Source of the DNA: an uncultured Pseudomonadota bacterium | GTDB lineage: Bacteria; Vulcanimicrobiota; Vulcanimicrobiia; Eremiobacterales; Eremiobacteraceae | Length of the DNA stretch: 64,000 nt | Direction of reading: 5' to 3' | Assembly: GCA_963736005.1 (NCBI GenBank) | Contig: CAVTNB010000001.1 | Coordinates: forward strand, 1,472,001-1,536,000 | Part shown: positions 1 to 64,000 of the stretch, one piece after another | Layout of the letters: each line of letters begins with the position of its first letter | How positions within the stretch are numbered: the first letter of the stretch is position 1 | The notes under the pieces: model-generated | Seen by the model: only the letters and a program-made list of their open reading frames with translations | Told to the model about the DNA's origin: nothing | Databases searched by the model: none | Translations under genes and position numbers: made by a program

Positions 1-268
1 TGCCGACGAGGAACGATCCAACATAGGTAGCGTTCGTGTTGCGAAAGCGCAAGCGTTTGTCCATAGCGAGAAACGGCAAGCGAAACAGGCCCAGCATATT
101 GAGCCCAAGAACGATGACCACCACACCGAAGACCCGCGTGATGAGGACGCGATATTCAGCAAAAACCTGTCCAAGCGCACTAGCCGTTGCGCCGGCCACG
201 ATGAACACAAGCGTAAAGCCGGCGATAAAAATCAGCGAGTGAAGAATGACGTTGCGCCTGGTTGACAT
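1..268 (-). CDS. ccdA: Cytochrome c biogenesis protein CcdA/DsbD-like (runs off window start)
   Basis: Manual translation from ATG 268 (AAAGGA RBS upstream): MSTRRNVILHSLIFIAGFTLVFIVAGATASALGQ...GLNMLGLFRLPFLAMDKR...GSFLVG, which matches CcdA helices. Confidence 0.7.
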   Translation of the reverse strand, partial: MSTRRNVILHSLIFIAGFTLVFIVAGATASALGQVFAEYRVLITRVFGVVVIVLGLNMLGLFRLPFLAMDKRLRFRNTNATYVGSFLVG

Positions 269-316
269 GTAAGACTTGTCCTTTGTGCTGTGCTTTGACT
301 TTCGGAGGGTGACGGA

Positions 317-1189
317 TTGCTCGCGTTGCTAGCTACGGGCGCTCATTGGTTTTCGTATCCAAACATCAACCCGGTGGCGTTTCATGTGGGACCGCTGCCC
401 ATCCGTTGGTATGGCCTTAGTTACCTTTTCGGCGCAATTCTCGTGTACCTCCAGTTGCAGAGCGGCCGCAGTCGAGAACGCACAGGTTTGACGATCGACC
501 AGGCGCAGGAGCTCGTGGTCTATGCCATGATCGGCGTCATCGTTGGTGGCCGGCTGTTCTTTTTGATTGCTGACATGCTCACGCCAGCGAGCGCGGGCGG
601 CCACCCGCCGTCTTACTACGCTGCGAATCCGTTGGAGATCATTGCGATATGGCACGGCGGCATGGCCTTTCATGGAGGTTTCATCGGCGCGCTGATCGGT
701 ATTTGGCTCTTCCTTCGTCGCACGAAATTCAGTTTCTATCGCGTGACAGATGAAATCGCGCTGTGGATACCCGTCGCTATAGCCGCAACGCGCGTCGTCA
801 ACTTCATCAATGATGAACTGCCAGGCCGCAAAACGGACTCGCCTGTCGGCATTCTTTTCCCATGCTGCGATGGCTATCGGTACCCATCGCAGATCTTTGA
901 AGCCATCGGCATGCTTGCGTTTGTGCTTCCTCTGTTGTGGATCTTGCATGGCTCGGGCAAGCGGCGCGACGGGCTTTTGCTCTGGGCTTTTATCGCGGGC
1001 TACGGCCTCGTGCGTACGATCGTGGAGTTCTATCGCGAGCCGGGCATCATCGTGCTTGGACTCACCGGCGCACAGTATCTGACGCTCGCCATGCTCATCG
1101 TTGGGCTTGTCATGATGTGGCGGGTGCAACAAGCACCGATCGCGCCGCCGCGCACGAGCACATCCGGTCGCCTAATCAAACCCTTGTAG
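317..1189 (+). CDS. lgt: Prolipoprotein diacylglyceryl transferase
   Basis: Motifs IRWYGL, GGR, WHGGMAFHGG, YPSQIFE, EFYREP. Confidence 0.95.
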   Translation: MLALLATGAHWFSYPNINPVAFHVGPLPIRWYGLSYLFGAILVYLQLQSGRSRERTGLTIDQAQELVVYAMIGVIVGGRLFFLIADMLTPASAGGHPPSYYAANPLEIIAIWHGGMAFHGGFIGALIGIWLFLRRTKFSFYRVTDEIALWIPVAIAATRVVNFINDELPGRKTDSPVGILFPCCDGYRYPSQIFEAIGMLAFVLPLLWILHGSGKRRDGLLLWAFIAGYGLVRTIVEFYREPGIIVLGLTGAQYLTLAMLIVGLVMMWRVQQAPIAPPRTSTSGRLIKPL

Positions 1190-1267
1190 TCGCGCGAATT
1201 TATTCGCGCGTGTAGGGGGCGATTGGAAAATCGCCCCACGTCGTAGCGGGCGACTGTTAAGTCGCCC
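1186..1267 (+). repeat. Cluster of three GTAG-type REP hairpins (families A, B, C)
   Basis: GTAG-TCGCGCGAAT-TT-ATTCGCGCG; GTAG-GGGGCGATT-GGAA-AATCGCCCC; GTAG-CGGGCGACT-GTTA-AGTCGCCC. Confidence 0.9.
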
Positions 1268-1287
1268 AAACGTCTGGAGGATTATAT

Positions 1288-2376
1288 ATGCAACGAATCG
1301 CTGCTGCCGGTTTCTTAATCGCCCTCGCCCTCAGTTTGTGCGGCGCTAGCTACCCCGCTCCGACGGAGGGAAACTTTACCGTCAGCAATTACCGCTTCGC
1401 TGACGGAGAAAGTATGGCAAGCGTTCGCATCCACTACCGCACGCTGGGCTCGCCAATGAAAGATTCACAAGGCATCGTTCGCAATGCTGTGCTCATTTTG
1501 CATGGTACCGGCGGATCTGGCGCTCAGTTCCTCAACGACATTTTTGCCGGGCAGCTCTTTGGACCCGGACAGCCCCTCGACGTGACCAAATACTATGTCA
1601 TCCTCCCCGATGACATCGGGCATGGGGATTCGAGCAAACCCAGCGACGGCTTGCACATGCACTTCCCGCACTATGGCTACCGTGACATGGTCGATCTCGA
1701 GCACCGCTTAGTCGTCGATGGTTTGCACGTCAATCACTTGAGGCTTCTCTTTGGGACATCAATGGGCTGCATGCATGCTTGGCTATGGGCCGAAGACTAC
1801 GACACCTTCGCGGACGGCTACATGCCGATGGCGTGCTTGCCGCACGAAATCTCCGGACGCAACCGTATGTGGCGGCGCATGGTGATGGATGCCATCACCA
1901 AAGACCCGCAATTCGACAACGGAGAATATACGACGCAACCACGCGGACTCGTTGATGCGAACTACATCTTTATGATGGTCGGCAGCAGTCCGTTGCGCTA
2001 TCAACAAGCCGCGCCGACGCTGGCGGCGGCCGACGCGTACTTTGACAAACTTGTGGCTGCCTACGTCCAAGGACAAGATGCCAACGACACCTACTACCAA
2101 GTCGCCTCATCGAGCGACTACGATCCGCAACTGGGCCTTGCCAAGATTACGGCGCCGGTGCTTGCGATCAACTCAGCGGACGATCAGATCAATCCTCCGG
2201 AGCTGGGGATTGCGGAGCAGCTGATCAAGCTCGTGCCCCACGCCCAATTCGTCCTTTTGCCGATCAGCAATTTGACCTACGGTCACGGCACACACACGCA
2301 TGCGGCAGCGTGGAAAAACTACCTCATCGATTTTCTCCGCCAGACGAGCACCGCGCCCATCCATGCGGCGTTGTGA
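1288..2376 (+). CDS. Secreted alpha/beta hydrolase (homoserine acetyltransferase-like fold)
   Basis: Signal peptide, HGTGG, GTSMG nucleophile elbow, SADD, GHGTH. Confidence 0.85.
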   Translation: MQRIAAAGFLIALALSLCGASYPAPTEGNFTVSNYRFADGESMASVRIHYRTLGSPMKDSQGIVRNAVLILHGTGGSGAQFLNDIFAGQLFGPGQPLDVTKYYVILPDDIGHGDSSKPSDGLHMHFPHYGYRDMVDLEHRLVVDGLHVNHLRLLFGTSMGCMHAWLWAEDYDTFADGYMPMACLPHEISGRNRMWRRMVMDAITKDPQFDNGEYTTQPRGLVDANYIFMMVGSSPLRYQQAAPTLAAADAYFDKLVAAYVQGQDANDTYYQVASSSDYDPQLGLAKITAPVLAINSADDQINPPELGIAEQLIKLVPHAQFVLLPISNLTYGHGTHTHAAAWKNYLIDFLRQTSTAPIHAAL

Positions 2377-2705
2377 CAACGGTAATCGTCGCGCATCAAC
2401 CTGCTGACCGTGCGTCCCTGTCTCTTCGAGCCGGCGAAGCAGTGGTGGTCGGAGGTCGCGACGACGAGTGGCCCGCATTTATGTGGTGCTCATGCGCCAA
2501 GGGCGAGGCGTGGATCCCAGACGCTTACATGACGATTGAGGCAAACGTGGGGAAGATACAGCGCGACTACTCGTCGCGAGAGCTGGCAGTCGCTTCAGGT
2601 GACTCGGTGAGCGTGCTCGAGCGATGTGGCGGGTGGGCGTTTTGCGACTTCAACAACGAGCAGGGTTGGATTCCCGAGCGGTGCTTGGGGGGTGAGCGGA
2701 CCTAA
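2373..2705 (+). CDS. Tandem SH3-like domain protein
   Basis: GTG overlaps the upstream TGA; two SH3-like repeats (GEAWIP; RDYSSRELAV...GWIP). Confidence 0.7.
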   Translation: MTTVIVAHQPADRASLSLRAGEAVVVGGRDDEWPAFMWCSCAKGEAWIPDAYMTIEANVGKIQRDYSSRELAVASGDSVSVLERCGGWAFCDFNNEQGWIPERCLGGERT

Positions 2706-2790
2706 AGGTCCGCTGCTACATGGACCACGCTCGCGAATAAAATTCGCGCGACTACATGGATCTTGGGGCGATTTTCCAATCGCCCCTTAC
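2695..2790 (-). repeat. REP cluster (families D, A, B) between convergent genes
   Basis: AGCGGACC-TAAA-GGTCCGCT-GCTAC; CGCGAATAAAATTCGCGCGACTAC; GGGGCGATTTTCCAATCGCCCCTTAC. Confidence 0.9.
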
Positions 2791-2792
2791 AA

Positions 2793-4364
2793 CTAGCCGC
2801 CGCCTTCATCAGGTGCCGGCGCGGCAGGTTCGGACTCCACCGGCGCGGACTCTTCTTCGCCCCCGCCGCTATCTGCCGGTTGCTCCTCCGAGTAACCGCT
2901 ATCGCTCGATCCACCGTTGTCGCTGCTGTCGCTTTGACTATTCGCGTAGTCTTGGTTCTCTTGCGCTTGTGCCGCAGCGTCTTGTTCTGCCTGTTGGTTG
3001 TAGTTGATTTGCTCTTGGATTTGTTGCTGGGCATCGTAGGCGTCCGACGCCGCCTGATCGGACGCTGTTTGGTCGGCTGACTCGTCATTTTTTGCCTGGT
3101 CGACTCCATTTTGCAAGCAATCGTCGAAATAACTGTCAGACTCTGAGAAGTAGCCGCCGCATTCTGAGGTACGCTGCTGGTACTCGCTTTGCGTCGGCTG
3201 TTGCGCGTTCTCCATCTGCGAGACGTTGAGCGATCCGATGCCATAGCTCTTCACGCCCGCTTGTTGCGCCGCCACGATGAAGTTCCCGAGTTGCGCTCGA
3301 TCTTGCGCGGCCACCGAATAGTGAGGGCTGATGTGCAGGGCCTTATCGTAGTCGATGAACGCCCCACGATACTGCATGAGCCGCTGACGAATCCACCCGC
3401 GGTACGCGTACGCAATGGCGCTATGGGGATCGAGCTTAACGGCATTATTTGCATCCGCAAGTGCGCTCTTATTCGCGCCGAGCGACGCTTTGGCCCAGGC
3501 TCGATCGACATACACATTCGACCACGTCGGATAGTAGGCGAGCGCGCGGTTACAATCGTACAGGGCTTCCTTGACTCGTCCAAGGTTCTCTCGCGTCTCG
3601 CATCGATAGCCCCAGGACCACGCCTTGGGAATCAATTTGATCGCGCGGCTAAAATCGCTATCCGCGTCTCGATAGTCGGCTGCTGCAAAATAGACCTGAC
3701 CGCGGTTTTGATACGGCAACCCCCAACGCGGCGTAAGGTGGATGGCTTTCGTGTAGTCGGCCACCGCCAATCGGAGTTGGCCCGTATGAAAGTATGCCAA
3801 GCCGCGATTGTTTCGATCGATAGCGTCGTTTGCATAGAGCCCAAGCCCACGGTTATAGTCAGGGATCGCGCCTTTGTAGTCGCCCAATTGCGCGCGCGCA
3901 TATCCCAAGCTATCCCACGCCAACCAGCTCTTGGGATACCACCCAACTGCAAGACGCAAGTCGTCTTTGGCGCTCGCCCACTTGCCTTCTTGGATTCTGC
4001 TCACCCCGCGGTAGTAGTATGCGGCGCGGACGAATTTGGGAAGCAAACGGGTATCGCCATTTTTTGCCAGCTGCAATGCTTCGGTAAGGCCCGTGTCTGC
4101 ATTAGCATACTGCTTGAGGTTGTAATAGGCAAGCCCGCGGTCGTAGCTCATAGGAGCTATGTGCGCAAGTGACTCCGCTTGGTTGTAGTCTGCAATGGCG
4201 GTCTTGTAATCTCCATGCTGCTGTGCGGCGCGGCCCTTGTCGAACAACGCGTTTGCGTTTGCGTTTTGTTTGGCCGCGTTGTTGCAGCCAAACACCGTGG
4301 CGCACAGCGCACCCGTCACAAAGAGTGCCGAGACCGCGCCGAAACTAAATTTCACCAATCGCAT
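2793..4364 (-). CDS. TPR-repeat lipoprotein with acidic low-complexity tail
   Basis: Lipobox VFGC, about 9 TPR repeats (AIADY, NRG), D/E/Q/S-rich C-terminus. Confidence 0.85.
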   Translation of the reverse strand: MRLVKFSFGAVSALFVTGALCATVFGCNNAAKQNANANALFDKGRAAQQHGDYKTAIADYNQAESLAHIAPMSYDRGLAYYNLKQYANADTGLTEALQLAKNGDTRLLPKFVRAAYYYRGVSRIQEGKWASAKDDLRLAVGWYPKSWLAWDSLGYARAQLGDYKGAIPDYNRGLGLYANDAIDRNNRGLAYFHTGQLRLAVADYTKAIHLTPRWGLPYQNRGQVYFAAADYRDADSDFSRAIKLIPKAWSWGYRCETRENLGRVKEALYDCNRALAYYPTWSNVYVDRAWAKASLGANKSALADANNAVKLDPHSAIAYAYRGWIRQRLMQYRGAFIDYDKALHISPHYSVAAQDRAQLGNFIVAAQQAGVKSYGIGSLNVSQMENAQQPTQSEYQQRTSECGGYFSESDSYFDDCLQNGVDQAKNDESADQTASDQAASDAYDAQQQIQEQINYNQQAEQDAAAQAQENQDYANSQSDSSDNGGSSDSGYSEEQPADSGGGEEESAPVESEPAAPAPDEGGG

Positions 4365-4443
4365 ATACAGCCATCCCGCTTATGGAAAGAGCACGAGTGG
4401 GGCGAATTCGGTTGCGCCGCCAGTTGGGCCTTTGACGAAAGCC

Positions 4444-7400
4444 TTACGCTCGCGCGAGTGCGAGGCCCAAGCCATCTGGCGACTGGGTCGTAAATGAGGG
4501 CTCGAAAGCGGGACCGTTGAGGTCGGCTGCCAGCGTTTCACCCATGATGTAGTCGCGCCAGCGCTCGATCGCCTGCGCGTAGTCCCCAGCCGCATTGACG
4601 CGCAGGTGGATCCGGTCGCTGATCTGGAGGTCCGCTTGTTTGCGCGCGTCTTGAACAGCGCGGACAACCTCGCGCGCGAGGCCCTCGAGCAACAAGTCGC
4701 GGTCGACCCGCGTATCCAGGGCAACGAGCATCCCGTCACTTTCGGCGAAGGCAAATCCTTGCGCCGATTTGCTGTCGACGAGGACGTCGTCAGGCTCGAG
4801 CGTGAACGTCTGGCCGTTCGCCGCGATGTCGAATGATTTTCCGGCCGCCACCGCAGCCGCGACCGCTCGCGCATCTGCCGAGGCCAGCGCCGCGCGCACG
4901 GCTTGCATCTGCTTTCCGTAGCGCGGACCCAAGCGCGGCAGATTGGGGCGCAAGGCATACTCGATGAATCGTGCCTCAAGGCCCACGACTCGCAGATCTT
5001 TGACGTTGAGCTCGTCGAGCACGAGCGCGCGAAAGCGCTGCAACGCGGCTTCATCAGCGGTCGTTCGAACGCGAACGTGAGCCACCGCAAGCGGCTGGCG
5101 CGTCTTGACCTTGGCACTCGCGCGGGCTTGGCGGCCGAGATCGACCGTTTGTTTTGCAACGCCCATCGGTTGGAGCAGTCCTTCATCGATTGCATCGCCA
5201 TTCGCCGCCGGCCAAGCGCTCAAGTGCACGCTTTCTGGCGCTTGGGCATCTACCGGGCGGATGAGCTCTTGATACAGCGCTTCCGCCAAGAACGGAACGA
5301 ACGGAGCGAGCAGCATGACGACACGGGTCAAGCTTTCGTACAGCGTCCGATAGGCCGCACGTTTGTCGGGTGTGAGCGCGGCGCCCCAAAAACGGTCGCG
5401 GGAAAGCCGCACGTACCAATTGGACAGGTCGTCAACGAAGCGTTCGATGGCGCGGCCTGCCGCTTGCGCGTCGTAGCGCTCGAGCAGTTGCGTGACCTCG
5501 CCCGTCAAGCGCTCCAGGCTTGCAATTGCCCAGCGGTCCAAATCTGACCGCTGCGCGAGCGGCACGTTGTCGGGCACGCCGATCCCGTCCGCGTTTGCGT
5601 ACATCGTGAAGAATTTCGCGCTGTTCCAGAGCGTGTTGAAGAGCTTGTGGGAGCCTTCTTCGACCAGATCCACCGACACGCGCTTTGCTTCGCCCGGCGG
5701 GCTGCCCGTGAAAAAATACCAGCGCAGCGCATCAGCCCCAAGCGCGTCGAAGATGACAGCCGGATCGATTATGTTGCCGCGACTCTTGCTCATCTTTTCG
5801 CCCGCGCGTCAACCACATGGCCGAGGCAGACGACGTTTTTGTATGCCGGACTCTCGAAAAGCATCGTCGCGATAGCGTGCAAGCTGTAGAACCACCCGCG
5901 CGTTTGATCTACTGCTTCGGCGATAAAGTCTGCGGGAAAGCTCTCTTTGAAAAGTGTCTCATTTTCGAACGGGTAGTGGTATTGGGCGTAGGGCATCGAG
6001 CCCGAATCAAACCAAGCGTCCAATACTTCCGGCACCCGGCGAAATTCGCGCCCTTCGTGCTGGAACGTTATGTCGTCGATTGCCGGCCGGTGCAAATCGA
6101 GGCTTGAGAGATCTCGTCCCACGCGCTGCGCGAGCTCGGCGACCGATCCAAAGCACAGATACTCTTCACCGTCGGTCCACAACGGCAGCGGAGTTCCCCA
6201 GAAGCGCTCGCGCGACACAGCCCAGTCAACGTTATTCTCCAACCAGTTGCCAAAACGGCCATACTTGATCGTTTCGGGAACCCAGTTAATCTTGTCGTTG
6301 TTGGCCAGCAGCTGCTTCTTGAAAACGGTCGTGCGAATGAACCATGCAGTTTTGGCGATGAACAGCAGCGGATCGTCCGTGCGCCACCCAAAGGGATAAT
6401 TGTGGCGGTAGGTTTCGGCGCGAAAGAGCAGCCCACGCCGCTTCAAGTCGTCCGTTATCGGCTTATCCGCATCCTTGAAGAACAAGCCGGCGGCGATCGT
6501 CACTTCGGACACCACGCGACCGGTGAAGTCGACGCTATAGTAAATAGGAAGCTTGTGTTCTTTGCCCAGAGCTAAGTCGTCGGGACCATAGGCCGGAGCA
6601 ACATGGACGATGCCCGTGCCGTCTTCCGTCGTGACGAACGGCGCCGGAATGACGAAGTAGCGGTCCTCGGGAGCCTTGCAGTAGTCAAAGAGCGGCTGAT
6701 ACCGCACGCCCGCGAATGCATTGCCGCGCTTTTTCTCCAGCACCACGATCTGTTCGTCGCGAAAAACCCTTGCGAGCAATGGCTCCGCTACGATGAGTTT
6801 TTCGTTTTGGCGTTCCACCACGCAGTACTCCACGTCGGGATGCACGGCGAGCGCCATGTTCGCTGGCAACGTCCAAGGTGTCGTCGTCCAAGCCAGAAAC
6901 GACGTGCTGGGGTCGTCACGCAAACGAAAGCGAACGAAGACCGAGGGATCGTCGACCTCGCGATAGCCTTGCGCAACTTCGTGGTCAGACAGCGTTGCGC
7001 CAATGCGCGGATCGTACGGAACCGACTTGTAATCTTGCACGACGAGCTTGCGATCCCACAACTGTTTGAAGAGCCACCAAACGGTTTCGATGTAGTCATT
7101 GGTCAGCGTGAAGTATGCATCGTCCAGATCCACCCAGTAGCCCATGCGCTCGGTGAGACGGTTCCAATCTCCGACATAACGATACACGCTTTCGCGACAG
7201 CGCCGGGTGAATTCGAGAACGCCGACTTCACTCTCGATCCTGCTCTTGTCGAGAATCCCAAGCTCCTTCTCGATCTCGTGCTCCACGGGGAGGCCGTGCG
7301 TATCCCAACCGCCTTTGCGGCGCACGAAGTATCCGCGCATCGTCCAAAAACGCGGGTAGAGATCTTTGAACGCGCGCGCGAGCACGTGGTGAACACCTGG

Positions 7401-7577
7401 CTTGCCGTTCGCGGTCGGGGGCCCTTCGTAAAATGAGTAGCGCGGGCCATTGCTTGTCTGCGCGAGCGTCCGCTCGAAGATCTTGCGCGTGCGCCAAAAA
7501 TCCAGCACCGATTGTTCGCGCGCGACGGGATCGAGGCGCTCGGACATGGCCGGAAACTTGGCGGCCGGTTGTGTCAT
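4444..7577 (-). CDS. ileS: Isoleucine--tRNA ligase, type 2; split into ORFs 5790-7577 and 4444-5793 by a 1-nt frameshift near 5803
   Basis: EGPPTANG, GWDTHGLP, WTTTPWTLP, SRERFWG, DAWFDSGSMP, DQTRGWF; GEKMSKS continues in the -1 frame. Confidence 0.92.
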
Positions 7578-8695
7578 GCGCTCGTCGCGCGCGCCGCATG
7601 GAGCGCGCGGAAGATCGACTCTTGGGTGACGATGCCCACCAGTTCACCCGAATCGTACACGGGGAGCTCGCTGAGGTTGCGCTCGTGCAGACGGTTGAGC
7701 ACGTCGCGGGCAGATTCGGTTCCCGTCAGCGCGACGGTGCGCGCGATCGGCGTCATGATGGTGCTCACCGGCGTCTGATCCCACAGCGGCAACGGAATGC
7801 CCGAGGTGTGACGAACGTCGGCCAAGCCGACGAGCGTCCCCTGATCGACCACGGGATAACCCGTCTGCGGTTTACCGGCAACTTCGCCGATAAATGCCGC
7901 GACTGTCGTATTGGCAGGCACGGGGACGAGCGTCTTCATCATGCAATCGCGCACGCGCATGCACTCCAAGGCGAGATCGATTCGCGCTTGTCGACCCATC
8001 GTCAGTGCTGCCTGAGCGAGAAAGGCGCCGATCAACACCCACCACAAACCTCGCAGCTCGCGCAAGGCAAAGGTGAAGTACAAGCCTGCCAGGATAAGCC
8101 CGGCCGCCACCACCAAACTGACACCGCTCGCCCAAATCGTCGCTCGCGCCTGACTCGATTGCGCCATCCAAAGCAGCGAGCGCAGCACGCGGCCTCCGTC
8201 GCTCGGAAATGCCGGCAACAAGTTAAACGCGGCCAGAAGCCCGTTGGCCCACGCTAAGAAAAAACAAAACGTCCAGCCCCACCCCCAATGCGCTGCTGCA
8301 GCGCCGATGGAGAGCACGTAAAAGACAAGCGCCAGCACGACGCTCAGCGCGGGACCGGCAATGGCCATCTTGAGTTCGTCAACGGGCAGGTCCGGCTCGC
8401 GCATGATGGTTGCGACGCCGCCAAACAAAAACAGCGTGATGCCACCGATCGGTATGCCCAGTCTACGAGCGACAAGCGCGTGCGCAAATTCGTGCGCCAC
8501 GACGCTCGCGAACAAGACAAACGACGCGACAAGGCCCAAAATGAGGCTGCTCGTGCCGCTTTGGTCAGGTGAAAAATAGCGCGCCGCAACGGTTGCCGAC
8601 CAGGCGAAGAGGGCATAGATGGCAAGCCAGCTCGGATGAATGCCGATCGCGATCCCAGCAATGCGGCAAACGTTCCACGTCCCACGAAAACGCAT
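7574..8695 (-). CDS. Site-2 protease (M50) with CBS domains
   Basis: HEFAH, NLLPAFPSDGG, two C-terminal CBS repeats. Confidence 0.92.
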   Translation of the reverse strand: MRFRGTWNVCRIAGIAIGIHPSWLAIYALFAWSATVAARYFSPDQSGTSSLILGLVASFVLFASVVAHEFAHALVARRLGIPIGGITLFLFGGVATIMREPDLPVDELKMAIAGPALSVVLALVFYVLSIGAAAAHWGWGWTFCFFLAWANGLLAAFNLLPAFPSDGGRVLRSLLWMAQSSQARATIWASGVSLVVAAGLILAGLYFTFALRELRGLWWVLIGAFLAQAALTMGRQARIDLALECMRVRDCMMKTLVPVPANTTVAAFIGEVAGKPQTGYPVVDQGTLVGLADVRHTSGIPLPLWDQTPVSTIMTPIARTVALTGTESARDVLNRLHERNLSELPVYDSGELVGIVTQESIFRALHAARATSA

Positions 8696-8715
8696 GTGCT
8701 ATCTTGTTTCCGCCG

Positions 8716-9810
8716 TCACGAGACGGTACCTTCCACGAACGTCTGCAGCCAGTCGAAGGCCTTGGACGCGAGCGCGGCTTGCGCAGCCGCACCTTCTTTG
8801 ATTCTCGCTGAAAGCGAAGATCGTGACGACCATAACGAATCGACAACCTCGTCAGCGTTGCCGGGTTGCAGCGGTGGCAGCGGATAGTGCAGACTCTCGC
8901 TGAGCGCCGTGATTTTTGGGTCGTACGGAACGGACAGAAAGGGCACGCCAAGACGAGCGGCGAGGATGAGCGAATGGAGGCGCATGCCAATCAGCGCCGT
9001 ACAGCGCGCGAACAGCGCCGTCATGGTCGCAAGATCGTAGCCGCCTCCCAGCAGCACCGGCGACGTGCGACAGCGTCGAATGATGGCGACCGCCGCTTCA
9101 ACGTCATTGGGTCGCTGAAAAGGAACGAAAACAACCTGGGCACCGTAACGATTGGCCAGCAGATCGACCGCGCGGGCAATTTCCGCTCCGATTCGGTCGA
9201 GCACTCGAGCGGGCCGAACTACGACCGCGACAAGCTGGCCCAATCCCGTGATGCCTTCTGCCGTCAGCGCGCGCGAGGCTTCGTCGTTTCCCTCATCGGT
9301 TGCCAAGAACACAGGGTCGGCCCCCACGCGGACGTCAACTTTCGGTAATAATTCTTGAAGCAGCGTTGCGCTTGCGGTGTCACGCACGATTGCGAGATCC
9401 ACTTGCGCACAGCCGCGACGAACGATGTGCTTGGCCGTGAATCCGAGCGGTCCAATGCCCTGTGCGAAAATCACGGCTGCGCGCCCAGCTCTTTTCGCCT
9501 CATGAATCAACCCCGTGTAATAGAGCAGACTGCGCAGGCTCGTACTTGACTGCAGCAAACCGCCGCCGCCGCTGACAAACGCGTCAGAGTCGCCTAGGGC
9601 TTGCGCGATAGCAGCATGCGCCATGCGCGGCACCGCCTCGACGCCAAACGTCGCGGCCGTTTGCGCGGGCTTCGCCGAAAGAACGCGCAGCACGTCGCCT
9701 GGCCGTCTGCGGCGCCACTGCTCGACAAACATTTGAAGAATCGCTTCGTCGCCGAAGTTGTCAAAACCGTAGTAGCCGGAAAGAAGCAGCCGCGCGCGCG
9801 CGCCGCTCAT
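8716..9810 (-). CDS. csaB: Polysaccharide pyruvyl transferase CsaB
   Basis: SGYYGFDNFGDEA, SGGGGLLQ, AQGIGP, GMRLHSLI, YDPK. Confidence 0.9.
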   Translation of the reverse strand: MSGARARLLLSGYYGFDNFGDEAILQMFVEQWRRRRPGDVLRVLSAKPAQTAATFGVEAVPRMAHAAIAQALGDSDAFVSGGGGLLQSSTSLRSLLYYTGLIHEAKRAGRAAVIFAQGIGPLGFTAKHIVRRGCAQVDLAIVRDTASATLLQELLPKVDVRVGADPVFLATDEGNDEASRALTAEGITGLGQLVAVVVRPARVLDRIGAEIARAVDLLANRYGAQVVFVPFQRPNDVEAAVAIIRRCRTSPVLLGGGYDLATMTALFARCTALIGMRLHSLILAARLGVPFLSVPYDPKITALSESLHYPLPPLQPGNADEVVDSLWSSRSSLSARIKEGAAAQAALASKAFDWLQTFVEGTVS

Positions 9811-11843
9811 GCGCTGGCGGTTCGCCTCGCAAACAGTTTGCGGTAGATGAGCTGTACGACGACTCCAATCACGAATCCGAAGACGAGACCGTTCGTAATA
9901 CGCAGCAGCGTGACCAGAAGCGGCGTGTGGATGTGGCTAAACGTATCGATGACGTCAGCAAGAGCGACGCCGGCAGCGAGGACGATAAGCCACCCGATCG
10001 CTCGCCGATGCACGCTGGACAGCGCGGGCAGCAACATGAGCGCCGGAAAACCGATCAAGAATTCCTTGAAGCGCGGCCGGGCGCCCACGAGCGTGGTGAG
10101 CACGCCGCGAAGGTGCGATTCGAATCCTGAGACGCCCACGTCTGGCTGATTCCCAGAACGCACGAGCAGCAAGACGGCCCCGGCGCCGAGGAGGAGGATC
10201 GCGGCAAACTGCCAGGCGCGCAGCGGCGCGTTCCCCACGTCCGATGGCCGGCGCTGCGCTCCAAAGAGCGGAGAAAACGCGTAGAGACTAATCAGGATCA
10301 GCGGAGGCGCCACCAGCAGCAATTTTGTGCCAATGAACTGTTGGACTTCGATCATGAACGTTGCTTGCGAGAGCAAGCCGGCGACGAACAAGCCGCCGAG
10401 CGCCGCTATGCCGACAGTCTTGAGCAGGCAGACGGCGCCATCACGAAGGTCCAGGGAAAAGGCAGGTTGCGCGCGCGGTGCCGGATGGGAAAAGTAAGGT
10501 GCAAGAACCGTGCCGGCAAGCACGGCGAAGGTCAGCGCGCCACCCAGCGCCCACAGTTGGCGCACGATGTAGTCGTGCGCGAGGAGCGCACTCGCCACAA
10601 AGGCCACCACCGTGATTCCAAAAAACGCCCACGCCATCCACAGACGCGCCCATCCGTACGCATCGAGCAGCAACAAGAAGGCGCCGGCAACGCCAAGAGC
10701 CACAAGGCAGTAGAGAATCTCAAGTGTGGGACCCTTGAAATTGACGAACCCCGTGGCCCGTCCAACGGAAAAGCCATTTGCTGCGAGTCCATCGCGTAGC
10801 CGGCGCAGCATGTCAAGGTTGGTCGCTTCTGCTGATTCTGTGACCAGTGTGCCGTCGGCAAGCTTGTTTTGGATCACGTGCGGGAACGGGCGTAAGTAAA
10901 TGACGCGGATGTTGCGCTCGCGCACGCCCAGCAGGTAGCGCGCAATGACGGTGTCGAGATCGAGCTTGTCGAGCTCGACCTTAGAGATGGCTTGCACGCG
11001 AACGGTTTGACTGACGATTTTGCGCGCGAGCGTGATACTGCCTTTCTGGATTTGATCTTCGCTGTACGCCTCGACGTCTCCAAAATTTACGCCAGTCGTG
11101 CGAAATGTGTCAGCCGTGGCGTCCAAATTGAAAGGATAGCCCAGCACGTCGTTACGCTGGCCGAAGAAAATGACCGTGCCGATTCGTCCGCCAGCGAGCA
11201 TTTGCGCAAATGTCGCAGCAATGCGATCGGGCCCCATGCGCTCGTTGTTTTGCACGCGAGGGTCCACCAGCAATCCGGCGCGGCGCACTTGCAATGCGAT
11301 ATCATCGGGAATACCGAGACCAAGACTGTTGAAAAAATCGATCTGCGTCTTCACCGCAACGATGGCGGGCAGCCGGGCTCTGATGAGCCGGACGTTGCGG
11401 GCTTCGAGTTGGTTGCGCAGGACGGTCAAGTATCGCGCGACGGTGGGACGATCGTATACGATGAGGTACACACTGTTGGGATCGATCTGATGCGCCGACG
11501 ACATGGCAGCAAGAAGCGGATCGCCGAGTGGGGAGACACGAGCGCTATCGATCAGTTGTTGACCGGAGAGCGCGAGAGCGTGGCTTGAACTGTTGACCCG
11601 CTGACCTTGCTCCTCGTAGACTGCGACAGAGGTGAGTCCAGCTCGGCGCATCTCGCGCAGTAGCTCGTCTGGGTCGTACCCAAAAGCATGCGCGAAATCT
11701 GCCAGATCTTGTTGATCCATGGTGATTTCGACGCTTCGATTGCGGGCTTCGAATCGATAGCGGTCGCCGGCGACGAGCAATGCGGCAAGCGTCCCGGCAA
11801 TGATAGCGACGAGCGCGAGCCGGCGCACAAAGGAAGTCTGCAT
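9807..11843 (-). CDS. DUF5693-like membrane protein (csaB-associated)
   Basis: ERNIRVIYLRP, RSGN, RPRFKEFLIGFP, TFSHIHTP motifs; coupled to csaB. Confidence 0.75.
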   Translation of the reverse strand: MQTSFVRRLALVAIIAGTLAALLVAGDRYRFEARNRSVEITMDQQDLADFAHAFGYDPDELLREMRRAGLTSVAVYEEQGQRVNSSSHALALSGQQLIDSARVSPLGDPLLAAMSSAHQIDPNSVYLIVYDRPTVARYLTVLRNQLEARNVRLIRARLPAIVAVKTQIDFFNSLGLGIPDDIALQVRRAGLLVDPRVQNNERMGPDRIAATFAQMLAGGRIGTVIFFGQRNDVLGYPFNLDATADTFRTTGVNFGDVEAYSEDQIQKGSITLARKIVSQTVRVQAISKVELDKLDLDTVIARYLLGVRERNIRVIYLRPFPHVIQNKLADGTLVTESAEATNLDMLRRLRDGLAANGFSVGRATGFVNFKGPTLEILYCLVALGVAGAFLLLLDAYGWARLWMAWAFFGITVVAFVASALLAHDYIVRQLWALGGALTFAVLAGTVLAPYFSHPAPRAQPAFSLDLRDGAVCLLKTVGIAALGGLFVAGLLSQATFMIEVQQFIGTKLLLVAPPLILISLYAFSPLFGAQRRPSDVGNAPLRAWQFAAILLLGAGAVLLLVRSGNQPDVGVSGFESHLRGVLTTLVGARPRFKEFLIGFPALMLLPALSSVHRRAIGWLIVLAAGVALADVIDTFSHIHTPLLVTLLRITNGLVFGFVIGVVVQLIYRKLFARRTASA

Positions 11844-11906
11844 TGGCGTTGCCTTTGAGGTTAGCCCGGGGCTTGCCTTCGGCGCTGCCGGCGAATTCGT
11901 CGCGGG

Positions 11907-12344
11907 CTACGTTTTCGTCTTGAACTTGTCGAGCGCGTCGCGCAGCTTCTGCGCTGCAAGCTCGAGCGCATTGGCAGCCGTTTCGATCGACATCGCAAAG
12001 ACGTGCTCGCCGCGTTCGGTGGCCGCTTTCGCAAACTCCGACGCGCGCTCGCCAAATTGCGCCCGGTCGAATCCGAAAGCCTCCGGGGACCAGCGCTTTT
12101 GTTCGGCAGCCAGGTGCCGGGCGAGCTCTTCAGGCGCGCCGAGCGCAAGAAGTTCGGCCGCGATGAGATCGACGCCGATTTCGAGACGGTTTTGCTCGCG
12201 CGCTTTTGCCTCGCAGTTGCTCGTGATCTGCCGGTACAGTCTGTCGACGAGCGGCGTGCGCTGTGACGGTGAGAGCGGTATTGCGCGATGCACGCGGTCG
12301 AGATAATCGTTGAGTGCCGAGGTGGCCTCTTGCGGAGTATACAC
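11907..12344 (-). CDS. Hypothetical helical protein
   Basis: GGAG RBS before GTG 12344; HAAS-like N-terminus (YLDRV...LGAPEELA). Confidence 0.55.
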   Translation of the reverse strand: MYTPQEATSALNDYLDRVHRAIPLSPSQRTPLVDRLYRQITSNCEAKAREQNRLEIGVDLIAAELLALGAPEELARHLAAEQKRWSPEAFGFDRAQFGERASEFAKAATERGEHVFAMSIETAANALELAAQKLRDALDKFKTKT

Positions 12345-12393
12345 GTTTTTCTCCAGAAGCAGGGCTGGGAGTGGGGTTCGCCGACACGTACGT

Positions 12394-13341
12394 ATGGCTT
12401 CGGTGAATCTTACCTGCACGAAGTGTGCGCCAGGGAGCCCCTGTGCATCCTGCCGCGCCATAGCTCGATCGCTACGAACTGCCGGTCATTCCATCACGCA
12501 AACGTCGCGCTACGATGCTTTGAGAGCTGCCGCGGTGGGAAGCTATGGATTCGAAGCTTGCGTGCTTCCACTCGGCAGCCACGAACGCTCAATCTTGGAT
12601 TCTGCCTTCACGTTGCTCGCGAGAACTCGGGTCGCGCTGGTCGTCGAGCCTGGTGCGCTGTCCGGCACTCCTACTCCTGAAGGCTTTACCGTCATCGTGG
12701 CTGCTGATTGGCAGACTCAACCGTTTCCCACAAATTGGATTGACAAGGCCCGAACGAGCAACCCCATCCCGGCGGCGTTTGAGAACAATGTGGAAACGAC
12801 GCATGCCATACTCGAATCCGCCATCCCCGTAGAGCAATTTGGTTCTGCGCGCCGTCGGCTCAAGAGCCTGGCTGCCCGTGCCCAGCGAGATTTGGGTGAG
12901 GCTGGTTTTGGTAAAGACCTGCGGCTGGATTCTATGGCAATGCTCGAGGATGAGATATCGTGGGCAAGCGCGAGTGCGAGTGGCTTTGGCCTCGTCCTCG
13001 TCATCGTCCGAGCCAAAACCGCGAGCGCAACGTTGAGCACCGAGCGATCGCTCGACTCGTTGCGAGAGTACGTGAGTTGCGTCGTCCGGTCGGGCGATGC
13101 GATCGCACAGGGCAGCGATAGCCTGCTCGTCATCGTGCCGGAAGCCGACGAGAAACAAACCGGTCTGGTTGCAAGCAGGATCGCCAACAGAATACGAAGA
13201 GCTTTGAAAAGCTCAAAGAGTGACAAGGCGTTGATGCGCGCTTGCCGCCATGCCACACTTGGAATTGCCACCTATCCCGTCCATGGCCTCACTCGGGAAA
13301 TGCTTTTGGCCCGTGCTACCGCGTCCGCGAAGCCGGTTTAG
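12394..13341 (+). CDS. Degenerate GGDEF-like domain protein with N-terminal Cys cluster
   Basis: VRSGD...LLVIVPE, TLGIATYP..G...LLARA fold motifs without GGDEF; CxxC...CxxC N-terminus. Confidence 0.6.
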   Translation: MASVNLTCTKCAPGSPCASCRAIARSLRTAGHSITQTSRYDALRAAAVGSYGFEACVLPLGSHERSILDSAFTLLARTRVALVVEPGALSGTPTPEGFTVIVAADWQTQPFPTNWIDKARTSNPIPAAFENNVETTHAILESAIPVEQFGSARRRLKSLAARAQRDLGEAGFGKDLRLDSMAMLEDEISWASASASGFGLVLVIVRAKTASATLSTERSLDSLREYVSCVVRSGDAIAQGSDSLLVIVPEADEKQTGLVASRIANRIRRALKSSKSDKALMRACRHATLGIATYPVHGLTREMLLARATASAKPV

Positions 13342-13345
13342 ATCC

Positions 13346-13371
13346 GCGCGCGAATAAATTCGCGCGACTAC
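13346..13371 (-). repeat. REP family A copy between convergent genes
   Basis: GCGCGCGAATAAATTCGCGCGACTAC. Confidence 0.9.
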
Positions 13372-13375
13372 ATTA

Positions 13376-14125
13376 TTAGATGCCGGCGTACCACTCGTAG
13401 CCCTGGTCTTCCCAATAACCGCCGCTGCCAAGAGTTCCGCCGAGCGACGCCACGAGTTCGATGCGTTGCACGTACTTCGCGCTCTTGTATCCGAGCTGCG
13501 TCGGCACTTTGAGCCGCAATGGCGCGCCATTCTTTATTGGAATCGGCTTGTCGTTGAGCTCGTAGGCAAGCAGAGCCTGCGGATGAGCAGCCTGCGAAAC
13601 GGAGAGTGACTCGTAGTAATACGTGCCCATCATGTCGGTGTCCATGCAATGAAAAACGACGTACTGCGCCAGCGGTTTCACGCCGCCGTTCGCAAGCAGG
13701 TCGGATAAGCGCACGCCGCTCCACTTACCGATAACGCTCCAGCCCTCAACGCAATCGTGGCGCGTGATCTGCGAGCGAATGGCAAACTTTTGATGCAAGG
13801 CTGCTAGATCGTACGACTGCGGCCGATCGACCAAGCCATCGACGCGCAACTCGTAACCCCTCCAGCCGCTCTTGCTCCAACGCGCATACTGATCCGAACC
13901 CGGCGGATCGAAGCCATTGGCGCGAAAGTCCGCCGATACATCATCAATCGTGTACTCGCGCGCGAGCGGCTGGCCCGCGCCAAGTATCGCAAGATTCAAA
14001 CGCTCCGGCGTTTGGAGAAAATTGTGAAAGCCTTGGTTGTCGTTGAGCGACGTCGCGAGTCGCGCACAACCAGTCAGAGAAGTCACTGCGATGATGCCAA
14101 GAAAGTTTCGGCGTTTGAGTTTCAC
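13376..14125 (-). CDS. Tat-exported molybdopterin oxidoreductase (sulfite oxidase/MsrP-like)
   Basis: KRRNFL Tat motif at GTG 14125; HDCVEGWS, NGAPLRL, GYKSAKY, GGYWED. Confidence 0.9.
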   Translation of the reverse strand: MKLKRRNFLGIIAVTSLTGCARLATSLNDNQGFHNFLQTPERLNLAILGAGQPLAREYTIDDVSADFRANGFDPPGSDQYARWSKSGWRGYELRVDGLVDRPQSYDLAALHQKFAIRSQITRHDCVEGWSVIGKWSGVRLSDLLANGGVKPLAQYVVFHCMDTDMMGTYYYESLSVSQAAHPQALLAYELNDKPIPIKNGAPLRLKVPTQLGYKSAKYVQRIELVASLGGTLGSGGYWEDQGYEWYAGI

Positions 14126-14922
14126 GGTGCTTGAGCCCCCGGGACCTCTAGCCATCCACTGATCATGGAGCGCAGGTTGTTGACCAACCCGGTCAGCACG
14201 ACCATGAGGATGTGCACGACAAAGAACAGCATGAGGACGATCATGCCCGCAAAATGCCACAGCCGGGCGAACTGCCGCCCGCCGAACATCTGTGGCAGCC
14301 AATGTGCATGCGCGTCGACCGCGGGCGAAAGCGCGAGGCCCGAGAGAATCACGATCGGCGCCACGACGAACACGATGCCAAAGTAGCTGAGCTTCTGCAA
14401 CGGGTTCAGGTGCGCTGATGCAGCAACCCTCCAGGGAACGAGATGCTCGCGCAACGTGCTTGGCAAAGCCCGCAGGTCAGCGCGCGTCGGAACAAGGTTG
14501 AGCGCGAAGCGGGCATACACGGCCGCGCACAACACGAAGATCCACGCGAAGAAGATGTGCCAGCGCCGTCCGTCCGCGAGATCTTGATACGCCGGAATTG
14601 TCAACCATGAAGGAAAGGCCCGCTCTGTCATGCCGCCCATTCCGTCTGGTCCAAAGCCGAGAACACCCGTGGTATTCACGCGCCACGAGCCGATTTGCAC
14701 GTAACCGATTTCGCTTGCGTCGGGAGCTAGTTCCGACCGAATGCTGAGGGCCGGATGGTCGAAATGCGAGGCATCGGATGCATAGAGTGCGGGATGAGCA
14801 TTGAAAATCTGCATGCCGCTCATCGCGAGCACGATCAGGGCGAGCGCACTCACCCAATGCGTGACGCGCACAGCGAGCGGGTGCCGGTAGATACGCGTCC
14901 TAGATGTCTTCACGTTGAGCAA
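14122..14922 (-). CDS. Cytochrome b membrane partner (PhsC/YdhU-like)
   Basis: VRVTHW, GRRWH, NPLQKLSY, ARLWHF, VVHI heme-ligand helices; start may be 14913. Confidence 0.85.
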   Translation of the reverse strand: MLNVKTSRTRIYRHPLAVRVTHWVSALALIVLAMSGMQIFNAHPALYASDASHFDHPALSIRSELAPDASEIGYVQIGSWRVNTTGVLGFGPDGMGGMTERAFPSWLTIPAYQDLADGRRWHIFFAWIFVLCAAVYARFALNLVPTRADLRALPSTLREHLVPWRVAASAHLNPLQKLSYFGIVFVVAPIVILSGLALSPAVDAHAHWLPQMFGGRQFARLWHFAGMIVLMLFFVVHILMVVLTGLVNNLRSMISGWLEVPGAQAP

Positions 14923-15069
14923 TACGATCTATGTGGCCCGCCGGATGCCCGCATTTGGAAAGGCCTTGTGCGTGGCTGGCCGCGAACACTCACCACCGCA
15001 TCTTCGCACGAACTATGAAAATTTCATTCGTGCGAATTTTCCCTATGACCGCAGTTCTGAGGAGGTCTT

Positions 15070-15486
15070 ATGCCGAGTAAAGGCATCAACCATCTCGCCG
15101 TTTGGGTGAGTGCAATTGTTTTCTTTTTGTGGGGCTACGTGTGGTTTAGCGTTCTTTTCAAGAGCCAGGTGATGGCGATGATGTCCCAGATGAACGCTGT
15201 GTCACCGACGAGCCCAGTGCCATATATTGTCGGTTTTCTGATGGCACTCGTGTTGGCTTACGGCACCGCGATCGCTTTGGCAGATAGCCAAAACCCAAGC
15301 GCGTCTCACGGCATTTCGTTCGGACTCTTTATGGGAGTCATTTTCTACGCGGGTCCTAGGTTAACGCAGACGCTTTTTGGCGGCACGCCAGTTTCGTGGT
15401 GGCTGCTGGAAATCGGTTGGGCTCTCATCGGGTTTGCCCTCGTCGGTGCCATCGTCGGCGGCTGGCCAAAGCGGGCAGCAGCCTAA
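15070..15486 (+). CDS. DUF1761-like membrane protein
   Basis: INHLAV...WGYVWFS..F pattern, 4 TM segments, GAGGAGG RBS. Confidence 0.7.
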   Translation: MPSKGINHLAVWVSAIVFFLWGYVWFSVLFKSQVMAMMSQMNAVSPTSPVPYIVGFLMALVLAYGTAIALADSQNPSASHGISFGLFMGVIFYAGPRLTQTLFGGTPVSWWLLEIGWALIGFALVGAIVGGWPKRAAA

Positions 15487-15487
15487 C

Positions 15488-17200
15488 TTAGTACGACCGA
15501 CTCGTCCTCGTCGCAAAGCCGGCAGGTGGCGTCGCCATTTCATCGGGTACCGCCACCGGCGTGATTCCCAGGCTCTGGCAATTCATCGGGGGCGGAAACG
15601 TGCCGACCGCCTTGTCTGGAATCTGGGCTTGTTCTGCCGCAATGGGCGGCGACGTTCCGGCCAAGCGTGCTGGATCGAAGCCGCCAAGCAAATCTGTGAT
15701 CGCCGGGTTTGTGTCGCGCGGTCCCTTCGGCAGGTAAGGCTTCTCGTCGGGCAACGAGGCAAGCGGCGGTAGGTCAAACAAAACGCTCACGAGCTTCGCA
15801 AACGATGCGTGGTCACCGGGATCCGAAACGATTGCGCCGGACTTCGCATAGGGTGAGATCAGCAGAAGCGGAACGCGTGGACCATCACCGCACGGGCGAG
15901 CATCCGGACAGCTTTCGAACACCGGCGGGGGCACGTGGTCGTAGTAGCCTTCTGAATCGTCCCACAAGATGATGACGACCGAATCTTTCCAATACTTGCT
16001 GCGCGCAATGGCGTTGATGTAGGTTGCCGCCATCGCTTCTGAGATCTGAGAGTCAGAATACCCCGGATGGTCGTCGTCGCCGCGAAAGGTTTGGCGTACT
16101 TGCGCATCGGGGTTTGCCGCCTGCCACCCAAACGGGTTTTGGTAGCCGCCTTTAATAAAGAAGACTCCGCGATCGGGAAGCGTGCCGGACTGGATTGCGG
16201 GTAGCAACTCCGTAAGATCGTGCACGTTGCTCCACAATGGCGCGTTCTGTCGGACGTAGCCAAAGAATTGCGCGGCATTGTGGTGCGTCACATACGCAGG
16301 GTACGTGCCGCTGCCATCGTCCTTGAAACCCTCCTGATACCAACCCCAAGGAACCGGAGCCGTCCCCGATCCGGCGAGCGAAGCGATGTCTTCTTTAATA
16401 TCACCATTGTCGATGACGGCGGAGGTCGCCGACGTACCACTCAAGGTAAGGAAGAGATTGGCAAAGGTGAGATCGATCTGTTTTGTTTTTGGCTCGCCCT
16501 TGTGATAGGGGCCGAACGCTGGATAGAGATCGTCAACCACCGGTACGCCAGGTCCAGTATCCGAATCTGCGACTGCCTCCGAGGGGTGGCGCGCCCATTG
16601 CGTTTGTCCAGTTTGTGCCGCCACGAGATCGATGTTCCCGGGAGTGGAAGGACCGTACATTGCTTGAAAGATGTGATCGTAGAGCGCAAACGTGTGGGCA
16701 TATTTCCAAAGGAATGGAATTGTGTCGCAGTCTTCGTGCGCCATGGTGAGAATGCCAACACGCTGAGCGTCTTGGAGCGTCGCTCCGAGACGCAACATCC
16801 GCCCCTCCTCAGCCGCCACATATAGGTCCATCTTGCCGCCGTCAGCTTTTGCGTACAACGCCGGCCGCGAATGGTCAGCATCCGCCAGATCGGGGTCGCT
16901 CAGGCGAAATGGGCTAATCCATTGATTGCCGATGGGATCGTATTGTTTAAAGCCGTGCAGGCGCGCTTCGTCACTCGCTAGATTGTCGGCCCCGGGGAAA
17001 GTACCGAAGTATGAGTCAAACGACCGGTTTTCCTGATAGATGATGAAGACATGGTGAATGTGCGCCCGGAGGTTTGCGAGCAACACTTGCTGATCGGAGT
17101 TGTCAGCGAATAACGCCGACGGTCTTGCAATAAGCGCCAACACTATGGTGAGCATGAGGAAACCGTATCGCAGCGAGCGCCCTCTCATTATGTACCTCAC
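15488..17200 (-). CDS. Secreted phosphoesterase (AcpA/phospholipase C family)
   Basis: QENRSFDSYFG, GPSTPG, DDHPGYSD, WDDSEGYYDHV, GPRVP. Confidence 0.9.
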   Translation of the reverse strand: MRYIMRGRSLRYGFLMLTIVLALIARPSALFADNSDQQVLLANLRAHIHHVFIIYQENRSFDSYFGTFPGADNLASDEARLHGFKQYDPIGNQWISPFRLSDPDLADADHSRPALYAKADGGKMDLYVAAEEGRMLRLGATLQDAQRVGILTMAHEDCDTIPFLWKYAHTFALYDHIFQAMYGPSTPGNIDLVAAQTGQTQWARHPSEAVADSDTGPGVPVVDDLYPAFGPYHKGEPKTKQIDLTFANLFLTLSGTSATSAVIDNGDIKEDIASLAGSGTAPVPWGWYQEGFKDDGSGTYPAYVTHHNAAQFFGYVRQNAPLWSNVHDLTELLPAIQSGTLPDRGVFFIKGGYQNPFGWQAANPDAQVRQTFRGDDDHPGYSDSQISEAMAATYINAIARSKYWKDSVVIILWDDSEGYYDHVPPPVFESCPDARPCGDGPRVPLLLISPYAKSGAIVSDPGDHASFAKLVSVLFDLPPLASLPDEKPYLPKGPRDTNPAITDLLGGFDPARLAGTSPPIAAEQAQIPDKAVGTFPPPMNCQSLGITPVAVPDEMATPPAGFATRTSRSY

Positions 17201-17297
17201 CGTCCCCTTCTACAAAGGTGTGACCCGGTTTTTGTCAGAGTGCGCAGAAGGCCCCTTTTCCTTAGTTCTAGAGTTCGCTATACTACAGGGTAAGCGT

Positions 17298-18797
17298 ATG
17301 ACATCGCCGCTTACGACATTTGCCTGCGATCGTTCCCAGCGGTGGATTCTGGTGCCGGGGGTGGCTTCCACACGCCAGATCGAGATCCGCAACGAAACGG
17401 ACTCGCCAATCGAGGTCCACGTGCACGTTGAGGAGCCGAGCGCGGCCTCCGCGTCTCCCGCCTCGATGACCATCCAACCGCGTCATTCCAGAGTTGCGGA
17501 TATCATTTTTCTCGCGAACTGGTCGCCGGCGCAGGATCGCCGTGCGACCATTTCCCTGCGAGATGGGCAAGGCAACCAACTCTCTTCCTTCTCGCAGGAG
17601 ATTGTCGCCGCAGACAGCTCGGATTGCAGCCTTTCACTCGAGCTCAAAGATGATGTGTTGGTCGACAACGCGATCATTGCGATGAAGCTCTGGTGCACCG
17701 TTGCGAGCCGCAGCGCAACGCCGCGTCGTTTCGAAATTGATTTTGCCCCCCATCCTGCGCTGCAATTTCCCGAGCGCAAGACCGTCACACTCGCGCCCGG
17801 TGAATCGACCGCGTTCGAGGCGCCGGTCCAGTGGAATCGCGCAGTCCGAGATGTTGCGGGTTGGAACCATCCGCGCGTTATCGAAGCATTCGTTCCGGTC
17901 AGCGACGGGCGGCGAACAGCAATCCTCTCCTGGGAACACGTCGAACAGCGGCTCGCTCCATATTTGACCAGCGACGATCAGCAACCCAAACTGATTCCGG
18001 CGCAGCCGCTTGACCAACGGCGCGCAAGTTTTATGGAAAAAACGCCTGGGCAGCTCAAGTACGAAGAACTCATCGAGCTCAAGCGCCTCGAGCAAAGCGT
18101 GGTAAGTTCAACACCCGGCCGCGCACCCGTGAAGCCCATCGATGAACTCGATGCTTCTGCAAGACCCTCGTCGCGGCGCTTGCCCATCGCACCGTTTGTC
18201 ACGATCGCCTTCGCACTGGTAGCGCTGGTTCTCGCCGGTTTTTTCTTCTTACGACCGCCTGAGAAACAAGCTACCAACGGACCGATTTCGGTTTCGCCTT
18301 TGAAACTGAGCCCAGCGCCGGCGGTGCACCCCAGCGCGAAATCTACGACTAGGTCTGCGACCGCGGCGGCCGTTGCAACACAGGTCTTGACGAGCACAAG
18401 CCAAGTGACCCAGCCAAATTCTGTCACCTCGTCAAACGCGAGCGCCCCGCGGACCTCGCCAAAGAGCGTGGCGGCCGCACCCACCAGCAAGCCCGCACCA
18501 CTCCCGACAATCGATCGCAGCCAAGTTGTTGGACTCTCGGGGGTCGCGGCGGAATATGCCCAAGGAGGGCGCGCGGTCAGCGTGGCCTGGTCCGGCGCAG
18601 CACAAGCAAGTGCGCTTGTGCAGCTCGTTGATTTCGATGGTAAGGTTATCGCAAGTCGCTCGATCCGTGGCGACAGTACTGCGGCAGTGTTGCGACTCCC
18701 AAGAGGCTATCACGGACCGGTATCTGTTAACGTCACCGCGTTCGGCTATCACGGAGAGCGGGTCGTTCAGACGGCATCGCTCTCGCCGCCAGGCTAG
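17298..18797 (+). CDS. Hypothetical single-pass membrane protein (Ig-like N-terminus, P/S/T linker)
   Basis: Long ORF, central TM helix, low-complexity linker. Confidence 0.65.
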   Translation: MTSPLTTFACDRSQRWILVPGVASTRQIEIRNETDSPIEVHVHVEEPSAASASPASMTIQPRHSRVADIIFLANWSPAQDRRATISLRDGQGNQLSSFSQEIVAADSSDCSLSLELKDDVLVDNAIIAMKLWCTVASRSATPRRFEIDFAPHPALQFPERKTVTLAPGESTAFEAPVQWNRAVRDVAGWNHPRVIEAFVPVSDGRRTAILSWEHVEQRLAPYLTSDDQQPKLIPAQPLDQRRASFMEKTPGQLKYEELIELKRLEQSVVSSTPGRAPVKPIDELDASARPSSRRLPIAPFVTIAFALVALVLAGFFFLRPPEKQATNGPISVSPLKLSPAPAVHPSAKSTTRSATAAAVATQVLTSTSQVTQPNSVTSSNASAPRTSPKSVAAAPTSKPAPLPTIDRSQVVGLSGVAAEYAQGGRAVSVAWSGAAQASALVQLVDFDGKVIASRSIRGDSTAAVLRLPRGYHGPVSVNVTAFGYHGERVVQTASLSPPG

Positions 18798-18822
18798 CAG
18801 CCGTTCCGCCGTGGGAGGGACA

Positions 18823-19263
18823 ATGGTACAGCGTCGACAGACATTCAGAACCTTTGTCGCCGTGGCATGTGCTGTCGTAGTCGTCGCGTTGACGCTCGCC
18901 TCGTGCAACAGTGGTTCCTCGGCTCCCGCAACACCTCTCTCCATCACATCAGGCTCCCCACCCAACGGTACTGTAGGAACAGCCTATAGCTTCAACCTCG
19001 CCGTTACGGGCGGCGAAGGAGGCTATGCCTGGGGTTGGCGTGCGTCGCCAGGTTCGACTCTCCCACCCGGTCTTCGGCTGATGTGTCTTGTTCTCACTCC
19101 GCCTGGGGCGGGTTGTAGCCAGCCTCAGGAGATCGCGGGCATACCAACTACCGCTGGAACCTATAACGTCGTCGTAACGGTAAGCGACGTCGTCCTAACG
19201 GGCGATACTTATTCAAATCCGCAAAGCGCCCGCGCCACATACACGATCACAATTGCACCATGA
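18823..19263 (+). CDS. Lipoprotein with putative Ig (He_PIG-like) domain
   Basis: GGAGG RBS, lipobox LASC, PNGTVGTAYS, LPPGL, GIPTTAGTY. Confidence 0.75.
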   Translation: MVQRRQTFRTFVAVACAVVVVALTLASCNSGSSAPATPLSITSGSPPNGTVGTAYSFNLAVTGGEGGYAWGWRASPGSTLPPGLRLMCLVLTPPGAGCSQPQEIAGIPTTAGTYNVVVTVSDVVLTGDTYSNPQSARATYTITIAP

Positions 19264-19499
19264 CGATTAAGCCAATTGGTGTGCGAACTATAATAGTTAC
19301 CAATTTATTCGCGACCGAACCCTTAGGCCCAAAGTCTCATCCTTTTTGGGGCGATTTTCCACCGCCGCGTGTGCGCTTGATCAATTCCGGCCGGTCCAAT
19401 CGCTGCTAAGATAACTCCAGACGACCCGATTGATCGGCCTCCGTGCGCAGGGGGTCAACAGCGGGTCTCTTCTTTTTATAGCGCCAACGTTTGGGCGCG

Positions 19500-19897
19500 A
19501 TGAACGCCTCGTACAACCGCATTGCGGGGGAGAGTCTGGCGCGACTGAGCGCTTTGAGCGACGGCGTTTTCGCCGTTGCCATGACCCTTCTCGTGCTCGA
19601 CCTGCGCGTGCCGGCGGCGAGCGCCGTTCATTCGGAACGCGACCTTTTGCAGGCGCTCGCAGGCTCACTCCGCGGCTCATACCATATTTTATGAGTTTTC
19701 TTACGCTGGGCATCTTTTGGGCGGGTCAGCAGACACAGCTCAATAACTTCTCCCGCGCAGATCGCAATGTCGCGTGGATTCACATCGCATTTCTCCTTGC
19801 CGTCTCTATCACTCCATTTTCCACCGTTGCTTTGATCGCGCTCTTGCAGCTCAACTATGCGTTGGGATTGCGCTGGCCGCGCTTTTTGGAACACTAG
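19500..19897 (+). pseudogene. TMEM175/DUF1211 K+ channel family pseudogene
   Basis: RLSALSDGVFAVAMTLLVL motif; 1-nt frameshift near 19663; apparent internal deletion after TPFST. Confidence 0.75.
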
Positions 19898-20008
19898 CCC
19901 CCATATGATTGCATAACACTTCACGAGTTCTTCGCCGCATCGCCGTCCATCGAAAGACCTAGGCTGCGACTGAGGAGCATTTTTTAGTAGCGAGAAAAGA
20001 ACCGAGTC

Positions 20009-20485
20009 GTGATTCGACTCACATTATATTCGCGGCCTCGTCTGCAACGCGGCTTCTCACTGATCGAGGCGCTCCTCGCAACCGTTATTTTGCTGCTCCT
20101 ATTCCTTGCGTGGGGCAGCGGTATGATCATCGCGACTGACGGCGAAAACAAAGCAGCGACGCACACGCAAGCGATCGCGACGGCGAACGAGATCCTTGAA
20201 TGGATGCGGCGCGACCCGGGTTTTTGGAACTCTCCCGGCGAGTATGTTGCTGGATCGTGTCCGCATTGCTGGCCCGCGACCTATAATGACACGGTGGGCG
20301 TCACCGCTCCGCAACCGTGCTCTGCGATCATTGTCGGTGCCTCACCCAACTGCTCTTTTAACTGGCTCGCGCTGGCTGATGCCAAATCAAGCGATCTCGC
20401 TCATCTTGCAGTTGTTGTTTTTTACAAAGGCGCCAATCATCAAACCGAACGCTACACCGTCATGGGAATGGCCCGCAAGACATGA
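20009..20485 (+). CDS. Type IV minor pilin (PilV-like)
   Basis: Class III signal QRG|FSLIE followed by a hydrophobic helix. Confidence 0.85.
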   Translation: MIRLTLYSRPRLQRGFSLIEALLATVILLLLFLAWGSGMIIATDGENKAATHTQAIATANEILEWMRRDPGFWNSPGEYVAGSCPHCWPATYNDTVGVTAPQPCSAIIVGASPNCSFNWLALADAKSSDLAHLAVVVFYKGANHQTERYTVMGMARKT

Positions 20486-21078
20486 TCGTGTCGCGAGGCG
20501 CACCCCAGCGCGGCACCACGATGGTCGAAGGGCTCATCACGGTCGGCATCATTAGCCTTATCTTGACCCTTACCACCGCGATGTTCATTCAAACGGTCCG
20601 TCACAGCGAGAAGACCATGACCGACCTGAGCGCCGAAAGCCAAGCTCGCATCGCCATGACGAAGGTTGCCAACGACCTGAGGCAAGCAATGCCTGCACCC
20701 GGGGCGGCGGGTCTCCCAGTCATATCACCGGTTGCGCCGACAACCGGAACGGCAACGCCGCAACCCTCGGTCACGTTCACTGAGGTTGACTCGCTGAGCG
20801 CAGCCAATTTTACAAACCCTCCGTTTGATACGGTCACCATCAGCTGGAACGTCCCTCAAAGCACGATCACAAGATCGGTCAATGGCGGACCTCCACAGGT
20901 GCTCGAGCACGACGTCACCGCGTTCTCGGTCCTCCCCTTGAATTTTGACGAATATCAAGTCAACCTGACTGTGGCGCCAACGCATCGCGCAGAAGTCTCT
21001 TCTCCACCGTTTACGGTTGTTTCAAGCATATTCATCAGTTACTACAAGACCAACAGCAGTCCAGGAGACGCTCCTTAA
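20482..21078 (+). CDS. Type IV minor pilin (PilW/PulJ-like)
   Basis: QRG|TTMVE; QARIAMTKVANDLRQA. Confidence 0.85.
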   Translation: MIVSRGAPQRGTTMVEGLITVGIISLILTLTTAMFIQTVRHSEKTMTDLSAESQARIAMTKVANDLRQAMPAPGAAGLPVISPVAPTTGTATPQPSVTFTEVDSLSAANFTNPPFDTVTISWNVPQSTITRSVNGGPPQVLEHDVTAFSVLPLNFDEYQVNLTVAPTHRAEVSSPPFTVVSSIFISYYKTNSSPGDAP

Positions 21079-22676
21079 TGAAGGCTTTGCCCTCTCGGCG
21101 TGGCGTCGCACTTATCACGGTGCTGTTTATCATGGTCATCCTCGTGATCCTCATCGGAGCTTTGCTGACCGTTATTCCAGCCGAACTCCGCGAGGTTGCT
21201 TTCACCGGCTACGACAATCGCGCGCTCTACGCGGCAGATGCAGGTATTGAAGCCCTCACGCAGGGCCTCCAGCTCGGCGACACGAGTCTCGGCGTTGGAT
21301 CGCTTGCCGCTCCAGATGGCAGCGCGTCTACGTACAACGCAACCGTCCTTGCGACAGCATCTGCCTGCGGAGTGCAGCAGAATCTCATTCAGTCGATCGG
21401 TACGTCACCGGCGGGCGATCAGCGCGAAGTCGCGGCAGTTGTGGTGCAGACAACTCTTTCCGACTATGGCCTGTGGGTCAACAACAATCCGGGCGGAGTG
21501 TACCTGGTCAGCGGCTACTCGCATTATGATGGAGCGGTCTATCTCGGTGGCGCCGCCTCTGACCCGCAGTTGGTCAACTACATTGTCGGGAATGCGCCAA
21601 TCTTTGACGATCAAGTGACGTTTGCGGGGACGAACAGCGTCAACTGGTTCGACAATAGCAAATCAACAAGCCAACCAGCCCAAACGAATGCGGGTGCATG
21701 GGCGGCCGTCGACGCAGGTGGTTACGCCAAGGTCACGGTGGGCGGTCAAACGGAAGGGTATCCCGGTTCGCAGCAAAGCCTCCAGCTCGCCAACGACGCA
21801 TACGGCACGCCGACTGGAACGGCGTACCCTGCGCCAAAGCAAGGCAAGACCGTGTACATGAACCAACAACCCGCGGGCGGCCCAGGCGGCAATTTGACGT
21901 CAGGCATCTACGTCCAAGGCGATTCCAACATTACCATGTCCTCATCCACCGTCGGTTCCTCACCCTCGACGATGACGTGGGCATTCACTCCGGTGTCGGG
22001 GGATGCAAACAGTATTGCCGACCCGGTCACGGTCGCCGTGAACTATACCACCAATTCGACGACCATCAGCGACACGACGACCAAGAAGAGCACGACCTAC
22101 ACGGGGGTTCCCGCGCAAACCACGACCGCCAACTCAAATAGTGGCATCGTGTTCGATGACGGCAAAGTTCAAGACGTTGCAGGCACGTACAATGGCTCGT
22201 ACACGCTTGCGGTTCCCGATGACGGCACCACTGACGACGCCATCTACGTGGCGAACAGCATCACTGCACACGATAATCCCCAGACGAATGCGACGAGCGC
22301 TGACGAGTTTGGCTTGTATGCCAACGATATTTATATTGACGACAAAAGCAAGTCGATACCATACAATCTCACGCTCCAAGCGGCGCTCGTTACCGGCAAC
22401 GCATCCGAAGTTGCCAGTGCGGCGAACGATGGCACGTTTACCACCCGAGACAGCGCGGCGAATTTGCCGCTGTACGGAAAGGTTACGCTGTACGGCAGTC
22501 TGGCGGAAAACATCTACGGCGAAACCTATACCTGGCAAGGCAACACTCAATTGAGCGGGTGGGCAAAGAACTTTCTGGCAGATCCTCGCTTCTCGACCTG
22601 CCCGCCACCCGGGTCACCAGTCGTGAGCCCCGATGGCTGGCATCTCGTCGCTTGGAAGGATGAGGGGACGCCCTAG
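21078..22676 (+). CDS. Large PilX-like minor pilin/adhesin
   Basis: RRG|VALIT lacking Glu5; ALYAADAGIE; C-terminal DPRF..PP..P..W.E. Confidence 0.8.
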   Translation: MKALPSRRGVALITVLFIMVILVILIGALLTVIPAELREVAFTGYDNRALYAADAGIEALTQGLQLGDTSLGVGSLAAPDGSASTYNATVLATASACGVQQNLIQSIGTSPAGDQREVAAVVVQTTLSDYGLWVNNNPGGVYLVSGYSHYDGAVYLGGAASDPQLVNYIVGNAPIFDDQVTFAGTNSVNWFDNSKSTSQPAQTNAGAWAAVDAGGYAKVTVGGQTEGYPGSQQSLQLANDAYGTPTGTAYPAPKQGKTVYMNQQPAGGPGGNLTSGIYVQGDSNITMSSSTVGSSPSTMTWAFTPVSGDANSIADPVTVAVNYTTNSTTISDTTTKKSTTYTGVPAQTTTANSNSGIVFDDGKVQDVAGTYNGSYTLAVPDDGTTDDAIYVANSITAHDNPQTNATSADEFGLYANDIYIDDKSKSIPYNLTLQAALVTGNASEVASAANDGTFTTRDSAANLPLYGKVTLYGSLAENIYGETYTWQGNTQLSGWAKNFLADPRFSTCPPPGSPVVSPDGWHLVAWKDEGTP

Positions 22677-22723
22677 GCTGTCGAACAGCGCGGTCCCCAA
22701 CCCTCCCGAGAAAAGGATCTGTC

Positions 22724-23308
22724 ATGGGCAAACTTCGCCGCTGCAGTTGGGCCGAAGGCGATCCAGCCTATACCGCCTATCACGATCGAGAGTGGGGACG
22801 CCCATCGCACGATGATCGGCGGCTCTTCGAGTTCCTCACTCTCGAGGGAGCCCAAGCTGGACTTTCCTGGCTTACGATTCTGCGCAAGCGCGAAAACTAT
22901 CGCGAGGCATTTGCGGGTTTCGATCCGGTCAAAGTCGCGCGTTTTGGCTCAAAAACAGTCAACTCGCTCCTGCGCAATCCCGGAATCGTCCGCAACCGCC
23001 TAAAGGTGCAATCGACCGTCAACAACGCTCGTGTATTCCTTCGCCTCGCGCAAGAGTATGGCAGTTTTGACTGCTATGTATGGCGATTCATCGGCGGCAA
23101 ACCCAGGATCAATCGCTTTCGCAGGCTCGGTGACATTCCGCCATTCACGCCCGAATCGGAAGCTCTCAGCCGGGATCTGCGGCAACATGGCTTTAGCTTT
23201 GTTGGCCCGGGCATCTGCTATTCGTTCATGCAGGCGTGTGGTTTAGTCAACGACCATGTCGCAGAGTGCTTTTTGCACGGCCGCCAGCTCCGACCGGCGC
23301 GCACCTAA
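22724..23308 (+). CDS. tag: DNA-3-methyladenine glycosylase I
   Basis: YHDREWG, LEGAQAGLSW, IVRNRLK, FVGP..CYSFMQA, NDH...C. Confidence 0.95.
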   Translation: MGKLRRCSWAEGDPAYTAYHDREWGRPSHDDRRLFEFLTLEGAQAGLSWLTILRKRENYREAFAGFDPVKVARFGSKTVNSLLRNPGIVRNRLKVQSTVNNARVFLRLAQEYGSFDCYVWRFIGGKPRINRFRRLGDIPPFTPESEALSRDLRQHGFSFVGPGICYSFMQACGLVNDHVAECFLHGRQLRPART

Positions 23309-24088
23309 CTACTGGACGACGATGGGTACCGCTATGGTGTTGCCCGCTTCGTCAGTAACGTGAACGGTGCAGGAGCCGACAGCCAGCGGTTTGACAGAAT
23401 AGGTCGCAGACGCATCGCTGGTGGCGGCCACAAAGACTGAGGCGACTTTGGTGCAGTCATCGGTTTCTTTGAACGCGGCAACGCGCGCGGGGCTTGTGAC
23501 GAGAAAAAGCGCAGAACTCGTCGCACTGTCGACAGTCAAGCTCGCCGGAGTGGCAGACAGTGGAGTGGACGTTTGAGCGGAAGCAGCTGCTGGTTGGACT
23601 GCCGGGACGGGCTGACCCTTGCGCCAGATCGTGCCATCGGCAAACGTCACCGAAGCGACATCGCAGGAAACCTTGGGTGCGATAAACTGCGGCAGTAAGA
23701 ACGCTTGACCTTGGCCATTTCGGTATTGATGCTTAATCGAAACACCGGGCGAGAACGTCCCAACATCTCGAATGACAAATTGATCGCCCGCTGACTGAAC
23801 ATCGAAATTCACCAGCGTCGCCGGCTTGTTAGATTCGTTCACGAACTCAATCGCGATCCCAGTGCTGGCAGCCGCCGGAATGGGGATGCCCGCAATGGTC
23901 GTTTGAGAGTTCTTATCCAGAATCGGGCCGCAGCTATTGATCGTCACCGGTGGCACGCTGGCGTCAGCAACGATCGTGGGTGTGGCTGAGCTTTGGCTCG
24001 AAAAGCAGCTCACCACAACAAGAGTGGTGAGCACTCCCAGGGCGCTTGCGGTGCGACGCGAGGCGGTTTCCACGAACGATCGACGCAT
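23309..24088 (-). CDS. Hypothetical secreted protein
   Basis: Signal peptide; GTFSPGVSIKH, V.FADGT.W. Confidence 0.65.
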   Translation of the reverse strand: MRRSFVETASRRTASALGVLTTLVVVSCFSSQSSATPTIVADASVPPVTINSCGPILDKNSQTTIAGIPIPAAASTGIAIEFVNESNKPATLVNFDVQSAGDQFVIRDVGTFSPGVSIKHQYRNGQGQAFLLPQFIAPKVSCDVASVTFADGTIWRKGQPVPAVQPAAASAQTSTPLSATPASLTVDSATSSALFLVTSPARVAAFKETDDCTKVASVFVAATSDASATYSVKPLAVGSCTVHVTDEAGNTIAVPIVVQ

Positions 24089-24156
24089 GTGCATACCTTT
24101 CATCAACGTGAAGTACGCGATGATTCGCAGGGCGCTACGGCTTTAGCCTGCCGGCC

Positions 24157-24735
24157 TCACAAATGCTCGAGCAAACTTGGTTCGCTGAGCACGTCATACA
24201 CGACCAAACCACCGTGCACGCGTGCGCCTTCGGTCACTCGGTGCGCCGCGAGTTTGTCATCGTGGAAGAGATCCTGCACGGCCACGCCACGCGTGAGCAC
24301 GGCAGCATCAGCGATCAGGCGACGGTGGCAACGCCACCATAGGGTTTCCGAACACATGATTGCCGTTCGAGCCACTACCGCTTCGTCGAGGAGCTCATCG
24401 AAAGCGTGCCAAAAAGGCGGCGTCTGCATGTAGTCGGCGTAACCGCGAAACGCCGGATGCCTCAGCGCGATGTTCTTTGAGTCAAGGCGGGGCCGACGAA
24501 AACCGCCCAGTCTTTGCTCCCAGCGGTACGACAAGCCAGCCGCGGGGATCCAATCCTGCATGGCTTCGCGCGCGAATTGAGGATTATGCTTGCTCTTTGG
24601 CACCGTACGGACGTCAACGATATGTTTGATGCGTGCATTGAGGGCGAGGGCGATAAACGCTTCGATCGTCAGCGTGCCGTGTCCCAAGGTGAGCAAGTGG
24701 ACTCCGCTTTGGCCCGGACCGAGCTCGTCTGTCAT
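24157..24735 (-). CDS. DUF488 family protein
   Basis: TLGHG, VDVR..P.S, LGG.R, MCSE..WWRCHRRLIAD. Confidence 0.85.
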   Translation of the reverse strand: MTDELGPGQSGVHLLTLGHGTLTIEAFIALALNARIKHIVDVRTVPKSKHNPQFAREAMQDWIPAAGLSYRWEQRLGGFRRPRLDSKNIALRHPAFRGYADYMQTPPFWHAFDELLDEAVVARTAIMCSETLWWRCHRRLIADAAVLTRGVAVQDLFHDDKLAAHRVTEGARVHGGLVVYDVLSEPSLLEHL

Positions 24736-24879
24736 AGGTCTTCCCATACCGTCCTCTATAATGTACCCTGACAACCGCGAAAATCTCGCATGAGGCGGGG
24801 CTTATTTGGCAGCCTAGAGCCTTTAATGTACTAGCTCGGTCTCGCTCAAACTCACGATATCTCGAGGGAGCTGGCGCGT

Positions 24880-25539
24880 ATGATTCCACTGGGCGATGTC
24901 TCGCGACGCCCCACAGATTTCCCCGTCATTACCCTCTCGATTATCATAATCAACGTCATCGTTTTCATTTTGGAATTGACGAACGGTGATGCTTTTGTGA
25001 CCACGTGGTCATTGGTGCCGGCAGATGTTTCTGCGGGCCATCACTTGATCACGATTCTCACGGCGATGTTCATGCACGCCAGCTGGTCGCACATCATAGG
25101 CAACATGGTGTTCTTGTGGGCCTTTGGCCCAGAGATCGAGGATGCGATGGGACCGTGGCGCTATTCGGTTTTCTACCTGATTGGTGGCGTCGTTGCAATG
25201 CTCGTGCAAGTGGCGTTCGATCCGCATTCCACGGTCCCAAACCTGGGCGCGAGTGGTGCGATTGCCGCCGTGATGGGCGGGTTCTTGGTCACATACCCGC
25301 GCGATCAGATTCGCACGCTTTTGTTCCTCTTCGTGTTTGTGCGGGTGACCTACATCTCGGCTGCGCTCTTGATCGCGATCTGGTTCGTCCTTCAGCTTTT
25401 GAGCATCGGCTCGGTAGCAACGGCGCAAGCAGGCGGAGTGGCGTACCTGGCTCACGTTGGCGGCTTTATCTTCGGGGCTGTTGCAGCGCGTCTGTTTGAG
25501 AACCCACAGCGCATCGCTCAGCAACAGGAATTCGACTAA
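24880..25539 (+). CDS. Rhomboid intramembrane serine protease
   Basis: FMHASWSHIIGNM, GASG, AHVGG. Confidence 0.95.
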   Translation: MIPLGDVSRRPTDFPVITLSIIIINVIVFILELTNGDAFVTTWSLVPADVSAGHHLITILTAMFMHASWSHIIGNMVFLWAFGPEIEDAMGPWRYSVFYLIGGVVAMLVQVAFDPHSTVPNLGASGAIAAVMGGFLVTYPRDQIRTLLFLFVFVRVTYISAALLIAIWFVLQLLSIGSVATAQAGGVAYLAHVGGFIFGAVAARLFENPQRIAQQQEFD

Positions 25540-25544
25540 TTCAC

Positions 25545-26222
25545 ATGCGGACTCTGATGACGGCGCTTGCCGGCGGGCTGCTCATCTTCGCGTGCTTTGG
25601 AGCAACGCCAAACGTGAGTGCGACGGTGCCTCCAACACCAACGGTCGATGATATTCTCGGGCGCATGGTGGCGGCCCGCAAAGATCTCAATTCCTATTCG
25701 GTGCCCGTTCACTTCGATGTCGGGATCCAAAAGCCAATTAGCGTGACCCTGCCACTTGATGGTGTTCGTTACTTCGAGCGGCCGGACAAGGAGGCGCTCG
25801 TTATGCAGTCGGTGCCCGCCCTCGCCCAAGCCTTTCAGCGGACGTATGCAGGACTGGGCACCGCGGAAACATGGCCGCAGCGGTATGACCTCAGTGTTGT
25901 TGCTCCCGACCGAACCGCCAGCGCAACAATGTACGAGCTCAAGGGCATTCCAAAAAACGGCGGCAACGTCGCGTACATTTTGATCGACGTTGCTCGAGAT
26001 TCGGCTGTGCCGGTGCGAGCTCGTTGGTTCTATCGCAATGGGGCCACGATCGACATGGCGATCGAGAACGCCCTGGCTGGGAACGGGTATTTGCTTCCAA
26101 AAACCGAAACGCTGGACATCGTGTTCCCGTCATACGTGGGCCATGCGGTCGCCCATTATGGTGACTATGCAATCAACCAGCCAATCCCCGCCTCGGTGTG
26201 GGAGAGTTCGCCGCCCCCGTAA
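25545..26222 (+). CDS. Secreted LolA-like fold hypothetical protein
   Basis: Signal peptide; YELKGIPK, Y.DY.INQ.IP..V pattern. Confidence 0.55.
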   Translation: MRTLMTALAGGLLIFACFGATPNVSATVPPTPTVDDILGRMVAARKDLNSYSVPVHFDVGIQKPISVTLPLDGVRYFERPDKEALVMQSVPALAQAFQRTYAGLGTAETWPQRYDLSVVAPDRTASATMYELKGIPKNGGNVAYILIDVARDSAVPVRARWFYRNGATIDMAIENALAGNGYLLPKTETLDIVFPSYVGHAVAHYGDYAINQPIPASVWESSPPP

Positions 26223-26292
26223 TGATTCGGCTTGGCCTTTCGTTATCAAGTCACGGCGGTCGCCGTATATTATCCTCACATAAGGAGTCCAC

Positions 26293-26634
26293 ATGAAGTT
26301 CATTCGCGTCGCAATGATGCCACTTATCGCTGCTGTCGGCATGCTCGTTCCAAACACGGCATTCGCTGCATCAACGTTCTATGGCATTACAACACACGTT
26401 TCAGTCAACAGCATCAAGGTCCAGAACCCGCAGTCCCATCAGACCCTGAGCTTTGAGATCCTTCCGAAATTCGACCAGATCTTCTCGGCGGATGGGAAGA
26501 CGACATATCAAATGAAGGCAATCCACGCCGGTCAGTACGTCGGCATCATCTACGATCAAAAGGCGCTCGGTATGCGTCATGCCGACAAAATCTATCTTCT
26601 CACCAACGCCAACCAAAAAATCATGGGTCAGTAA
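26293..26634 (+). CDS. Small secreted hypothetical protein
   Basis: TAAGGAG RBS, signal peptide ending AFA. Confidence 0.75.
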   Translation: MKFIRVAMMPLIAAVGMLVPNTAFAASTFYGITTHVSVNSIKVQNPQSHQTLSFEILPKFDQIFSADGKTTYQMKAIHAGQYVGIIYDQKALGMRHADKIYLLTNANQKIMGQ

Positions 26635-26649
26635 CCCGGCCAATCGCAT

Positions 26650-26679
26650 AAGCAACGCCGCCTCAGGGCGGCGTTGCTT
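26650..26679 (+). terminator. Hairpin terminator
   Basis: AAGCAACGCCGCC-TCAG-GGCGGCGTTGCTT. Confidence 0.6.
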
Positions 26680-26704
26680 CATATCTCGCACGCAGCCGAC
26701 GGAT

Positions 26705-26757
26705 GTAGTGTCGCTAATTCATTCGCGATGAGCGCGCGAGTGAATTCGCGCGATTAC
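26705..26757. repeat. Inverted pair of degenerate REP A/A' copies
   Basis: GTAGTGTCGCTAATTCATTCGCGA ... GCGCGCGAGTGAATTCGCGCGATTAC. Confidence 0.75.
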
Positions 26758-26785
26758 ATCTTCCTCTTCATGCCGGTGACGGGCG

Positions 26786-28237
26786 TTAGCTAATCGTCAC
26801 TTGTCCTCGATAGGTGAGCGGTAGCAGCTGCGTAAGATCGGACGAAAGCGTGTGCGCATCGAGTTCGACGGTGTAGCGGCCGGCTGGGAACGATGTGCGC
26901 CGAGTAACGCGCGCAAATCCATAGGTGATTGGGGCGTTGTAGCCGCCGACCACGGGGGAATCGGCACGCAGTGGTGTCACGCGGAGCGTAATGAGTTGTA
27001 CTGGTTGCGCGAAGTCAAGTTCAAAGGTAGCGAACGACTCGCCGTTGTCATCGCCCCGAACGGCTTCAATGATTCTCGCTGCGGGCGCGCCGGGATTCGG
27101 AGAGCTGAGCGTCACGGTACTGGGATACGCAAAGAATGGCGGAATTGGGTACGCAATCGCGCCGAATCCCTGCGAGGCGTAAAATGACTCGTAGGCCCAC
27201 CACAGTCGACCCTGCATGAGCGTGTCCGTGGCGCTAAGATAAGGCCAGTCTCTTCCGAAGCTGTTTTGGATCAAAAATGCTCCAGTGTGGCCGAGCGAGT
27301 CGTCGTAACCGACGATCACTTGCCCGTGCCCGGATCCTTTCTTGAAGCTTGCGGATGCGGGCGCGAAAGCGCCATTGACCATCGTGGTGGCTGGGTTGTC
27401 GTATCCTTGAGCAACGAGACCGGAAAACGCAATGGCATGCCCTGCGTTGATGTACTGCTTCATAAGGGTGAGGTACATCGACTGTCCATTGAGGAAGTTA
27501 GGAAGCGTCTTATAACTGCCGATCTTAAATTTGCCGATACCGGAGTAACTGTCGATGCTAGTTGTGATTCCGTCGATGTAAGCGCAATCAGGTTTATACG
27601 GGACCTGCGCCGCACTTGGAGCCCCCTCTGCGATGAGTAATCCGAGGTACGGCAGCGCCTTCGACCCCTGGCATTTGCGTTTGGGCGACGTCATGTTGAC
27701 CGTGCTGGTCGAACCGGTAGTTCCGGCTGAACCCTCGCCCTCGTCCGCAATGAATTGATCCTTCTCAGGCGGATACTGCGCAAAGCCAGCGCGCCTTTGC
27801 GCCCACGAGAAAAGCCACGCCGCGCTAATGCGGTTGGCGCGTTCGGACGGATCGAATCCCGGGTACCCTCGCGCAGCGGTGTACGTTCCTAAGCCATATC
27901 CGAAGGAACAGGCCTCGCAGCTTCCCGGAAATCCCAGGGACTTGTTCGTCCCTTGCATGATGATGGGCGGCAGTCCAGTGAGGACGTGTTGATGATCCGG
28001 GCCGGTTCTTACGATCGAGCGCATAGCGGTCTGCGAGGCGAACAGGGCCAAAATCGCCGGCTTGAGCGCGTGGGGTGCTCGGTCAAACTCCTCGCGATTC
28101 AGGAGCGATCCAAAACGTCCCGACGGATCGATGTGGCCGCGAACGGGCTGCGCAAGAATCGCGGCAGGTTTGAGAGCCGCGAGAGTTGCCGCGGCAGCGC
28201 TGCGAGCGAGAAAGGTGCGACGATCAATCGTACTCAT
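26786..28237 (-). CDS. Tat-exported papain-like (C1) cysteine peptidase
   Basis: DRRTFL; QG...GSC; GHGQVIVGYDD; IQNSFG. Confidence 0.85.
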   Translation of the reverse strand: MSTIDRRTFLARSAAAATLAALKPAAILAQPVRGHIDPSGRFGSLLNREEFDRAPHALKPAILALFASQTAMRSIVRTGPDHQHVLTGLPPIIMQGTNKSLGFPGSCEACSFGYGLGTYTAARGYPGFDPSERANRISAAWLFSWAQRRAGFAQYPPEKDQFIADEGEGSAGTTGSTSTVNMTSPKRKCQGSKALPYLGLLIAEGAPSAAQVPYKPDCAYIDGITTSIDSYSGIGKFKIGSYKTLPNFLNGQSMYLTLMKQYINAGHAIAFSGLVAQGYDNPATTMVNGAFAPASASFKKGSGHGQVIVGYDDSLGHTGAFLIQNSFGRDWPYLSATDTLMQGRLWWAYESFYASQGFGAIAYPIPPFFAYPSTVTLSSPNPGAPAARIIEAVRGDDNGESFATFELDFAQPVQLITLRVTPLRADSPVVGGYNAPITYGFARVTRRTSFPAGRYTVELDAHTLSSDLTQLLPLTYRGQVTIS

Positions 28238-28243
28238 CCGAAA

Positions 28244-29833
28244 TTACTCCTCAATATTCGAATGCCCAGTTGTGCCAAGCAGCTGAGTCTCGATCGTCTC
28301 CAAATCGAGCAGCCGTTGAATGCGCCGCAAGACCGTGTTGTCGATCTTGCCATCCTCGCGCAGTCCAATGAGCTTTTTTCTTTGAACGTCCAGCAGCTCT
28401 AATTCAGTTTTCCGATAGGCTGCAGTCAGATGCGCGGCCCCATCTTCGCGGCCACCAGTGCCGAACTCCGCCCATCTCGCCCGAAATCGCTTCCGAAGCA
28501 ATTCCAAAATACCATGAGGAACCGTGCCCTGCCGTTCGAGTTCGTCGATATGCTTAAGCGCAGCTCGTGCCGTCACCGCTAGCGCGATTCGTTCTTCTTT
28601 CTCATCCGCTCCATCGTCCTTGACCCGGAGCTTCCTAATGACATAGGGTAGCGATCCCCCTTGCCCAACCAAGGTTGCAAGTAAAACACCAAACGTGATA
28701 AAGATCAACAAATCGCGAAACGGGAAAGGTCCGGCTATCGTCTCGAGGGGAATCGCAAGCGCCGCCGCCAGTGAGACACCCCCGCGCATCCCACACCACG
28801 CCAGAATAGCGACGTGCGACCAGTCCGCCTTTCCTTCGACATGCTCCGGCTCGTTCGTGGCAGGTAGCAGCCCTTGCGCAAACGTCCACAACAATCGTAC
28901 GAGGATACACGCCGCAGCAACCGCGCCCGCCCACCAGATGAGCTGGCCGGCAGAATACTCATGCAACCTCAACACAATCTGATGAAAGCCGATGCCCACT
29001 TCGACAAAAATAAACGCGTTGAGCAGAAAGACGATCGTTACCCAAAAGCCCGTGAGCAGTTCGCGCGCTCGCGGCTGCATGACGATCGGCGAGAAGCGGC
29101 TGACGAAGATGCCGGCCGTCACGGTGGCTAAGACGCCTGAAGCACCTATATAATATGCTGGCAGATAGGCTAAGAATGGGATAACGACCGAGATCGTCCC
29201 CTGCAGGGTATCATCCTTGAGAAAGTGCCAGGCCAACACCGCAAGACCGCCAGCAGCCAAGCCGATCGCCACAGCCACGACGACCGAGAGCGCTAGGGCT
29301 CCAAACGCATGGAGGAGTGAGAACGATGCACCAACCACCGCCGCGATCCCGACGCCGTACAAAATCAGCGACGTGGCGTCATTGACCAAGCTTTCGCCTT
29401 CGATCGTCCCAATGACGTGCCGCGGAATGCTGAACTGATCGGCGATCGCCGCGAAGGCGACTTCATCTGTAGACGACACGATGGCGCCCAGCACAAATGC
29501 TACGCCCCAACTCATGCCGGGTACGATCGCATGCGCAACGACCGCGACCACGACCGTCGTGACGACAACCAAGCCGAACGCCATCTGGAAAATCCACAAC
29601 GCGCTCGAGCGAAACTCGCTCGTTGGAGCAGTGACGCTTTCCCAATAGAGCAACGGCGGCAAGAAGACAACGAGTACGAGGTCAGGCCGCAGCGGAAACG
29701 TGGGCACGTGAGGAATAAAACCGATCGCCATGCCGCCCAGCACCAGCACAATTGGATAGGCGACGTTGATCCGGTTCGCAATCGTCACCAAGACGATGAT
29801 CGCGACAAAAATGACGACGAGCGCGGTCGTCAC
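28244..29833 (-). CDS. Na+/H+ antiporter, CPA1 family
   Basis: FLPPLL, GESLVNDA, GMRGGVSLAAAL, RLLDLE. Confidence 0.93.
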   Translation of the reverse strand: MTTALVVIFVAIIVLVTIANRINVAYPIVLVLGGMAIGFIPHVPTFPLRPDLVLVVFLPPLLYWESVTAPTSEFRSSALWIFQMAFGLVVVTTVVVAVVAHAIVPGMSWGVAFVLGAIVSSTDEVAFAAIADQFSIPRHVIGTIEGESLVNDATSLILYGVGIAAVVGASFSLLHAFGALALSVVVAVAIGLAAGGLAVLAWHFLKDDTLQGTISVVIPFLAYLPAYYIGASGVLATVTAGIFVSRFSPIVMQPRARELLTGFWVTIVFLLNAFIFVEVGIGFHQIVLRLHEYSAGQLIWWAGAVAAACILVRLLWTFAQGLLPATNEPEHVEGKADWSHVAILAWCGMRGGVSLAAALAIPLETIAGPFPFRDLLIFITFGVLLATLVGQGGSLPYVIRKLRVKDDGADEKEERIALAVTARAALKHIDELERQGTVPHGILELLRKRFRARWAEFGTGGREDGAAHLTAAYRKTELELLDVQRKKLIGLREDGKIDNTVLRRIQRLLDLETIETQLLGTTGHSNIEE

Positions 29834-29948
29834 AGCTCTTTCCCTCCGGGCTCCCGGCCTACGCCGAAAACGACGCTAACTCCCACCGGCCTCCATGGGA
29901 TCCGCGGGGTTACAAGTGGCCTTTTTTGGGGACAAGCAATGGGGAGAT

Positions 29949-30566
29949 ATGCATTTGCGACGGATCGCTTTGGTCGTCCCAGCTGTTCTTAGCATCCTTG
30001 TGTGCCTTAGCTCGTGTGGTCGCGTCTCACCGACGAAGACAAGCCTTGATGTGACACCCTGCGCTGGCTATCGTTGGCCCGTTAAAATCGGAATCGATCG
30101 CGGTGCGAAAACAATGAATCTCACGCCACAGATGACAACCATTGCCGCGCTCGACGGGATCGCTTTGACCCATTTACCACTTGACTCCCGATCCATCCCC
30201 GCGGAAACGACAGTCTACGAGTTGCAAAATGTCATTCTCCTAGAAACCGACACTCAACCTGACCTTGACTACCATCTCATCGTGAGGGATAAGACTGGGA
30301 AGAGGATCACGCTTGAATCTCCCAATCCTTCTTGCCCCGGGCGGAGTGCTTTTGCAAAACAGATCGCGGCTGTCAGGCACACGCTGGATACGCTCAAGCC
30401 CCCGGTCGGAACCGTCTTGAACGTCACCGGGGTTGGTTTTTATGACGCACTTGGAAGTGGGGGCATGGAGTTGCATCCGCTCCTCTCGATCTGTGTCGGC
30501 CGAAATTGTCGCCCAGACTCGGCGACAAATGGTGGCCGGGCTTCCCCAGCGAACGCCCATAGCTGA
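29949..30566 (+). CDS. Lipoprotein, OB-fold-like
   Basis: Lipobox LSSC; RWPVK, DLDYHL, VTGVGFYD, ELHP. Confidence 0.7.
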   Translation: MHLRRIALVVPAVLSILVCLSSCGRVSPTKTSLDVTPCAGYRWPVKIGIDRGAKTMNLTPQMTTIAALDGIALTHLPLDSRSIPAETTVYELQNVILLETDTQPDLDYHLIVRDKTGKRITLESPNPSCPGRSAFAKQIAAVRHTLDTLKPPVGTVLNVTGVGFYDALGSGGMELHPLLSICVGRNCRPDSATNGGRASPANAHS

Positions 30567-30605
30567 TTCAGGGTGCCTTGCTCGCCAAGTCATGGAGAAC
30601 TTGAG

Positions 30606-31559
30606 ATGAAGGCTTTCCACTTTGGCAGCCTAGCTGCGACTGTTTGCAGATCCGGATTCACACTGATCGCTCTTTGGCTTACCTTTGGGCTTGGTGTTTC
30701 CGCCGCAGCCCAGTGGCGCCCCGCCTTACCTGTTCGTATCACGTTCACTGAGCGTTTTGTTTCCGGCCTCGAGCCAGAGGTCGATCTGCGCCCTCAAATT
30801 AGGCAGCGCCACATTCTTATTCGCGACCAGGGCAATCGTGGTACCTGCACCGTCTTCGCCACGACATTTCTGATCGAATATCAAAAGGCCGGCATGGTTG
30901 GTTCGACCGGCGGCCCTTTGCTTTCTGAAGAATATCTCAATTGGGCCGGGAACAAGTCGACCGGTGAAAATAGCGATGGCGGATTTTTTACGAAGTTCAT
31001 CAGCGGGTATCATGCATGGGGCATTGCGCCTGCCAAGGACATGCGCTACCGAGCAACCTACAATGCCACACACCCCGATACCCCGAGCAAAGCAGCCATT
31101 GCCGCGGCGCAGGCGATGTTTCCCCAAAAATATCCCATCACGATTCTTAAAGTCTGGGATGATACTAAGGGGATGACAAAACTGGAAATACAAAACGTGC
31201 TCGCCACCCTGCGTTCTGGGCGACCGGTGGCCACCGGCATCTGGTGGCTCAACACATTCGCAACAGTGAACGTTCGGGGCGTGCCACTCCTCAAAGACTA
31301 TCCGCGTAGCGCCAACTCAAATCCAAATCCATCGCTGAATCCGATGTTCGACGGCCATTCCATCGACCTCGTCGGGTTCCGCGAGTCGAAGGCGTTCCCC
31401 GGAGGAGGCTACTTCGTCTTTCGCAATAGCATGGGTCGGAGTTTTGGTAACGCCGGATACGGCTTTGTGTCATTTCAATATATACGCACGTACGCGAACG
31501 ATGCGATTGCCATTTCGCCGCAGCCCTGGCGGCCGATTTACCCCCATACGACGTATTGA
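30606..31559 (+). CDS. Secreted papain-like (C1) cysteine peptidase
   Basis: VDLR, DQGNRGTC, LSEEY, GHSIDLVG, FRNSMG..FG..GYG. Confidence 0.88.
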   Translation: MKAFHFGSLAATVCRSGFTLIALWLTFGLGVSAAAQWRPALPVRITFTERFVSGLEPEVDLRPQIRQRHILIRDQGNRGTCTVFATTFLIEYQKAGMVGSTGGPLLSEEYLNWAGNKSTGENSDGGFFTKFISGYHAWGIAPAKDMRYRATYNATHPDTPSKAAIAAAQAMFPQKYPITILKVWDDTKGMTKLEIQNVLATLRSGRPVATGIWWLNTFATVNVRGVPLLKDYPRSANSNPNPSLNPMFDGHSIDLVGFRESKAFPGGGYFVFRNSMGRSFGNAGYGFVSFQYIRTYANDAIAISPQPWRPIYPHTTY

Positions 31560-31596
31560 TCAGATAGCGCGCCGCACTGCTCCATAACAAGACGCA

Positions 31597-32142
31597 GTGA
31601 ACTTGCGACCGATTGATCTCCAACCTACCTTGCGGGGCACGCACGTCGAACTCAGACCGCTCCGCGTCGAGGACTTTTCAGACCTTTTCGCCGTCGCTGC
31701 GGACCCACTCATTTGGGAGCAACATCCAAGTCAAGATCGCTACAAAGTAGAAGGTTTCACGGCATTTTTTCACGGGGCATTGGCCTCTGGAGGAGCATTT
31801 CTAGTCGTTGATTCCAAAAATGGCAAAGTTATTGGATCGTCGCGCTTCCATGGTTACAACGAGGACAAAAGCGAGATAGAGATTGGTTGGACCTTCTTGG
31901 CCAGATCGCATTGGGGCGGCATCTACAATGGGGAAATGAAACAGCTAATGCTGCAACATGCCTTTAGTTTTGTCGACAGCGTCATTTTTCTCGTTGGTCT
32001 TCAGAACGTGCGCTCGCAGAAGGCGTTGGAGAAAATAGGGGCAGTGCGTGTGGGATCGAGGCTCGACGCAGAGGGCCGAGACAGTTTTGTCTACCGAATT
32101 ACTGCTTCAACCTTTGCCAAAGAGAAACGCTGGGCACTTTAA
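31597..32142 (+). CDS. GNAT (RimJ-like) N-acetyltransferase
   Basis: EIGWTFLAR..WGG, N.RSQKALEKIG. Confidence 0.9.
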   Translation: MNLRPIDLQPTLRGTHVELRPLRVEDFSDLFAVAADPLIWEQHPSQDRYKVEGFTAFFHGALASGGAFLVVDSKNGKVIGSSRFHGYNEDKSEIEIGWTFLARSHWGGIYNGEMKQLMLQHAFSFVDSVIFLVGLQNVRSQKALEKIGAVRVGSRLDAEGRDSFVYRITASTFAKEKRWAL

Positions 32143-32205
32143 GAAGAGTATTTTTCTAAATTTGGCCTCTTCCGGTTAGATTTTCTTCGGTTCATTCGTT
32201 CAAAA

Positions 32206-32240
32206 CATACTTGAAACGAGTGTTTCATGTATGCTAAACT
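32206..32240 (+). promoter_or_regulatory. TetR operator palindrome overlapping a sigma70 promoter
   Basis: CATAC-TTGAAAC-GAGT-GTTTCAT-GTATG; -35 TTGAAA, extended -10 TGcTAAACT, ATG 7 nt downstream. Confidence 0.7.
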
Positions 32241-32247
32241 ACCTACT

Positions 32248-32850
32248 ATGTCCAGAACCCCGGACGACGCGCGTAAGGCAGAGCTCTTAAGGAAGGCCGT
32301 CGACTATGTCTGCAAGCACGGTCTGGCGGGGCTATCCCTGCGACCGCTAGCCAAGGCGATCGGATCGAGTCCCCGCGTTCTCCTGCACTACTTCGGTTCG
32401 AAGGATGACCTCATCGTGGAGATCATTCGGCAGGGAAGAGCGCGACAGCAACAGACGATGGCGACTCTGAAGCTGACGTCTGACCTGCCTCCGCGCGAGA
32501 TCACCCGAATCCTGTGGCGCCATTATAGCAAGCCGCAATGGGAGCCACTGATGCGCCTCTTTTTCGAAGTCTACGCGCTCGCGTTGCAGGATCGCTCGCG
32601 CTTTCCGGGATTCGTGGAAGGCGCCGTCGAGGAGTGGCTCGCCGCCCTCGAGGCGTGCTCGACGAGACCCGGATACACGCGCGAACGTGCGCGCGCATTT
32701 GCAACGATGATGATCGCCGGGTTCCGTGGGTTTCTTCTCGATCTGTGCGCGACGCACGACCGCTCGCGTATTGACCGCGCGGTCAATCTGTGGCTCACTC
32801 TCCTCGACTATGCCTCTTCAGAGGAAGCTCGCAATGATGCAACAGCCTAA
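32248..32850 (+). CDS. TetR family regulator
   Basis: HTH GLSLRPLAKAIG.S...LLHYFGSKDDL. Confidence 0.92.
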   Translation: MSRTPDDARKAELLRKAVDYVCKHGLAGLSLRPLAKAIGSSPRVLLHYFGSKDDLIVEIIRQGRARQQQTMATLKLTSDLPPREITRILWRHYSKPQWEPLMRLFFEVYALALQDRSRFPGFVEGAVEEWLAALEACSTRPGYTRERARAFATMMIAGFRGFLLDLCATHDRSRIDRAVNLWLTLLDYASSEEARNDATA

Positions 32851-34108
32851 AACTCCACCACGTACCGGTGCGCTTGTCTTCATCTTCATTACAGTTGCGA
32901 TCGATATGATCGCGCTCGGCATCATCGCGCCGGTGCTGCCCAAGCTCATCGCGAACTTTTTGAACGGCGACCTGTCGCATGCCGCCGAAATCACCGGCAT
33001 CTTTGCGACGGTCTGGGCGGCGATGCAGTTCTTCTTCTCGCCGCTGCTAGGGATGCTTTCCGATCGCGTCGGGCGCCGACCCGTGATCCTGATCTCGTGC
33101 GCGGTGACGGCCATCGACTTCGTCATTATGGCGGTGGCGCCGAATCTATGGTGGCTTTTCGCTGGCCGCGTGCTTTCCGGCATGGCAACCGCTAACATCA
33201 CCGCCGCATACGCCTATGTAGCCGACGTTACATCGCACGACAAGCGCGCACAGGCATACGGCCTGCTAAGCGCCGCGTTCGGCTTGGGCTTCATCATCGG
33301 TCCGGCGATCGGCGGTCTCGCCGGCAATGTCAATCCGCGCTTGCCGTTTTGGATCGCCGCAGGCTTCAGCTTGATCAACACGCTCTATGGTCTCATCGTG
33401 CTTCCCGAATCGCTGGCACGCGAACACCGCGCGACGACGATCGATTGGAAACGCGCGAATCCACTTGGCTCCTTGCGATTGCTGCGCCGTCATCCCGAAC
33501 TCTACGGGCTCGCCGGAGTCACCTTCATCACGCTCGTGGCCCACGAAGCCTTACCGGTTCTCTGGGTGCTCTACCTGATCGCGCAGTTCGGATGGAACGA
33601 GCGAGCGATCGGGTTGTCGCTCGCGCTGGTCGGCCTCTGCTCTGCGGTGACCGCTGCAACACTCGTCGGGCCGGTGGTTCGGTGGTTTGGCGAGCGGCGC
33701 ACACTGCTGATCGGCCTCGCGACGTTCATGCTCGGCAACGCGCTCATCGGCATAAACAGCGTCTACGCATTCGTGGCAGGCATCGTCGTGCTCTGTCTTT
33801 CGATTTACAACTCACCAGTGCAATCGCTCATGTCCAAGCACGTCGGCCCCAAGGAGCAGGGTGAACTTCAGGGGGCGATGTCGTCGCTGCGTGGCATCGC
33901 GATGATGATCGGCCCGCTTATCTTCGCCTGGACGTTTGCGCAAGTCACTGGACCTTGGCGGGCGTTCGGCTTCTTCGGCGCACCATTCTTCGTGGCCGGC
34001 GCGATGCTCATCGTGGCGCTCGCAATTGCGTTTCGCGTCACGTCGCGCGAGGACGATGCCGTGCTGCCACTTCCGGAACCACAACCGGTCACACTGGTGG
34101 AGGGCTAG
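32834..34108 (+). CDS. TetA-like MFS efflux pump (TCR/Tet family)
   Basis: GMLSDRVGRRPV motif A, GLGFIIGPAIGG motif C, EQGELQG. Confidence 0.9.
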   Translation: MMQQPKTPPRTGALVFIFITVAIDMIALGIIAPVLPKLIANFLNGDLSHAAEITGIFATVWAAMQFFFSPLLGMLSDRVGRRPVILISCAVTAIDFVIMAVAPNLWWLFAGRVLSGMATANITAAYAYVADVTSHDKRAQAYGLLSAAFGLGFIIGPAIGGLAGNVNPRLPFWIAAGFSLINTLYGLIVLPESLAREHRATTIDWKRANPLGSLRLLRRHPELYGLAGVTFITLVAHEALPVLWVLYLIAQFGWNERAIGLSLALVGLCSAVTAATLVGPVVRWFGERRTLLIGLATFMLGNALIGINSVYAFVAGIVVLCLSIYNSPVQSLMSKHVGPKEQGELQGAMSSLRGIAMMIGPLIFAWTFAQVTGPWRAFGFFGAPFFVAGAMLIVALAIAFRVTSREDDAVLPLPEPQPVTLVEG

Positions 34109-34312
34109 TCGCCTAAGCGCCCAGAACGAAAGCTCGATCAGCGCGAGAGCGTGAGCATGCTCGATTGTTGCGACATCAGATGGCGATCATCCCCGAGCTC
34201 ATGCGGCAGCGACGACAACCCGAGGAATAGGGAGGACCAGGTCAGCCAGCGTAAAAGAGGGTTGCCAACATTCGCGCAGAGTCGCCCACCAAGTCACAAA
34301 GGATGCGGTTAT

Positions 34313-34918
34313 ATGAGACCAAGCCTTAGTTCGTGTTTGCTTGCGCTTCTTACAGCCGTTGCGATCGCGCTGCTCGAGCAGTCCGCGGCTCCAGTCAACG
34401 CGGATCAGCTTTCGCCCGATCTCGCGGCCGCTCGTACAGCGCTTGACAAATATCATGATCCGTTCACGGCGATCCGTGAAGGTTATCTCTCGACGGTTGG
34501 ATGCGTCGCATTCACGACGGCCAGCACGATGAATGGCATGCCCTATCCCGTCGGTGGTATGGGCGTGCATTTCATCAATTTCTCGCTTGTCGGACCGACG
34601 CTTGATCCCACTAAACCACAGGTGCTCATCTATGAACCGATGGCTGATGGCACGCTGAAGCTTGCGGCTGCAGAATGGTTCATGCCGTATAAAGCAGGGA
34701 TGAAGCCTCCCCAGCTCTTCGGCCATCAGTTCTACGGGCCGATGATGGGTCATTACCCCGTCATGCCCAAGGAGCTCGTGCACTACGATCTGCACGTGTG
34801 GTTGTGGAAACCCAATCCAGCCGGAATGTTCGTCCCGACCAACCCTGACATAAAATGCCCCGCAACTGGCTACACCTTCGCGCAGTCAACACCGGATATG
34901 CCCGCACCAATGCCATAA
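34313..34918 (+). CDS. Secreted hypothetical protein (GMGVH/LHVW family)
   Basis: Signal peptide; GMGVHF, P.VLIYEP, YDLHVWLWK.NP.G.F. Confidence 0.7.
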   Translation: MRPSLSSCLLALLTAVAIALLEQSAAPVNADQLSPDLAAARTALDKYHDPFTAIREGYLSTVGCVAFTTASTMNGMPYPVGGMGVHFINFSLVGPTLDPTKPQVLIYEPMADGTLKLAAAEWFMPYKAGMKPPQLFGHQFYGPMMGHYPVMPKELVHYDLHVWLWKPNPAGMFVPTNPDIKCPATGYTFAQSTPDMPAPMP

Positions 34919-34963
34919 GAAATCGAGTCGTCACATCTCTTGACAATGTGACGCGGAGGCTCC

Positions 34964-35908
34964 GTGGCTAAGAAGATTATTGCTGTGGTTGGGAGCACCG
35001 GCTCTCAAGGCGGCGGCTTGGTTCGCGCAATTCAAAGGGACACAAGCGGCGACTTCACAGCGCGCGCTCTGACCAGAGATGTCAACTCGCAAAAGTCACG
35101 AGAGCTTTCGCGGCTAGGCGCTGAGGTCATCGCTGCCGATGTGGACGATGTTGAGAGTTTAAGGCGTGCCTTTGCGGGCGCTTACGGTGCATATTGCGTC
35201 ACGTTCTTTTGGGCCCATCACTCTCCCGACCGCGAGAAAGCCAATGCCAAGGCAATGGCTGAGGCCGCCAAGAGTGCCGAACTGCAACACGTCATCTGGT
35301 CGACATTGGAGGACACGCGCACCTTCGTGCCGCTCGGTGATAGCCGCATGCCGACACTCATGGGCCGATACAAAGTGCCGCATTTCGACGCTAAAGCTGA
35401 GGCCGACGCGTATTTTACCGACCTCGGACTGCCGGTCACGTTTTCCCACGCGTCATTTTATTGGGACAATTTCGTCGCCCGCATGAGTCCCAAGAAAGGT
35501 GCGGATGGCGTCCTCGCGCTGAACCTGCCGATCGGCGACAAGAAACTGCCGGGTATCGCGGCTGAGGACATTGGCAACTGTGCATTCGGGATCTTTCGAC
35601 GGCGCGCGGAGTTTCTCGGCAAGCGCGTCGGCTTTGCCGGCGAAGCGCTGACGGGAGCGCAGATGGCGGCTGCTGTGGGCAAGGCCCTGGGAAAGCAGAT
35701 CCGCTACAATGCGGTGCCGCCGGAAGTCTATCGCGGCTTGGGGTTCCCCGGGGCGGAGGATTTGGGGAACATGTTCCAGTTCTACGCAGACTTCGAGCCG
35801 GTGCTGCTTGCATCGCGCGATGTCGCTCTTTCGAAGTCGCTCAATCCTTCGTTGCAGTCTTTCGAACAATGGCTGACACACAACGCCAGCCGAATCGAAC
35901 TTAACTAA
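34964..35908 (+). CDS. NmrA/HSCARG family NAD(P)-binding protein
   Basis: VVGSTGSQGG, ALTRD, HFDAK. Confidence 0.9.
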   Translation: MAKKIIAVVGSTGSQGGGLVRAIQRDTSGDFTARALTRDVNSQKSRELSRLGAEVIAADVDDVESLRRAFAGAYGAYCVTFFWAHHSPDREKANAKAMAEAAKSAELQHVIWSTLEDTRTFVPLGDSRMPTLMGRYKVPHFDAKAEADAYFTDLGLPVTFSHASFYWDNFVARMSPKKGADGVLALNLPIGDKKLPGIAAEDIGNCAFGIFRRRAEFLGKRVGFAGEALTGAQMAAAVGKALGKQIRYNAVPPEVYRGLGFPGAEDLGNMFQFYADFEPVLLASRDVALSKSLNPSLQSFEQWLTHNASRIELN

Positions 35909-36210
35909 ACTTTCGCTGGCACTAGTCGACCACTTGCCGTTGGATTTTCTTCCACTCGTTCCGTGTATTTGGTATCGCTTTGACTTCGTGAGGGTGTCAC
36001 GCTGTGCGGTGGACGAATCGTCGTATGTCGTGCCTGTGCCTGTCATCACGAGGGAGCTAAGTGGTCGATGCTCCACCGCGATTGGACGCGCTTCAAAGCG
36101 GTTCCAAGTGAGGGCGCAGCCAGAACAGGCGGGAGTAATAGCATAGAACACGAATATCGAGGGCTACGCTCTTACCTTCATCCTTCCGTATAATCGAAAG
36201 GGAATTACAC

Positions 36211-37011
36211 TTGTTGAACCGTTTCCATCAGACGGCGGTGTGCGTGCTTGCCATCGCAGCTTTTGCGATCGCCAGCCTGCTAAACGCGCGGGCGCCAATG
36301 GCCGTCGCTTCGACGGCTACGCTCAAGACCGTAACGACGGCAGATAAGACCGCTTCGGTGGGCCTCCCCGATGGTTGGAAGCTCGCCAAGGGATCGAACG
36401 GCTTTGTCTACGTAACCGGCCCCAATGACGAACGTATCAACCTTGGGGTGCTCGTCGTCGCGAAGAATGCCCCAAGTGGAAGCGGGAACCTCGGTGGGAA
36501 TGTCGTCTTCGCACTCCCCTTTAGCGCGAGTTTGAAAGATAAGTTCACAACGATTCTTCAAACCGGCGCGACGAAACAGGGGTCGCCGCAGCCGCAAATA
36601 ACCTTCGCTGGCCAGTCCGCAACGAAACTTCCTATGTGCTCGCTCTTCCTAGGGGGCTGGACCGCAGCCGCGCAGTCCGTCAAGTTCGAGGCTGTTCTGT
36701 GTTCGCTTCAACCAGACTATCTCGGGCTGTATAAGAATCTCGTTTTTCTGGCGCAAGTGCCCTCGAACCTCGCGGCGAAAGATCGTCCGATTGTGGCTAA
36801 GATCGTTGGCAGTTACCGCGTGACACCTGACATGTTCAAGAAGATGCTTTCACCGTACACCCCCGCGCCGCCGCGCGCGTCAGGCGGGGTGATGCCGGCT
36901 CTGGCGCCGTACCAAGACCCCACGAATTCGGATTGTTTCGACTACAACGTAATCCGGGAATCGCCCCCGTGGGAAGTTCCCATGCACTGCGGTGGGTTGC
37001 AACCCGGATAA
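36211..37011 (+). CDS. Secreted hypothetical protein
   Basis: Signal peptide; upstream TATAAT and AAGGGA. Confidence 0.65.
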   Translation: MLNRFHQTAVCVLAIAAFAIASLLNARAPMAVASTATLKTVTTADKTASVGLPDGWKLAKGSNGFVYVTGPNDERINLGVLVVAKNAPSGSGNLGGNVVFALPFSASLKDKFTTILQTGATKQGSPQPQITFAGQSATKLPMCSLFLGGWTAAAQSVKFEAVLCSLQPDYLGLYKNLVFLAQVPSNLAAKDRPIVAKIVGSYRVTPDMFKKMLSPYTPAPPRASGGVMPALAPYQDPTNSDCFDYNVIRESPPWEVPMHCGGLQPG

Positions 37012-37194
37012 CGTCCGGGGGCGCCGTCGTGTCTCCTGACGGCGGCCATCCTCAACTTGAATTTATCCTGGACATTCTTTAGAGCAATCGTGAAGTAGAG
37101 CACTCATGTTTACCTGCGACGAGTTGCGCTATTCCGCTTTTCTCGGAGCTTGCCAACAGCAACTACACCCGCGTGCTCGAGAGGTTAACCGATC

Positions 37195-38187
37195 GTGAGT
37201 AGAGGTTCGATCTCCGCATTTGTTGCCTTGCTCCTGGTCACGGGTTGTGCGCAAAACAGCCAACATACGGCACCTGCCAATCAAACTGCCAACGTGATGG
37301 CACAGTTGACCATGACGACGCCGGGTTACGTGGCGCCGACGTCTGCACCGCATCCAGAAGAGTTGCCGGGACTACCATCGGGTCATACAATCTTCGTCAA
37401 ACTTGCATTGGTCGATAGGACGCTCCAGATCGCGCCCGGCATGAGATATCATGCGTGGACCTTCAATGGAGGTGTACCGGGCCCGGTGATTCACGCCAGA
37501 GTCGGCGATACAATCGACGTGACGCTCACGAACAGAGCCTCCATCGGTCACTCGATAGATTTTCATGCCGCGCTCGCCCCGCCTAACGTAGCATACCAAA
37601 CTGTGCAGCCTGGGCAAACATTGCATTTCGCGTGGGTCGCGCAGTACCCAGGCGCGTTCCTCTACCACTGCGGCACGCCTCCGGTGCTGGCACACATCAG
37701 CAATGGTATGTATGGGGCGGTCGTGGTGGACCCGCCCGTGGGCTGGGGTCCCTCGGCGCAAGAGTTCGTCTTCGTTCAAAGCGAGTTTTATCCGTCGCTT
37801 TATCCCGGCACAAGCGACGAGTACTATGGAGATATGGCGAAGATGAAAACTAGCCTACCCCAGGTCGTCACGTTCAACGGAGTGGCTTTCCGCTACAAGC
37901 AGAACCCGTTATCGATCAGGGTCGGGCAACTTGTCCGGGTTTTTGTGATTAATGCTGGACCCAGTCATTTCTCCGCGTTCCACGTGATTGGCACGATCTT
38001 GCGGACGACTTTGGTCGACGGCAATCCGCAAAACAAACTCGTTGGGCTTCAGACCATCGCCGTTCCGCCGGGTGGTGGAGCTGTGGCTGAGTTCCAGGTG
38101 GAACAGGCGGGCACATATCCGTTTGTAACCCATTCATTCGGTGATGCTGACGACGGTGCCATGGGAGCATTCATTGCGACCAACTGA
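37195..38187 (+). CDS. nirK: Copper-containing nitrite reductase (lipoprotein)
   Basis: Lipobox VTGC; HSIDFHAA, YHCGTPPVLAHISNGMYG, SAFHVIG, YPFVTHSF (type 1 and type 2 Cu ligands, catalytic Asp/His). Confidence 0.9.
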   Translation: MSRGSISAFVALLLVTGCAQNSQHTAPANQTANVMAQLTMTTPGYVAPTSAPHPEELPGLPSGHTIFVKLALVDRTLQIAPGMRYHAWTFNGGVPGPVIHARVGDTIDVTLTNRASIGHSIDFHAALAPPNVAYQTVQPGQTLHFAWVAQYPGAFLYHCGTPPVLAHISNGMYGAVVVDPPVGWGPSAQEFVFVQSEFYPSLYPGTSDEYYGDMAKMKTSLPQVVTFNGVAFRYKQNPLSIRVGQLVRVFVINAGPSHFSAFHVIGTILRTTLVDGNPQNKLVGLQTIAVPPGGGAVAEFQVEQAGTYPFVTHSFGDADDGAMGAFIATN

Positions 38188-38279
38188 CTGTTGAAGTCAG
38201 CATTTGCCCTAAGCGCGGGAGTACGAGAGCGGTACGCATAAATCCATGATTCGGTCGTAGGCACTAGTGGGGTAACGCG

Positions 38280-38798
38280 ATGTCGTACGGGTCTGACGTC
38301 TTCGTTGTAAACCTCATCCTCGCAACCGGTGTCGTCGTTTTGATGACCCTTGTAGGGTTGTCATCGCGAGCGGGCCCTGTGCCGCAGCTAACGGTCGCGA
38401 TGACAGGTTATGCCATAAGGCGGTGGTGGTTCCTCGCACTCTTGGCAACATTGATTGCTGGATTCTTTCTCACGCTGCCTTATTTCCCGTACCCGCGCGC
38501 TGCCGCCACCGAACCTGTTCGACACTACCAAATCATCGCGCAGCAGTACATGTTTAGCCTCCCTACAGTCGTTCCATTTAATACACCAATCATGTTTGAC
38601 GTCACGTCGCACGATGTTAATCATGGCTTCGGCATCTACGACGATCAAGGACGCTTGATCGGCCAGGTACAGGCAATGCCCAACTACGTCAATCATTTGC
38701 CGTTTACGTTTACCCATCGCGGAATCTATACTGTGCGCTGCCTCGAATACTGCGGCATCGGCCACACCTACATGCACGCGCAGTTCGAGGTACGCTAG
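38280..38798 (+). CDS. Heme-copper oxidase subunit II with CuA (sNOR NorS-like)
   Basis: DVNHGF ... CLEYCGIGHTYM CuA motif. Confidence 0.88.
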   Translation: MSYGSDVFVVNLILATGVVVLMTLVGLSSRAGPVPQLTVAMTGYAIRRWWFLALLATLIAGFFLTLPYFPYPRAAATEPVRHYQIIAQQYMFSLPTVVPFNTPIMFDVTSHDVNHGFGIYDDQGRLIGQVQAMPNYVNHLPFTFTHRGIYTVRCLEYCGIGHTYMHAQFEVR

Positions 38799-38799
38799 C

Positions 38800-40272
38800 A
38801 TGAACATCATCGAAGACGATCTGCGACCAGCACGAATAGTAATGTGGCTCTACCTTGTCACCGGCCTGGCTATCGTCTTCCTCATGCTGCTTCTTGGATT
38901 GGTGCTGCGTGGCGAACAAGCACAATGGATTTCGTTCAGTCCGGCTCTCTTTTATTCGTTTATGACGCTGCACGGCATTGGAATGATCACCGCAGTAACG
39001 ATCGCCGGCATGGGGATGATGTGGTACCTCGTCCGGTGCAATGGTTCACTCGATGCGCGAGTCGCTTATTTCTGTTATGCATCGATAGCGCTTGGCGTGG
39101 TGGCAGTCTTGGTTGCGGTGCTTATCGGACGATTTGCCGCGGCTTGGACCTTCCTCTATCCATTGCCCTTTGTGGGAGCGACGTGGCCATCGTGGGCAAC
39201 AGGTTCGTTCTTGTTTGGCGTCGCGCTCGTCGATCTCGGATGGCTTATCTTTTGTATTCAAATCCTTGCAGCGAGCGTGTCGCGATATGGAGGGCTTGGC
39301 AGCGCGCTCGGCTTTGATTATATTTTCCATCGGGTCTCGTTTGATGCGGCGGGCAAGCACCCGCCGGAACCGCAAGCTATCGCAGCCACAGTGGTCTCTC
39401 TTGACGGCGCTATTACTGGCGCCGCCGGTATGGTGATCGGCACTGCGCTCATCGCGCACTGGCTAAATCCATCTATCGTGCTCGACTCCCTGTGGGCGAA
39501 GAATGTAACTTATTTCTTCGGACATTCGATCGCCAACCTTACGATCTACATGGCGATCGCCGGCGTCTACGTGGCATTACCATTTTATACGAAACGCGAA
39601 TATCATACGTCGCCCGTGTTCGTCGTGGCGTGGTGGGGCACGCTACTGTTCGTGCTCATCGCATACTTCCATCACCTCTACATGGACTTCGTGCAGTTTC
39701 GGGCTCTGCAATATGTTGGAGAGGCTGCATCCTATCTCGCGGCAGTGCCCGTGGCTGTGGTAACTGTCTACGGAAGCGCGCTGCTCGTCTACCGTTCGGG
39801 CATGCGCTGGAGTCTCGGCTCACTGCTGATTTTTGCGGGTCTCATCGGATGGCTGGTTGGAGGGATTGGTGCGTTATTGGACGCGACTGTACCCTTCAAT
39901 TTCGACTTGCACAACACGCTATGGGTTCCTGGCCATTTCCACACCTACTTGCTCGAGGGCGTCTTGCTGTTCATCCTTGGGTGGGTGTTCTTCATGCTCG
40001 AACAGCGTCGGGGGCAAATCACGAGCGCTGCCGTACGTTGGCTGATAGGGCTCACCTTCTTTGGGGGCGGGGGAGTATTCTTATTGGGATTCTACGCGGC
40101 AGGAGCAGCCGGCGTACCCCGTCGCTTTGCAATCGAACCAACCCCTGGACCGCACATCGCAGCGTGGTCAACCGTCGGAGCATTGATTCTTGTCGTTGGC
40201 CTTCTTCTGATCATCGGTGAAGCGCTGCGCCTAGCATTTGCTGGAAGGAAAGTGGAGCCCGAAAAATGTTGA
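38800..40272 (+). CDS. Heme-copper oxidase superfamily subunit I, sNOR-type nitric oxide reductase (NorY-like)
   Basis: MTLHG, FFGHSIANLTIY (Asn where O2 reductases have the cross-linked Tyr), FHHLYMD, HFH, RRF. Confidence 0.8.
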   Translation: MNIIEDDLRPARIVMWLYLVTGLAIVFLMLLLGLVLRGEQAQWISFSPALFYSFMTLHGIGMITAVTIAGMGMMWYLVRCNGSLDARVAYFCYASIALGVVAVLVAVLIGRFAAAWTFLYPLPFVGATWPSWATGSFLFGVALVDLGWLIFCIQILAASVSRYGGLGSALGFDYIFHRVSFDAAGKHPPEPQAIAATVVSLDGAITGAAGMVIGTALIAHWLNPSIVLDSLWAKNVTYFFGHSIANLTIYMAIAGVYVALPFYTKREYHTSPVFVVAWWGTLLFVLIAYFHHLYMDFVQFRALQYVGEAASYLAAVPVAVVTVYGSALLVYRSGMRWSLGSLLIFAGLIGWLVGGIGALLDATVPFNFDLHNTLWVPGHFHTYLLEGVLLFILGWVFFMLEQRRGQITSAAVRWLIGLTFFGGGGVFLLGFYAAGAAGVPRRFAIEPTPGPHIAAWSTVGALILVVGLLLIIGEALRLAFAGRKVEPEKC

Positions 40273-40724
40273 CCATTGGCCGCGTGGTTCTCTGGTTGCT
40301 TGTGGTCGCAGGAGCCGGAGCTCTCTTTGCCCCCATTTGGCACCCTGGCGAGCACTTGGCGACGCTCGTGCACCATTTAGCGCATGCAGTGGTTCTTGTG
40401 GGAGGGTGTGCACTGGGACTAGCGATCGCGCAGCCAAGGCCAACAATGTCTGAACAGACGTGGTGGCTCGTGCCTGCAATCGGCGCCTCGCTCGTCGTCA
40501 TGCTGCTCATGTGGCCGTCGCTCTACGAGGCTACCGAATCGTCCGTGTTGCTGCACCTTCTCGATCACCTTGCCCTCGCTGTGTGTGGCTTCACCGCGGC
40601 ATATGCTGGTCAGCGATATCGGTTTGGCGCGGGTTGGATACTCGCTGGAGTGGTTCTTCTGATGGCGATCACCGCGGCTGGTGGCTTTGGGGGTCTTATT
40701 CGCGGATCGTATTCGCAGCTCTGA
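40266..40724 (+). CDS. His-rich membrane protein (CtaG/DUF1404-like fragment)
   Basis: HHLAH and HLLDH in TM helices; overlaps the subunit I stop. Confidence 0.6.
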   Translation: MLTIGRVVLWLLVVAGAGALFAPIWHPGEHLATLVHHLAHAVVLVGGCALGLAIAQPRPTMSEQTWWLVPAIGASLVVMLLMWPSLYEATESSVLLHLLDHLALAVCGFTAAYAGQRYRFGAGWILAGVVLLMAITAAGGFGGLIRGSYSQL

Positions 40725-40736
40725 GAGCCGGATTTT

Positions 40737-41192
40737 ATGCCGTTCGAAGCTCGTCTCTTCATTAAGACCGGCATCGTATACATGCTTGTGACATTTCTCT
40801 TCGGTGCTATTTTGCTTGCCGCAGAAGGTCTCGGACATACGGCACCATTCGTAGTTGACGTCGAACATGGTCACGCTGGCTTTGTCGGTTGGCTCGTCAA
40901 CGTCGTTATCGGCGTCGCCTTGTGGATGTTTCCCCTCTCCAAGGAATCATTTCCAACCTCAGCAGGTCGCTACCCACCGCGTGCTGCGCTCGTGTGCTGG
41001 GGATGCCTTAACGTTGGGCTTCTGATCCGTCTCTTCGTCGAACCATGGTATCAGCTTGGTGGCCATTCAGTCGTAGCCGGTGCAGCTCTGGTCGTGTCCG
41101 CAGTGCTGCAGTTGTCGGCAGTCGCGATCTTCGCTTTCATCGTGTGGCATCGCATCCGTCCTCCTTCGCGCCCCGCGCCGGGCGTGGGATGA
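40737..41192 (+). CDS. Four-TM membrane protein with HxHxxxxGW motif
   Basis: HGHAGFVGW, GVALWMFP. Confidence 0.7.
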   Translation: MPFEARLFIKTGIVYMLVTFLFGAILLAAEGLGHTAPFVVDVEHGHAGFVGWLVNVVIGVALWMFPLSKESFPTSAGRYPPRAALVCWGCLNVGLLIRLFVEPWYQLGGHSVVAGAALVVSAVLQLSAVAIFAFIVWHRIRPPSRPAPGVG

Positions 41193-42415
41193 GGGTAGAC
41201 CCGCATCGGTCTCCTCCTTGGATTCCACCATTTGGGCTTGTGGCTGGCCACGTCGCTCACGGTGTTTCGTGGATCGTGCTGTGGGCGACTGGCCTTGATG
41301 GTCTTGGTGACAGAACCCGGGGCCTCGCGTGGGTGCACTTGGTTGGGCTCGCGTGGATCACCGTCGTGGCGCTCTCCATCCTCATCCACGTCATTCCTGA
41401 GTTCTGTAATGTCCAATGGCGCGGTGAGCGTTACGCGCGTGCATCCATCGTTGCGCTGGCAATTGGGGCATATGCCTTAGCCACTAGTTTTTGGCTCGAC
41501 GCGCCGAGGTTGATAATGTGGAGTGCGGTTCTTGTTAGCGCCGCCCTCGCGGTTTATCTCGGCGCAGCACTCACAACCCTCTCGACTGTCGGCACCGACC
41601 GCATTGCGAGGGCCGTTGCGCGAGCACTGGGAGTCGTGCTCGCGATGCTTGCGGCCACGGCAGCGATCGGACTTGCTATGGGTACTGCACTCGCGGGCGG
41701 CCCAGGCACAGCCATTCTCAGTGTCGCGCCAGCGATTCACGCGCATCTCGGCGCTGTTGGCTGGCTCTCAATCCTCATCATGGGTGTCTCAATGCGCACT
41801 CTCGGCCCCATTGCAGGTAGCCGTCCGGCCAGCGCGGTCGCACACAGAATAACGGGAAGTTTAAGCATCGTAGGCATTTTGTTGCTGATCGCCGGGCTCA
41901 TCGCAAGAATATCTGCGCTCTCATGGCTCGGCGCCATCGCGCTCGCTGTCGCGTTCATCGTCTACCTTGTCGAACTAGGCGGCGTTCTGCTTTCAGCGAG
42001 TGTCGGACATCGTCCGCCACAAGCATTCATCGCGGCTGCAGGCGTCTGGCTTTTACTCACCATAATGCTTGGTTTTGGCACTCTCGCGGGATTCAAGTGG
42101 CAGGCCGCCTATGTCTTCGTTGGCCTTATGGGATGGATAGGCCAAATGGTACTCGGACATCTGCACCACATCGGGATACGGCTGCTCGCTACGACAGCAC
42201 GCGGTGAGGATGACGAGACCGAACCCGGAGAACTACTCTGGCTGCCGCTCACCTGGCTGACGTTCGTAATGTTTCAACTCGCGATTGTGTGCGGCGTTGC
42301 AGGCTTGCTGGCAAACAACAACGCTGGTGTTGCTGTCGCTGGCGGAACCGGCCTCGTAGCATGGTTGGTGATGACCTTCAACGTCGGTGGGGCATGGCGG
42401 CGTGCGGCTGCCTAG
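41189..42415 (+). CDS. NnrS-like polytopic membrane protein
   Basis: Repeated H.H...GW motifs (VHLVGLAW, HAHLGAVGW); ATGA coupling. Confidence 0.6.
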   Translation: MRVDPHRSPPWIPPFGLVAGHVAHGVSWIVLWATGLDGLGDRTRGLAWVHLVGLAWITVVALSILIHVIPEFCNVQWRGERYARASIVALAIGAYALATSFWLDAPRLIMWSAVLVSAALAVYLGAALTTLSTVGTDRIARAVARALGVVLAMLAATAAIGLAMGTALAGGPGTAILSVAPAIHAHLGAVGWLSILIMGVSMRTLGPIAGSRPASAVAHRITGSLSIVGILLLIAGLIARISALSWLGAIALAVAFIVYLVELGGVLLSASVGHRPPQAFIAAAGVWLLLTIMLGFGTLAGFKWQAAYVFVGLMGWIGQMVLGHLHHIGIRLLATTARGEDDETEPGELLWLPLTWLTFVMFQLAIVCGVAGLLANNNAGVAVAGGTGLVAWLVMTFNVGGAWRRAAA

Positions 42416-42813
42416 TCTTTCGATTAAAATTGGAGTCCTGATAAGAAACCTGCGCGCCAATTGGGCCGACCGTGGCCGCATGGAAACGAAAATATCTAGC
42501 ACGCCGAAAATCGGCGCAAAGTCTTACCAAACATGGGGCGGTGAAGACATCGAGTTTTCGCCGCCCTTCGCATCTCTGCGCCGATCTGCGCCCCATAAGT
42601 GGTCAAATAAGTGGTCAAATTGCTGATGTCCAAGATCGCGATCGCATCGGGAGCGGCGGTGAAACGTTTTGGGCTGACCTGTCTGCTGGCCTATTGCAAT
42701 CGAGTCACTCGTGCCCGGCTGCGACTCGCCAGCTGAGCGGAACCGCGACAGATGATGACAAAGGGCGCCTCGGCGTCAGGTCCCCACCTAAACCGACATC
42801 GGAGGGCGAATTG

Positions 42814-43374
42814 ATGAATCAAGAGACGTTAAGCACTGTAGCGGCTGTCGGAACGTTCATCGTCATCGCGGCAACGGCGATCGCCGCAATCGTGCAGCTG
42901 CGTCACCTGCGCACAAGCAATCAACTCACCGGTCTGCTCAACATCCTCGGCCGGTCGGAAGATCCACAGTTTTCGGAGTGGCGCGAAGCCACGCGCAAGA
43001 TCGCGATGCACGACATAACGGATGCTGCGTATCGCAAGGGCATTGAGGAGCACACCTTCGATCGTCGAACTGCTCCGTGGCTGCATCTCTACAACTGGTA
43101 CGATTACATCGGAAGTCTGGTGAAACAGCAGCTCGTCCCCGAACAATCGGTGCTGGACGTATTCAGTTTCGTGATGACGCAAGACTGGGAACGGGGCCAG
43201 GACATCATCGCCGTGGCGCGGCGCACCGTAGGGCCAGCGGTGTGGGAGAACTTTGAGTATCTCGTGGCCCGGTCGCACATCTGGCACAAAGCGCACTCAA
43301 AGGGCGCATATCCGCGCAACGCGCCGCGGATTCCGGTGGAAGACCGCTGGCTCGCTGTCGACCACCCTGCTTGA
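42814..43374 (+). CDS. DUF4760-like protein
   Basis: GGAGG RBS; N-terminal TM helix, IGSLVK, WENFEYLV. Confidence 0.65.
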   Translation: MNQETLSTVAAVGTFIVIAATAIAAIVQLRHLRTSNQLTGLLNILGRSEDPQFSEWREATRKIAMHDITDAAYRKGIEEHTFDRRTAPWLHLYNWYDYIGSLVKQQLVPEQSVLDVFSFVMTQDWERGQDIIAVARRTVGPAVWENFEYLVARSHIWHKAHSKGAYPRNAPRIPVEDRWLAVDHPA

Positions 43375-43595
43375 GCATCGGAAGCACTGTCCTCTCGGCT
43401 CTTACAAAGTTGCTGCCGAGCTTATCCCCGCGGGTTTCCGATCGTTTACGCGACCGCCGAAAGCCGATTTGAGAAAACCACTTCAGAAGACATATTCCAA
43501 GTACCGCTCCGTTGAATTTCCTTCGTTGCGAAAGCAATTGGATGTCAACCTTGACGCTCGGATTCGGTCGCGAGAGCCGTTAAATACGGCCTGTT

Positions 43596-43668
43596 TGGGC
43601 GAAACAGGGCTCGAACCTGTGACCCCCTCCTTGTAAGGGAGGTGCTCTACCAGCTGAGCTATTCGCCC
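43596..43668 (-). tRNA. tRNA-Val(TAC)
   Basis: GGGCGAATAGCTCAGCTGGTAGAGCACCTCCCTTACAAGGAGGGGGTCACAGGTTCGAGCCCTGTTTCGCCCA; CCA not encoded. Confidence 0.97.
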
Positions 43669-43732
43669 ACGCGAGGCCGTGGAACCAAAGACCCCTCCGA
43701 AAGAAATCGTGCTATGGCCTAATCGTCACCCG

Positions 43733-44323
43733 TTAAGCTGTGCGCGCAGGATCATGCTCGGGCAATACGTCTGCCACAAACTCCTGCTTTTTCCAATCTG
43801 GTATCGGGGTGGTTACCTGTGCCTTTGGCACGAATTTCGATCTCTCGATCAATTTTAGTCGGTGTAGGCAGCGTGGACAGTTGGCGAAGACTTCTCGGAC
43901 GTTGACGCGTACGATGAATTGGGCCTCGGGAAAGCTTGCAATGAGCGCATCTTCCTCAGCGATCGTCGCCTCTCCGTTAAGCCGCAGGCGTTTTGGATGT
44001 TCCCAATCGATGAACAGCATGCCCACCTGGCGGGTCTGGCGCACATTTCCCATGGAAACGTACATTCCGTTCCCATCGTAATTCGGAAATGCAAGAGTCC
44101 GCTCGTCGACAACTCGTACGAATCCCGGGTCACCACCCTTGTACGAGCAACTAGGAAAACCGCGCCCATCAACGGTGGCGAGAAAAAACATGTCGCGAGA
44201 TTCGATGAACTGCTTGTCTTCCTCGTCGATCGTTGAGGTGACGAGTCGCTCTTCTAAACGATCGGCGAGACGTCGGGTGTCAAAGCGGTCTTGAAGATAC
44301 CGCTGGTGCTCATGATAAAACAT
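43733..44323 (-). CDS. Pyridoxamine 5'-phosphate oxidase family FMN-binding protein
   Basis: CSYKGG.PGFV, YDGNGM, NCPR. Confidence 0.88.
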   Translation of the reverse strand: MFYHEHQRYLQDRFDTRRLADRLEERLVTSTIDEEDKQFIESRDMFFLATVDGRGFPSCSYKGGDPGFVRVVDERTLAFPNYDGNGMYVSMGNVRQTRQVGMLFIDWEHPKRLRLNGEATIAEEDALIASFPEAQFIVRVNVREVFANCPRCLHRLKLIERSKFVPKAQVTTPIPDWKKQEFVADVLPEHDPARTA

Positions 44324-44369
44324 CTGGCCAGCCCCCTAGATAAATGTTCAATTCCCGTAGTGTCTTGAT

Positions 44370-45806
44370 TCAGCCGTGGAGCCACTGGACAAAGCGGCGA
44401 TCGTGACGCAGCAGATCCAAGCGTGGATCCAGCGCAAAGAGCGCGCGATCCGAAAGCGGCATGCGACCTAGCCACGCGAAGGCTTCGTTCGGCCGGCCAT
44501 TTGCTGAGTACGCTAGGGCGACAAGCAAAGGATAATCTCGATCCTTTTCGGCGAGCTGCTCGACCGCGTGTAACGCTCGACCGGCGCGCTCCCGTTGCCC
44601 TGTCGTTGCGTACACATACGCCAGGGTACCGCTTGCTACAAGCGCATTGGATGGGTCAGCCGCCAGACGCTGGACGTCTTGTATCGCCGACGGGTATTGC
44701 CTTACTTCTTCGTGCGCGGCTGCAAGCAACAACGGAGCAGCCTCGGAAGCAAAGAAATCATCCTTGTCGAGTTTGGCATAAGCAATCGCGTTTTCGTAAT
44801 CGCGGCTCATATAGTAGTCCAGTGCAAGCAGATAATCGATGCTTGGCAAGGTGACGTCGAGATTGGAAGCCCGCTGGAGTTCGGCGCGCGCGAGGCCGAG
44901 GTCACCCTGCCACAAGAGGATCGCGCCGTACCAGAGATGCGCGACGGCTAGGTCCGGTTCGATTCCAACCGCCTGCTTGAGGTCGCCGGCCGCCGCACGG
45001 TTGTTCCCATCGAGGTCGAACTCAACGAAGCCCTTGGCAGCGTGAGCGATCGCGGACGTGTGGTCGAGTGAGACGGCACGCTGGGAAAGCTTCTCAGCAG
45101 CTAAGCTGGCCACAAGACCTGAGGGGCTGCCTTCCCAGATGTCCGCAAGCTTAGCATATGCTATCGCCTCACCCGCGTAGCCGACCGGACTTTGCGGGGC
45201 GGCATTCACGACCAGTCGAAAATCGTGGACGCTCTGCTTCAAATCCGCCTCGGTCGTTCCTCGCCAATAGTACCAACCGAGCGCGTCGGCGTTTTCTGCT
45301 GCCGGTGTTAAAGAGGCGGGAGGTACAAGCGCATGTTTGTCGGCCGTGTCGAACCGAATCACGATGGCCAACAAGACGCCGGCGGCCAGCGCGGCGGCGA
45401 TGAGTATAGGAGCAGACATCCGCTTACCGACCCGAGTCGCTCCGAGGTCGCGCTTTGTCACCGGGTGTGTGAAGCGGTAGCCGCGTTTTGGCAGTGTCTC
45501 GATAAACGTTTCGTTCGACGTCATTTCGAATTGACGGCGCAGCATGTAGATGTTTTGAGAAAGATTGGCTTCTTCGACGACTGGCCCGTCCCACACTGAT
45601 TCGAGTAACTCGTCCTTTGATACGAAGCGACCGGCATTGTCGAGCAGCACAAGCAGGGTCTTAACGACCTTCGGGGCTAGCGGCAAGACGGCGTCGCGAT
45701 ATTTCAGCGTCAACTCGTCCCTGCAGACGCGATAGGCGCCAAATTGGTACTCGAAGCCACGCAGCGGCGTTACTTTCGGCGCGTTCTTGATCACTTCTTG
45801 AGACAT
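44370..45806 (-). CDS. Membrane-anchored winged-helix (CadC/OmpR-type) plus TPR regulator
   Basis: VSKDELLESVW...VEEANLSQNIYMLRR...IETLPKRGYRF, TM helix, TPRs, DPRLD.LR.D.RF. Confidence 0.85.
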   Translation of the reverse strand: MSQEVIKNAPKVTPLRGFEYQFGAYRVCRDELTLKYRDAVLPLAPKVVKTLLVLLDNAGRFVSKDELLESVWDGPVVEEANLSQNIYMLRRQFEMTSNETFIETLPKRGYRFTHPVTKRDLGATRVGKRMSAPILIAAALAAGVLLAIVIRFDTADKHALVPPASLTPAAENADALGWYYWRGTTEADLKQSVHDFRLVVNAAPQSPVGYAGEAIAYAKLADIWEGSPSGLVASLAAEKLSQRAVSLDHTSAIAHAAKGFVEFDLDGNNRAAAGDLKQAVGIEPDLAVAHLWYGAILLWQGDLGLARAELQRASNLDVTLPSIDYLLALDYYMSRDYENAIAYAKLDKDDFFASEAAPLLLAAAHEEVRQYPSAIQDVQRLAADPSNALVASGTLAYVYATTGQRERAGRALHAVEQLAEKDRDYPLLVALAYSANGRPNEAFAWLGRMPLSDRALFALDPRLDLLRHDRRFVQWLHG

Positions 45807-45858
45807 TGTTGAACAAAGCTTTGAGACGTTTCTGAAGCTCACCTGGTAAGGTGGCTCA

Positions 45859-46563
45859 ATGATAACTCGCTCGTGGAGTCTATACACGCGTTTCGCGCTT
45901 GCAACAGTTGTCTTGTGGCTCGCAGCCTGCGGTGGGGGCGGAGGAGGCGGAGGAGGCTCAATGACGGGACCGACGCCGCCCCCGGGGCCATCGCCGAGCC
46001 CGCAGCCGTACTTGCCGCTCGCAGTTGGCAATACGTGGACGTATGCTTGCTACCTCGGCACGCCGACGCCTGGCGCTTCGACTTTTCCAAAGACGAATCA
46101 GGTTATCGGTTCGACGACAATCGGTAGCACGTTGACGTACGAATATGCCGAGCAGATTCCAAGCTCCCCAACGCTCGGCACGACACAAATTCAACTTTTG
46201 GCCAACGACGCAAATGACAATACGGTCCTCTATGGCTATATGGCGAACCCGACTGCGCCGCCGACCGTAGTGACGCCCACCATCATCGTCGCAGCGAGTC
46301 CGGGTCCGAGCAATGCCCCCTTCGATTATCCGGCGGAAGGCGGTGGAACGGTGAGCCGCGTTTTCTGCTGCAATGGGCCGACGAATGAAACAACCTTTGG
46401 AGTCTTTACCGTCGCCGAGTATTATGACGGTTCGCATACGGTGAGATCGGCAACGGACGGCTACGGCTACGCGAGGGGCAAGGGAGTTATGGAGGAAGAC
46501 CACAACTTCAACAATCCCGCGACCAGGATTGATTGCGTTATTACGGCGACACCCCCGCCATAA
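45859..46563 (+). CDS. Lipoprotein of unknown function
   Basis: Lipobox LAAC, Gly/Pro linker, YLPLAVGNTWTY, YARGKG. Confidence 0.75.
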   Translation: MITRSWSLYTRFALATVVLWLAACGGGGGGGGGSMTGPTPPPGPSPSPQPYLPLAVGNTWTYACYLGTPTPGASTFPKTNQVIGSTTIGSTLTYEYAEQIPSSPTLGTTQIQLLANDANDNTVLYGYMANPTAPPTVVTPTIIVAASPGPSNAPFDYPAEGGGTVSRVFCCNGPTNETTFGVFTVAEYYDGSHTVRSATDGYGYARGKGVMEEDHNFNNPATRIDCVITATPPP

Positions 46564-46584
46564 AAGCGTAAGAGTTATTTTCTA

Positions 46585-46631
46585 TATTGACATTGTTCGA
46601 TATAGTATGCTAGTATCGACGAATGTCAATA
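46585..46631 (+). promoter_or_regulatory. ArsR operator/promoter
   Basis: Inverted repeat TATTGACATTGTTCGATA...TATCGACGAATGTCAATA; -35 TTGACA; TGcTAGTAT; ATG 6 nt downstream. Confidence 0.75.
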
Positions 46632-46961
46632 CAAAGATGTTGCCCTCCTGCTAAGGTCGACAAGGTCGAGCGTGCTGACGAAGCTACTCTCTTCAAGGCC
46701 CTGGGTGACCCTTATCGCCTCCGCATTCTTGCCACTCTCAGCCGATCAAAGCACGAAGTCTGCGTCTGCGATTTTACTGATGCGTTCCCACTGAATCAAC
46801 CCGCCGTATCTCATCATCTCGGGGTCTTGCGGGATGCAGGCCTCGTCACAAGCGAACGCCGCGGAACTTGGGTCTATTACCGCTTAGCAGATACTCTAGA
46901 CGAACGGATTGCATCCGCTCTTGCTAGTATCTTTCCTCAACGGAAAAGGATAGCGGCATGA
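46623..46961 (+). CDS. arsR: ArsR/SmtB repressor
   Basis: FKALGDP.RL, EVCVCD, VSHHL..LRDAGLV..ERRG.WVYY. Confidence 0.92.
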   Translation: MSIQRCCPPAKVDKVERADEATLFKALGDPYRLRILATLSRSKHEVCVCDFTDAFPLNQPAVSHHLGVLRDAGLVTSERRGTWVYYRLADTLDERIASALASIFPQRKRIAA

Positions 46962-47389
46962 GGACTCATTTGAACCTCGCTACGCGTGATCTCGAGGCAA
47001 GTGTAGCGTTCTACCGTACGTTACTGAATTCGGAACCTGCTAAGCATTATGCGGACTACGCCCTGTTCTTGACTGAGAATCCAGGCCTCGAGCTAGCGCT
47101 GTCGTTCGATCCTCATGCAAAGGGCTCGGAGGACGTTCATTACGGAATCGCCGTAGACACTCCCGACCTCGTGGACGGCGCAATCGAGCGCTTGAAGGGT
47201 GCGGGCCTTCCAATGGATATTGAAACCGCACAAACGTGCTGTTACGCCAACCATAACAAGGTCTGGGCAACTGACCCAGATGGTCGCAGATGGGAAACGT
47301 ATTACGTCATCGCCGAGACTGAACCACGCAATAACGAGAACGTGACCTGTTGTCAGAATCCACAGGGAGAAGTTGCCTCGTGCTGTTAG
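46958..47389 (+). CDS. arsI: ArsI/CadI glyoxalase-fold protein (putative C-As lyase)
   Basis: TCCYA...KVWATDPDG..WE; C-terminal CC pairs. Confidence 0.8.
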   Translation: MRTHLNLATRDLEASVAFYRTLLNSEPAKHYADYALFLTENPGLELALSFDPHAKGSEDVHYGIAVDTPDLVDGAIERLKGAGLPMDIETAQTCCYANHNKVWATDPDGRRWETYYVIAETEPRNNENVTCCQNPQGEVASCC

Positions 47390-47414
47390 CTTGCACGTCT
47401 GAGTTAGTGACAAT

Positions 47415-48047
47415 GTGAACTCTGACGACAGTCTTGTGAACCTTGCTCTAAGCGGCGCTTCAAATCTGCAGGCCGAGTTCAAGGGCATCTTTTCAGAGGA
47501 AACCGTTCGGCGTGTCCTCGAGGATAGCATAGATTCACTTAGAGGTTCCCAGGTAACCGATTACCTGCCGATATTCGCCTACCGATTTGCTAGGGAGCGT
47601 CTGATCGCGGCGGCTCAAGTGGCCGGGAGTCTAGCAAAGAGTATGCCTGAAGTGCTCTTTGTTTGCGTTCATAACGCAGGCCGCAGTCAAATAGCGGCCG
47701 CGCTGCTTGACGCCAGAAGCGAAGGGAAGATTCATGTGCGGTCGGCTGGGAGTGCACCATCCAGCACAATCAATAACGTCGTCATCGAAGCTCTGGCCGA
47801 AATAGGACTCGATCTGAGCAAAGAGTTTCCCAAGCCGATGACAGATGACGTTGTGCGCGCGGCTGATGTGGTGATTACAATGGGCTGTGGCGATGCGTGC
47901 CCGATTTATCCGGGAAAACGATACGAGGACTGGGATGTGGCTGACCCTGCGGGTAAGGATTTGGTAGCGGTGCGCATTATTCGGGATGACATTGCCGAGC
48001 GGGTTGATCGATTGATAGCTGACTTATCCGCTAAGCAACCGTCATAA
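47415..48047 (+). CDS. arsC: Arsenate reductase (LMW-PTP fold) with N-terminal extension
   Basis: CVHNAGRSQ, TMGCGDACP, W..ADP. Confidence 0.92.
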   Translation: MNSDDSLVNLALSGASNLQAEFKGIFSEETVRRVLEDSIDSLRGSQVTDYLPIFAYRFARERLIAAAQVAGSLAKSMPEVLFVCVHNAGRSQIAAALLDARSEGKIHVRSAGSAPSSTINNVVIEALAEIGLDLSKEFPKPMTDDVVRAADVVITMGCGDACPIYPGKRYEDWDVADPAGKDLVAVRIIRDDIAERVDRLIADLSAKQPS

Positions 48048-48695
48048 ATGCACTTTCGTCAGGCTTTGATTGCCGAGTCCATCGGTACGTTCTTCCTTGT
48101 GTTCGCGGGGACCGGCGCGATTATTGTTGATGCCATGACGCACGCTCTCACCCATGTTGGAGTGAGTCTTACGTTTGGACTCGTCGTGGCAGCACTGGTC
48201 TATGCTCTGGCACATATCTCTGGAGCCCACTTCAATCCGGCTGTGACAATCGGGTTTTGGACGGCCGGTGAGTTTCCTGGCGTTCGTGTTCCCGGGTATG
48301 TCATGGCGCAGATTGTGGGTGCTATAGCTGCAAGCTCCGTGTTGCGAATAATGTTCGGTCACATTGCTTTTCTCGGTGCCACGTTGCCGAACGGATCAGT
48401 GAGCACGTCATTTTGGTTGGAACTGTTGATGACGTTCTTGCTCGTGTTTGTGATCCTGGGTTCGGCCGTGCATGGTCGTGCAACAAAAAATTTTGCCGGC
48501 ATTGCTATTGGAAGCACGATCGCGCTTGACGCATTATTTGGTGGTCCGATCTCGGGAGCGTCGATGAACCCAGCGCGTTCTTTGGGACCAGCACTCGTGG
48601 CCGGAGTGTGGCAGAGTCAGTGGGTATACTTGGTCGCACCGATTGCCGGGGCATTGATTGCTGTCATCAGCTACAAGCTGATCTCTGACCGATAG
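48048..48695 (+). CDS. MIP/aquaporin channel (AqpS-like arsenite channel)
   Basis: SGAHFNPAVT and MNPARS. Confidence 0.93.
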   Translation: MHFRQALIAESIGTFFLVFAGTGAIIVDAMTHALTHVGVSLTFGLVVAALVYALAHISGAHFNPAVTIGFWTAGEFPGVRVPGYVMAQIVGAIAASSVLRIMFGHIAFLGATLPNGSVSTSFWLELLMTFLLVFVILGSAVHGRATKNFAGIAIGSTIALDALFGGPISGASMNPARSLGPALVAGVWQSQWVYLVAPIAGALIAVISYKLISDR

Positions 48696-48762
48696 GCTTG
48701 ACGTTTTCGCGGAGGGAAGCTGGATGCAGAAAGCAGCCGTTACAGAATGAAACAATTGTGCT

Positions 48763-49479
48763 TCAACGGGCTTTCTCTTGCCACTTCGGAACGTTCACGC
48801 CCTTCACGATGAGCCACAAGCACAATGACGTTTCCCCGATAAAAGCAAGCACCAGAATAGGGAAGATCGCATCCGCGAGGGCGGGAGCAAGGAACAACAC
48901 AAAACTATTGATTAGATAACTCAGAGCGGCAAGGATCACCAGCACGCCAATCGTCTTGGGGAAATAGCCCGATTTAAAAATCAAATATCCATAAAGAAAA
49001 AGGCAACAGCCGAAAAATACGAGGCAGACGCCAAACCCGTAATCGTACAACTTGAGAGAAAGATACGCGAGCGTGTGTAGCTGATTTGGTTCAAATACTT
49101 TTAGGTAGCTTGCGTCCCCCAAGAGAAACAATGCTGCGAACAGACATACCGTACTAACGCTCTCAACAGCGATGCTCACCAAGTTAAAAAACGTCGCAAG
49201 CAAGGCAAGACTGTTGCTTACTGGTCTGAGCAATACGTACAAGATCAGCGTTACAGCGATAGCACACACAAGCCAGGTAAGTTCGCCTGCGGCACTGCCG
49301 CGCCACAGCGACTCAGAAGCTATGATGTGATTGGCAGTTGCCGCCGGATCTCCTGAAACAATGAGCTTACCTCGAACAAAAATTTCGGCAAGAGTACCGA
49401 CGACTATGATGTACAGATAAAGCCAACCGCCGACTCGTGCATAAACTTGCGGCGATTCTTCAATGGTATGGTCTGTCAT
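48763..49479 (-). CDS. DUF4386 membrane protein
   Basis: ARVGG.LYL, D..ATA..I, S..FPK.IG, GE....LWLIVKG. Confidence 0.8.
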   Translation of the reverse strand: MTDHTIEESPQVYARVGGWLYLYIIVVGTLAEIFVRGKLIVSGDPAATANHIIASESLWRGSAAGELTWLVCAIAVTLILYVLLRPVSNSLALLATFFNLVSIAVESVSTVCLFAALFLLGDASYLKVFEPNQLHTLAYLSLKLYDYGFGVCLVFFGCCLFLYGYLIFKSGYFPKTIGVLVILAALSYLINSFVLFLAPALADAIFPILVLAFIGETSLCLWLIVKGVNVPKWQEKAR

Positions 49480-49654
49480 TTTGGGTGCTCTTCAATCGGA
49501 CATGGCAACACGAAACGGATGACCGCGTTTATCATCCAGCGCCGCCTACCCTGTGGCGTCAAAAGCCTACCCTCTCGGCAACGTCATCGCAGGAGTGCAC
49601 GCGGACGAGCGCAGCGTAAGTATCGCCTTGTGAATTTGTGCTCTTGGAAGTCCT

Positions 49655-49744
49655 CTAGTGAATAAAACGCAACACGATCAGTGCGATGGCTATTGTTGAA
49701 CCCACAAGAACGATGAGCATTATTGTTCTAGGGTGAACAAGCAC
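49655..49744 (-). CDS. Possible 29-aa hydrophobic small protein
   Basis: GTG...TAG: MLVHPRTIMLIVLVGSTIAIALIVLRFIH, one TM helix; weak RBS. Confidence 0.35.
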   Translation of the reverse strand: MLVHPRTIMLIVLVGSTIAIALIVLRFIH

Positions 49745-49815
49745 ATAAGGCAGCTCTATGTCTGGCGGTATTTCTCGAAGGCGTTTAGCGATGGGTCGCG
49801 GTTTCCTGTTGTTGG

Positions 49816-50040
49816 CTAACTTTGAATCTCGCGCTGGAGCACGAGCATAAGCCTAGCAGCTGGTAGGCGCGGATCAGGCGTCATTCCACGTACTTGCCAT
49901 CCCTGCATTCCCAAGTGAAGTAGCTCTTGAAGGTCGTCTTGGTTGGAGCCGCTGCCAGATTGAGCGTCGGCATGGTTTGCCAGCACCGAGACGAATTGAA
50001 TTTCATAGCTCGTTCTCGCTGACTGAGTGATTGTTTGCAT
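49816..50040 (-). CDS. Small hypothetical protein (DUF4177-like)
   Basis: GAGGTGA RBS; LG.QGWQV, LQRE. Confidence 0.6.
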   Translation of the reverse strand: MQTITQSARTSYEIQFVSVLANHADAQSGSGSNQDDLQELLHLGMQGWQVRGMTPDPRLPAARLMLVLQREIQS

Positions 50041-50144
50041 CGTACGGTCACCTCTCTTCGATTAGCTTACCCTTCTAGCGACCGAAAGTAAACGTCCATA
50101 CCAGTCCCAGGCTAATCTAAGGAAAGGCGGCTAAACTTCCAGCT

Positions 50145-50711
50145 ATGAGACACTTGCTTTTCACGGTGTTCGCAACCGCCGTGATCGTTGTGCCCGCTGC
50201 GGTCCTAGCGGACACAAGCTTGAATCAACCCCCTGCGCAAATGGACGCTGGGTTCCAGTACATGCAGCAGGCGCACGCGAAAGTGCAGCAACTGCAAGCG
50301 CAAGCACGAGTAGCGGCGCTCAACGCGTTGAGTCCGGCTCACCGCAACCTGCTTGCGCAGATCGCGGGGCAACTAACGGTCTCGGCAAATCCAGACGTCA
50401 ATGCGGCCGCTCGTACGATTGACAATGCGCTGACCCAAACAGAAGGACGAAATATCTTGGGCATTTCCTCCGCGCTGCAGACACAATCGCAACAGGTAAT
50501 GGAAGCAGCTCGTCAACAAATGATGGCTGCCAATCCACAGGCGATGCCGCAAGGTGGTCCGGTCAAACGATCGGCAAACATGATGTACCACGGCAGCGAG
50601 ACCACAGATCCGGGGATGCTGCTGTTGCAAATGTCGATGGGTGTTGTCCAACCGGCCATGGGCACGTTCATGGTGAAATTCGCCGGTCCCGCGCCGCATT
50701 CGGGACCCTAA
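50145..50711 (+). CDS. Secreted helical hypothetical protein
   Basis: Signal peptide; ALSPAHR.LLA.IAG.L. Confidence 0.7.
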   Translation: MRHLLFTVFATAVIVVPAAVLADTSLNQPPAQMDAGFQYMQQAHAKVQQLQAQARVAALNALSPAHRNLLAQIAGQLTVSANPDVNAAARTIDNALTQTEGRNILGISSALQTQSQQVMEAARQQMMAANPQAMPQGGPVKRSANMMYHGSETTDPGMLLLQMSMGVVQPAMGTFMVKFAGPAPHSGP

Positions 50712-50883
50712 CCTGGTTTCGTCGTATACACGCAGTCGATGCAATAGTTGAACTGCGCCCGGACCAATCCTTAGAAAAAACTTGAGGGGAATTAGGCCTT
50801 AAGCATCAGCCCGAGCTTAACCCAGGCTTGCTAGAATGGTTTGAGCGCTGTCAGCGCCATTCTCACGAGGAGATATATCTCTC

Positions 50884-50988
50884 ATGTATACCAGTCCAAG
50901 AATCCTAGCATCAGTGGACCTCAAAACGACGATGGCGGATGCACTAGGGCAAAACTGCAGCGTTGTCGGCGTCCCCTGCGCAGAATAG
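50884..50988 (+). CDS. 34-aa peptide, putative RiPP/signalling precursor
   Basis: GAGGAG RBS; MYTSPRILASVDLKTTMADALGQNCSVVGVPCAE; terminator immediately downstream. Confidence 0.7.
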   Translation: MYTSPRILASVDLKTTMADALGQNCSVVGVPCAE

Positions 50989-50995
50989 TCGATCC

Positions 50996-51034
50996 AAAGG
51001 GAAGCAAGTATACGTTTGCTTCCCTTTTCTTTTT
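50996..51034 (+). terminator. Rho-independent terminator
   Basis: AAAGGGAAGCAA-GTATACGT-TTGCTTCCCTTT followed by TCTTTTT. Confidence 0.85.
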
Positions 51035-51112
51035 GCCTCGTAAACGTCTCGTAGCAATTTGTCAGCTTCGTCGCGTTTTTTCCTAAGGCTCAAACGCCGA
51101 CAAATTAAAGCC

Positions 51113-51185
51113 TACCCCCAAGGGAATTCGAATCCCTGTCCCCGCCTTGAAAGGGCGGTATCCTAGGCCTCTAGACGATGGGGGC
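51113..51185 (-). tRNA. tRNA-Glu(TTC)
   Basis: GCCCCCATCGTCTAGAGGCCTAGGATACCGCCCTTTCAAGGCGGGGACAGGGATTCGAATTCCCTTGGGGGTA. Confidence 0.97.
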
Positions 51186-51202
51186 ACAACAGCACGTTTG
51201 CG

Positions 51203-53012
<1,810 letters not shown>

Positions 53013-53079
53013 CCTACGTGTTTGTGCGACTATCTTTGGGAGTCCTACGAAGGGAGGCACGGTCCGGGGGAAAATGCGA

Positions 53080-53105
53080 CGGGCGACTTGGAAGTCGCCC
53101 GCTGC
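53080..53105 (-). repeat. REP family C copy (GCAG variant)
   Basis: CGGGCGACT-TGGA-AGTCGCCCG-CTGC. Confidence 0.75.
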
Positions 53106-53128
53106 GTTTGCCGTTAGTTTGATCGCGG

Positions 53129-53965
53129 TTATGGTTGCATGAAGACGTTGCCGCCCACTACAAATTCGCGATGGACGCGTTGTGAGTGCAGCAGTTCCCG
53201 CGCTGCGGTCGTGGGCGCCACCCAAGCGCAGACCACGATCACGGGCAAAGCCCTCGCCCATAGCGTGAGGCGTTCTTCGTAGCGCTCGACGCTCGAGTCG
53301 TCGAAGCAGAGCCCTTCGCGCTCTGGTTGCCCGAGAATGCGGACGTTTTGCCAACCCGCATTGCGAATCATCTGCACCAGCGCGTCGTACTGTTCTATCT
53401 GGCGGTGATGATCGAGATGTTCTTTGCCCTCGAACCAGGCAAAGCACACCTGGCGCCGCTTCATGACGATGTCGAGATCGAAGCCTTCTTCGCGAAGGAT
53501 CGATTCGTACAGCGAGCGGTGCGCCGGATCGGCCACGAGCATGACCGCTTGATTTGCGCGGAGAGCGTTGCCGATAAATTTGCGAGCGAACGACGCGTAC
53601 TCGTCCATGTCGGCCATGATCACAAGAGCATGTCGACCGCGGGAGAATGACGCGCCGTCCAAACCTAGGTCGAGCGGCATGAATCCGGCCGGCCGATCTT
53701 CCAGTTTTTCACGAATGAGGGCAAGCGAGTATCCGCGACTCTTGAGCCGGTTGATTTCTTCGACTCGCGAAAGCGCCGCGGCCTCATCAAAAAGGTTTGT
53801 TCGTCCGGAGACAGAGTCCACGCCCAACAGGCCGCATTCGCCGTACTTGCGAAGGGTTGGGACCGAAACTCCGAGCTTGCTGGCTAATTCCTTGATCGTG
53901 ACCTTGCGAGATGCCCAATGATGGTCAGAATCGTGCTTTTCCTCGGCGAGGCTGTGCAGTGTCAT
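53129..53965 (-). CDS. MerR-type HTH plus MEDS-like sensory domain regulator
   Basis: [30 protein letters not shown]-terminal H......D, VRILG, YEERL, VCA. Confidence 0.7.
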
Positions 53966-53985
53966 CTAGCCTTTGAATCTCCTCG

Positions 53986-54777
53986 ATGCGGCTGCTGGAT
54001 CTAGCGACGCTCACAAGTCTCGTGTCCGCGTTGCCGCGATTTGGTAAGGTTTCGTATTTTGCCAGCGTTGAGTCTACTAACGCCGTTGCCGTCGACCGGC
54101 TCTACACTAATGACGGCTTTGGCATATCATTTGTTACGGAGTCCCAGACCAAAGGTCGCGGTCGGGTGGGACGAACCTGGGAATCTCCCGCCGGATCAGG
54201 GGTTTACGTGTCCACTATCTTGCCGGCCGAATTGCCACCTGGAGCCTTGCCGGGGGTGGGTTTTTGGGCTTCTTTGGCCGTCCGCGAGGCCTGCCTACGG
54301 GAGACTGGGGTAGCGTTGGATCTCAAATGGCCCAACGATTTGCTGTGGGACGGACGCAAGTGCGTCGGAATCCTTTCGCAAGGGCGCTCGAACGGCCAGG
54401 CTTCTAGAGTGGTTGTCGGGGTTGGAATCAATGTCAATCGGCCCGAAGAGGTCGCCCCGCAGCTCGAGCGAGGCGCTGTTTGGTTGTCAGAGGCCGGCGG
54501 TAGGGAATTCGACCGGGCCGCGATCCTCGCAACCCTTTTGTCGATCTACGAACGCGACTTCGACCGTCTCATGAACGAACCCACGAAGGTCATCGCGGAC
54601 TGGGCTTTGGTTGCGAATCTCGCCGGCAAGCACGTTTCAGTCAAGGCAACGGACGGAAGCCAGCTCCACGCGGGAGTGGTGAAAGCGATCGCCGCTGATG
54701 GCGCGCTCCTCCTGCAGACAGATACTGGGCTACAACGGATTACGCTCGGCGACGTGGACGCAATCACGCGCGAATGA
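53986..54777 (+). CDS. birA: Biotin--protein ligase (no HTH)
   Basis: STN, QTKGRGR.GR.W, KWPND, K..GIL, GVGINVN. Confidence 0.93.
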   Translation: MRLLDLATLTSLVSALPRFGKVSYFASVESTNAVAVDRLYTNDGFGISFVTESQTKGRGRVGRTWESPAGSGVYVSTILPAELPPGALPGVGFWASLAVREACLRETGVALDLKWPNDLLWDGRKCVGILSQGRSNGQASRVVVGVGINVNRPEEVAPQLERGAVWLSEAGGREFDRAAILATLLSIYERDFDRLMNEPTKVIADWALVANLAGKHVSVKATDGSQLHAGVVKAIAADGALLLQTDTGLQRITLGDVDAITRE

Positions 54778-54950
54778 ATTCGCGCGACTACACTACGCGG
54801 GCAATGTAGTGTCGCGAATTTATTTGCGACGTGACGTGGCAGTGTAGTGTCGCGAATTTATTCGCGATGTGACGTGGCATTGTAGTGTCGTGTATTCATT
54901 CGCGACATGACGTGGTAATGTAGTGTCGCGAATTTATTCGCGACAAGACG
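54767..54950. repeat. REP A (minus strand) plus four tandem 38-bp REP A' units
   Basis: GTAG at 54806, 54844, 54882, 54920; unit approx. TGTAGTGTCGCGAATTTATTCGCGACRTGACGTGGCAN. Confidence 0.92.
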
Positions 54951-54986
54951 TACCAACGAGCTTGCGCAAGTACGTCACGATGATGC

Positions 54987-56663
54987 TTAGCCTTTGAGCG
55001 CTTTGATCTCTTGACCGTTTTGATGCAAGATAAGATCGGTGACGTCACCGTTTGCGTCTCGCTCAAAATCGATCTGCGCGTTGACGATCTTATAGTAAAA
55101 CTTATCTTTTGCTGACGAATACACTGGGAAGGATGGCTGGCCAGTCAATTGCACCATCAATTGATTGCCCTGCAAGGTGACGACAAATTGAAGTCCTTGA
55201 CCAGCGGTGTAGGTCCCCACGTAACCGCCGAGGGTTTGAGCGTCAAGCGCAACGATGGGTGGGAACGCCGGTTGCTGGATTGGCGGCGCGCGCATACCGG
55301 GCCGAACCGCTACGATCGTAGCGCCATTTTGGTGCAGCACGAACGCGTTGACCTTGCCGTTCGTGCTCCGTGTGAAGTCAATTTGGGCGTTGACAACCCG
55401 GTAGAAAAAGTGATCTTGGGAGGATGGGTAGATGTTGGCGAACGGTTGGCCCGTCAACTGCGCTTCGAGCCGGTCCCCCACACGAGACACGGTGAAGGTT
55501 AGATTTTCTTGTCTCGCCTTGTATATTCCGACATATTCATCGAGCGTCGCGGTGTCGAGGTTGGCAACTCTTTCGGGTTCGCTCAGCGGCACGCTCGGGT
55601 CAATCGCGTGCAAGGCAACGTCCTGGACGGGCACGCCGCCGTTCGTCAACACGACCGCACCCTCTGAGCGATCTTGTGAAACAGCTACCCATGCGTGGTA
55701 CCCACCCGTATCCCCGCCGTGATTGATGATGTGCGTTGCGTCGTCGGTCCACCAGACAAGTCCGATTTGGTTTCCGGTAAACGTATCGCGCGGTTGCTGA
55801 GCAAAGAGACACGTGTCCGCCAGTGGCCCTTCTCCCATATTGCATCGAAGGTACTTGAGCATGTCCGCAAGCGAGGAGCGAATGGCCCCGGCCGGCGCGA
55901 TTGCTTGGAAGGTCCAAGGCTCAGTCGGGCTGCCATCCGCGTCATGGCCCGCCGCAAGCTGTTGTTGCAGCGCCGGTGCCACCGTTGTGCTTGTTTCGGT
56001 CATCTGCAGCGGTGCCAGAATGCGATCTCGCAGCAACTGGAGGTACGGCACGCCTGCCCTGCTTGCCAAAGCGTCGCCGAGCAGTGCAACGCCGAGATTT
56101 GAATATTCAAAGGTTTGACCAGGATCTCTCGTGAGCGTGTACGATTTTAGAAACGCATAGAGATCGTCCAGCGAATAGTTGGCGTAGGGATCCTCGGGAT
56201 CGGAGGCTCTCAAATTGTCTGGCAAGCGAGGCAACCCGGAATGCTGCGTAGCCAGATTGAGCAGCGTGATTTGCTTGCCATTGCGCGACGGCACGATAAC
56301 CCTTTTGGGCAAGTATTTTGCGACTGGATCGTCAAGCGCAACGCTCTCGTCAAGCGCCATGCTCGCCAGAATTGTCGCGGTGAATGTTTTGGTGACCGAA
56401 CCGATTTCAAAGAGGGTATGCGCGTCGAGCGGGCGAGTCGTTCCCGTCGAACCAGCCTTATATACGGAAAGACGGCCGCGATCGATGATCCCTACGATTA
56501 TTCCAACGCCCGGCTGGTCTGCGACCCGTTGATTGAGGGCAGATTGAAAGTCGGCTGGGTTAAGGACCGCCGTTTGCGGCGTCGGGGTAGGAGATGGAGC
56601 TCCGAATGCGGCCATCGTGGCACAGACGACAACGATAAAGCATAAGGCGATGACGCGCTTCAT
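54987..56663 (-). CDS. Serine hydrolase (class C beta-lactamase/PBP family) with two DUF3471-like domains
   Basis: SVTK, YSN, HGG motifs; two ~90-aa C-terminal repeats. Confidence 0.88.
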   Translation of the reverse strand: MKRVIALCFIVVVCATMAAFGAPSPTPTPQTAVLNPADFQSALNQRVADQPGVGIIVGIIDRGRLSVYKAGSTGTTRPLDAHTLFEIGSVTKTFTATILASMALDESVALDDPVAKYLPKRVIVPSRNGKQITLLNLATQHSGLPRLPDNLRASDPEDPYANYSLDDLYAFLKSYTLTRDPGQTFEYSNLGVALLGDALASRAGVPYLQLLRDRILAPLQMTETSTTVAPALQQQLAAGHDADGSPTEPWTFQAIAPAGAIRSSLADMLKYLRCNMGEGPLADTCLFAQQPRDTFTGNQIGLVWWTDDATHIINHGGDTGGYHAWVAVSQDRSEGAVVLTNGGVPVQDVALHAIDPSVPLSEPERVANLDTATLDEYVGIYKARQENLTFTVSRVGDRLEAQLTGQPFANIYPSSQDHFFYRVVNAQIDFTRSTNGKVNAFVLHQNGATIVAVRPGMRAPPIQQPAFPPIVALDAQTLGGYVGTYTAGQGLQFVVTLQGNQLMVQLTGQPSFPVYSSAKDKFYYKIVNAQIDFERDANGDVTDLILHQNGQEIKALKG

Positions 56664-56705
56664 TGTCGGGGCTTTGGCGACGAGAAATGCGAAACCTGTT
56701 TTGCA

Positions 56706-56810
56706 GCGCGCGAATAAATTCGCGCGACTACATTTTAAGAAGAATAAATTCGCGCGACTACATTTTAAGAAGAATAAATTCGCGAGGGCGATTTTCCAAT
56801 CGCCCCCTAC
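56706..56810 (-). repeat. REP A with 30-bp tandem duplication, plus REP B
   Basis: (GAATAAATTCGCGCGACTACATTTTAAGAA)x2 plus a partial copy, then GGGCGATTTTCCAATCGCCCCCTAC. Confidence 0.9.
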
Positions 56811-56816
56811 ACTACA

Positions 56817-57677
56817 TTAGAGTTTTGTGGTGAAAGCTTGTTCCGCGTGATACGAGGAACGCACGAGCGGACCAGACACAGTCTGGCGGAACCCTAGGGG
56901 TTTCACTTCACGTGCAAACCACGCGAACTTTTCCGGCGTGACGAACTCAATAACCGGCAGATGCTTTTTTGTGGGCTGCAAATATTGACCGAACGTAATG
57001 ATGTCCACGCCAACCGCGCGCAGATCTCTCGCCGCTTGCAGCACGTCACCGTCGGTTTCGCCGAGTCCAAGCATGATGCTCGACTTGGTCAGCATGTCAG
57101 GGCGTATGCTCTTGACAAAGCGCAGCACGCCGAGCGTTTGGTCGTACCCGCAACGAAGATCGCGCACCTTGCGTGTGAGCGCGCGGGTGGTCTCGATGTT
57201 GTGCGCATAGACGTCGGGATTCGCGTCGACGACCGTGAGAATTGCGGCTTGGTCGCCGCGATAATCCGACGTCAGCACTTCGACTTTGACCTGCGGCGTG
57301 CGATGCTTGATCGCGCGAATCGCTTCGGCCATCTGGGCCGCACCGCCGTCCGGTAAGTCGTCGCGGTCGACGCAAGTGATGACCGCGTAGTTGAGCCCAA
57401 GCTCCTCGATGCTCCGAGCCAGCTTGGCAGCCTCGAGTGGATCGATCGGGTTCGGGTGACCGGTTTTGACGTTGCAGAAACGGCAGCCGCGCGTGCACGT
57501 GTCACCCAAGATCATGAAGGTCGCGGTGCCGACGCCCCAGCACTCGGCGATATTCGGGCACATCGCTTCCTGGCAGACGGTGTGCAGGCTGCGTTCTTTG
57601 ACAATCGAGCGCAGCTTGAGATAATTCTCGCCAGCTGGGAGTTTGACTTTGAGCCACTCAGGCTTGCGCGCGATCAT
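56817..57677 (-). CDS. lipA: Lipoyl synthase
   Basis: CQEAMCPNIAECW, CTRGCRFC, GQYLQP, RSSYHA. Confidence 0.97.
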   Translation of the reverse strand: MIARKPEWLKVKLPAGENYLKLRSIVKERSLHTVCQEAMCPNIAECWGVGTATFMILGDTCTRGCRFCNVKTGHPNPIDPLEAAKLARSIEELGLNYAVITCVDRDDLPDGGAAQMAEAIRAIKHRTPQVKVEVLTSDYRGDQAAILTVVDANPDVYAHNIETTRALTRKVRDLRCGYDQTLGVLRFVKSIRPDMLTKSSIMLGLGETDGDVLQAARDLRAVGVDIITFGQYLQPTKKHLPVIEFVTPEKFAWFAREVKPLGFRQTVSGPLVRSSYHAEQAFTTKL

Positions 57678-58351
57678 GCGATTTTCTCGGAGAGCGCGAG
57701 CGGGAGCGGTTCGTCTGTGAGTTCGATGTGGTACACGGCTTGGAGAGCTTCGCGAATGTGCGGCTTCGCCTCTGCCAACGACACCCGTCGACTGCACTCT
57801 AAAGCGATTGAGGTCACTGGAGTCGATGGCATTCCGCAGGGATTGATGAGCTCGAACATGGCAAGGTCCGTGCCGACGTCGAGGGCAAATCCGTGAAACG
57901 TCACGCCGCCGCGAACGGCCGCTCCAATCGATGCAATCTTTGCGCCGCGAACGAAGACGCCGGCGTGATCCGACCGCTGCTCTCCGATAAGGTCGAAGGC
58001 TGCGAGTCCGAGGATGATTGCCTGTTCCATCTTGCGCACAAAGCCTTGCACTTCGCGCAATCGAGGCAGCTTGAAAATTGGATAGCCCACCAACTGACCA
58101 GGACCGTGATAGGTGAGATCGCCGCCGCGCTCGACTTCGAAGTACTCGACACCGCGACGGCGCAACTCGTCTCTAGCAACCAGCAGGTTGTGAGCTTTGC
58201 CGGATTTACCCATCGTGATTACCGGCATGTGCTCGCAGAAGAGCAGCGTGTCGGTTATCTCATCGGCGACGCGGGCTGCGTGCAGCCGCTTCTGCAGCGA
58301 CCAAGCCGTACCGTACGGAATGCGGCCAAGATCGTGAAATGCCACTCTCAC
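57674..58351 (-). CDS. lipB: Octanoyltransferase
   Basis: EH.PVITMG, RGGDLTYHGPGQLVGYP, KIASIG, HGFAL, INPCG. Confidence 0.95.
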   Translation of the reverse strand: MRVAFHDLGRIPYGTAWSLQKRLHAARVADEITDTLLFCEHMPVITMGKSGKAHNLLVARDELRRRGVEYFEVERGGDLTYHGPGQLVGYPIFKLPRLREVQGFVRKMEQAIILGLAAFDLIGEQRSDHAGVFVRGAKIASIGAAVRGGVTFHGFALDVGTDLAMFELINPCGMPSTPVTSIALECSRRVSLAEAKPHIREALQAVYHIELTDEPLPLALSEKIA

Positions 58352-58372
58352 GCGCCTGCTCCCAGTTTGCGG

Positions 58373-59797
58373 TCAGCGAACCGCTGCGGTCGGCGGCGCC
58401 GGCTGATTGACGATGTGAATCGCATGTCCGTGGAGTGCCTCTGCCGCTTCCATGACCGATTCCGAAAACGTCGGATGTGGGTGCATGGTCAAACCGATGT
58501 CGTCAACCGTCGACCCCATCTCGATGGCCAACACCGCTTCGCCGATCATCGACTCGGCGGTTGGCGAGACGATGTGAATGCCCAAGACCAGATCGGTCTT
58601 CTTGTCGCCGACGATCTTTGTCATGCCGTCTGACGTGCCCACGGTTCGAGCGCGACCGAGAGCGGCAAGTCGAAACCTGCCGATCGCTACCTCGTAACCG
58701 GCAGCTTTAGCTTGCTCTTCTGAAAGCCCGGCGGTCGCAACTTGCGGATCGGTATAGACGCAGTTCGGCACGGCCATCGGATCGTACGCCGCCGCAAGGC
58801 CTGCAATGACTTCAGCCGCGACGATGCCTTCCTTCATGGCTTTGTGCGCAAGCAATGGCGCGCCGGCGCAATCGCCAATAGCGAAAATATTCGCAACGCT
58901 GGTTCGGCGCTGCGGGTCAACTTTGACAAATCCGCGCTCGAGCTTCACGCCGACTTTCTCGAGGCCAAGGTTTGCCGTACGCGGGCGGCGCCCGACTGCC
59001 ACCAGCACCTTATCATACTCGCGGGTTTCGTTGACCTCGCCTTCGAGCGTTGCACTCACCTTGCTGCCTTTAACCGCGAGGGACGAAGCTTTGGTCTTCA
59101 AGTGAATGTTGATGCCCTGCTTCTTGAGGATGCGAAGCAGCAGGTTGGAGATTTCCAAATCAGTGTCGCCGAGCGCTCGGTCCAGCAACTCGACCACCGT
59201 GACGTCCGCACCCAGGCGCTTGTAGATGGTCGCAAATTCCAAGCCCACGACGCCCGCGCCCAAGATCAAAATGCTTTTTGGGATATCTGCAAGGGCCACC
59301 GAGTCATCCGAATTCAAGATGGTCTTGCCATTGCGTTCCATACCCGGGGGGCTGACAGGCTCCGAACCGGTAGCGATGATGATGTCTTTTGCCGAAACAG
59401 TTTCGGTGCTGCCGTCCGCTTTCTTGACGCGAACGCTGGTTGCGTCGATCAACTCGGCAACGCCAGTGAGCAATTCTGCCTTGTTGGCTTTCATGAGCGT
59501 GGCCACGCCGTTGACGAGATCGTCAACCATCTTACCCTTCCACTTATTGAGGACACCCAGGTTGACTTTGGGCGCGCCAAACTCAACGCCCATCTCCTTG
59601 ATCTCGTGCGCGGCATTCATCACTTCGCCGATATGCAAGAGGGCCTTGGTCGGCATGCAGCCCCAATTGAGGCAGACGCCTCCCAGTCTTTCTTGTTCGA
59701 TGCACAGTCCACGCTTGCCGAGCTGTCCCAAGCGGATGGCAGCGGTATAGCCGCCGGGACCGCCACCGATGATGATCGCGTCGTAGGAGGAAGCCAC
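58373..59797 (-). CDS. lpdA: Dihydrolipoyl dehydrogenase (E3)
   Basis: GGGPGGY, CLNWGC, LAHKA, HPHPT.SE. Confidence 0.96.
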   Translation of the reverse strand: MASSYDAIIIGGGPGGYTAAIRLGQLGKRGLCIEQERLGGVCLNWGCMPTKALLHIGEVMNAAHEIKEMGVEFGAPKVNLGVLNKWKGKMVDDLVNGVATLMKANKAELLTGVAELIDATSVRVKKADGSTETVSAKDIIIATGSEPVSPPGMERNGKTILNSDDSVALADIPKSILILGAGVVGLEFATIYKRLGADVTVVELLDRALGDTDLEISNLLLRILKKQGINIHLKTKASSLAVKGSKVSATLEGEVNETREYDKVLVAVGRRPRTANLGLEKVGVKLERGFVKVDPQRRTSVANIFAIGDCAGAPLLAHKAMKEGIVAAEVIAGLAAAYDPMAVPNCVYTDPQVATAGLSEEQAKAAGYEVAIGRFRLAALGRARTVGTSDGMTKIVGDKKTDLVLGIHIVSPTAESMIGEAVLAIEMGSTVDDIGLTMHPHPTFSESVMEAAEALHGHAIHIVNQPAPPTAAVR

Positions 59798-59800
59798 GTT

Positions 59801-61162
59801 CTAACCGCCTTCCATGAGCATGACGTCAGGATTCGCGAGTGACGCCGCAACATCTTTGACGAAGAGCGCAGCAACGGCGCCGTCGACCACCCGATGATCG
59901 AATGAGATTGACAAGTACATCATGTGGCGGATAACGATCTGGCCGTCGCGGACGACCGGCCGCTGCTGGATCGAATGCGTACCAAGAATCGCGACCTCGG
60001 GATAGTTGATCACGGGAAAAGTAAAAAGACCGCCCACAGATCCGACATTGGTAATTGTGAACGTGCCGTCCGTGATGTCGTCGTGGCTCAGCTTCCCATT
60101 CCGCGCCTTGTCGGCGAGCGTGGCAATCTCTGTGGCAAGTTCGAAAATCGTCTTGTCATCCGCGTGATGGATCACGGGAACGACGAGTCCTTCCTCTGTG
60201 TTTGCGGCGATGCCAATATTGTAGTATTTCTTGAGTACGATTTCGTGCTTTTCGTCGTCGAGGGAGGCGTTCACGTATGGATGGCGCTTCAGCGCGCCCG
60301 TCACGGCTTTGACAAAGAACGGCAGATAGGTGAGCTTAACGCCAGCGGCCGCTGCTTTTTCCTTCGCGCGTTCGCGCATGGAGACTAACTCGGTCAGATC
60401 GGCCTCGTCCACGTGCAACGTGTGCGCTGCTGTGTGCTTGCTGTGCACCATGTGATCGGCAATAACGCGCCGTAGTCCGCGCAAAGGAATGCGTTCGGAT
60501 TCTTGGCTGGCGGCGGTTTGTTTCGCCGCGGGGCGCGCGGCGCCAGGTCCAAGATTTGCAACGCGCTGAACGTCCTCGCGGCCGATTCGGCCGCCTTCCC
60601 CGGAGCCACGGACTTGTGAAAGATCGACTCCCAACTCGCGGGCGAGTCTGCGCACGGCCGGCGCAGCGAGAGGTCGGCCAAAAGGACTAAGCTGCGCGGT
60701 TTCGGTTTCTGACACCGCGCGGCGTGGTTGCCCGTTACCTGTAGTGGGCGGCGCCGTCGTGGGCGACTGCGTAGGGGGCGATTGGGAAATCGCCCCGGCG
60801 GCGGGCGACGACGCAGTAGCGGGCGACGCAGGCGATGCCGTAGTGGGCGACTGTGAAGTCGCCCCCGTGGTCGTCTCCTTTGCAGGTGCTTGCACGTGCT
60901 CGTGCACGTCGGCAATCGTCTCGCCTTCCTTACCGAAAATCGCGATCGGCTTGCCGATGGGGACGACGGCACCTTCGGGCGCAACTTGTTTGAGCAGCAC
61001 GCCTTCGTAGGGCGAGGGAATCTCCACCGTCACCTTGTCCGTCATCACCTCGACGAGCGGCTGATCTTGTTTCACGTGCTCGCCTTCTTTGACGAGCCAC
61101 TTGACGATCTCGCCTTCGATGACGGATTCTGCAAGTTCGGGCATTTCGAGTTCGACTGCCAT
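59801..61162 (-). CDS. Dihydrolipoamide acyltransferase (E2)
   Basis: Lipoyl TDKV, AAPAVRRLARELG, DHRVVDG. Confidence 0.95.
   Translation of the reverse strand: MAVELEMPELAESVIEGEIVKWLVKEGEHVKQDQPLVEVMTDKVTVEIPSPYEGVLLKQVAPEGAVVPIGKPIAIFGKEGETIADVHEHVQAPAKETTTGATSQSPTTASPASPATASSPAAGAISQSPPTQSPTTAPPTTGNGQPRRAVSETETAQLSPFGRPLAAPAVRRLARELGVDLSQVRGSGEGGRIGREDVQRVANLGPGAARPAAKQTAASQESERIPLRGLRRVIADHMVHSKHTAAHTLHVDEADLTELVSMRERAKEKAAAAGVKLTYLPFFVKAVTGALKRHPYVNASLDDEKHEIVLKKYYNIGIAANTEEGLVVPVIHHADDKTIFELATEIATLADKARNGKLSHDDITDGTFTITNVGSVGGLFTFPVINYPEVAILGTHSIQQRPVVRDGQIVIRHMMYLSISFDHRVVDGAVAALFVKDVAASLANPDVMLMEGG
60741..60864 (+). repeat. REP B and C copies (plus half-copies) inside the E2 linker coding sequence
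   Basis: 60771-60796 is 25/26 identical to 1212-1237; 60840-60864 is 23/25 identical to 1243-1267. Confidence 0.88.
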
Positions 61163-61176
61163 CGGGTCTCCCTATG

Positions 61177-61214
61177 AGCGGACCTAAAGGTCCGCTGCTA
61201 CGTTGGGGCGATTT
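61177..61214 (-). repeat. REP D plus a partial REP B between the E1-beta and E2 genes
   Basis: AGCGGACCTAAAGGTCCGCTGCTAC identical to 2695-2719; GGGGCGATTT. Confidence 0.88.
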
Positions 61215-62211
61215 AGAACTTAATCGTTTTCTTGATCGCGCGGATGACGCGTTGTGCGTTGGGCATGTATGCTTTCTCGAGCGCGTATGGGAACGCGGTA
61301 TCCCAACCCGCTACCCGGACGATCGGGCCCTCCAGGTACTCGATCGCATTTTCAGCTATGAATGCGGCGATCTCGCCGCTATAACCACCGATGCGCGGAG
61401 CCTCTTGCAGGAGCACGACATGGCCGGTCTTGCTGACGGTTTGCAGAATCGCTTCCGTATCGTATGGCTGCAGCGTCCGCAGATCGAGGATCTCAACATC
61501 CACGCCCTCTTTGCTCATGGCCTCAGCTGCTTCGAGAGCAACTGGAACCATGGCGCCGTACGTGATAACGGAAACGTGTTTGCCTTCGCGCGTGAGCGCT
61601 GCCTTCCCGAGCGGTACTTCGTACGGGCCGGCCGGAACGTCGTTCTTCACCGAACGGTAGATCTTCTTTGGTTCCATGAAGACGACGGGGTCTGGGTCGC
61701 GAATCGACGCGATAAGCAAGCCCTTCGCATCGTAGGGGTTGCTCGGTACGACAACCTTGAGACCGGGAGTCGCGACGAAATACGACTCGGGTGACTGGGA
61801 GTGGTAGCTGCCACCTCGCACGCCGCCGCCATACGGCGATCGGATGACCATCGGAACGCTGAACTGACTCGCCGAGCGATACCGAATCTTGGCAGCTTCA
61901 GTCACGAGCAAGTCAAAGCCCGGAAAGATAAAGTCGATGAACTGGATTTCAGCGACTGGCTTGAGTCCGTAGAGCGCCATGCCGACTGCCGCACCAATAA
62001 TGCCGGCTTCTGCCAGTGGCGTGTCGATGACGCGATCGGATCCGAACTTGTCGACCAGTCCTTCGGTGATCAGAAAGACTCCGCCGCGAACGCCGATGTC
62101 CTCCCCCAAGATAACCACATCTTGGTCGCGCTCCATTTCCTCCTTCAGCGCGGACTGAAGGGCTTGCACCATGGTGGACTGGGTTTTCTTGGCTGCTTGC
62201 ACTGTTGCCAT
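61213..62211 (-). CDS. 2-oxoacid dehydrogenase E1 beta (probably branched-chain)
   Basis: GEDIG..GGVF, DTPLAE, EIQF, HSQSPE. Confidence 0.93.
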   Translation of the reverse strand: MATVQAAKKTQSTMVQALQSALKEEMERDQDVVILGEDIGVRGGVFLITEGLVDKFGSDRVIDTPLAEAGIIGAAVGMALYGLKPVAEIQFIDFIFPGFDLLVTEAAKIRYRSASQFSVPMVIRSPYGGGVRGGSYHSQSPESYFVATPGLKVVVPSNPYDAKGLLIASIRDPDPVVFMEPKKIYRSVKNDVPAGPYEVPLGKAALTREGKHVSVITYGAMVPVALEAAEAMSKEGVDVEILDLRTLQPYDTEAILQTVSKTGHVVLLQEAPRIGGYSGEIAAFIAENAIEYLEGPIVRVAGWDTAFPYALEKAYMPNAQRVIRAIKKTIKF

Positions 62212-62225
62212 CAATTCCTCCGGCC

Positions 62226-63323
62226 TTAAACGCCGAGCTCGGCGGCAAGCTCTTTGCGCTCCCACTCGAGATGGGGCGTGAGCTTTTCGTATTCGTAGTC
62301 AAACACGGAGAGCGGCTCGGGCACCGGACTCTTTTCCGCTTCCTCCATGGCCGCGGCAAGCTGCGCTTTGACTTCAGTCTGCACTTTTTGTTCTTGCTCT
62401 TCGGACCACAGCCCGCGGGATTCCAAGAACTTGCGCATGCGCGTGACGGGATCGCGCTGCGTGCGCCACATTTCGAGTTCACCCTTCGGCCGATAGCGGG
62501 TATCGTCATCGGCTGAGGAGTGAGGACCGTAGCGATACGTGTACGCTTCAATGAGGCTCGGACCGTTGCCGGAGCGCGCCTTATCCGCGCAATGTTTGGT
62601 CACGCTATAGACCGCGAGAATGTCGTTGCCGTCCACCAAGAAGCCGTCCATGCCATACGCACGCGCCTTTTCAGCGATCGTCTTGGTATGCATTTGCTGA
62701 TCGGTGCGCATCGAGATGGCGTATTGGTTGTTCTGCACAAACATTAGCGCTGGCGCTTGATAGACCGCCGCAAAATTCATGCCAACGTGAAAGTCGCCTT
62801 CGCTTGTCGCACCGTCGCCCATGTAGCAGATGGTGACCTCCTTACGCTTCTTGATGCGCTGCGCCATGGCGGTACCGACAGCTTCGGTGATTTTGTTGCC
62901 AACGGTTGAAGCGGGTGGCACGATATGCAGATCGCGGCGCCCCGGACCATGCGGCATGAGGCGCCCCTGCGTTGGGTCTGCCATGCGTCCGAGCACGTGC
63001 CCGAACCACTCCGTCGCCGTAAGTCCTTTGACGAGCATGCTCCCTTGCGAACGGTGATCCGGATACATCCAATCGTCTTTGAGCAGCGGCAAAGCGCTGC
63101 CGACCTGCGCTGCCTCTTGGCCCGCGACTTGCGCGTAGAACCCTGCGCGGCCTTGACGCACGAGAATGTAGCCGCGATCGTCCACGCCGCGGACAAACAC
63201 GAGCCAACGATACATCTTGAGAAAATCATCTTTTGAGAGGCCGAGCTTGTCGACGTTCTCAACTGGCGATCCGTCTGGCGCGAGCACGCGGATGGGCTCG
63301 GCGGTGAACGGCTTGATGTCCAT
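62226..63323 (-). CDS. 2-oxoacid dehydrogenase E1 alpha (probably branched-chain)
   Basis: GDGATSEGDF...NN TPP motif, YRYGPHSSADD. Confidence 0.93.
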   Translation of the reverse strand: MDIKPFTAEPIRVLAPDGSPVENVDKLGLSKDDFLKMYRWLVFVRGVDDRGYILVRQGRAGFYAQVAGQEAAQVGSALPLLKDDWMYPDHRSQGSMLVKGLTATEWFGHVLGRMADPTQGRLMPHGPGRRDLHIVPPASTVGNKITEAVGTAMAQRIKKRKEVTICYMGDGATSEGDFHVGMNFAAVYQAPALMFVQNNQYAISMRTDQQMHTKTIAEKARAYGMDGFLVDGNDILAVYSVTKHCADKARSGNGPSLIEAYTYRYGPHSSADDDTRYRPKGELEMWRTQRDPVTRMRKFLESRGLWSEEQEQKVQTEVKAQLAAAMEEAEKSPVPEPLSVFDYEYEKLTPHLEWERKELAAELGV

Positions 63324-63489
63324 GCATGCCTCCGAGAAACGCTGAATAGTCAAGTTATCGGTTCTTACGATTTTCGAGCATTACCTTTGGTTGGGATACT
63401 GTCTGTCTGCTGGATGGATTCTTTCACTCGGTGGGAGAATCGAGTCCGCACGGGGGTATTGCAGGATTAAACTCGGTCCTTTCTCGTTT

Positions 63490-64000
63490 ATGAAGCTCTC
63501 CGTCGGTCTGTACCGGCCGGCGCCGGTTGCACCGCTCTCGGCAAATGCGCAAGCAGAACTGCTGCGGGAGCTGCACGCAGAGTATCCGTCGCTACAGCAA
63601 ATTCCCGGTGGCGTGCTCTTTTCCGACCCGCCGCGCGGCCGAATGCTGCTCATCGACCAAACCAAAGTCGAGTCCGTCGAAAACAATCCGAATTCTCCCT
63701 TCGAATCGATCGATCGCATGCGCGGAATCTTCGCAAAATCGATTCCCGTCGTCCAGTACCCGCCGCCCTTTCATCTTCGCGTTGACGGCGCCGGCACGAT
63801 CCAAGCGCTGGAAGGATTAAACCCGACGCAAGTGTTGCTGCAACGCGCTCATCCGCGAGAGGAATGGAACTCGATTGCTGGCGGATGTACGTTTGCAGGA
63901 CTCCGCTTTATTTTCAGGACACCGGACGGCGGACAGCGCGACGTACATATCGAGCCGCTCTTTGCGCAGCCGGATAAGTTTTACGTTATGATCATTAGCG
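63490..64000 (+). CDS. Hypothetical protein (runs off window end)
   Basis: Open frame from ATG 63490: MKLSVGLYRPAP...HIEPLFAQPDKFYVMIIS. Confidence 0.6.
   Translation, partial: MKLSVGLYRPAPVAPLSANAQAELLRELHAEYPSLQQIPGGVLFSDPPRGRMLLIDQTKVESVENNPNSPFESIDRMRGIFAKSIPVVQYPPPFHLRVDGAGTIQALEGLNPTQVLLQRAHPREEWNSIAGGCTFAGLRFIFRTPDGGQRDVHIEPLFAQPDKFYVMIIS

Follow-up and report, generated by a model that had tools for sequence, protein, structure and literature searches.

We found evidence for a short, periplasm-facing route from nitrite to N2O in six consecutive genes (g1 to g6) of a soil bacterium from the little-known phylum Eremiobacterota, located at positions 37195..42415 of the window, the 64,000-nt stretch of DNA analysed here. 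In this reading, to which we give a probability of roughly two in three, the locus encodes a copper nitrite reductase (NirK, g1), a nitric oxide reductase of the sNOR type (g2, g3 and g4) and a separate pair of membrane proteins (g5 and g6); the products of g4, g5 and g6 are unstudied and rich in His. NirK, lipid-anchored at the membrane, would convert nitrite to NO, and a CuA-type enzyme composed of g2, g3 and an obligate g4 would then reduce NO to N2O. Since nirK directly precedes the sNOR-type genes, it is probable that this bacterium turns nitrite into the greenhouse gas N2O. The gene identities, ligands, family placement, fusions and co-occurrence on which this reading draws are established here.

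All six open reading frames lie on the + strand, as the first-pass annotation had described them, and each has homologues with E values far past chance. The nirK gene (37195..38187) is separated by a spacer of 92 nt (38188..38279) from g2 (38280..38798), which is followed after 1 nt by g3 (38800..40272). Genes g3 and g4 (40266..40724) overlap by 7 nt, g4 and g5 (40737..41192) are 12 nt apart, and g5 overlaps g6 (41189..42415) by 4 nt; the g6 reading frame is listed from 41045, and its start was set at 41189 from homologues. A 400-nt contig, assembled independently from a public soil run, is 100% identical to positions 38100-38499 and spans the junction between nirK and g2. The gap between these two genes holds a 6-bp hairpin (CTGACT..AGTCAG) at the nirK stop and no convincing terminator or promoter, the scan not rising above its shuffles, and nirK is presumably co-transcribed with g2-g6. 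No NO-responsive regulator was recognised at the locus, and the cluster holds no electron donor gene.

The protein encoded by g1 (330 aa) consists of two cupredoxin domains (Pfam Cu-oxidase_3 and Cu-oxidase_2) and carries a lipobox, VTGC, with Cys18. Its best solved relatives in the PDB are copper nitrite reductases (E 6e-64), and it belongs to their AniA/Geobacillus-like class. When aligned to solved nitrite reductases it keeps H119, D122, H124, H158, C159, H167, M172, H263 and H313; we take H119, C159, H167 and M172 to be the type-1 copper ligands, H124, H158 and H313 the type-2 copper ligands, and D122 and H263 the catalytic pair. With every copper ligand in place, the lipoprotein NirK proposed earlier is genuine. 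The protein nevertheless scores under the NirK equivalog cut-off of the NCBI model TIGR02376 (180.5 vs 296.3 bits), so it may be missed or generically named.

Downstream of nirK, g2 (172 aa) encodes a subunit II of the COX2 family (PF00116) with the CuA residues H115, C154, E156, C158, H162 and M165, and among solved chains it comes nearest to Thermus ba3 subunit II and CuA domains (E about 1e-9). Subunit I follows in g3 (490 aa; COX1, PF00115 at 130.9 bits), and this order, with the subunit II gene upstream, is found in 79 of 80 related loci. The canonical histidines H58, H242, H291, H292, H379 and H381 of g3 are invariant in 25 relatives. In helix VI (residues 239-250, FFGHSIANLTIY), N246 aligns with Tyr237 of Thermus ba3 and is invariant in the clade, which bears out the earlier observation of an Asn in place of the cross-link Tyr; Asn246 would stand for the Tyr that O2 reduction needs. 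Moreover, N246, Y250, Y257 and T322 match the sNOR column N, Y(+4), Y(+11) and T(+76) of Dataset S1 (PMC11214002), in which the Asn of the B. azotoformans sNOR is N-243 and the channel residues are Y-247, Y-254 and T-319. The last three residues of g3 stand at the same offsets in a Cytobacillus protein with the sNOR pattern (P0140).

A heme-copper oxidase phylogeny of subunit I, built by a quick search without bootstraps and with no bNOR reference sequence among its rows, places all 55 of 55 HxxxN rows, g3 included, in one clade (SH-aLRT 97); 6 relatives with the Tyr fall outside it, as do the two other oxidases of this genome. The clade takes in the Cytobacillus protein, which has the full sNOR residue pattern, and the enzymes of loci L005, L010 and L040 (65%, 62% and 51% identity), which lie on contigs of SCRA01, JABEUX01 and JABEVB01. 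For these three genomes, SNOR is the sole fitting class in Datasets S6 and S8 (PMC11214002). The sNOR-type assignment is thus backed by active-site residues, by the tree and by this agreement with the sNOR tallies in Murali et al. 2024 (PMC11214002). The family itself was defined by Hemp & Gennis and by Murali et al. 2024, and Dataset S8 of the latter already lists sNOR in 11 Eremiobacterota genomes (PMC11214002). Since g3 groups with these sNORs, Eremiobacterota included, both the family and its presence in the phylum were already catalogued, and to call the organism an "unrecognised" source of N2O, as had been done, is too strong. The accompanying claim that pipelines would call the enzyme a cytochrome c oxidase is correct: it does receive that name from them, as PMC11388526 says too.

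The proton path of sNOR includes a Glu, E-255, beside Y-254, which the available text of PMC11214002 describes as conserved. This channel Glu is absent from g3, which has V258 at the N+12 position, and 73 of 78 related loci have no acidic residue there. The authors' classification does not require it, since genomes in which the sole fitting enzyme is Glu-less are still counted as SNOR (Datasets S6 and S8). By its residues and placement, g3 is classed here as an sNOR sensu lato within a Glu-less subclade. The two types of locus differ in their gene content. Among the 73 loci without an acidic residue, g4 is a separate gene in 45, part of a fusion in 7 and, judged by reading frames over 600 aa, probably part of one in 14, and 1 has a SenC-like gene; the 5 loci with Glu or Asp include none with g4 and 4 with a SenC-like gene (the SCO1-SenC Pfam domain being confirmed for 3). 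No SenC-like reading frame was found at the present locus. What is new, as judged from these gene contents, is a large sNOR subclade that lacks the channel Glu and the SenC gene and carries g4 instead, which occupies the place that SenC has in canonical sNOR cassettes.

The g4 product is a five-helix membrane protein of 152 aa without a Pfam or NCBIfam match. Its residues H36, H37, H40, M82, H97 and H101 are invariant, and the first three form the HHLAH motif (36-40) that had been noticed before. A reading of the topology would put these five His and one Met all near the periplasmic face, where they may hold a metal, probably copper, for delivery to CuA or for electron relay towards it. A separate g4 gene was detected in 45 related loci, and in 45 loci a g4 start codon can be placed only a few bases from the point where subunit I ends; in Actinomycetota g4 is fused to the C-terminus of subunit I with its motifs kept, and 9 of 28 aligned members carry a cytochrome c fusion. 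The modelled interface between g3 and g4 scores 0.81, against 0.01 for the best control. Of the solved complexes, 116 of 157 reach the mark for such models, as do 2 of 215 mismatched pairs; partner pLDDT is at least 76, and the runs agree in at least 70% of contacts. Taken together, translational coupling, fusions and predicted interface suggest that g4 most likely behaves as a stoichiometric subunit.

The first-pass annotation had instead regarded g4, g5 and g6 as factors that serve the sNOR transiently, in metal or heme assembly, and stay outside the working enzyme, a view that we find doubtful. It is true that the invariant His/Met cluster of g4 would fit such a factor, that g4 replaces SenC, the CuA chaperone of canonical cassettes, and that one g4 homologue among 28 has a marginal match to the assembly-factor model Caa3_CtaG (PF09678; E 6e-5, 23 bits, under the cut-off of 27.7), although g4 itself does not match it. 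However, whole lineages have g4 joined in frame to subunit I or to cytochrome c, which, together with the supported interface, points to a permanent association, and no similarity to known assembly families was found, so that a third subunit is the most likely identity of g4. As for g6, it adjoins hemE, hemF and hemH in one genome of the phylum (G245) and lies near a CusF-like gene in another (G215), and a subunit-I-shaped protein could serve as a scaffold or heme donor. Against this, 77 genomes that lack sNOR also have g5 and g6, and there g6 often stands in a housekeeping context (prfC, a PALP enzyme, CMD), and g6 has itself a predicted subunit-I fold.

From their distribution, g5 and g6 are a separate conserved pair without family annotation, which is the second new element of this locus. 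The four-helix g5 product (151 aa) has no family match; its invariant H44 and H46 belong to the motif HGHAGFVGW (44-52), an HxHxxxxGW pattern that recurs in the 12-helix g6 product (408 aa) as HAHLGAVGW (184-192), both as previously reported. The two proteins are similar over helices V-VI of g6 (hhalign probability 77.5%, E 1.9e-5), and neither has significant profile similarity to sNOR subunit I or to NnrS. In the ESM Atlas, the neighbours of g5 are small proteins labelled 'COX1 family' and DUF2871, which we record as a lead only. In 42 genomes of the phylum, g5 and g6 are no more than 1 kb apart. In Eremiobacterota, g6 is present in 55 of 58 sNOR genomes and in 77 of 342 others, a contrast that overstates the case since genomes of one phylum are not independent; in 20 genomes no more than 10 kb separates it from sNOR, and in 4 its distance from NirK is at most 3.1 kb. 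None of its 130 homologues is functionally named, those with a name being called 'hypothetical protein', and precomputed Pfam annotation exists for 1 of the 130 (PF07931, on a longer protein of 543 aa). The pair accompanies sNOR, NirK and other heme-copper oxidases in the phylum as a separate unit.

The adjacency of nirK and sNOR turned out to be particular to this genome, the only one among 401 surveyed in which it was found. NirK is present in 0 of 80 related loci, and the two genes share a contig in 0 of the 400 other genomes of the phylum; two of these (G160 and G245) have intact nirK and sNOR on different contigs, and three genomes of the same genus have neither gene. The compact nirK-sNOR 'module' that had been proposed is therefore not a conserved unit. 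Elsewhere in the genome, which is 84% complete, neither nosZ nor a nitrate reductase was found, and in the absence of the latter nitrite must come from outside. The genome encodes three heme-copper subunit I genes, and the other two keep the Tyr, which marks the host as an aerobe. An aerobe of this kind would suit an HxxxN enzyme with a role other than respiratory NO reduction: an oxidase or peroxidase-like enzyme of low turnover, a scavenger that detoxifies NO, or an enzyme for another small-molecule substrate, with nirK placed beside it by a recent accident of gene order. The uniqueness of the adjacency and the missing channel Glu agree with this alternative, as do the flanks of the g2-g6 block, which differ even from those of the closest relative (L004, 80% identity). 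In addition, sNOR is a proposed enzyme that, in the available text of PMC11214002, has never been purified, its NO reduction being predicted from an active site common with bNOR. We nonetheless consider this alternative improbable. In the heme-copper superfamily, enzymes that have lost the cross-link Tyr are held to be incapable of reducing O2. The active site is that of bNOR, for which electrogenic NO reduction is proven (PMC11214002). Furthermore, g3 is the sole candidate NO reductase in the genome and sits beside a NirK that produces NO, and a related strain from another study has pieces of nirK, of sNOR and of both flanks. We infer NO reductase activity for g2-g4 and retain the nitrite-to-N2O route as the preferred reading.

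The AF2 model of g6 (pLDDT 95.3) matches subunit I, CcoN or NorB chains in 49 of 49 Foldseek hits against the PDB with E <= 0.001, with TMq mostly 0.63-0.76 to solved subunit I chains and 0.56 to NorB, and we confidently predict a 12-helix heme-copper subunit-I fold; at the sequence level there is no PF00115 match and no profile similarity to heme-copper subunit I. The residues H50, H184, H219, H274 and H327 are invariant and H324 is kept in at least 90% of homologues. NnrS binds heme and copper. It is unlikely that g6, together with g5, is the functional counterpart of the NnrS of proteobacterial denitrifiers, an NnrS-like membrane hemoprotein of NO stress. In favour of that reading, the ESM Atlas cluster closest to g6 bears the automatic name 'NnrS family protein' (score 0.95, no common Pfam), the 12 helices carry conserved His, and g6 is adjacent to NirK or sNOR in 24 genomes. 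However, PF05940 matches neither g6 even at E 10 nor anything in the whole genome, and the g6 profile aligns to four true NnrS proteins with an hhalign probability of 1.3%. Within the preferred reading, the g6/g5 pair most likely binds heme and metal and would act in NO- or oxidase-linked chemistry. More speculatively, g6 with g5 could be an unrecognised and very divergent branch of the heme-copper superfamily, a stand-alone, subunit-I-like hemoprotein that has no subunit II, would act on NO or on some related small molecule and is found with sNOR, NirK and cbb3-type oxidases in Eremiobacterota and beyond, and g4 could define a three-subunit, SenC-independent sNOR whose CuA is fed or matured by a His/Met copper site in the membrane.

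Compared with known systems, g1 resembles the copper nitrite reductases of PDB entries 3x1e, 3wkq and 1kbv, which we take to be of the Geobacillus and Neisseria AniA types, in its two cupredoxin domains, lipoprotein signal, copper ligands and catalytic Asp and His. Thermus thermophilus ba3 oxidase, of the B family, is the closest solved structure for g3 (E 6e-12) and for g2, and has the six canonical His and the CuA ligands in common with them, but it reduces O2 and has Tyr237 where g3 has Asn246. Relative to heme-copper subunit I proteins (CcoN, CtaD, NorB), g6 likewise has conserved His on helices II, VI, VII and X. Its six conserved His fall on the helices expected of a subunit I but are spaced differently: helix VII has a single His where those proteins have two, helix X reads HxxH instead of HxH, and one further invariant His precedes helix IX. 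No subunit II adjoins g6. Unlike many of its relatives, g4 has no cytochrome c domain here. The bNOR (qCuANOR) of Bacillus azotoformans is, in the available text of PMC11214002, the only biochemically proven enzyme with a His and Asn active site, and bNOR is reported there in Bacillales only. The present enzyme resembles it in its active-site plan (His and Asn on helix VI), in having a CuA donor site and in its descent from the B family; however, its host belongs to the Eremiobacterota, judged by the names of its homologues, and at the bNOR channel positions Y(+3), S(+72) and T(+75) (Dataset S1, PMC11214002) g3 has I249, V318 and V321, which do not fit the bNOR pattern. Finally, the sNOR of ammonia oxidisers, whose cassette is named norSY-senC-orf1 in the available text of PMC4940428, has in common with the present enzyme a CuA subunit II and a B-family-derived subunit I with Asn for Tyr, whereas the cassette described here has Val rather than Glu at N+12, no SenC gene and the extra g4, and is preceded by nirK and followed by g5 and g6.

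The first-pass annotation had described six co-directional genes running from nirK through three His-rich membrane proteins, and the ORF listing of the window has them as claimed: nirK itself (g1, 37195-38187), the CuA subunit II gene (g2, 38280-38798), the subunit I gene (g3, 38800-40272) and the genes of the membrane proteins g4 (40266-40724), g5 (40737-41192) and g6 (41189-42415), the last being listed as an open frame from 41045 and given its start, the ATG at 41189, by its homologues. Every motif that had been cited was found in the translated genes. The sole sizeable gap in the cluster is that between g1 and g2 (92 nt), the other distances being +1 (g2-g3), -7 (g3-g4), +12 (g4-g5) and -4 nt (g5-g6). 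A 400-nt contig from the independent Logan assembly of a public soil run, which may be the source sample of the genome, covers 38100-38499 with 100% identity, taking in both the nirK stop and the start of g2. Moreover, pieces 95-99% identical to the gene upstream of nirK, to nirK, g3, g4 and g5/g6, and to the genes downstream turn up in a second run, which comes from a different study, and from both lines of evidence the nirK/g2 junction is therefore no obvious assembly artefact. Scans of 36000-43500 for promoter-like sites (6 vs a shuffle mean of 3.8) and terminator-like sites (10 vs 8.3) were uninformative, an inverted-repeat search upstream of nirK gave nothing like a regulator box, and there was no NO regulator among the neighbours of the locus. 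A DUF4760 protein is encoded directly 3' of g6 (42472-43371, plus strand) and is absent from L004, the closest relative locus. On the minus strand, 2 kb downstream of the cluster, lies the gene of a 553-aa OmpR/CadC-type winged-helix regulator (44370-46031) with TPR repeats and an N-terminus rich in proline and glycine.

The g1 product consists of two cupredoxin domains, carries a lipobox (VTGC, Cys18) and scores 180.5 bits against the NCBI NirK equivalog model, below its cut-off of 296.3. Among solved structures, its best matches are copper nitrite reductases (E 6e-64), which we take to be the Geobacillus enzymes. When aligned to solved nitrite reductases, it keeps the type-1 copper ligands (H119, C159, H167, M172), the type-2 ligands (H124, H158, H313) and the Asp122/His263 pair. 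Judged from its sequence, g1 is a genuine NirK, and one that may be under-called by automated rules.

For the two genes that follow, the CuA site is complete in g2, and g3 matches PF00115, with Thermus ba3 as its nearest structure and Asn246 aligned with the cross-link Tyr237 of that enzyme. Dataset S1 of Murali et al. 2024 (PMC11214002) lists N-243, Y-247, Y-254, E-255 and T-319 as the sNOR residues and N-245, Y-248, Y-256, S-317 and T-320 as those of bNOR. In g3, residues N246, Y250, Y257 and T322 stand at the offsets given there for sNOR; unlike sNOR it has V258 at the Glu position, and unlike bNOR it lacks the residues at the bNOR-specific positions. From 1.84 billion representatives, 573 sequences related to g3 were recovered, and when g3 and 32 representatives were aligned, the HxxxN signature of helix VI, with Asn in place of the cross-link Tyr, was present in 25 of the 33 full-length sequences; six more distant ones among the remaining eight keep Tyr, and two are without the helix VI His. 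In a quick IQ-TREE analysis of 63 rows, all 55 HxxxN rows formed one clade (SH-aLRT 97), separate from the Tyr-bearing rows and from both other oxidases of the genome. This clade includes a Cytobacillus protein whose residues match the sNOR pattern exactly, as well as the relatives L005, L010 and L040. The contigs of these three belong to assemblies SCRA01, JABEUX01 and JABEVB01, and SNOR is the only fitting class that the tables of Murali et al. (PMC11214002) give for those genomes. Since its residues, its clade and its SNOR-scored relatives agree, we read g3 as an sNOR in the sense of Murali et al., an assignment anchored by the Cytobacillus protein and the published genome tables. The subunit I phylogeny that had been proposed as a check thus places g3 with sNOR-scored relatives and apart from the Tyr-bearing oxidases.

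The expectation that such genes would be misannotated as cytochrome c oxidase is borne out by the 120 homologues listed, of which all that have a functional source name are called cytochrome c oxidase, and mis-annotation of this kind is also described for sNOR in PMC11388526. It is well supported at the sequence level that NirK is followed by an sNOR-type enzyme with predicted NO reductase activity; the proposed NirK and NO reductase pairing thus holds for the identity of the genes, and NO reduction is a predicted activity only, no sNOR enzyme having been purified and none having had its NO reductase activity measured according to PMC11214002. The sNOR family and its presence in Eremiobacterota are already known, Dataset S8 of that paper giving 11 genomes of the phylum with sNOR, all scored nirK = 0.

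What is new is the juxtaposition of nirK and sNOR, seen only in the genome holding the window among the genomes surveyed. NirK occurred in none of 80 related loci (up to 7 kb of flank), all of them closer relatives of g3 than the named ammonia-oxidiser or B. azotoformans enzymes are. L004, whose subunit I is 80% identical to g3, has only g2-g6 in common with the window, and nirK is all that the window shares with NirK loci in other genomes of the phylum. The three genomes of the same genus have neither nirK nor sNOR. In 400 other Eremiobacterota genomes we found NirK orthologues in 23 (in one case only a stop-containing fragment), sNOR-clade genes of at least 55% identity in 58 (including the unpublished-flagged G264 and G238), a different sNOR lineage, about 39% identical, in 6 more, and nirK and sNOR on one contig in none. 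The contig that holds the window is longer than 1.9 Mb and belongs to a genome of 2.84 Mb, 84% complete, in which heme-copper subunit I is encoded three times; the two genes besides g3 keep Tyr. Searches of this 84%-complete genome found no nosZ, only CuA-domain matches, and no Nar or Nap, its two molybdopterin enzymes being NuoG and an Fdh-alpha-like protein. The gene of the latter, outside the window (L116, G000:C1:1914941-1916212), has one in-frame TGA, which may be a selenocysteine codon or mark a broken gene. With nirK directly before sNOR, this soil Eremiobacterota organism would be a plausible nitrite-to-N2O producer that lacks an N2O reductase.

The g5/g6 pair, with its predicted subunit-I fold, is also new. 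None of the 130 homologues of g6 is functionally named, and a precomputed Pfam domain was present in one only (PF07931, on a longer 543-aa protein). The AlphaFold model of g6 (pLDDT 95.3, 12 helices) has 49 PDB matches at E <= 0.001, all of them subunit I, CcoN or NorB chains, with TMq values mostly of 0.63-0.76 and 0.56 for NorB. Its conserved His residues are H50 (helix II), H184 (VI), H219 (VII), H274 (before IX), and H324 and H327 (X). Three of them are on helices that carry ligands in the classical pattern (II, VI and VII) and two are on X, with a spacing unlike the classical one. Similarity to the sNOR subunit I profile was not significant for g6 (probability 4.4%), and the probability for g5 was 6.4%. 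An identification as NnrS was rejected for g6, which had no significant profile match to four true NnrS proteins, and the Atlas label 'NnrS family' is only a lead because these comparisons were not significant. The g5 product is a four-helix protein, and its helix pair with the HxHxxxxGW motif is similar to helices V-VI of g6 (probability 77.5%); it gave no match to the DUF2871 model, an Atlas lead only, and no function for DUF2871 is apparent from the papers listed on it.

Across the phylum, g6 was found in 132 genomes (G128, G264 and G213 being unpublished-flagged) and g5 in 63, with g5 within 1 kb of g6 in 42 (G128 is counted in both). None of the flagged genomes underlies an example named here. 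Homologues of g6 occur in 55 of the 58 sNOR genomes vs 77 of the 342 without sNOR, a contrast that overstates the case because related genomes are not independent; g6 lies within 10 kb of sNOR in 20 genomes, in 17 of them within 1.2 kb, and within 3.1 kb of NirK in 4. The contexts of g6 in 20 fetched neighbourhoods were NirK (4/20), cbb3-type CcoN/FixO (2/20), a recurrent set of prfC, PALP enzyme, g6 and CMD (5/20), and, in one neighbourhood each, another COX1/COX2 pair, hemE, hemF and hemH, a NarI-like gene and a CusF-like gene. At L124 (G245:C22:244000-259000), NirK and a g6 homologue are divergent and 145 bp apart, the latter being followed by a PTA_PTB-like gene and then by hemE, coproporphyrinogen oxidase and ferrochelatase. 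Homologues of g6 adjoin cbb3-type CcoN/FixO at L127 (G351:C93), which has a nirK fragment at the contig end, and at L143 (G103:C11), which also has g5. In a same-family genome, an sNOR subunit I homologue that is followed by g5 and g6 has one in-frame TGA (G187:C103:4824-6269), the sign perhaps of a pseudogene, perhaps of a sequencing error. The g5/g6 proteins are a widespread, unannotated oxidase-fold family and, for studies of how NO is handled, a concrete target.

The remaining membrane protein, g4, gave no match in domain and family model searches. Caa3_CtaG (matched by 1 of 28 members) and DUF1404 (2 of 28) both stayed below cut-off, and the genome has no Caa3_CtaG. Homologues were taken from first-round phmmer matches, an iterative HMM having drifted to 187-227 ORFs and been dropped. 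At 45 loci a g4 start codon can be placed no more than a few bases away from the stop of subunit I, mostly with a 4-nt overlap. Residues H36, H37, H40, M82, H97, H101, G123 and G140 are invariant, 9 of 28 aligned members have a C-terminal cytochrome c domain, and in Actinomycetota g4 forms the C-terminal part of a fusion with subunit I that keeps HHLxH, M..P..Y and HxxxH. From the positive-inside rule we infer five helices with the N-terminus in and the C-terminus out, a topology that fits both fusions and would place the Met and each of the five His close to the periplasmic face. Open frames of 1900 and 816 aa span subunit I and g4 at L054 (Capillimicrobium) and L032 (Planctomycetota), and are probably high-GC read-through artefacts of ORF calling or larger fusions. 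A modelled g3-g4 complex scored 0.81 vs 0.01 for the best control (116 of 157 solved complexes come up to the mark for this score, as against 2 of 215 mismatched pairs), with a partner pLDDT of at least 76 and at least 70% of contacts common to runs, and the model lends support to binding of g4 to g3 rather than demonstrating it. We read g4 as a permanent third sNOR subunit with a probable copper site, in the place of SenC.

The make-up of the cassette was compared across 78 related loci with a readable helix VI motif. At 73 loci the position 12 after the Asn is non-acidic, as in the window; of these, 45 have g4 as a gene of its own, 7 have it fused to subunit I and 14 probably so (ORF > 600 aa), while 7 have none, six of the latter ending some 150 bases or less from the g3 match. 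One of the 73 loci has a SenC-like gene. Five loci (Proteobacteria, Acidobacteria, Bdellovibrionota) have Glu or Asp there, with g4 in none and a SenC-like gene in four; the SCO1-SenC Pfam was confirmed for 3 SenC-like genes. The Glu-less lineage is the largest sNOR lineage sampled, spanning Eremiobacterota, Planctomycetota, Deinococcota, Bacillota and Actinomycetota, and reads as a new, Glu-less, SenC-less, three-subunit sNOR architecture. Attempts at sNOR purification or expression should take in the g4-type subunit, and a sizeable share of environmental NO reduction may be due to sNOR-type enzymes. Compared with the published sNOR cassette of ammonia oxidisers, given as norSY-senC-orf1 in PMC4940428, the window's lineage lacks both the channel Glu and SenC and has the His/Met-rich g4 in addition, as an obligate third subunit on our reading.

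Follow-up and report, generated by a model that had tools for sequence, protein, structure and literature searches.

The window analysed here, a stretch of 64,000 nucleotides (G000:C1:1472001-1536000), contains a very short open reading frame (ORF) that is accompanied by a promoter-like box, a ribosome-binding site and a terminator. This raises the question of whether the ORF is a gene at all and, if it is, what its product becomes and which enzymes act on it. An earlier note on this DNA had proposed an orphan RiPP precursor, processed in trans. The peptide gene, its signals and its neighbours are arranged as follows, in positions of the window:

50145-50711, + strand: ORF of 188 aa without a family, a neighbour of the peptide gene
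50806..50883, + strand: promoter and 5' UTR block of the peptide cassette, common to the paralog at G000:C3:104607
50829..50837, + strand: extended -10-like box TGCTAGAAT, read from the letters
50845..50857, + strand: GC-rich inverted repeat GCGCTGTCAGCGC in the 5' UTR, read from the letters
50867..50872, + strand: ribosome-binding site GAGGAG, 11 nt 5' of the ATG
50884..50988, + strand: peptide ORF of 34 codons, stop included, encoding the 34-aa product MYTSPRILASVDLKTTMADALGQNCSVVGVPCAE
50884..50949, + strand: predicted leader, residues 1-22, MYTSPRILASVDLKTTMADALG, with a YxxPxI RRE-type motif and an A-L-G end
50950..50985, + strand: predicted core, residues 23-34, QNCSVVGVPCAE, of the commonest core type, CSx(V/A)...C
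50996..51037, + strand: intrinsic terminator, a 14-pair stem-loop followed by TCTTTTTGCC, recognized by folding and by the T run
Minus strand: genes for tRNA-Glu and tRNA-Met, neighbours of the peptide gene
Minus strand: genes for enolase and nucleoside diphosphate kinase, neighbours of the peptide gene

The ORF, the GAGGAG site, the TGCTAGAAT box and the terminator on the + strand all lie where the earlier note had placed them. The stem-loop of the terminator (50996-51027, followed by TCTTTTT) begins 7 nt past the stop of the peptide ORF and folds with -20.1 kcal/mol (z -4.08), a value reached by 0 of 200 shuffles. Only the + strand has the T run; GGATCG comes after the stem on the - strand. 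At the other end of the cassette, a two-hexamer promoter scan of positions 50000-52000 returned no site and no -35 match, and the promoter call is therefore limited to the extended -10 box. Boxes of the form TGnTAnAAT occur at equal spacing in the paralogs at C3, C1:267433 and C1:675280, and a TGCTATAAT box, which resembles the TGCTAGAAT box of the window, precedes the cluster-proximal QNCS-type precursors of two related genomes (G003 and G001). The resemblance to the C3 paralog extends over the whole block, as G000:C3:104528-104644 is 76% identical to window positions 50806-50921. In the C3 copy, the place of the inverted repeat GCGCTGTCAGCGC is taken by GCGCGATACGCGC, and in five other paralogs by a GGGCGC-GAUGAG-GCGCUC hairpin, both of which differ from it in sequence. 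A search of the window region against Rfam returned the two tRNAs and sub-threshold noise, and nothing else. Among sequencing runs, a search for this stretch listed no RNA run that contains it.

The earlier note had called for a genome search for MYxxPx... peptides. This search was run, and such peptides were found, eight of them being encoded in the source genome (assembly of 2.84 Mb in 6 contigs, 84% complete). The eight paralogs share the leader pattern MYxxPxIxAS(L/V)D...A-x-G and have hypervariable Ser/Cys cores. All eight are preceded by GGAG-type ribosome sites at similar spacing, and each is followed by its own hairpin with a T-rich tail, 37-70 nt past the stop. Across the 22 leader codons of the eight paralogs, the third position varies in 21 codons, the first in 13 and the second in 10, and the invariant leader residues are encoded by two to four synonymous codons. 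Coding constraint is also observed among related strains. Codons 1-20 of the window peptide are unchanged in related-strain metagenome contigs (runs X4 and X5), in which the ORF shows three synonymous changes (Leu21, Gly22 and Gly29) and one Asn24Thr replacement; 7 listed substitutions and 3 deletions fall within the ~120 nt upstream of the ORF in X4. The peptide gene is thus genuine. It is a stand-alone precursor-type gene, as the earlier note had supposed, and one of a dispersed family in which the leader is conserved and the core varies. That the ORF exists by chance, and that the hairpin merely ends transcription of the minus-strand tRNA genes, is hardly credible any more. The ORF is short and the end of the tRNA-Glu gene on the other strand lies 85 nt from the hairpin, but the eight paralogs, the 112 family members described below and the conservation at the codon level already contradict this idea, as do the T run confined to the + strand and the presence of a separate terminator at each paralog in unrelated contexts. 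Homologs with a conserved leader and a variable core, the lack of which the earlier note had named as telling against its proposal, therefore exist, and the hairpin is not solely a terminator for the tRNAs. The segment 50711-51105 is absent from the syntenic tRNA-enolase site of a genome of the same genus (G002), the window cassette being therefore a recent and dispensable copy, and the cassette has different flanking sequences in run X4.

Of 32 genomes belonging to the taxonomic family of the source genome, 13 proved to carry the peptide family when searched with a profile of the eight copies, a tally that takes in two unpublished genomes (G013 and G008) and becomes 11 of 30 without them. By genus, the counts are 3/3, 6/7, 2/2 and 1/2, with 0 in six other genera; in a phylum-wide sample, 12 of 301 genomes carry the family. 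Tandem arrays of two or three peptide genes are present in G017, G003, G001 and G019. Pfam and NCBIfam hold no family that matches the peptides. The genome loci yielded 42 distinct peptides, of which the four from the two unpublished genomes were left out and the remaining 38 were aligned (alignment A2). M1, Y2, P5, A9 and D12 are invariant in all 38 rows, I7, S10, L17 and G22 are conserved in at least 90%, and the leader consensus reads MYxTPKIIASLDAxxVLxEALG. Against 1.84 billion representative proteins, the alignment gave 84 matches at E<=0.001, 17 of these at E<=1e-10. All but one are peptides of 29-104 aa, the exception being an unrelated protein of 1085 aa, and the YxxP leader is kept in 81; the motif is missing from P0065 and P0088, which are N-terminally variant or truncated forms. 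The genome and representative peptides were pooled and de-duplicated without these two, resulting in 112 distinct members.

The 112 cores are 5-27 aa long (median 12). Ser is present in 111 of them and most often appears first at position 4 (30 members) or position 3 (18 members), whereas Cys is found in 93, at least two Cys in 71, and no Cys in 19. The near-universal feature of the core is Ser, not the Cys pair emphasized in the earlier note. The core type of the window peptide, CSx(V/A)...C, is that of 22 members. The end of the leader is more uniform. Position -1 is Gly in 109 members, Ala fills position -3 in 97 members and Val in another 10 (107 of 112), and position -2 is occupied by Leu, Tyr, Val, Phe or another residue, but never by Thr or Gly. 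Leaders of the double-glycine type end in Gly-Gly, Gly-Ala or Gly-Ser at positions -2/-1; the family does not fit the double-glycine-leader bacteriocins in this respect, with Gly at -2 in 0 of 112 members. The small residues at -1 and -3 follow the rule of type I signal peptidases, so that the cleavage after ALG proposed in the earlier note fits the S26 domain encoded in the cluster described next.

The window itself holds no maturation enzyme, in agreement with the earlier note, which had also advised inspecting the neighbourhoods of the paralogs. One of these, at C1:999766-999660 (- strand), about 523 kb away, lies directly upstream, on the same strand, of an enzyme operon (C1:995.5-999.8 kb) with PqqD (RRE-type) and S26 peptidase genes. 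The operon encodes two HprK-like P-loop proteins with intact Walker A motifs (SGIGKTT and STGGKST), which match TIGR04352 (HprK_rel_A) with E 6.4e-13 and 1.1e-9, at 48.4 and 37.8 bits against a curated cut-off of 200. It further encodes a signal-peptidase domain of the archaeal S26 type, which matches TIGR02228 (E 8e-8) and in the source genome contains the motifs GSSMLP and VAHRV; the S26 domains of the clusters match this model with E 8e-8, 2e-6 and 5.5e-6, all below cut-off. The Ser/His/Asp motifs (GsSMxP, VAHR and GDA) are present in 7 of 7 cluster proteins, which are predicted peptidases, and are lost in an S26 paralog on contig C2. In addition, a nucleotidyltransferase domain (NTP_transf_5, PF14907, E 1.3e-25) is encoded. 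The S26 and PF14907 domains form a single ORF of 503-583 aa in G002, G004, G018 and G225. Relative to G002, a 1-base insertion in the source genome splits this gene between the two domains; the gene may be naturally split or decaying, or the assembly may be in error here. A locus search with the G002 fusion protein returned G002 itself only.

The last operon component considered here is a PqqD protein of 83 aa (G000:C1:995554-995808; L015:5555-5806, - strand), which matches PF05402 above cut-off (E 8.5e-13) and has orthologues in 6 further clusters. A stand-alone PqqD gene in a paralog-bearing cluster fits the assignment of the YxxP motif as an RRE-binding element made in the earlier note. Complex prediction from the PqqD alignment (A3) and the peptide alignment (A2) scored 0.49, compared with 0.35 for the control, and counts neither for nor against such binding. 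The best NCBIfam match of this protein is TIGR04353, the PqqD family chaperone of the 'HPr-rel-A system', at 32.9 bits against a cut-off of 35. Together with TIGR04352, HprK-related kinase A of the same system, it supplies the best NCBIfam matches of the chaperone and the kinases; all NCBIfam matches of the operon enzymes lie below curated cut-offs, and NCBIfam names no precursor family for this system. The source genome encodes three other PqqD-type proteins. The strongest PqqD match (C1:1902254) was examined as a partner and set aside, as it belongs to a PQQ operon (PqqB/C/D/E). Divergent to the enzyme operon are genes for a DrrA-like ABC ATPase and a PF16962 permease of the 'ABC_export' type, and the clusters of G003 and G047 have an additional ABC-2 pair. 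Genes for DUF4760 proteins recur near some of the paralogs.

The peptides and the operon occur together across genomes. An HprK-like protein is encoded in 12 of the 32 genomes of the taxonomic family (10 of 30 without G013 and G008), namely in the peptide-positive set minus G046, a genome that is 62% complete, and in 0 of the 19 peptide-negative genomes; this co-occurrence is counted among related genomes, which as kin are not independent. A peptide gene precedes the HprK-like gene by ~100-450 nt, in the same orientation, in 11 of these 12 genomes (in 9 of 10 when the two unpublished ones are left out); in the twelfth, G001, the HprK-like gene begins a contig. Both kinase genes are kept beside precursors in 10 of the 12. 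The window peptide is itself related to cluster-adjacent precursors: its core type, QNCSxV..C, is found in those of G003, G001 and G017, and those of G001 and G003 also have the ASVD leader variant of the window and are 63% and 56% identical to its peptide, respectively. Up to eight precursor genes, dispersed along the chromosome, appear to depend on a single biosynthetic operon. Genome mining that starts from clusters would overlook all of these precursors, and ORFs as short as 31-35 codons are often passed over in gene calling.

Most of the paralogs also share a 5' UTR element. The 13-mer GCGCGATGAGGCG occurs six times in the source genome, with five occurrences 44-50 nt ahead of a peptide start codon and the sixth ~55 nt ahead of the first HprK-like gene, and it precedes 17 of 30 peptide genes in the loci of relatives. 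We count this shared 13-mer as a sign that most paralogs are probably regulated in common; the window copy lacks it, and so lacks the link to the operon that five other paralogs have through this element. GCGCGATGAGGCG forms the hairpin GGGCGC-GAUGAG-GCGCUC (P2); 5' of it lies another hairpin, P1, whose sequence varies, and the CUCUCC after P2 is base-paired to the ribosome site in many folds. The mean folding z of 23 cases is -2.2, with z below -1 in 19. RNAalifold on 22 UTRs recovered the P2 hairpin only, with weak covariation (a double change in one pair of six); P1, which MAFFT misaligned, is drawn from single-sequence folds. The 5' UTRs of six paralog loci gave no match in Rfam. If functional, the element would offer a handle on the timing of peptide production.

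Taking these observations together, we consider it probable that the product of 50884-50988 is an orphan RiPP precursor, from a family specific to this clade, that is matured in trans by Ser phosphorylation and by cleavage after Ala20-Leu21-Gly22. In such a pathway, the PqqD-type chaperone (G000:C1:995554-995808) would bind the 22-residue leader, YxxPxI...A-L-G, through Tyr2 and Pro5, and would hand the peptide to the operon enzymes, in trans in the case of the window copy. One or both of the HprK-like kinases would then phosphorylate a core Ser, here Ser26 of the Cys-Ser pair, and the archaeal-type S26 (SipW-like) domain would cleave after Ala20-Leu21-Gly22. The PF14907 nucleotidyltransferase may further decorate the phosphate. 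The product of ~12 residues would be exported by the ABC transporters, and its two Cys may afterwards form a disulfide. Disulfide formation after export is our simplest guess for the Cys pair, which the enzymes found leave unexplained. Indeed, the Cys present in 93 of the 112 cores speaks against phosphorylation as the whole story, since phosphorylation does not explain it. With more than 100 natural short substrates, a clear Ala-x-Gly rule and a near-universal Ser, the specificity of the kinases and the peptidase is directly testable.

Recently, a pathway for linear polyphosphorylated peptides (LPP; lppA-K-B-S-D-N) was reported by Popov et al. (Nat Commun 2026;17:6633, PMC13381572). According to that report, an HprK-like kinase poly-phosphorylates Ser3 of the core, a SipW-like Ser/His/Asp peptidase removes the leader only when the RRE presents it, and the nucleotidyltransferase showed no activity on heterologous expression; the peptides are described as restricted to Bacillota and their role as unknown. 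In the literature searched, only this report (PMC13381572) joins RiPP, signal peptidase, HprK and RRE. Judged from sequence, the enzyme set and the precursor logic described here match the LPP pathway in a variant form. In both systems, the precursor has a YxxP motif for the RRE near its N-terminus (Y2 and P5 being invariant in 38 of 38 peptides here) and varies towards its C-terminus. Both have a discrete PqqD-like RRE gene (here in the cognate cluster and not in the window) and an archaeal-type S26 (SipW-like) peptidase with a Ser/His/Asp triad, which is here predicted from motifs. They also share an HprK-like kinase, a PF14907-type NTP transferase, an exporter, the lack of a lasso cyclase and a Ser near the start of the core (Ser3 in LPP; mostly position 4 or 3 for the first Ser here).

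The two systems also differ. The LPP leader reads YxxPxVLxHQxIxFETxxS and is cut after Thr(-1), whereas the leader of the present family is MYxxPxIxASLD...A-x-G, of 22 aa with Gly(-1). The characterised LPP core is 45 aa long, in precursors of 35-200 aa, whereas the cores here are of 5-27 aa (median 12) and mostly contain Cys. LPP has one kinase and an MsbA-like pump; the present system has two kinase paralogs and a DrrA-like ATPase with a PF16962 permease, or an ABC-2 pair in relatives. Furthermore, the fusion of the peptidase to the nucleotidyltransferase in relatives and the up to 8 scattered precursor genes per genome set it apart from LPP. The hosts differ as well, being Bacillota for LPP and here a diderm that encodes LpxC and BamA (LPS-bearing). 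The comparison would extend an LPP-type pathway, first published in 2026 and there presented as Bacillota-restricted (PMC13381572), to an uncultured LPS-bearing lineage. The earlier note had supposed the peptide family to be undescribed. For the peptide this still stands, as no database model covers it, but the enzyme set matches a pathway published in 2026 (PMC13381572).

The system also resembles the phosphorylated lasso peptides of the paeninodin type (see also PMC8498205, PMC10368454 and PMC7533575), which PMC13381572 describes with an HprK-like kinase and a PF14907 transferase as tailoring enzymes, a PqqD RRE and a [Y/W]xxP leader. Unlike those clusters, the present one has no cyclase and no B2 peptidase, and its leaders have no Thr at -2. 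Compared with phosphorylated lasso peptides, the product of this family is presumably linear or closed by a disulfide. The nearest solved relative of the operon PqqD is TbiB1, a lasso RRE (5v1u and 5v1v; E 1.4e-5 over residues 11-82), which is a distant relative and belongs to a complete lasso pathway; the PDB sequence matches of the operon PqqD did not include LppB.

A lasso precursor has a Thr as the penultimate leader residue and an acidic residue at core position 7-9 for the macrolactam, a criterion also given in the abstract of PMC10368454. That the window peptide is such a precursor, processed by an asparagine-synthetase-like cyclase together with the B2-like and PqqD-like proteins of contigs C2 and C3, would accord with the YxxPxL-type leader, with TbiB1 as the nearest solved PqqD relative and with the two Transglut_core3/B2-like and two Asn_synthase genes of the source genome. 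We regard this as highly improbable, and the lasso reading was rejected: Thr at -2 occurs in 0 of 112 members, and the core of the window peptide begins with Gln and has its only acidic residue at position 12. Both Asn_synthase proteins pass the cut-off for asparagine synthase (429 and 447 bits vs 267) and fail that for lasso cyclase (241 and 298 vs 525). In addition, the B2-like genes are surrounded by glycosyltransferase genes, with no peptide gene in these loci, and neither an Asn_synthase nor a Transglut_core3 gene is near any paralog in the 84% complete genome. The earlier note had likewise seen no fit to a lasso peptide. Its suggestion of a thioether ring, by comparison, lost ground, as the linked enzymes are kinases and a radical-SAM route found no support. 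Maturation mainly through Cys, as a thioether or other ring made by an enzyme unlinked to the HprK-like operon, for example a radical-SAM protein or another unrecognised maturase, is improbable. It would account for the 93 of 112 cores with Cys, 71 of them with at least two, and for the C-S...C frame kept by the commonest core type. A DUF6065 gene and a 2OG-Fe dioxygenase gene lie unexplained between two paralogs, and the pairing of peptide and DUF6065 is found again in G047. However, no radical-SAM/SPASM gene is present in the 19 kb loci around the eight paralogs, the sole PqqD and SPASM pair of the source genome is the PQQ operon, and the other radical-SAM genes are those for lipoyl synthase and a lysine-aminomutase-like protein. 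Moreover, 19 of 112 members are without any Cys, and Ser is found in 111.

We see a small chance that the family is more than LPP in a different host, namely a distinct kinase-dependent RiPP branch. In it, one HprK-like paralog would phosphorylate the short Cys-Ser cores, the second paralog and the peptidase-fused nucleotidyltransferase would use the phospho-Ser for further chemistry, and the scattered precursor genes and the operon would form one regulon under a new structured 5' UTR element (P1, P2 with its GAUGAG loop, and the anti-Shine-Dalgarno segment). Candidate chemistry for such a branch would be elimination and Cys addition to give a lanthionine-like ring, or formation of a phosphodiester of the nucleotidyl or glycosyl kind. 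It seems unlikely to us that the window copy goes unmatured, as a spare duplicate or one in decay, or that the family as a whole is merely cleaved and exported as a plain secreted peptide. The cassette is, as noted, absent from the syntenic G002 site and devoid of GCGCGATGAGGCG, and a 1-base insertion at codon 33 of the ORF is seen in a single related-strain contig of low depth (2.6). For plain secretion, one may cite the inactivity of the LPP nucleotidyltransferase on heterologous expression (PMC13381572). On the other side, the ORF, the ribosome site, the -10 box and the terminator of the window copy are all intact, codons 1-20 are kept in related strains with most changes in the ORF being synonymous, and the retention of two kinase genes beside precursors in 10 of 12 genomes argues for modification of the peptides.

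Five of the precursor genes and the HprK-like operon share a conserved 5' UTR element in G000, the source genome, in which the exact 13-mer of the element occurs six times, always ahead of a peptide gene or of this operon. The copies lie at:

G000:C1:999389, minus strand: 5' UTR element of the HprK-like operon
44-50 nt 5' of the paralogs at C1:265295, 663422, 675280, 999766 and 1659879 (loci L012-L016): 5' UTR elements of the peptide genes

The element begins with a hairpin of variable sequence; a second hairpin, GGGCGC-GAUGAG-GCGCUC, follows, and then the anti-Shine-Dalgarno sequence CUCUCC. Among the relatives, the 13-mer is found upstream of 17 of 30 peptide genes, and the copy of the peptide gene in the window does not carry the element. 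An Rfam search with the 5' UTRs of six paralog loci returned no match. The element is a candidate cis-regulatory RNA or operator acting regulon-wide.

The peptide cassette of the window lies at a synteny break (50711-51105), the flanks of which match the same-genus genome G002 at 90% identity, split over three separate places. The cassette is absent from G002 at the matching flanks and is present on a contig of X4, a metagenome run of a related strain, with different flanks.

The S26 peptidase-nucleotidyltransferase gene of the HprK-like operon is split in G000 by one extra G, as judged against the single ORF of G002:

L015:6623-7762, minus strand: split gene in G000
L060:5313-6962, minus strand: counterpart in G002, one 549-aa ORF

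Either the assembly has an indel here, or the gene is naturally split or decaying; for an assembly of 6 contigs at 84% completeness such as that of G000, indel errors are plausible.

Two further cassettes are present on other contigs of G000:

L068 (G000:C2:30000-47000): additional cassette, contig C2
L069 (G000:C3:15000-28000): additional cassette, contig C3

Within a glycosyltransferase/sulfotransferase locus, each encodes an HprK_rel_A-like protein and a PqqD-like protein together with PF14907 and a lasso-B2-like transglutaminase, and neither has a precursor-family peptide nearby. The S26-like domain of the C2 copy lacks the catalytic Ser and His.

Other genes adjoin some of the paralogs, and G000 also encodes a complete PQQ operon:

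L012:8296-10529 (G000:C1:265295-267528): paralog pair flanking DUF6065 and PF10014 genes
L079:7163-10138 (G000:C1:1901-1904 kb): complete PQQ biosynthesis operon, with PqqB, PqqC, PqqD and PqqE-like genes

Between the two paralogs of L012 lie a gene for DUF6065 and one for a 2OG-Fe dioxygenase-like protein (PF10014); an SBP_bac_5 peptide-binding protein gene comes after the second paralog. The pairing of peptide and DUF6065 is seen again in the relative G047 (L045), and an SBP_bac_5 gene adjoins a peptide gene in G019 (L025). An accessory role in tailoring or uptake is conceivable for these neighbours. DUF4760 genes repeatedly lie a few kb from several paralogs (L012, L013, L014 and L018; G000:C1:654-686 kb and relatives), a recurrence that may be due to chance.
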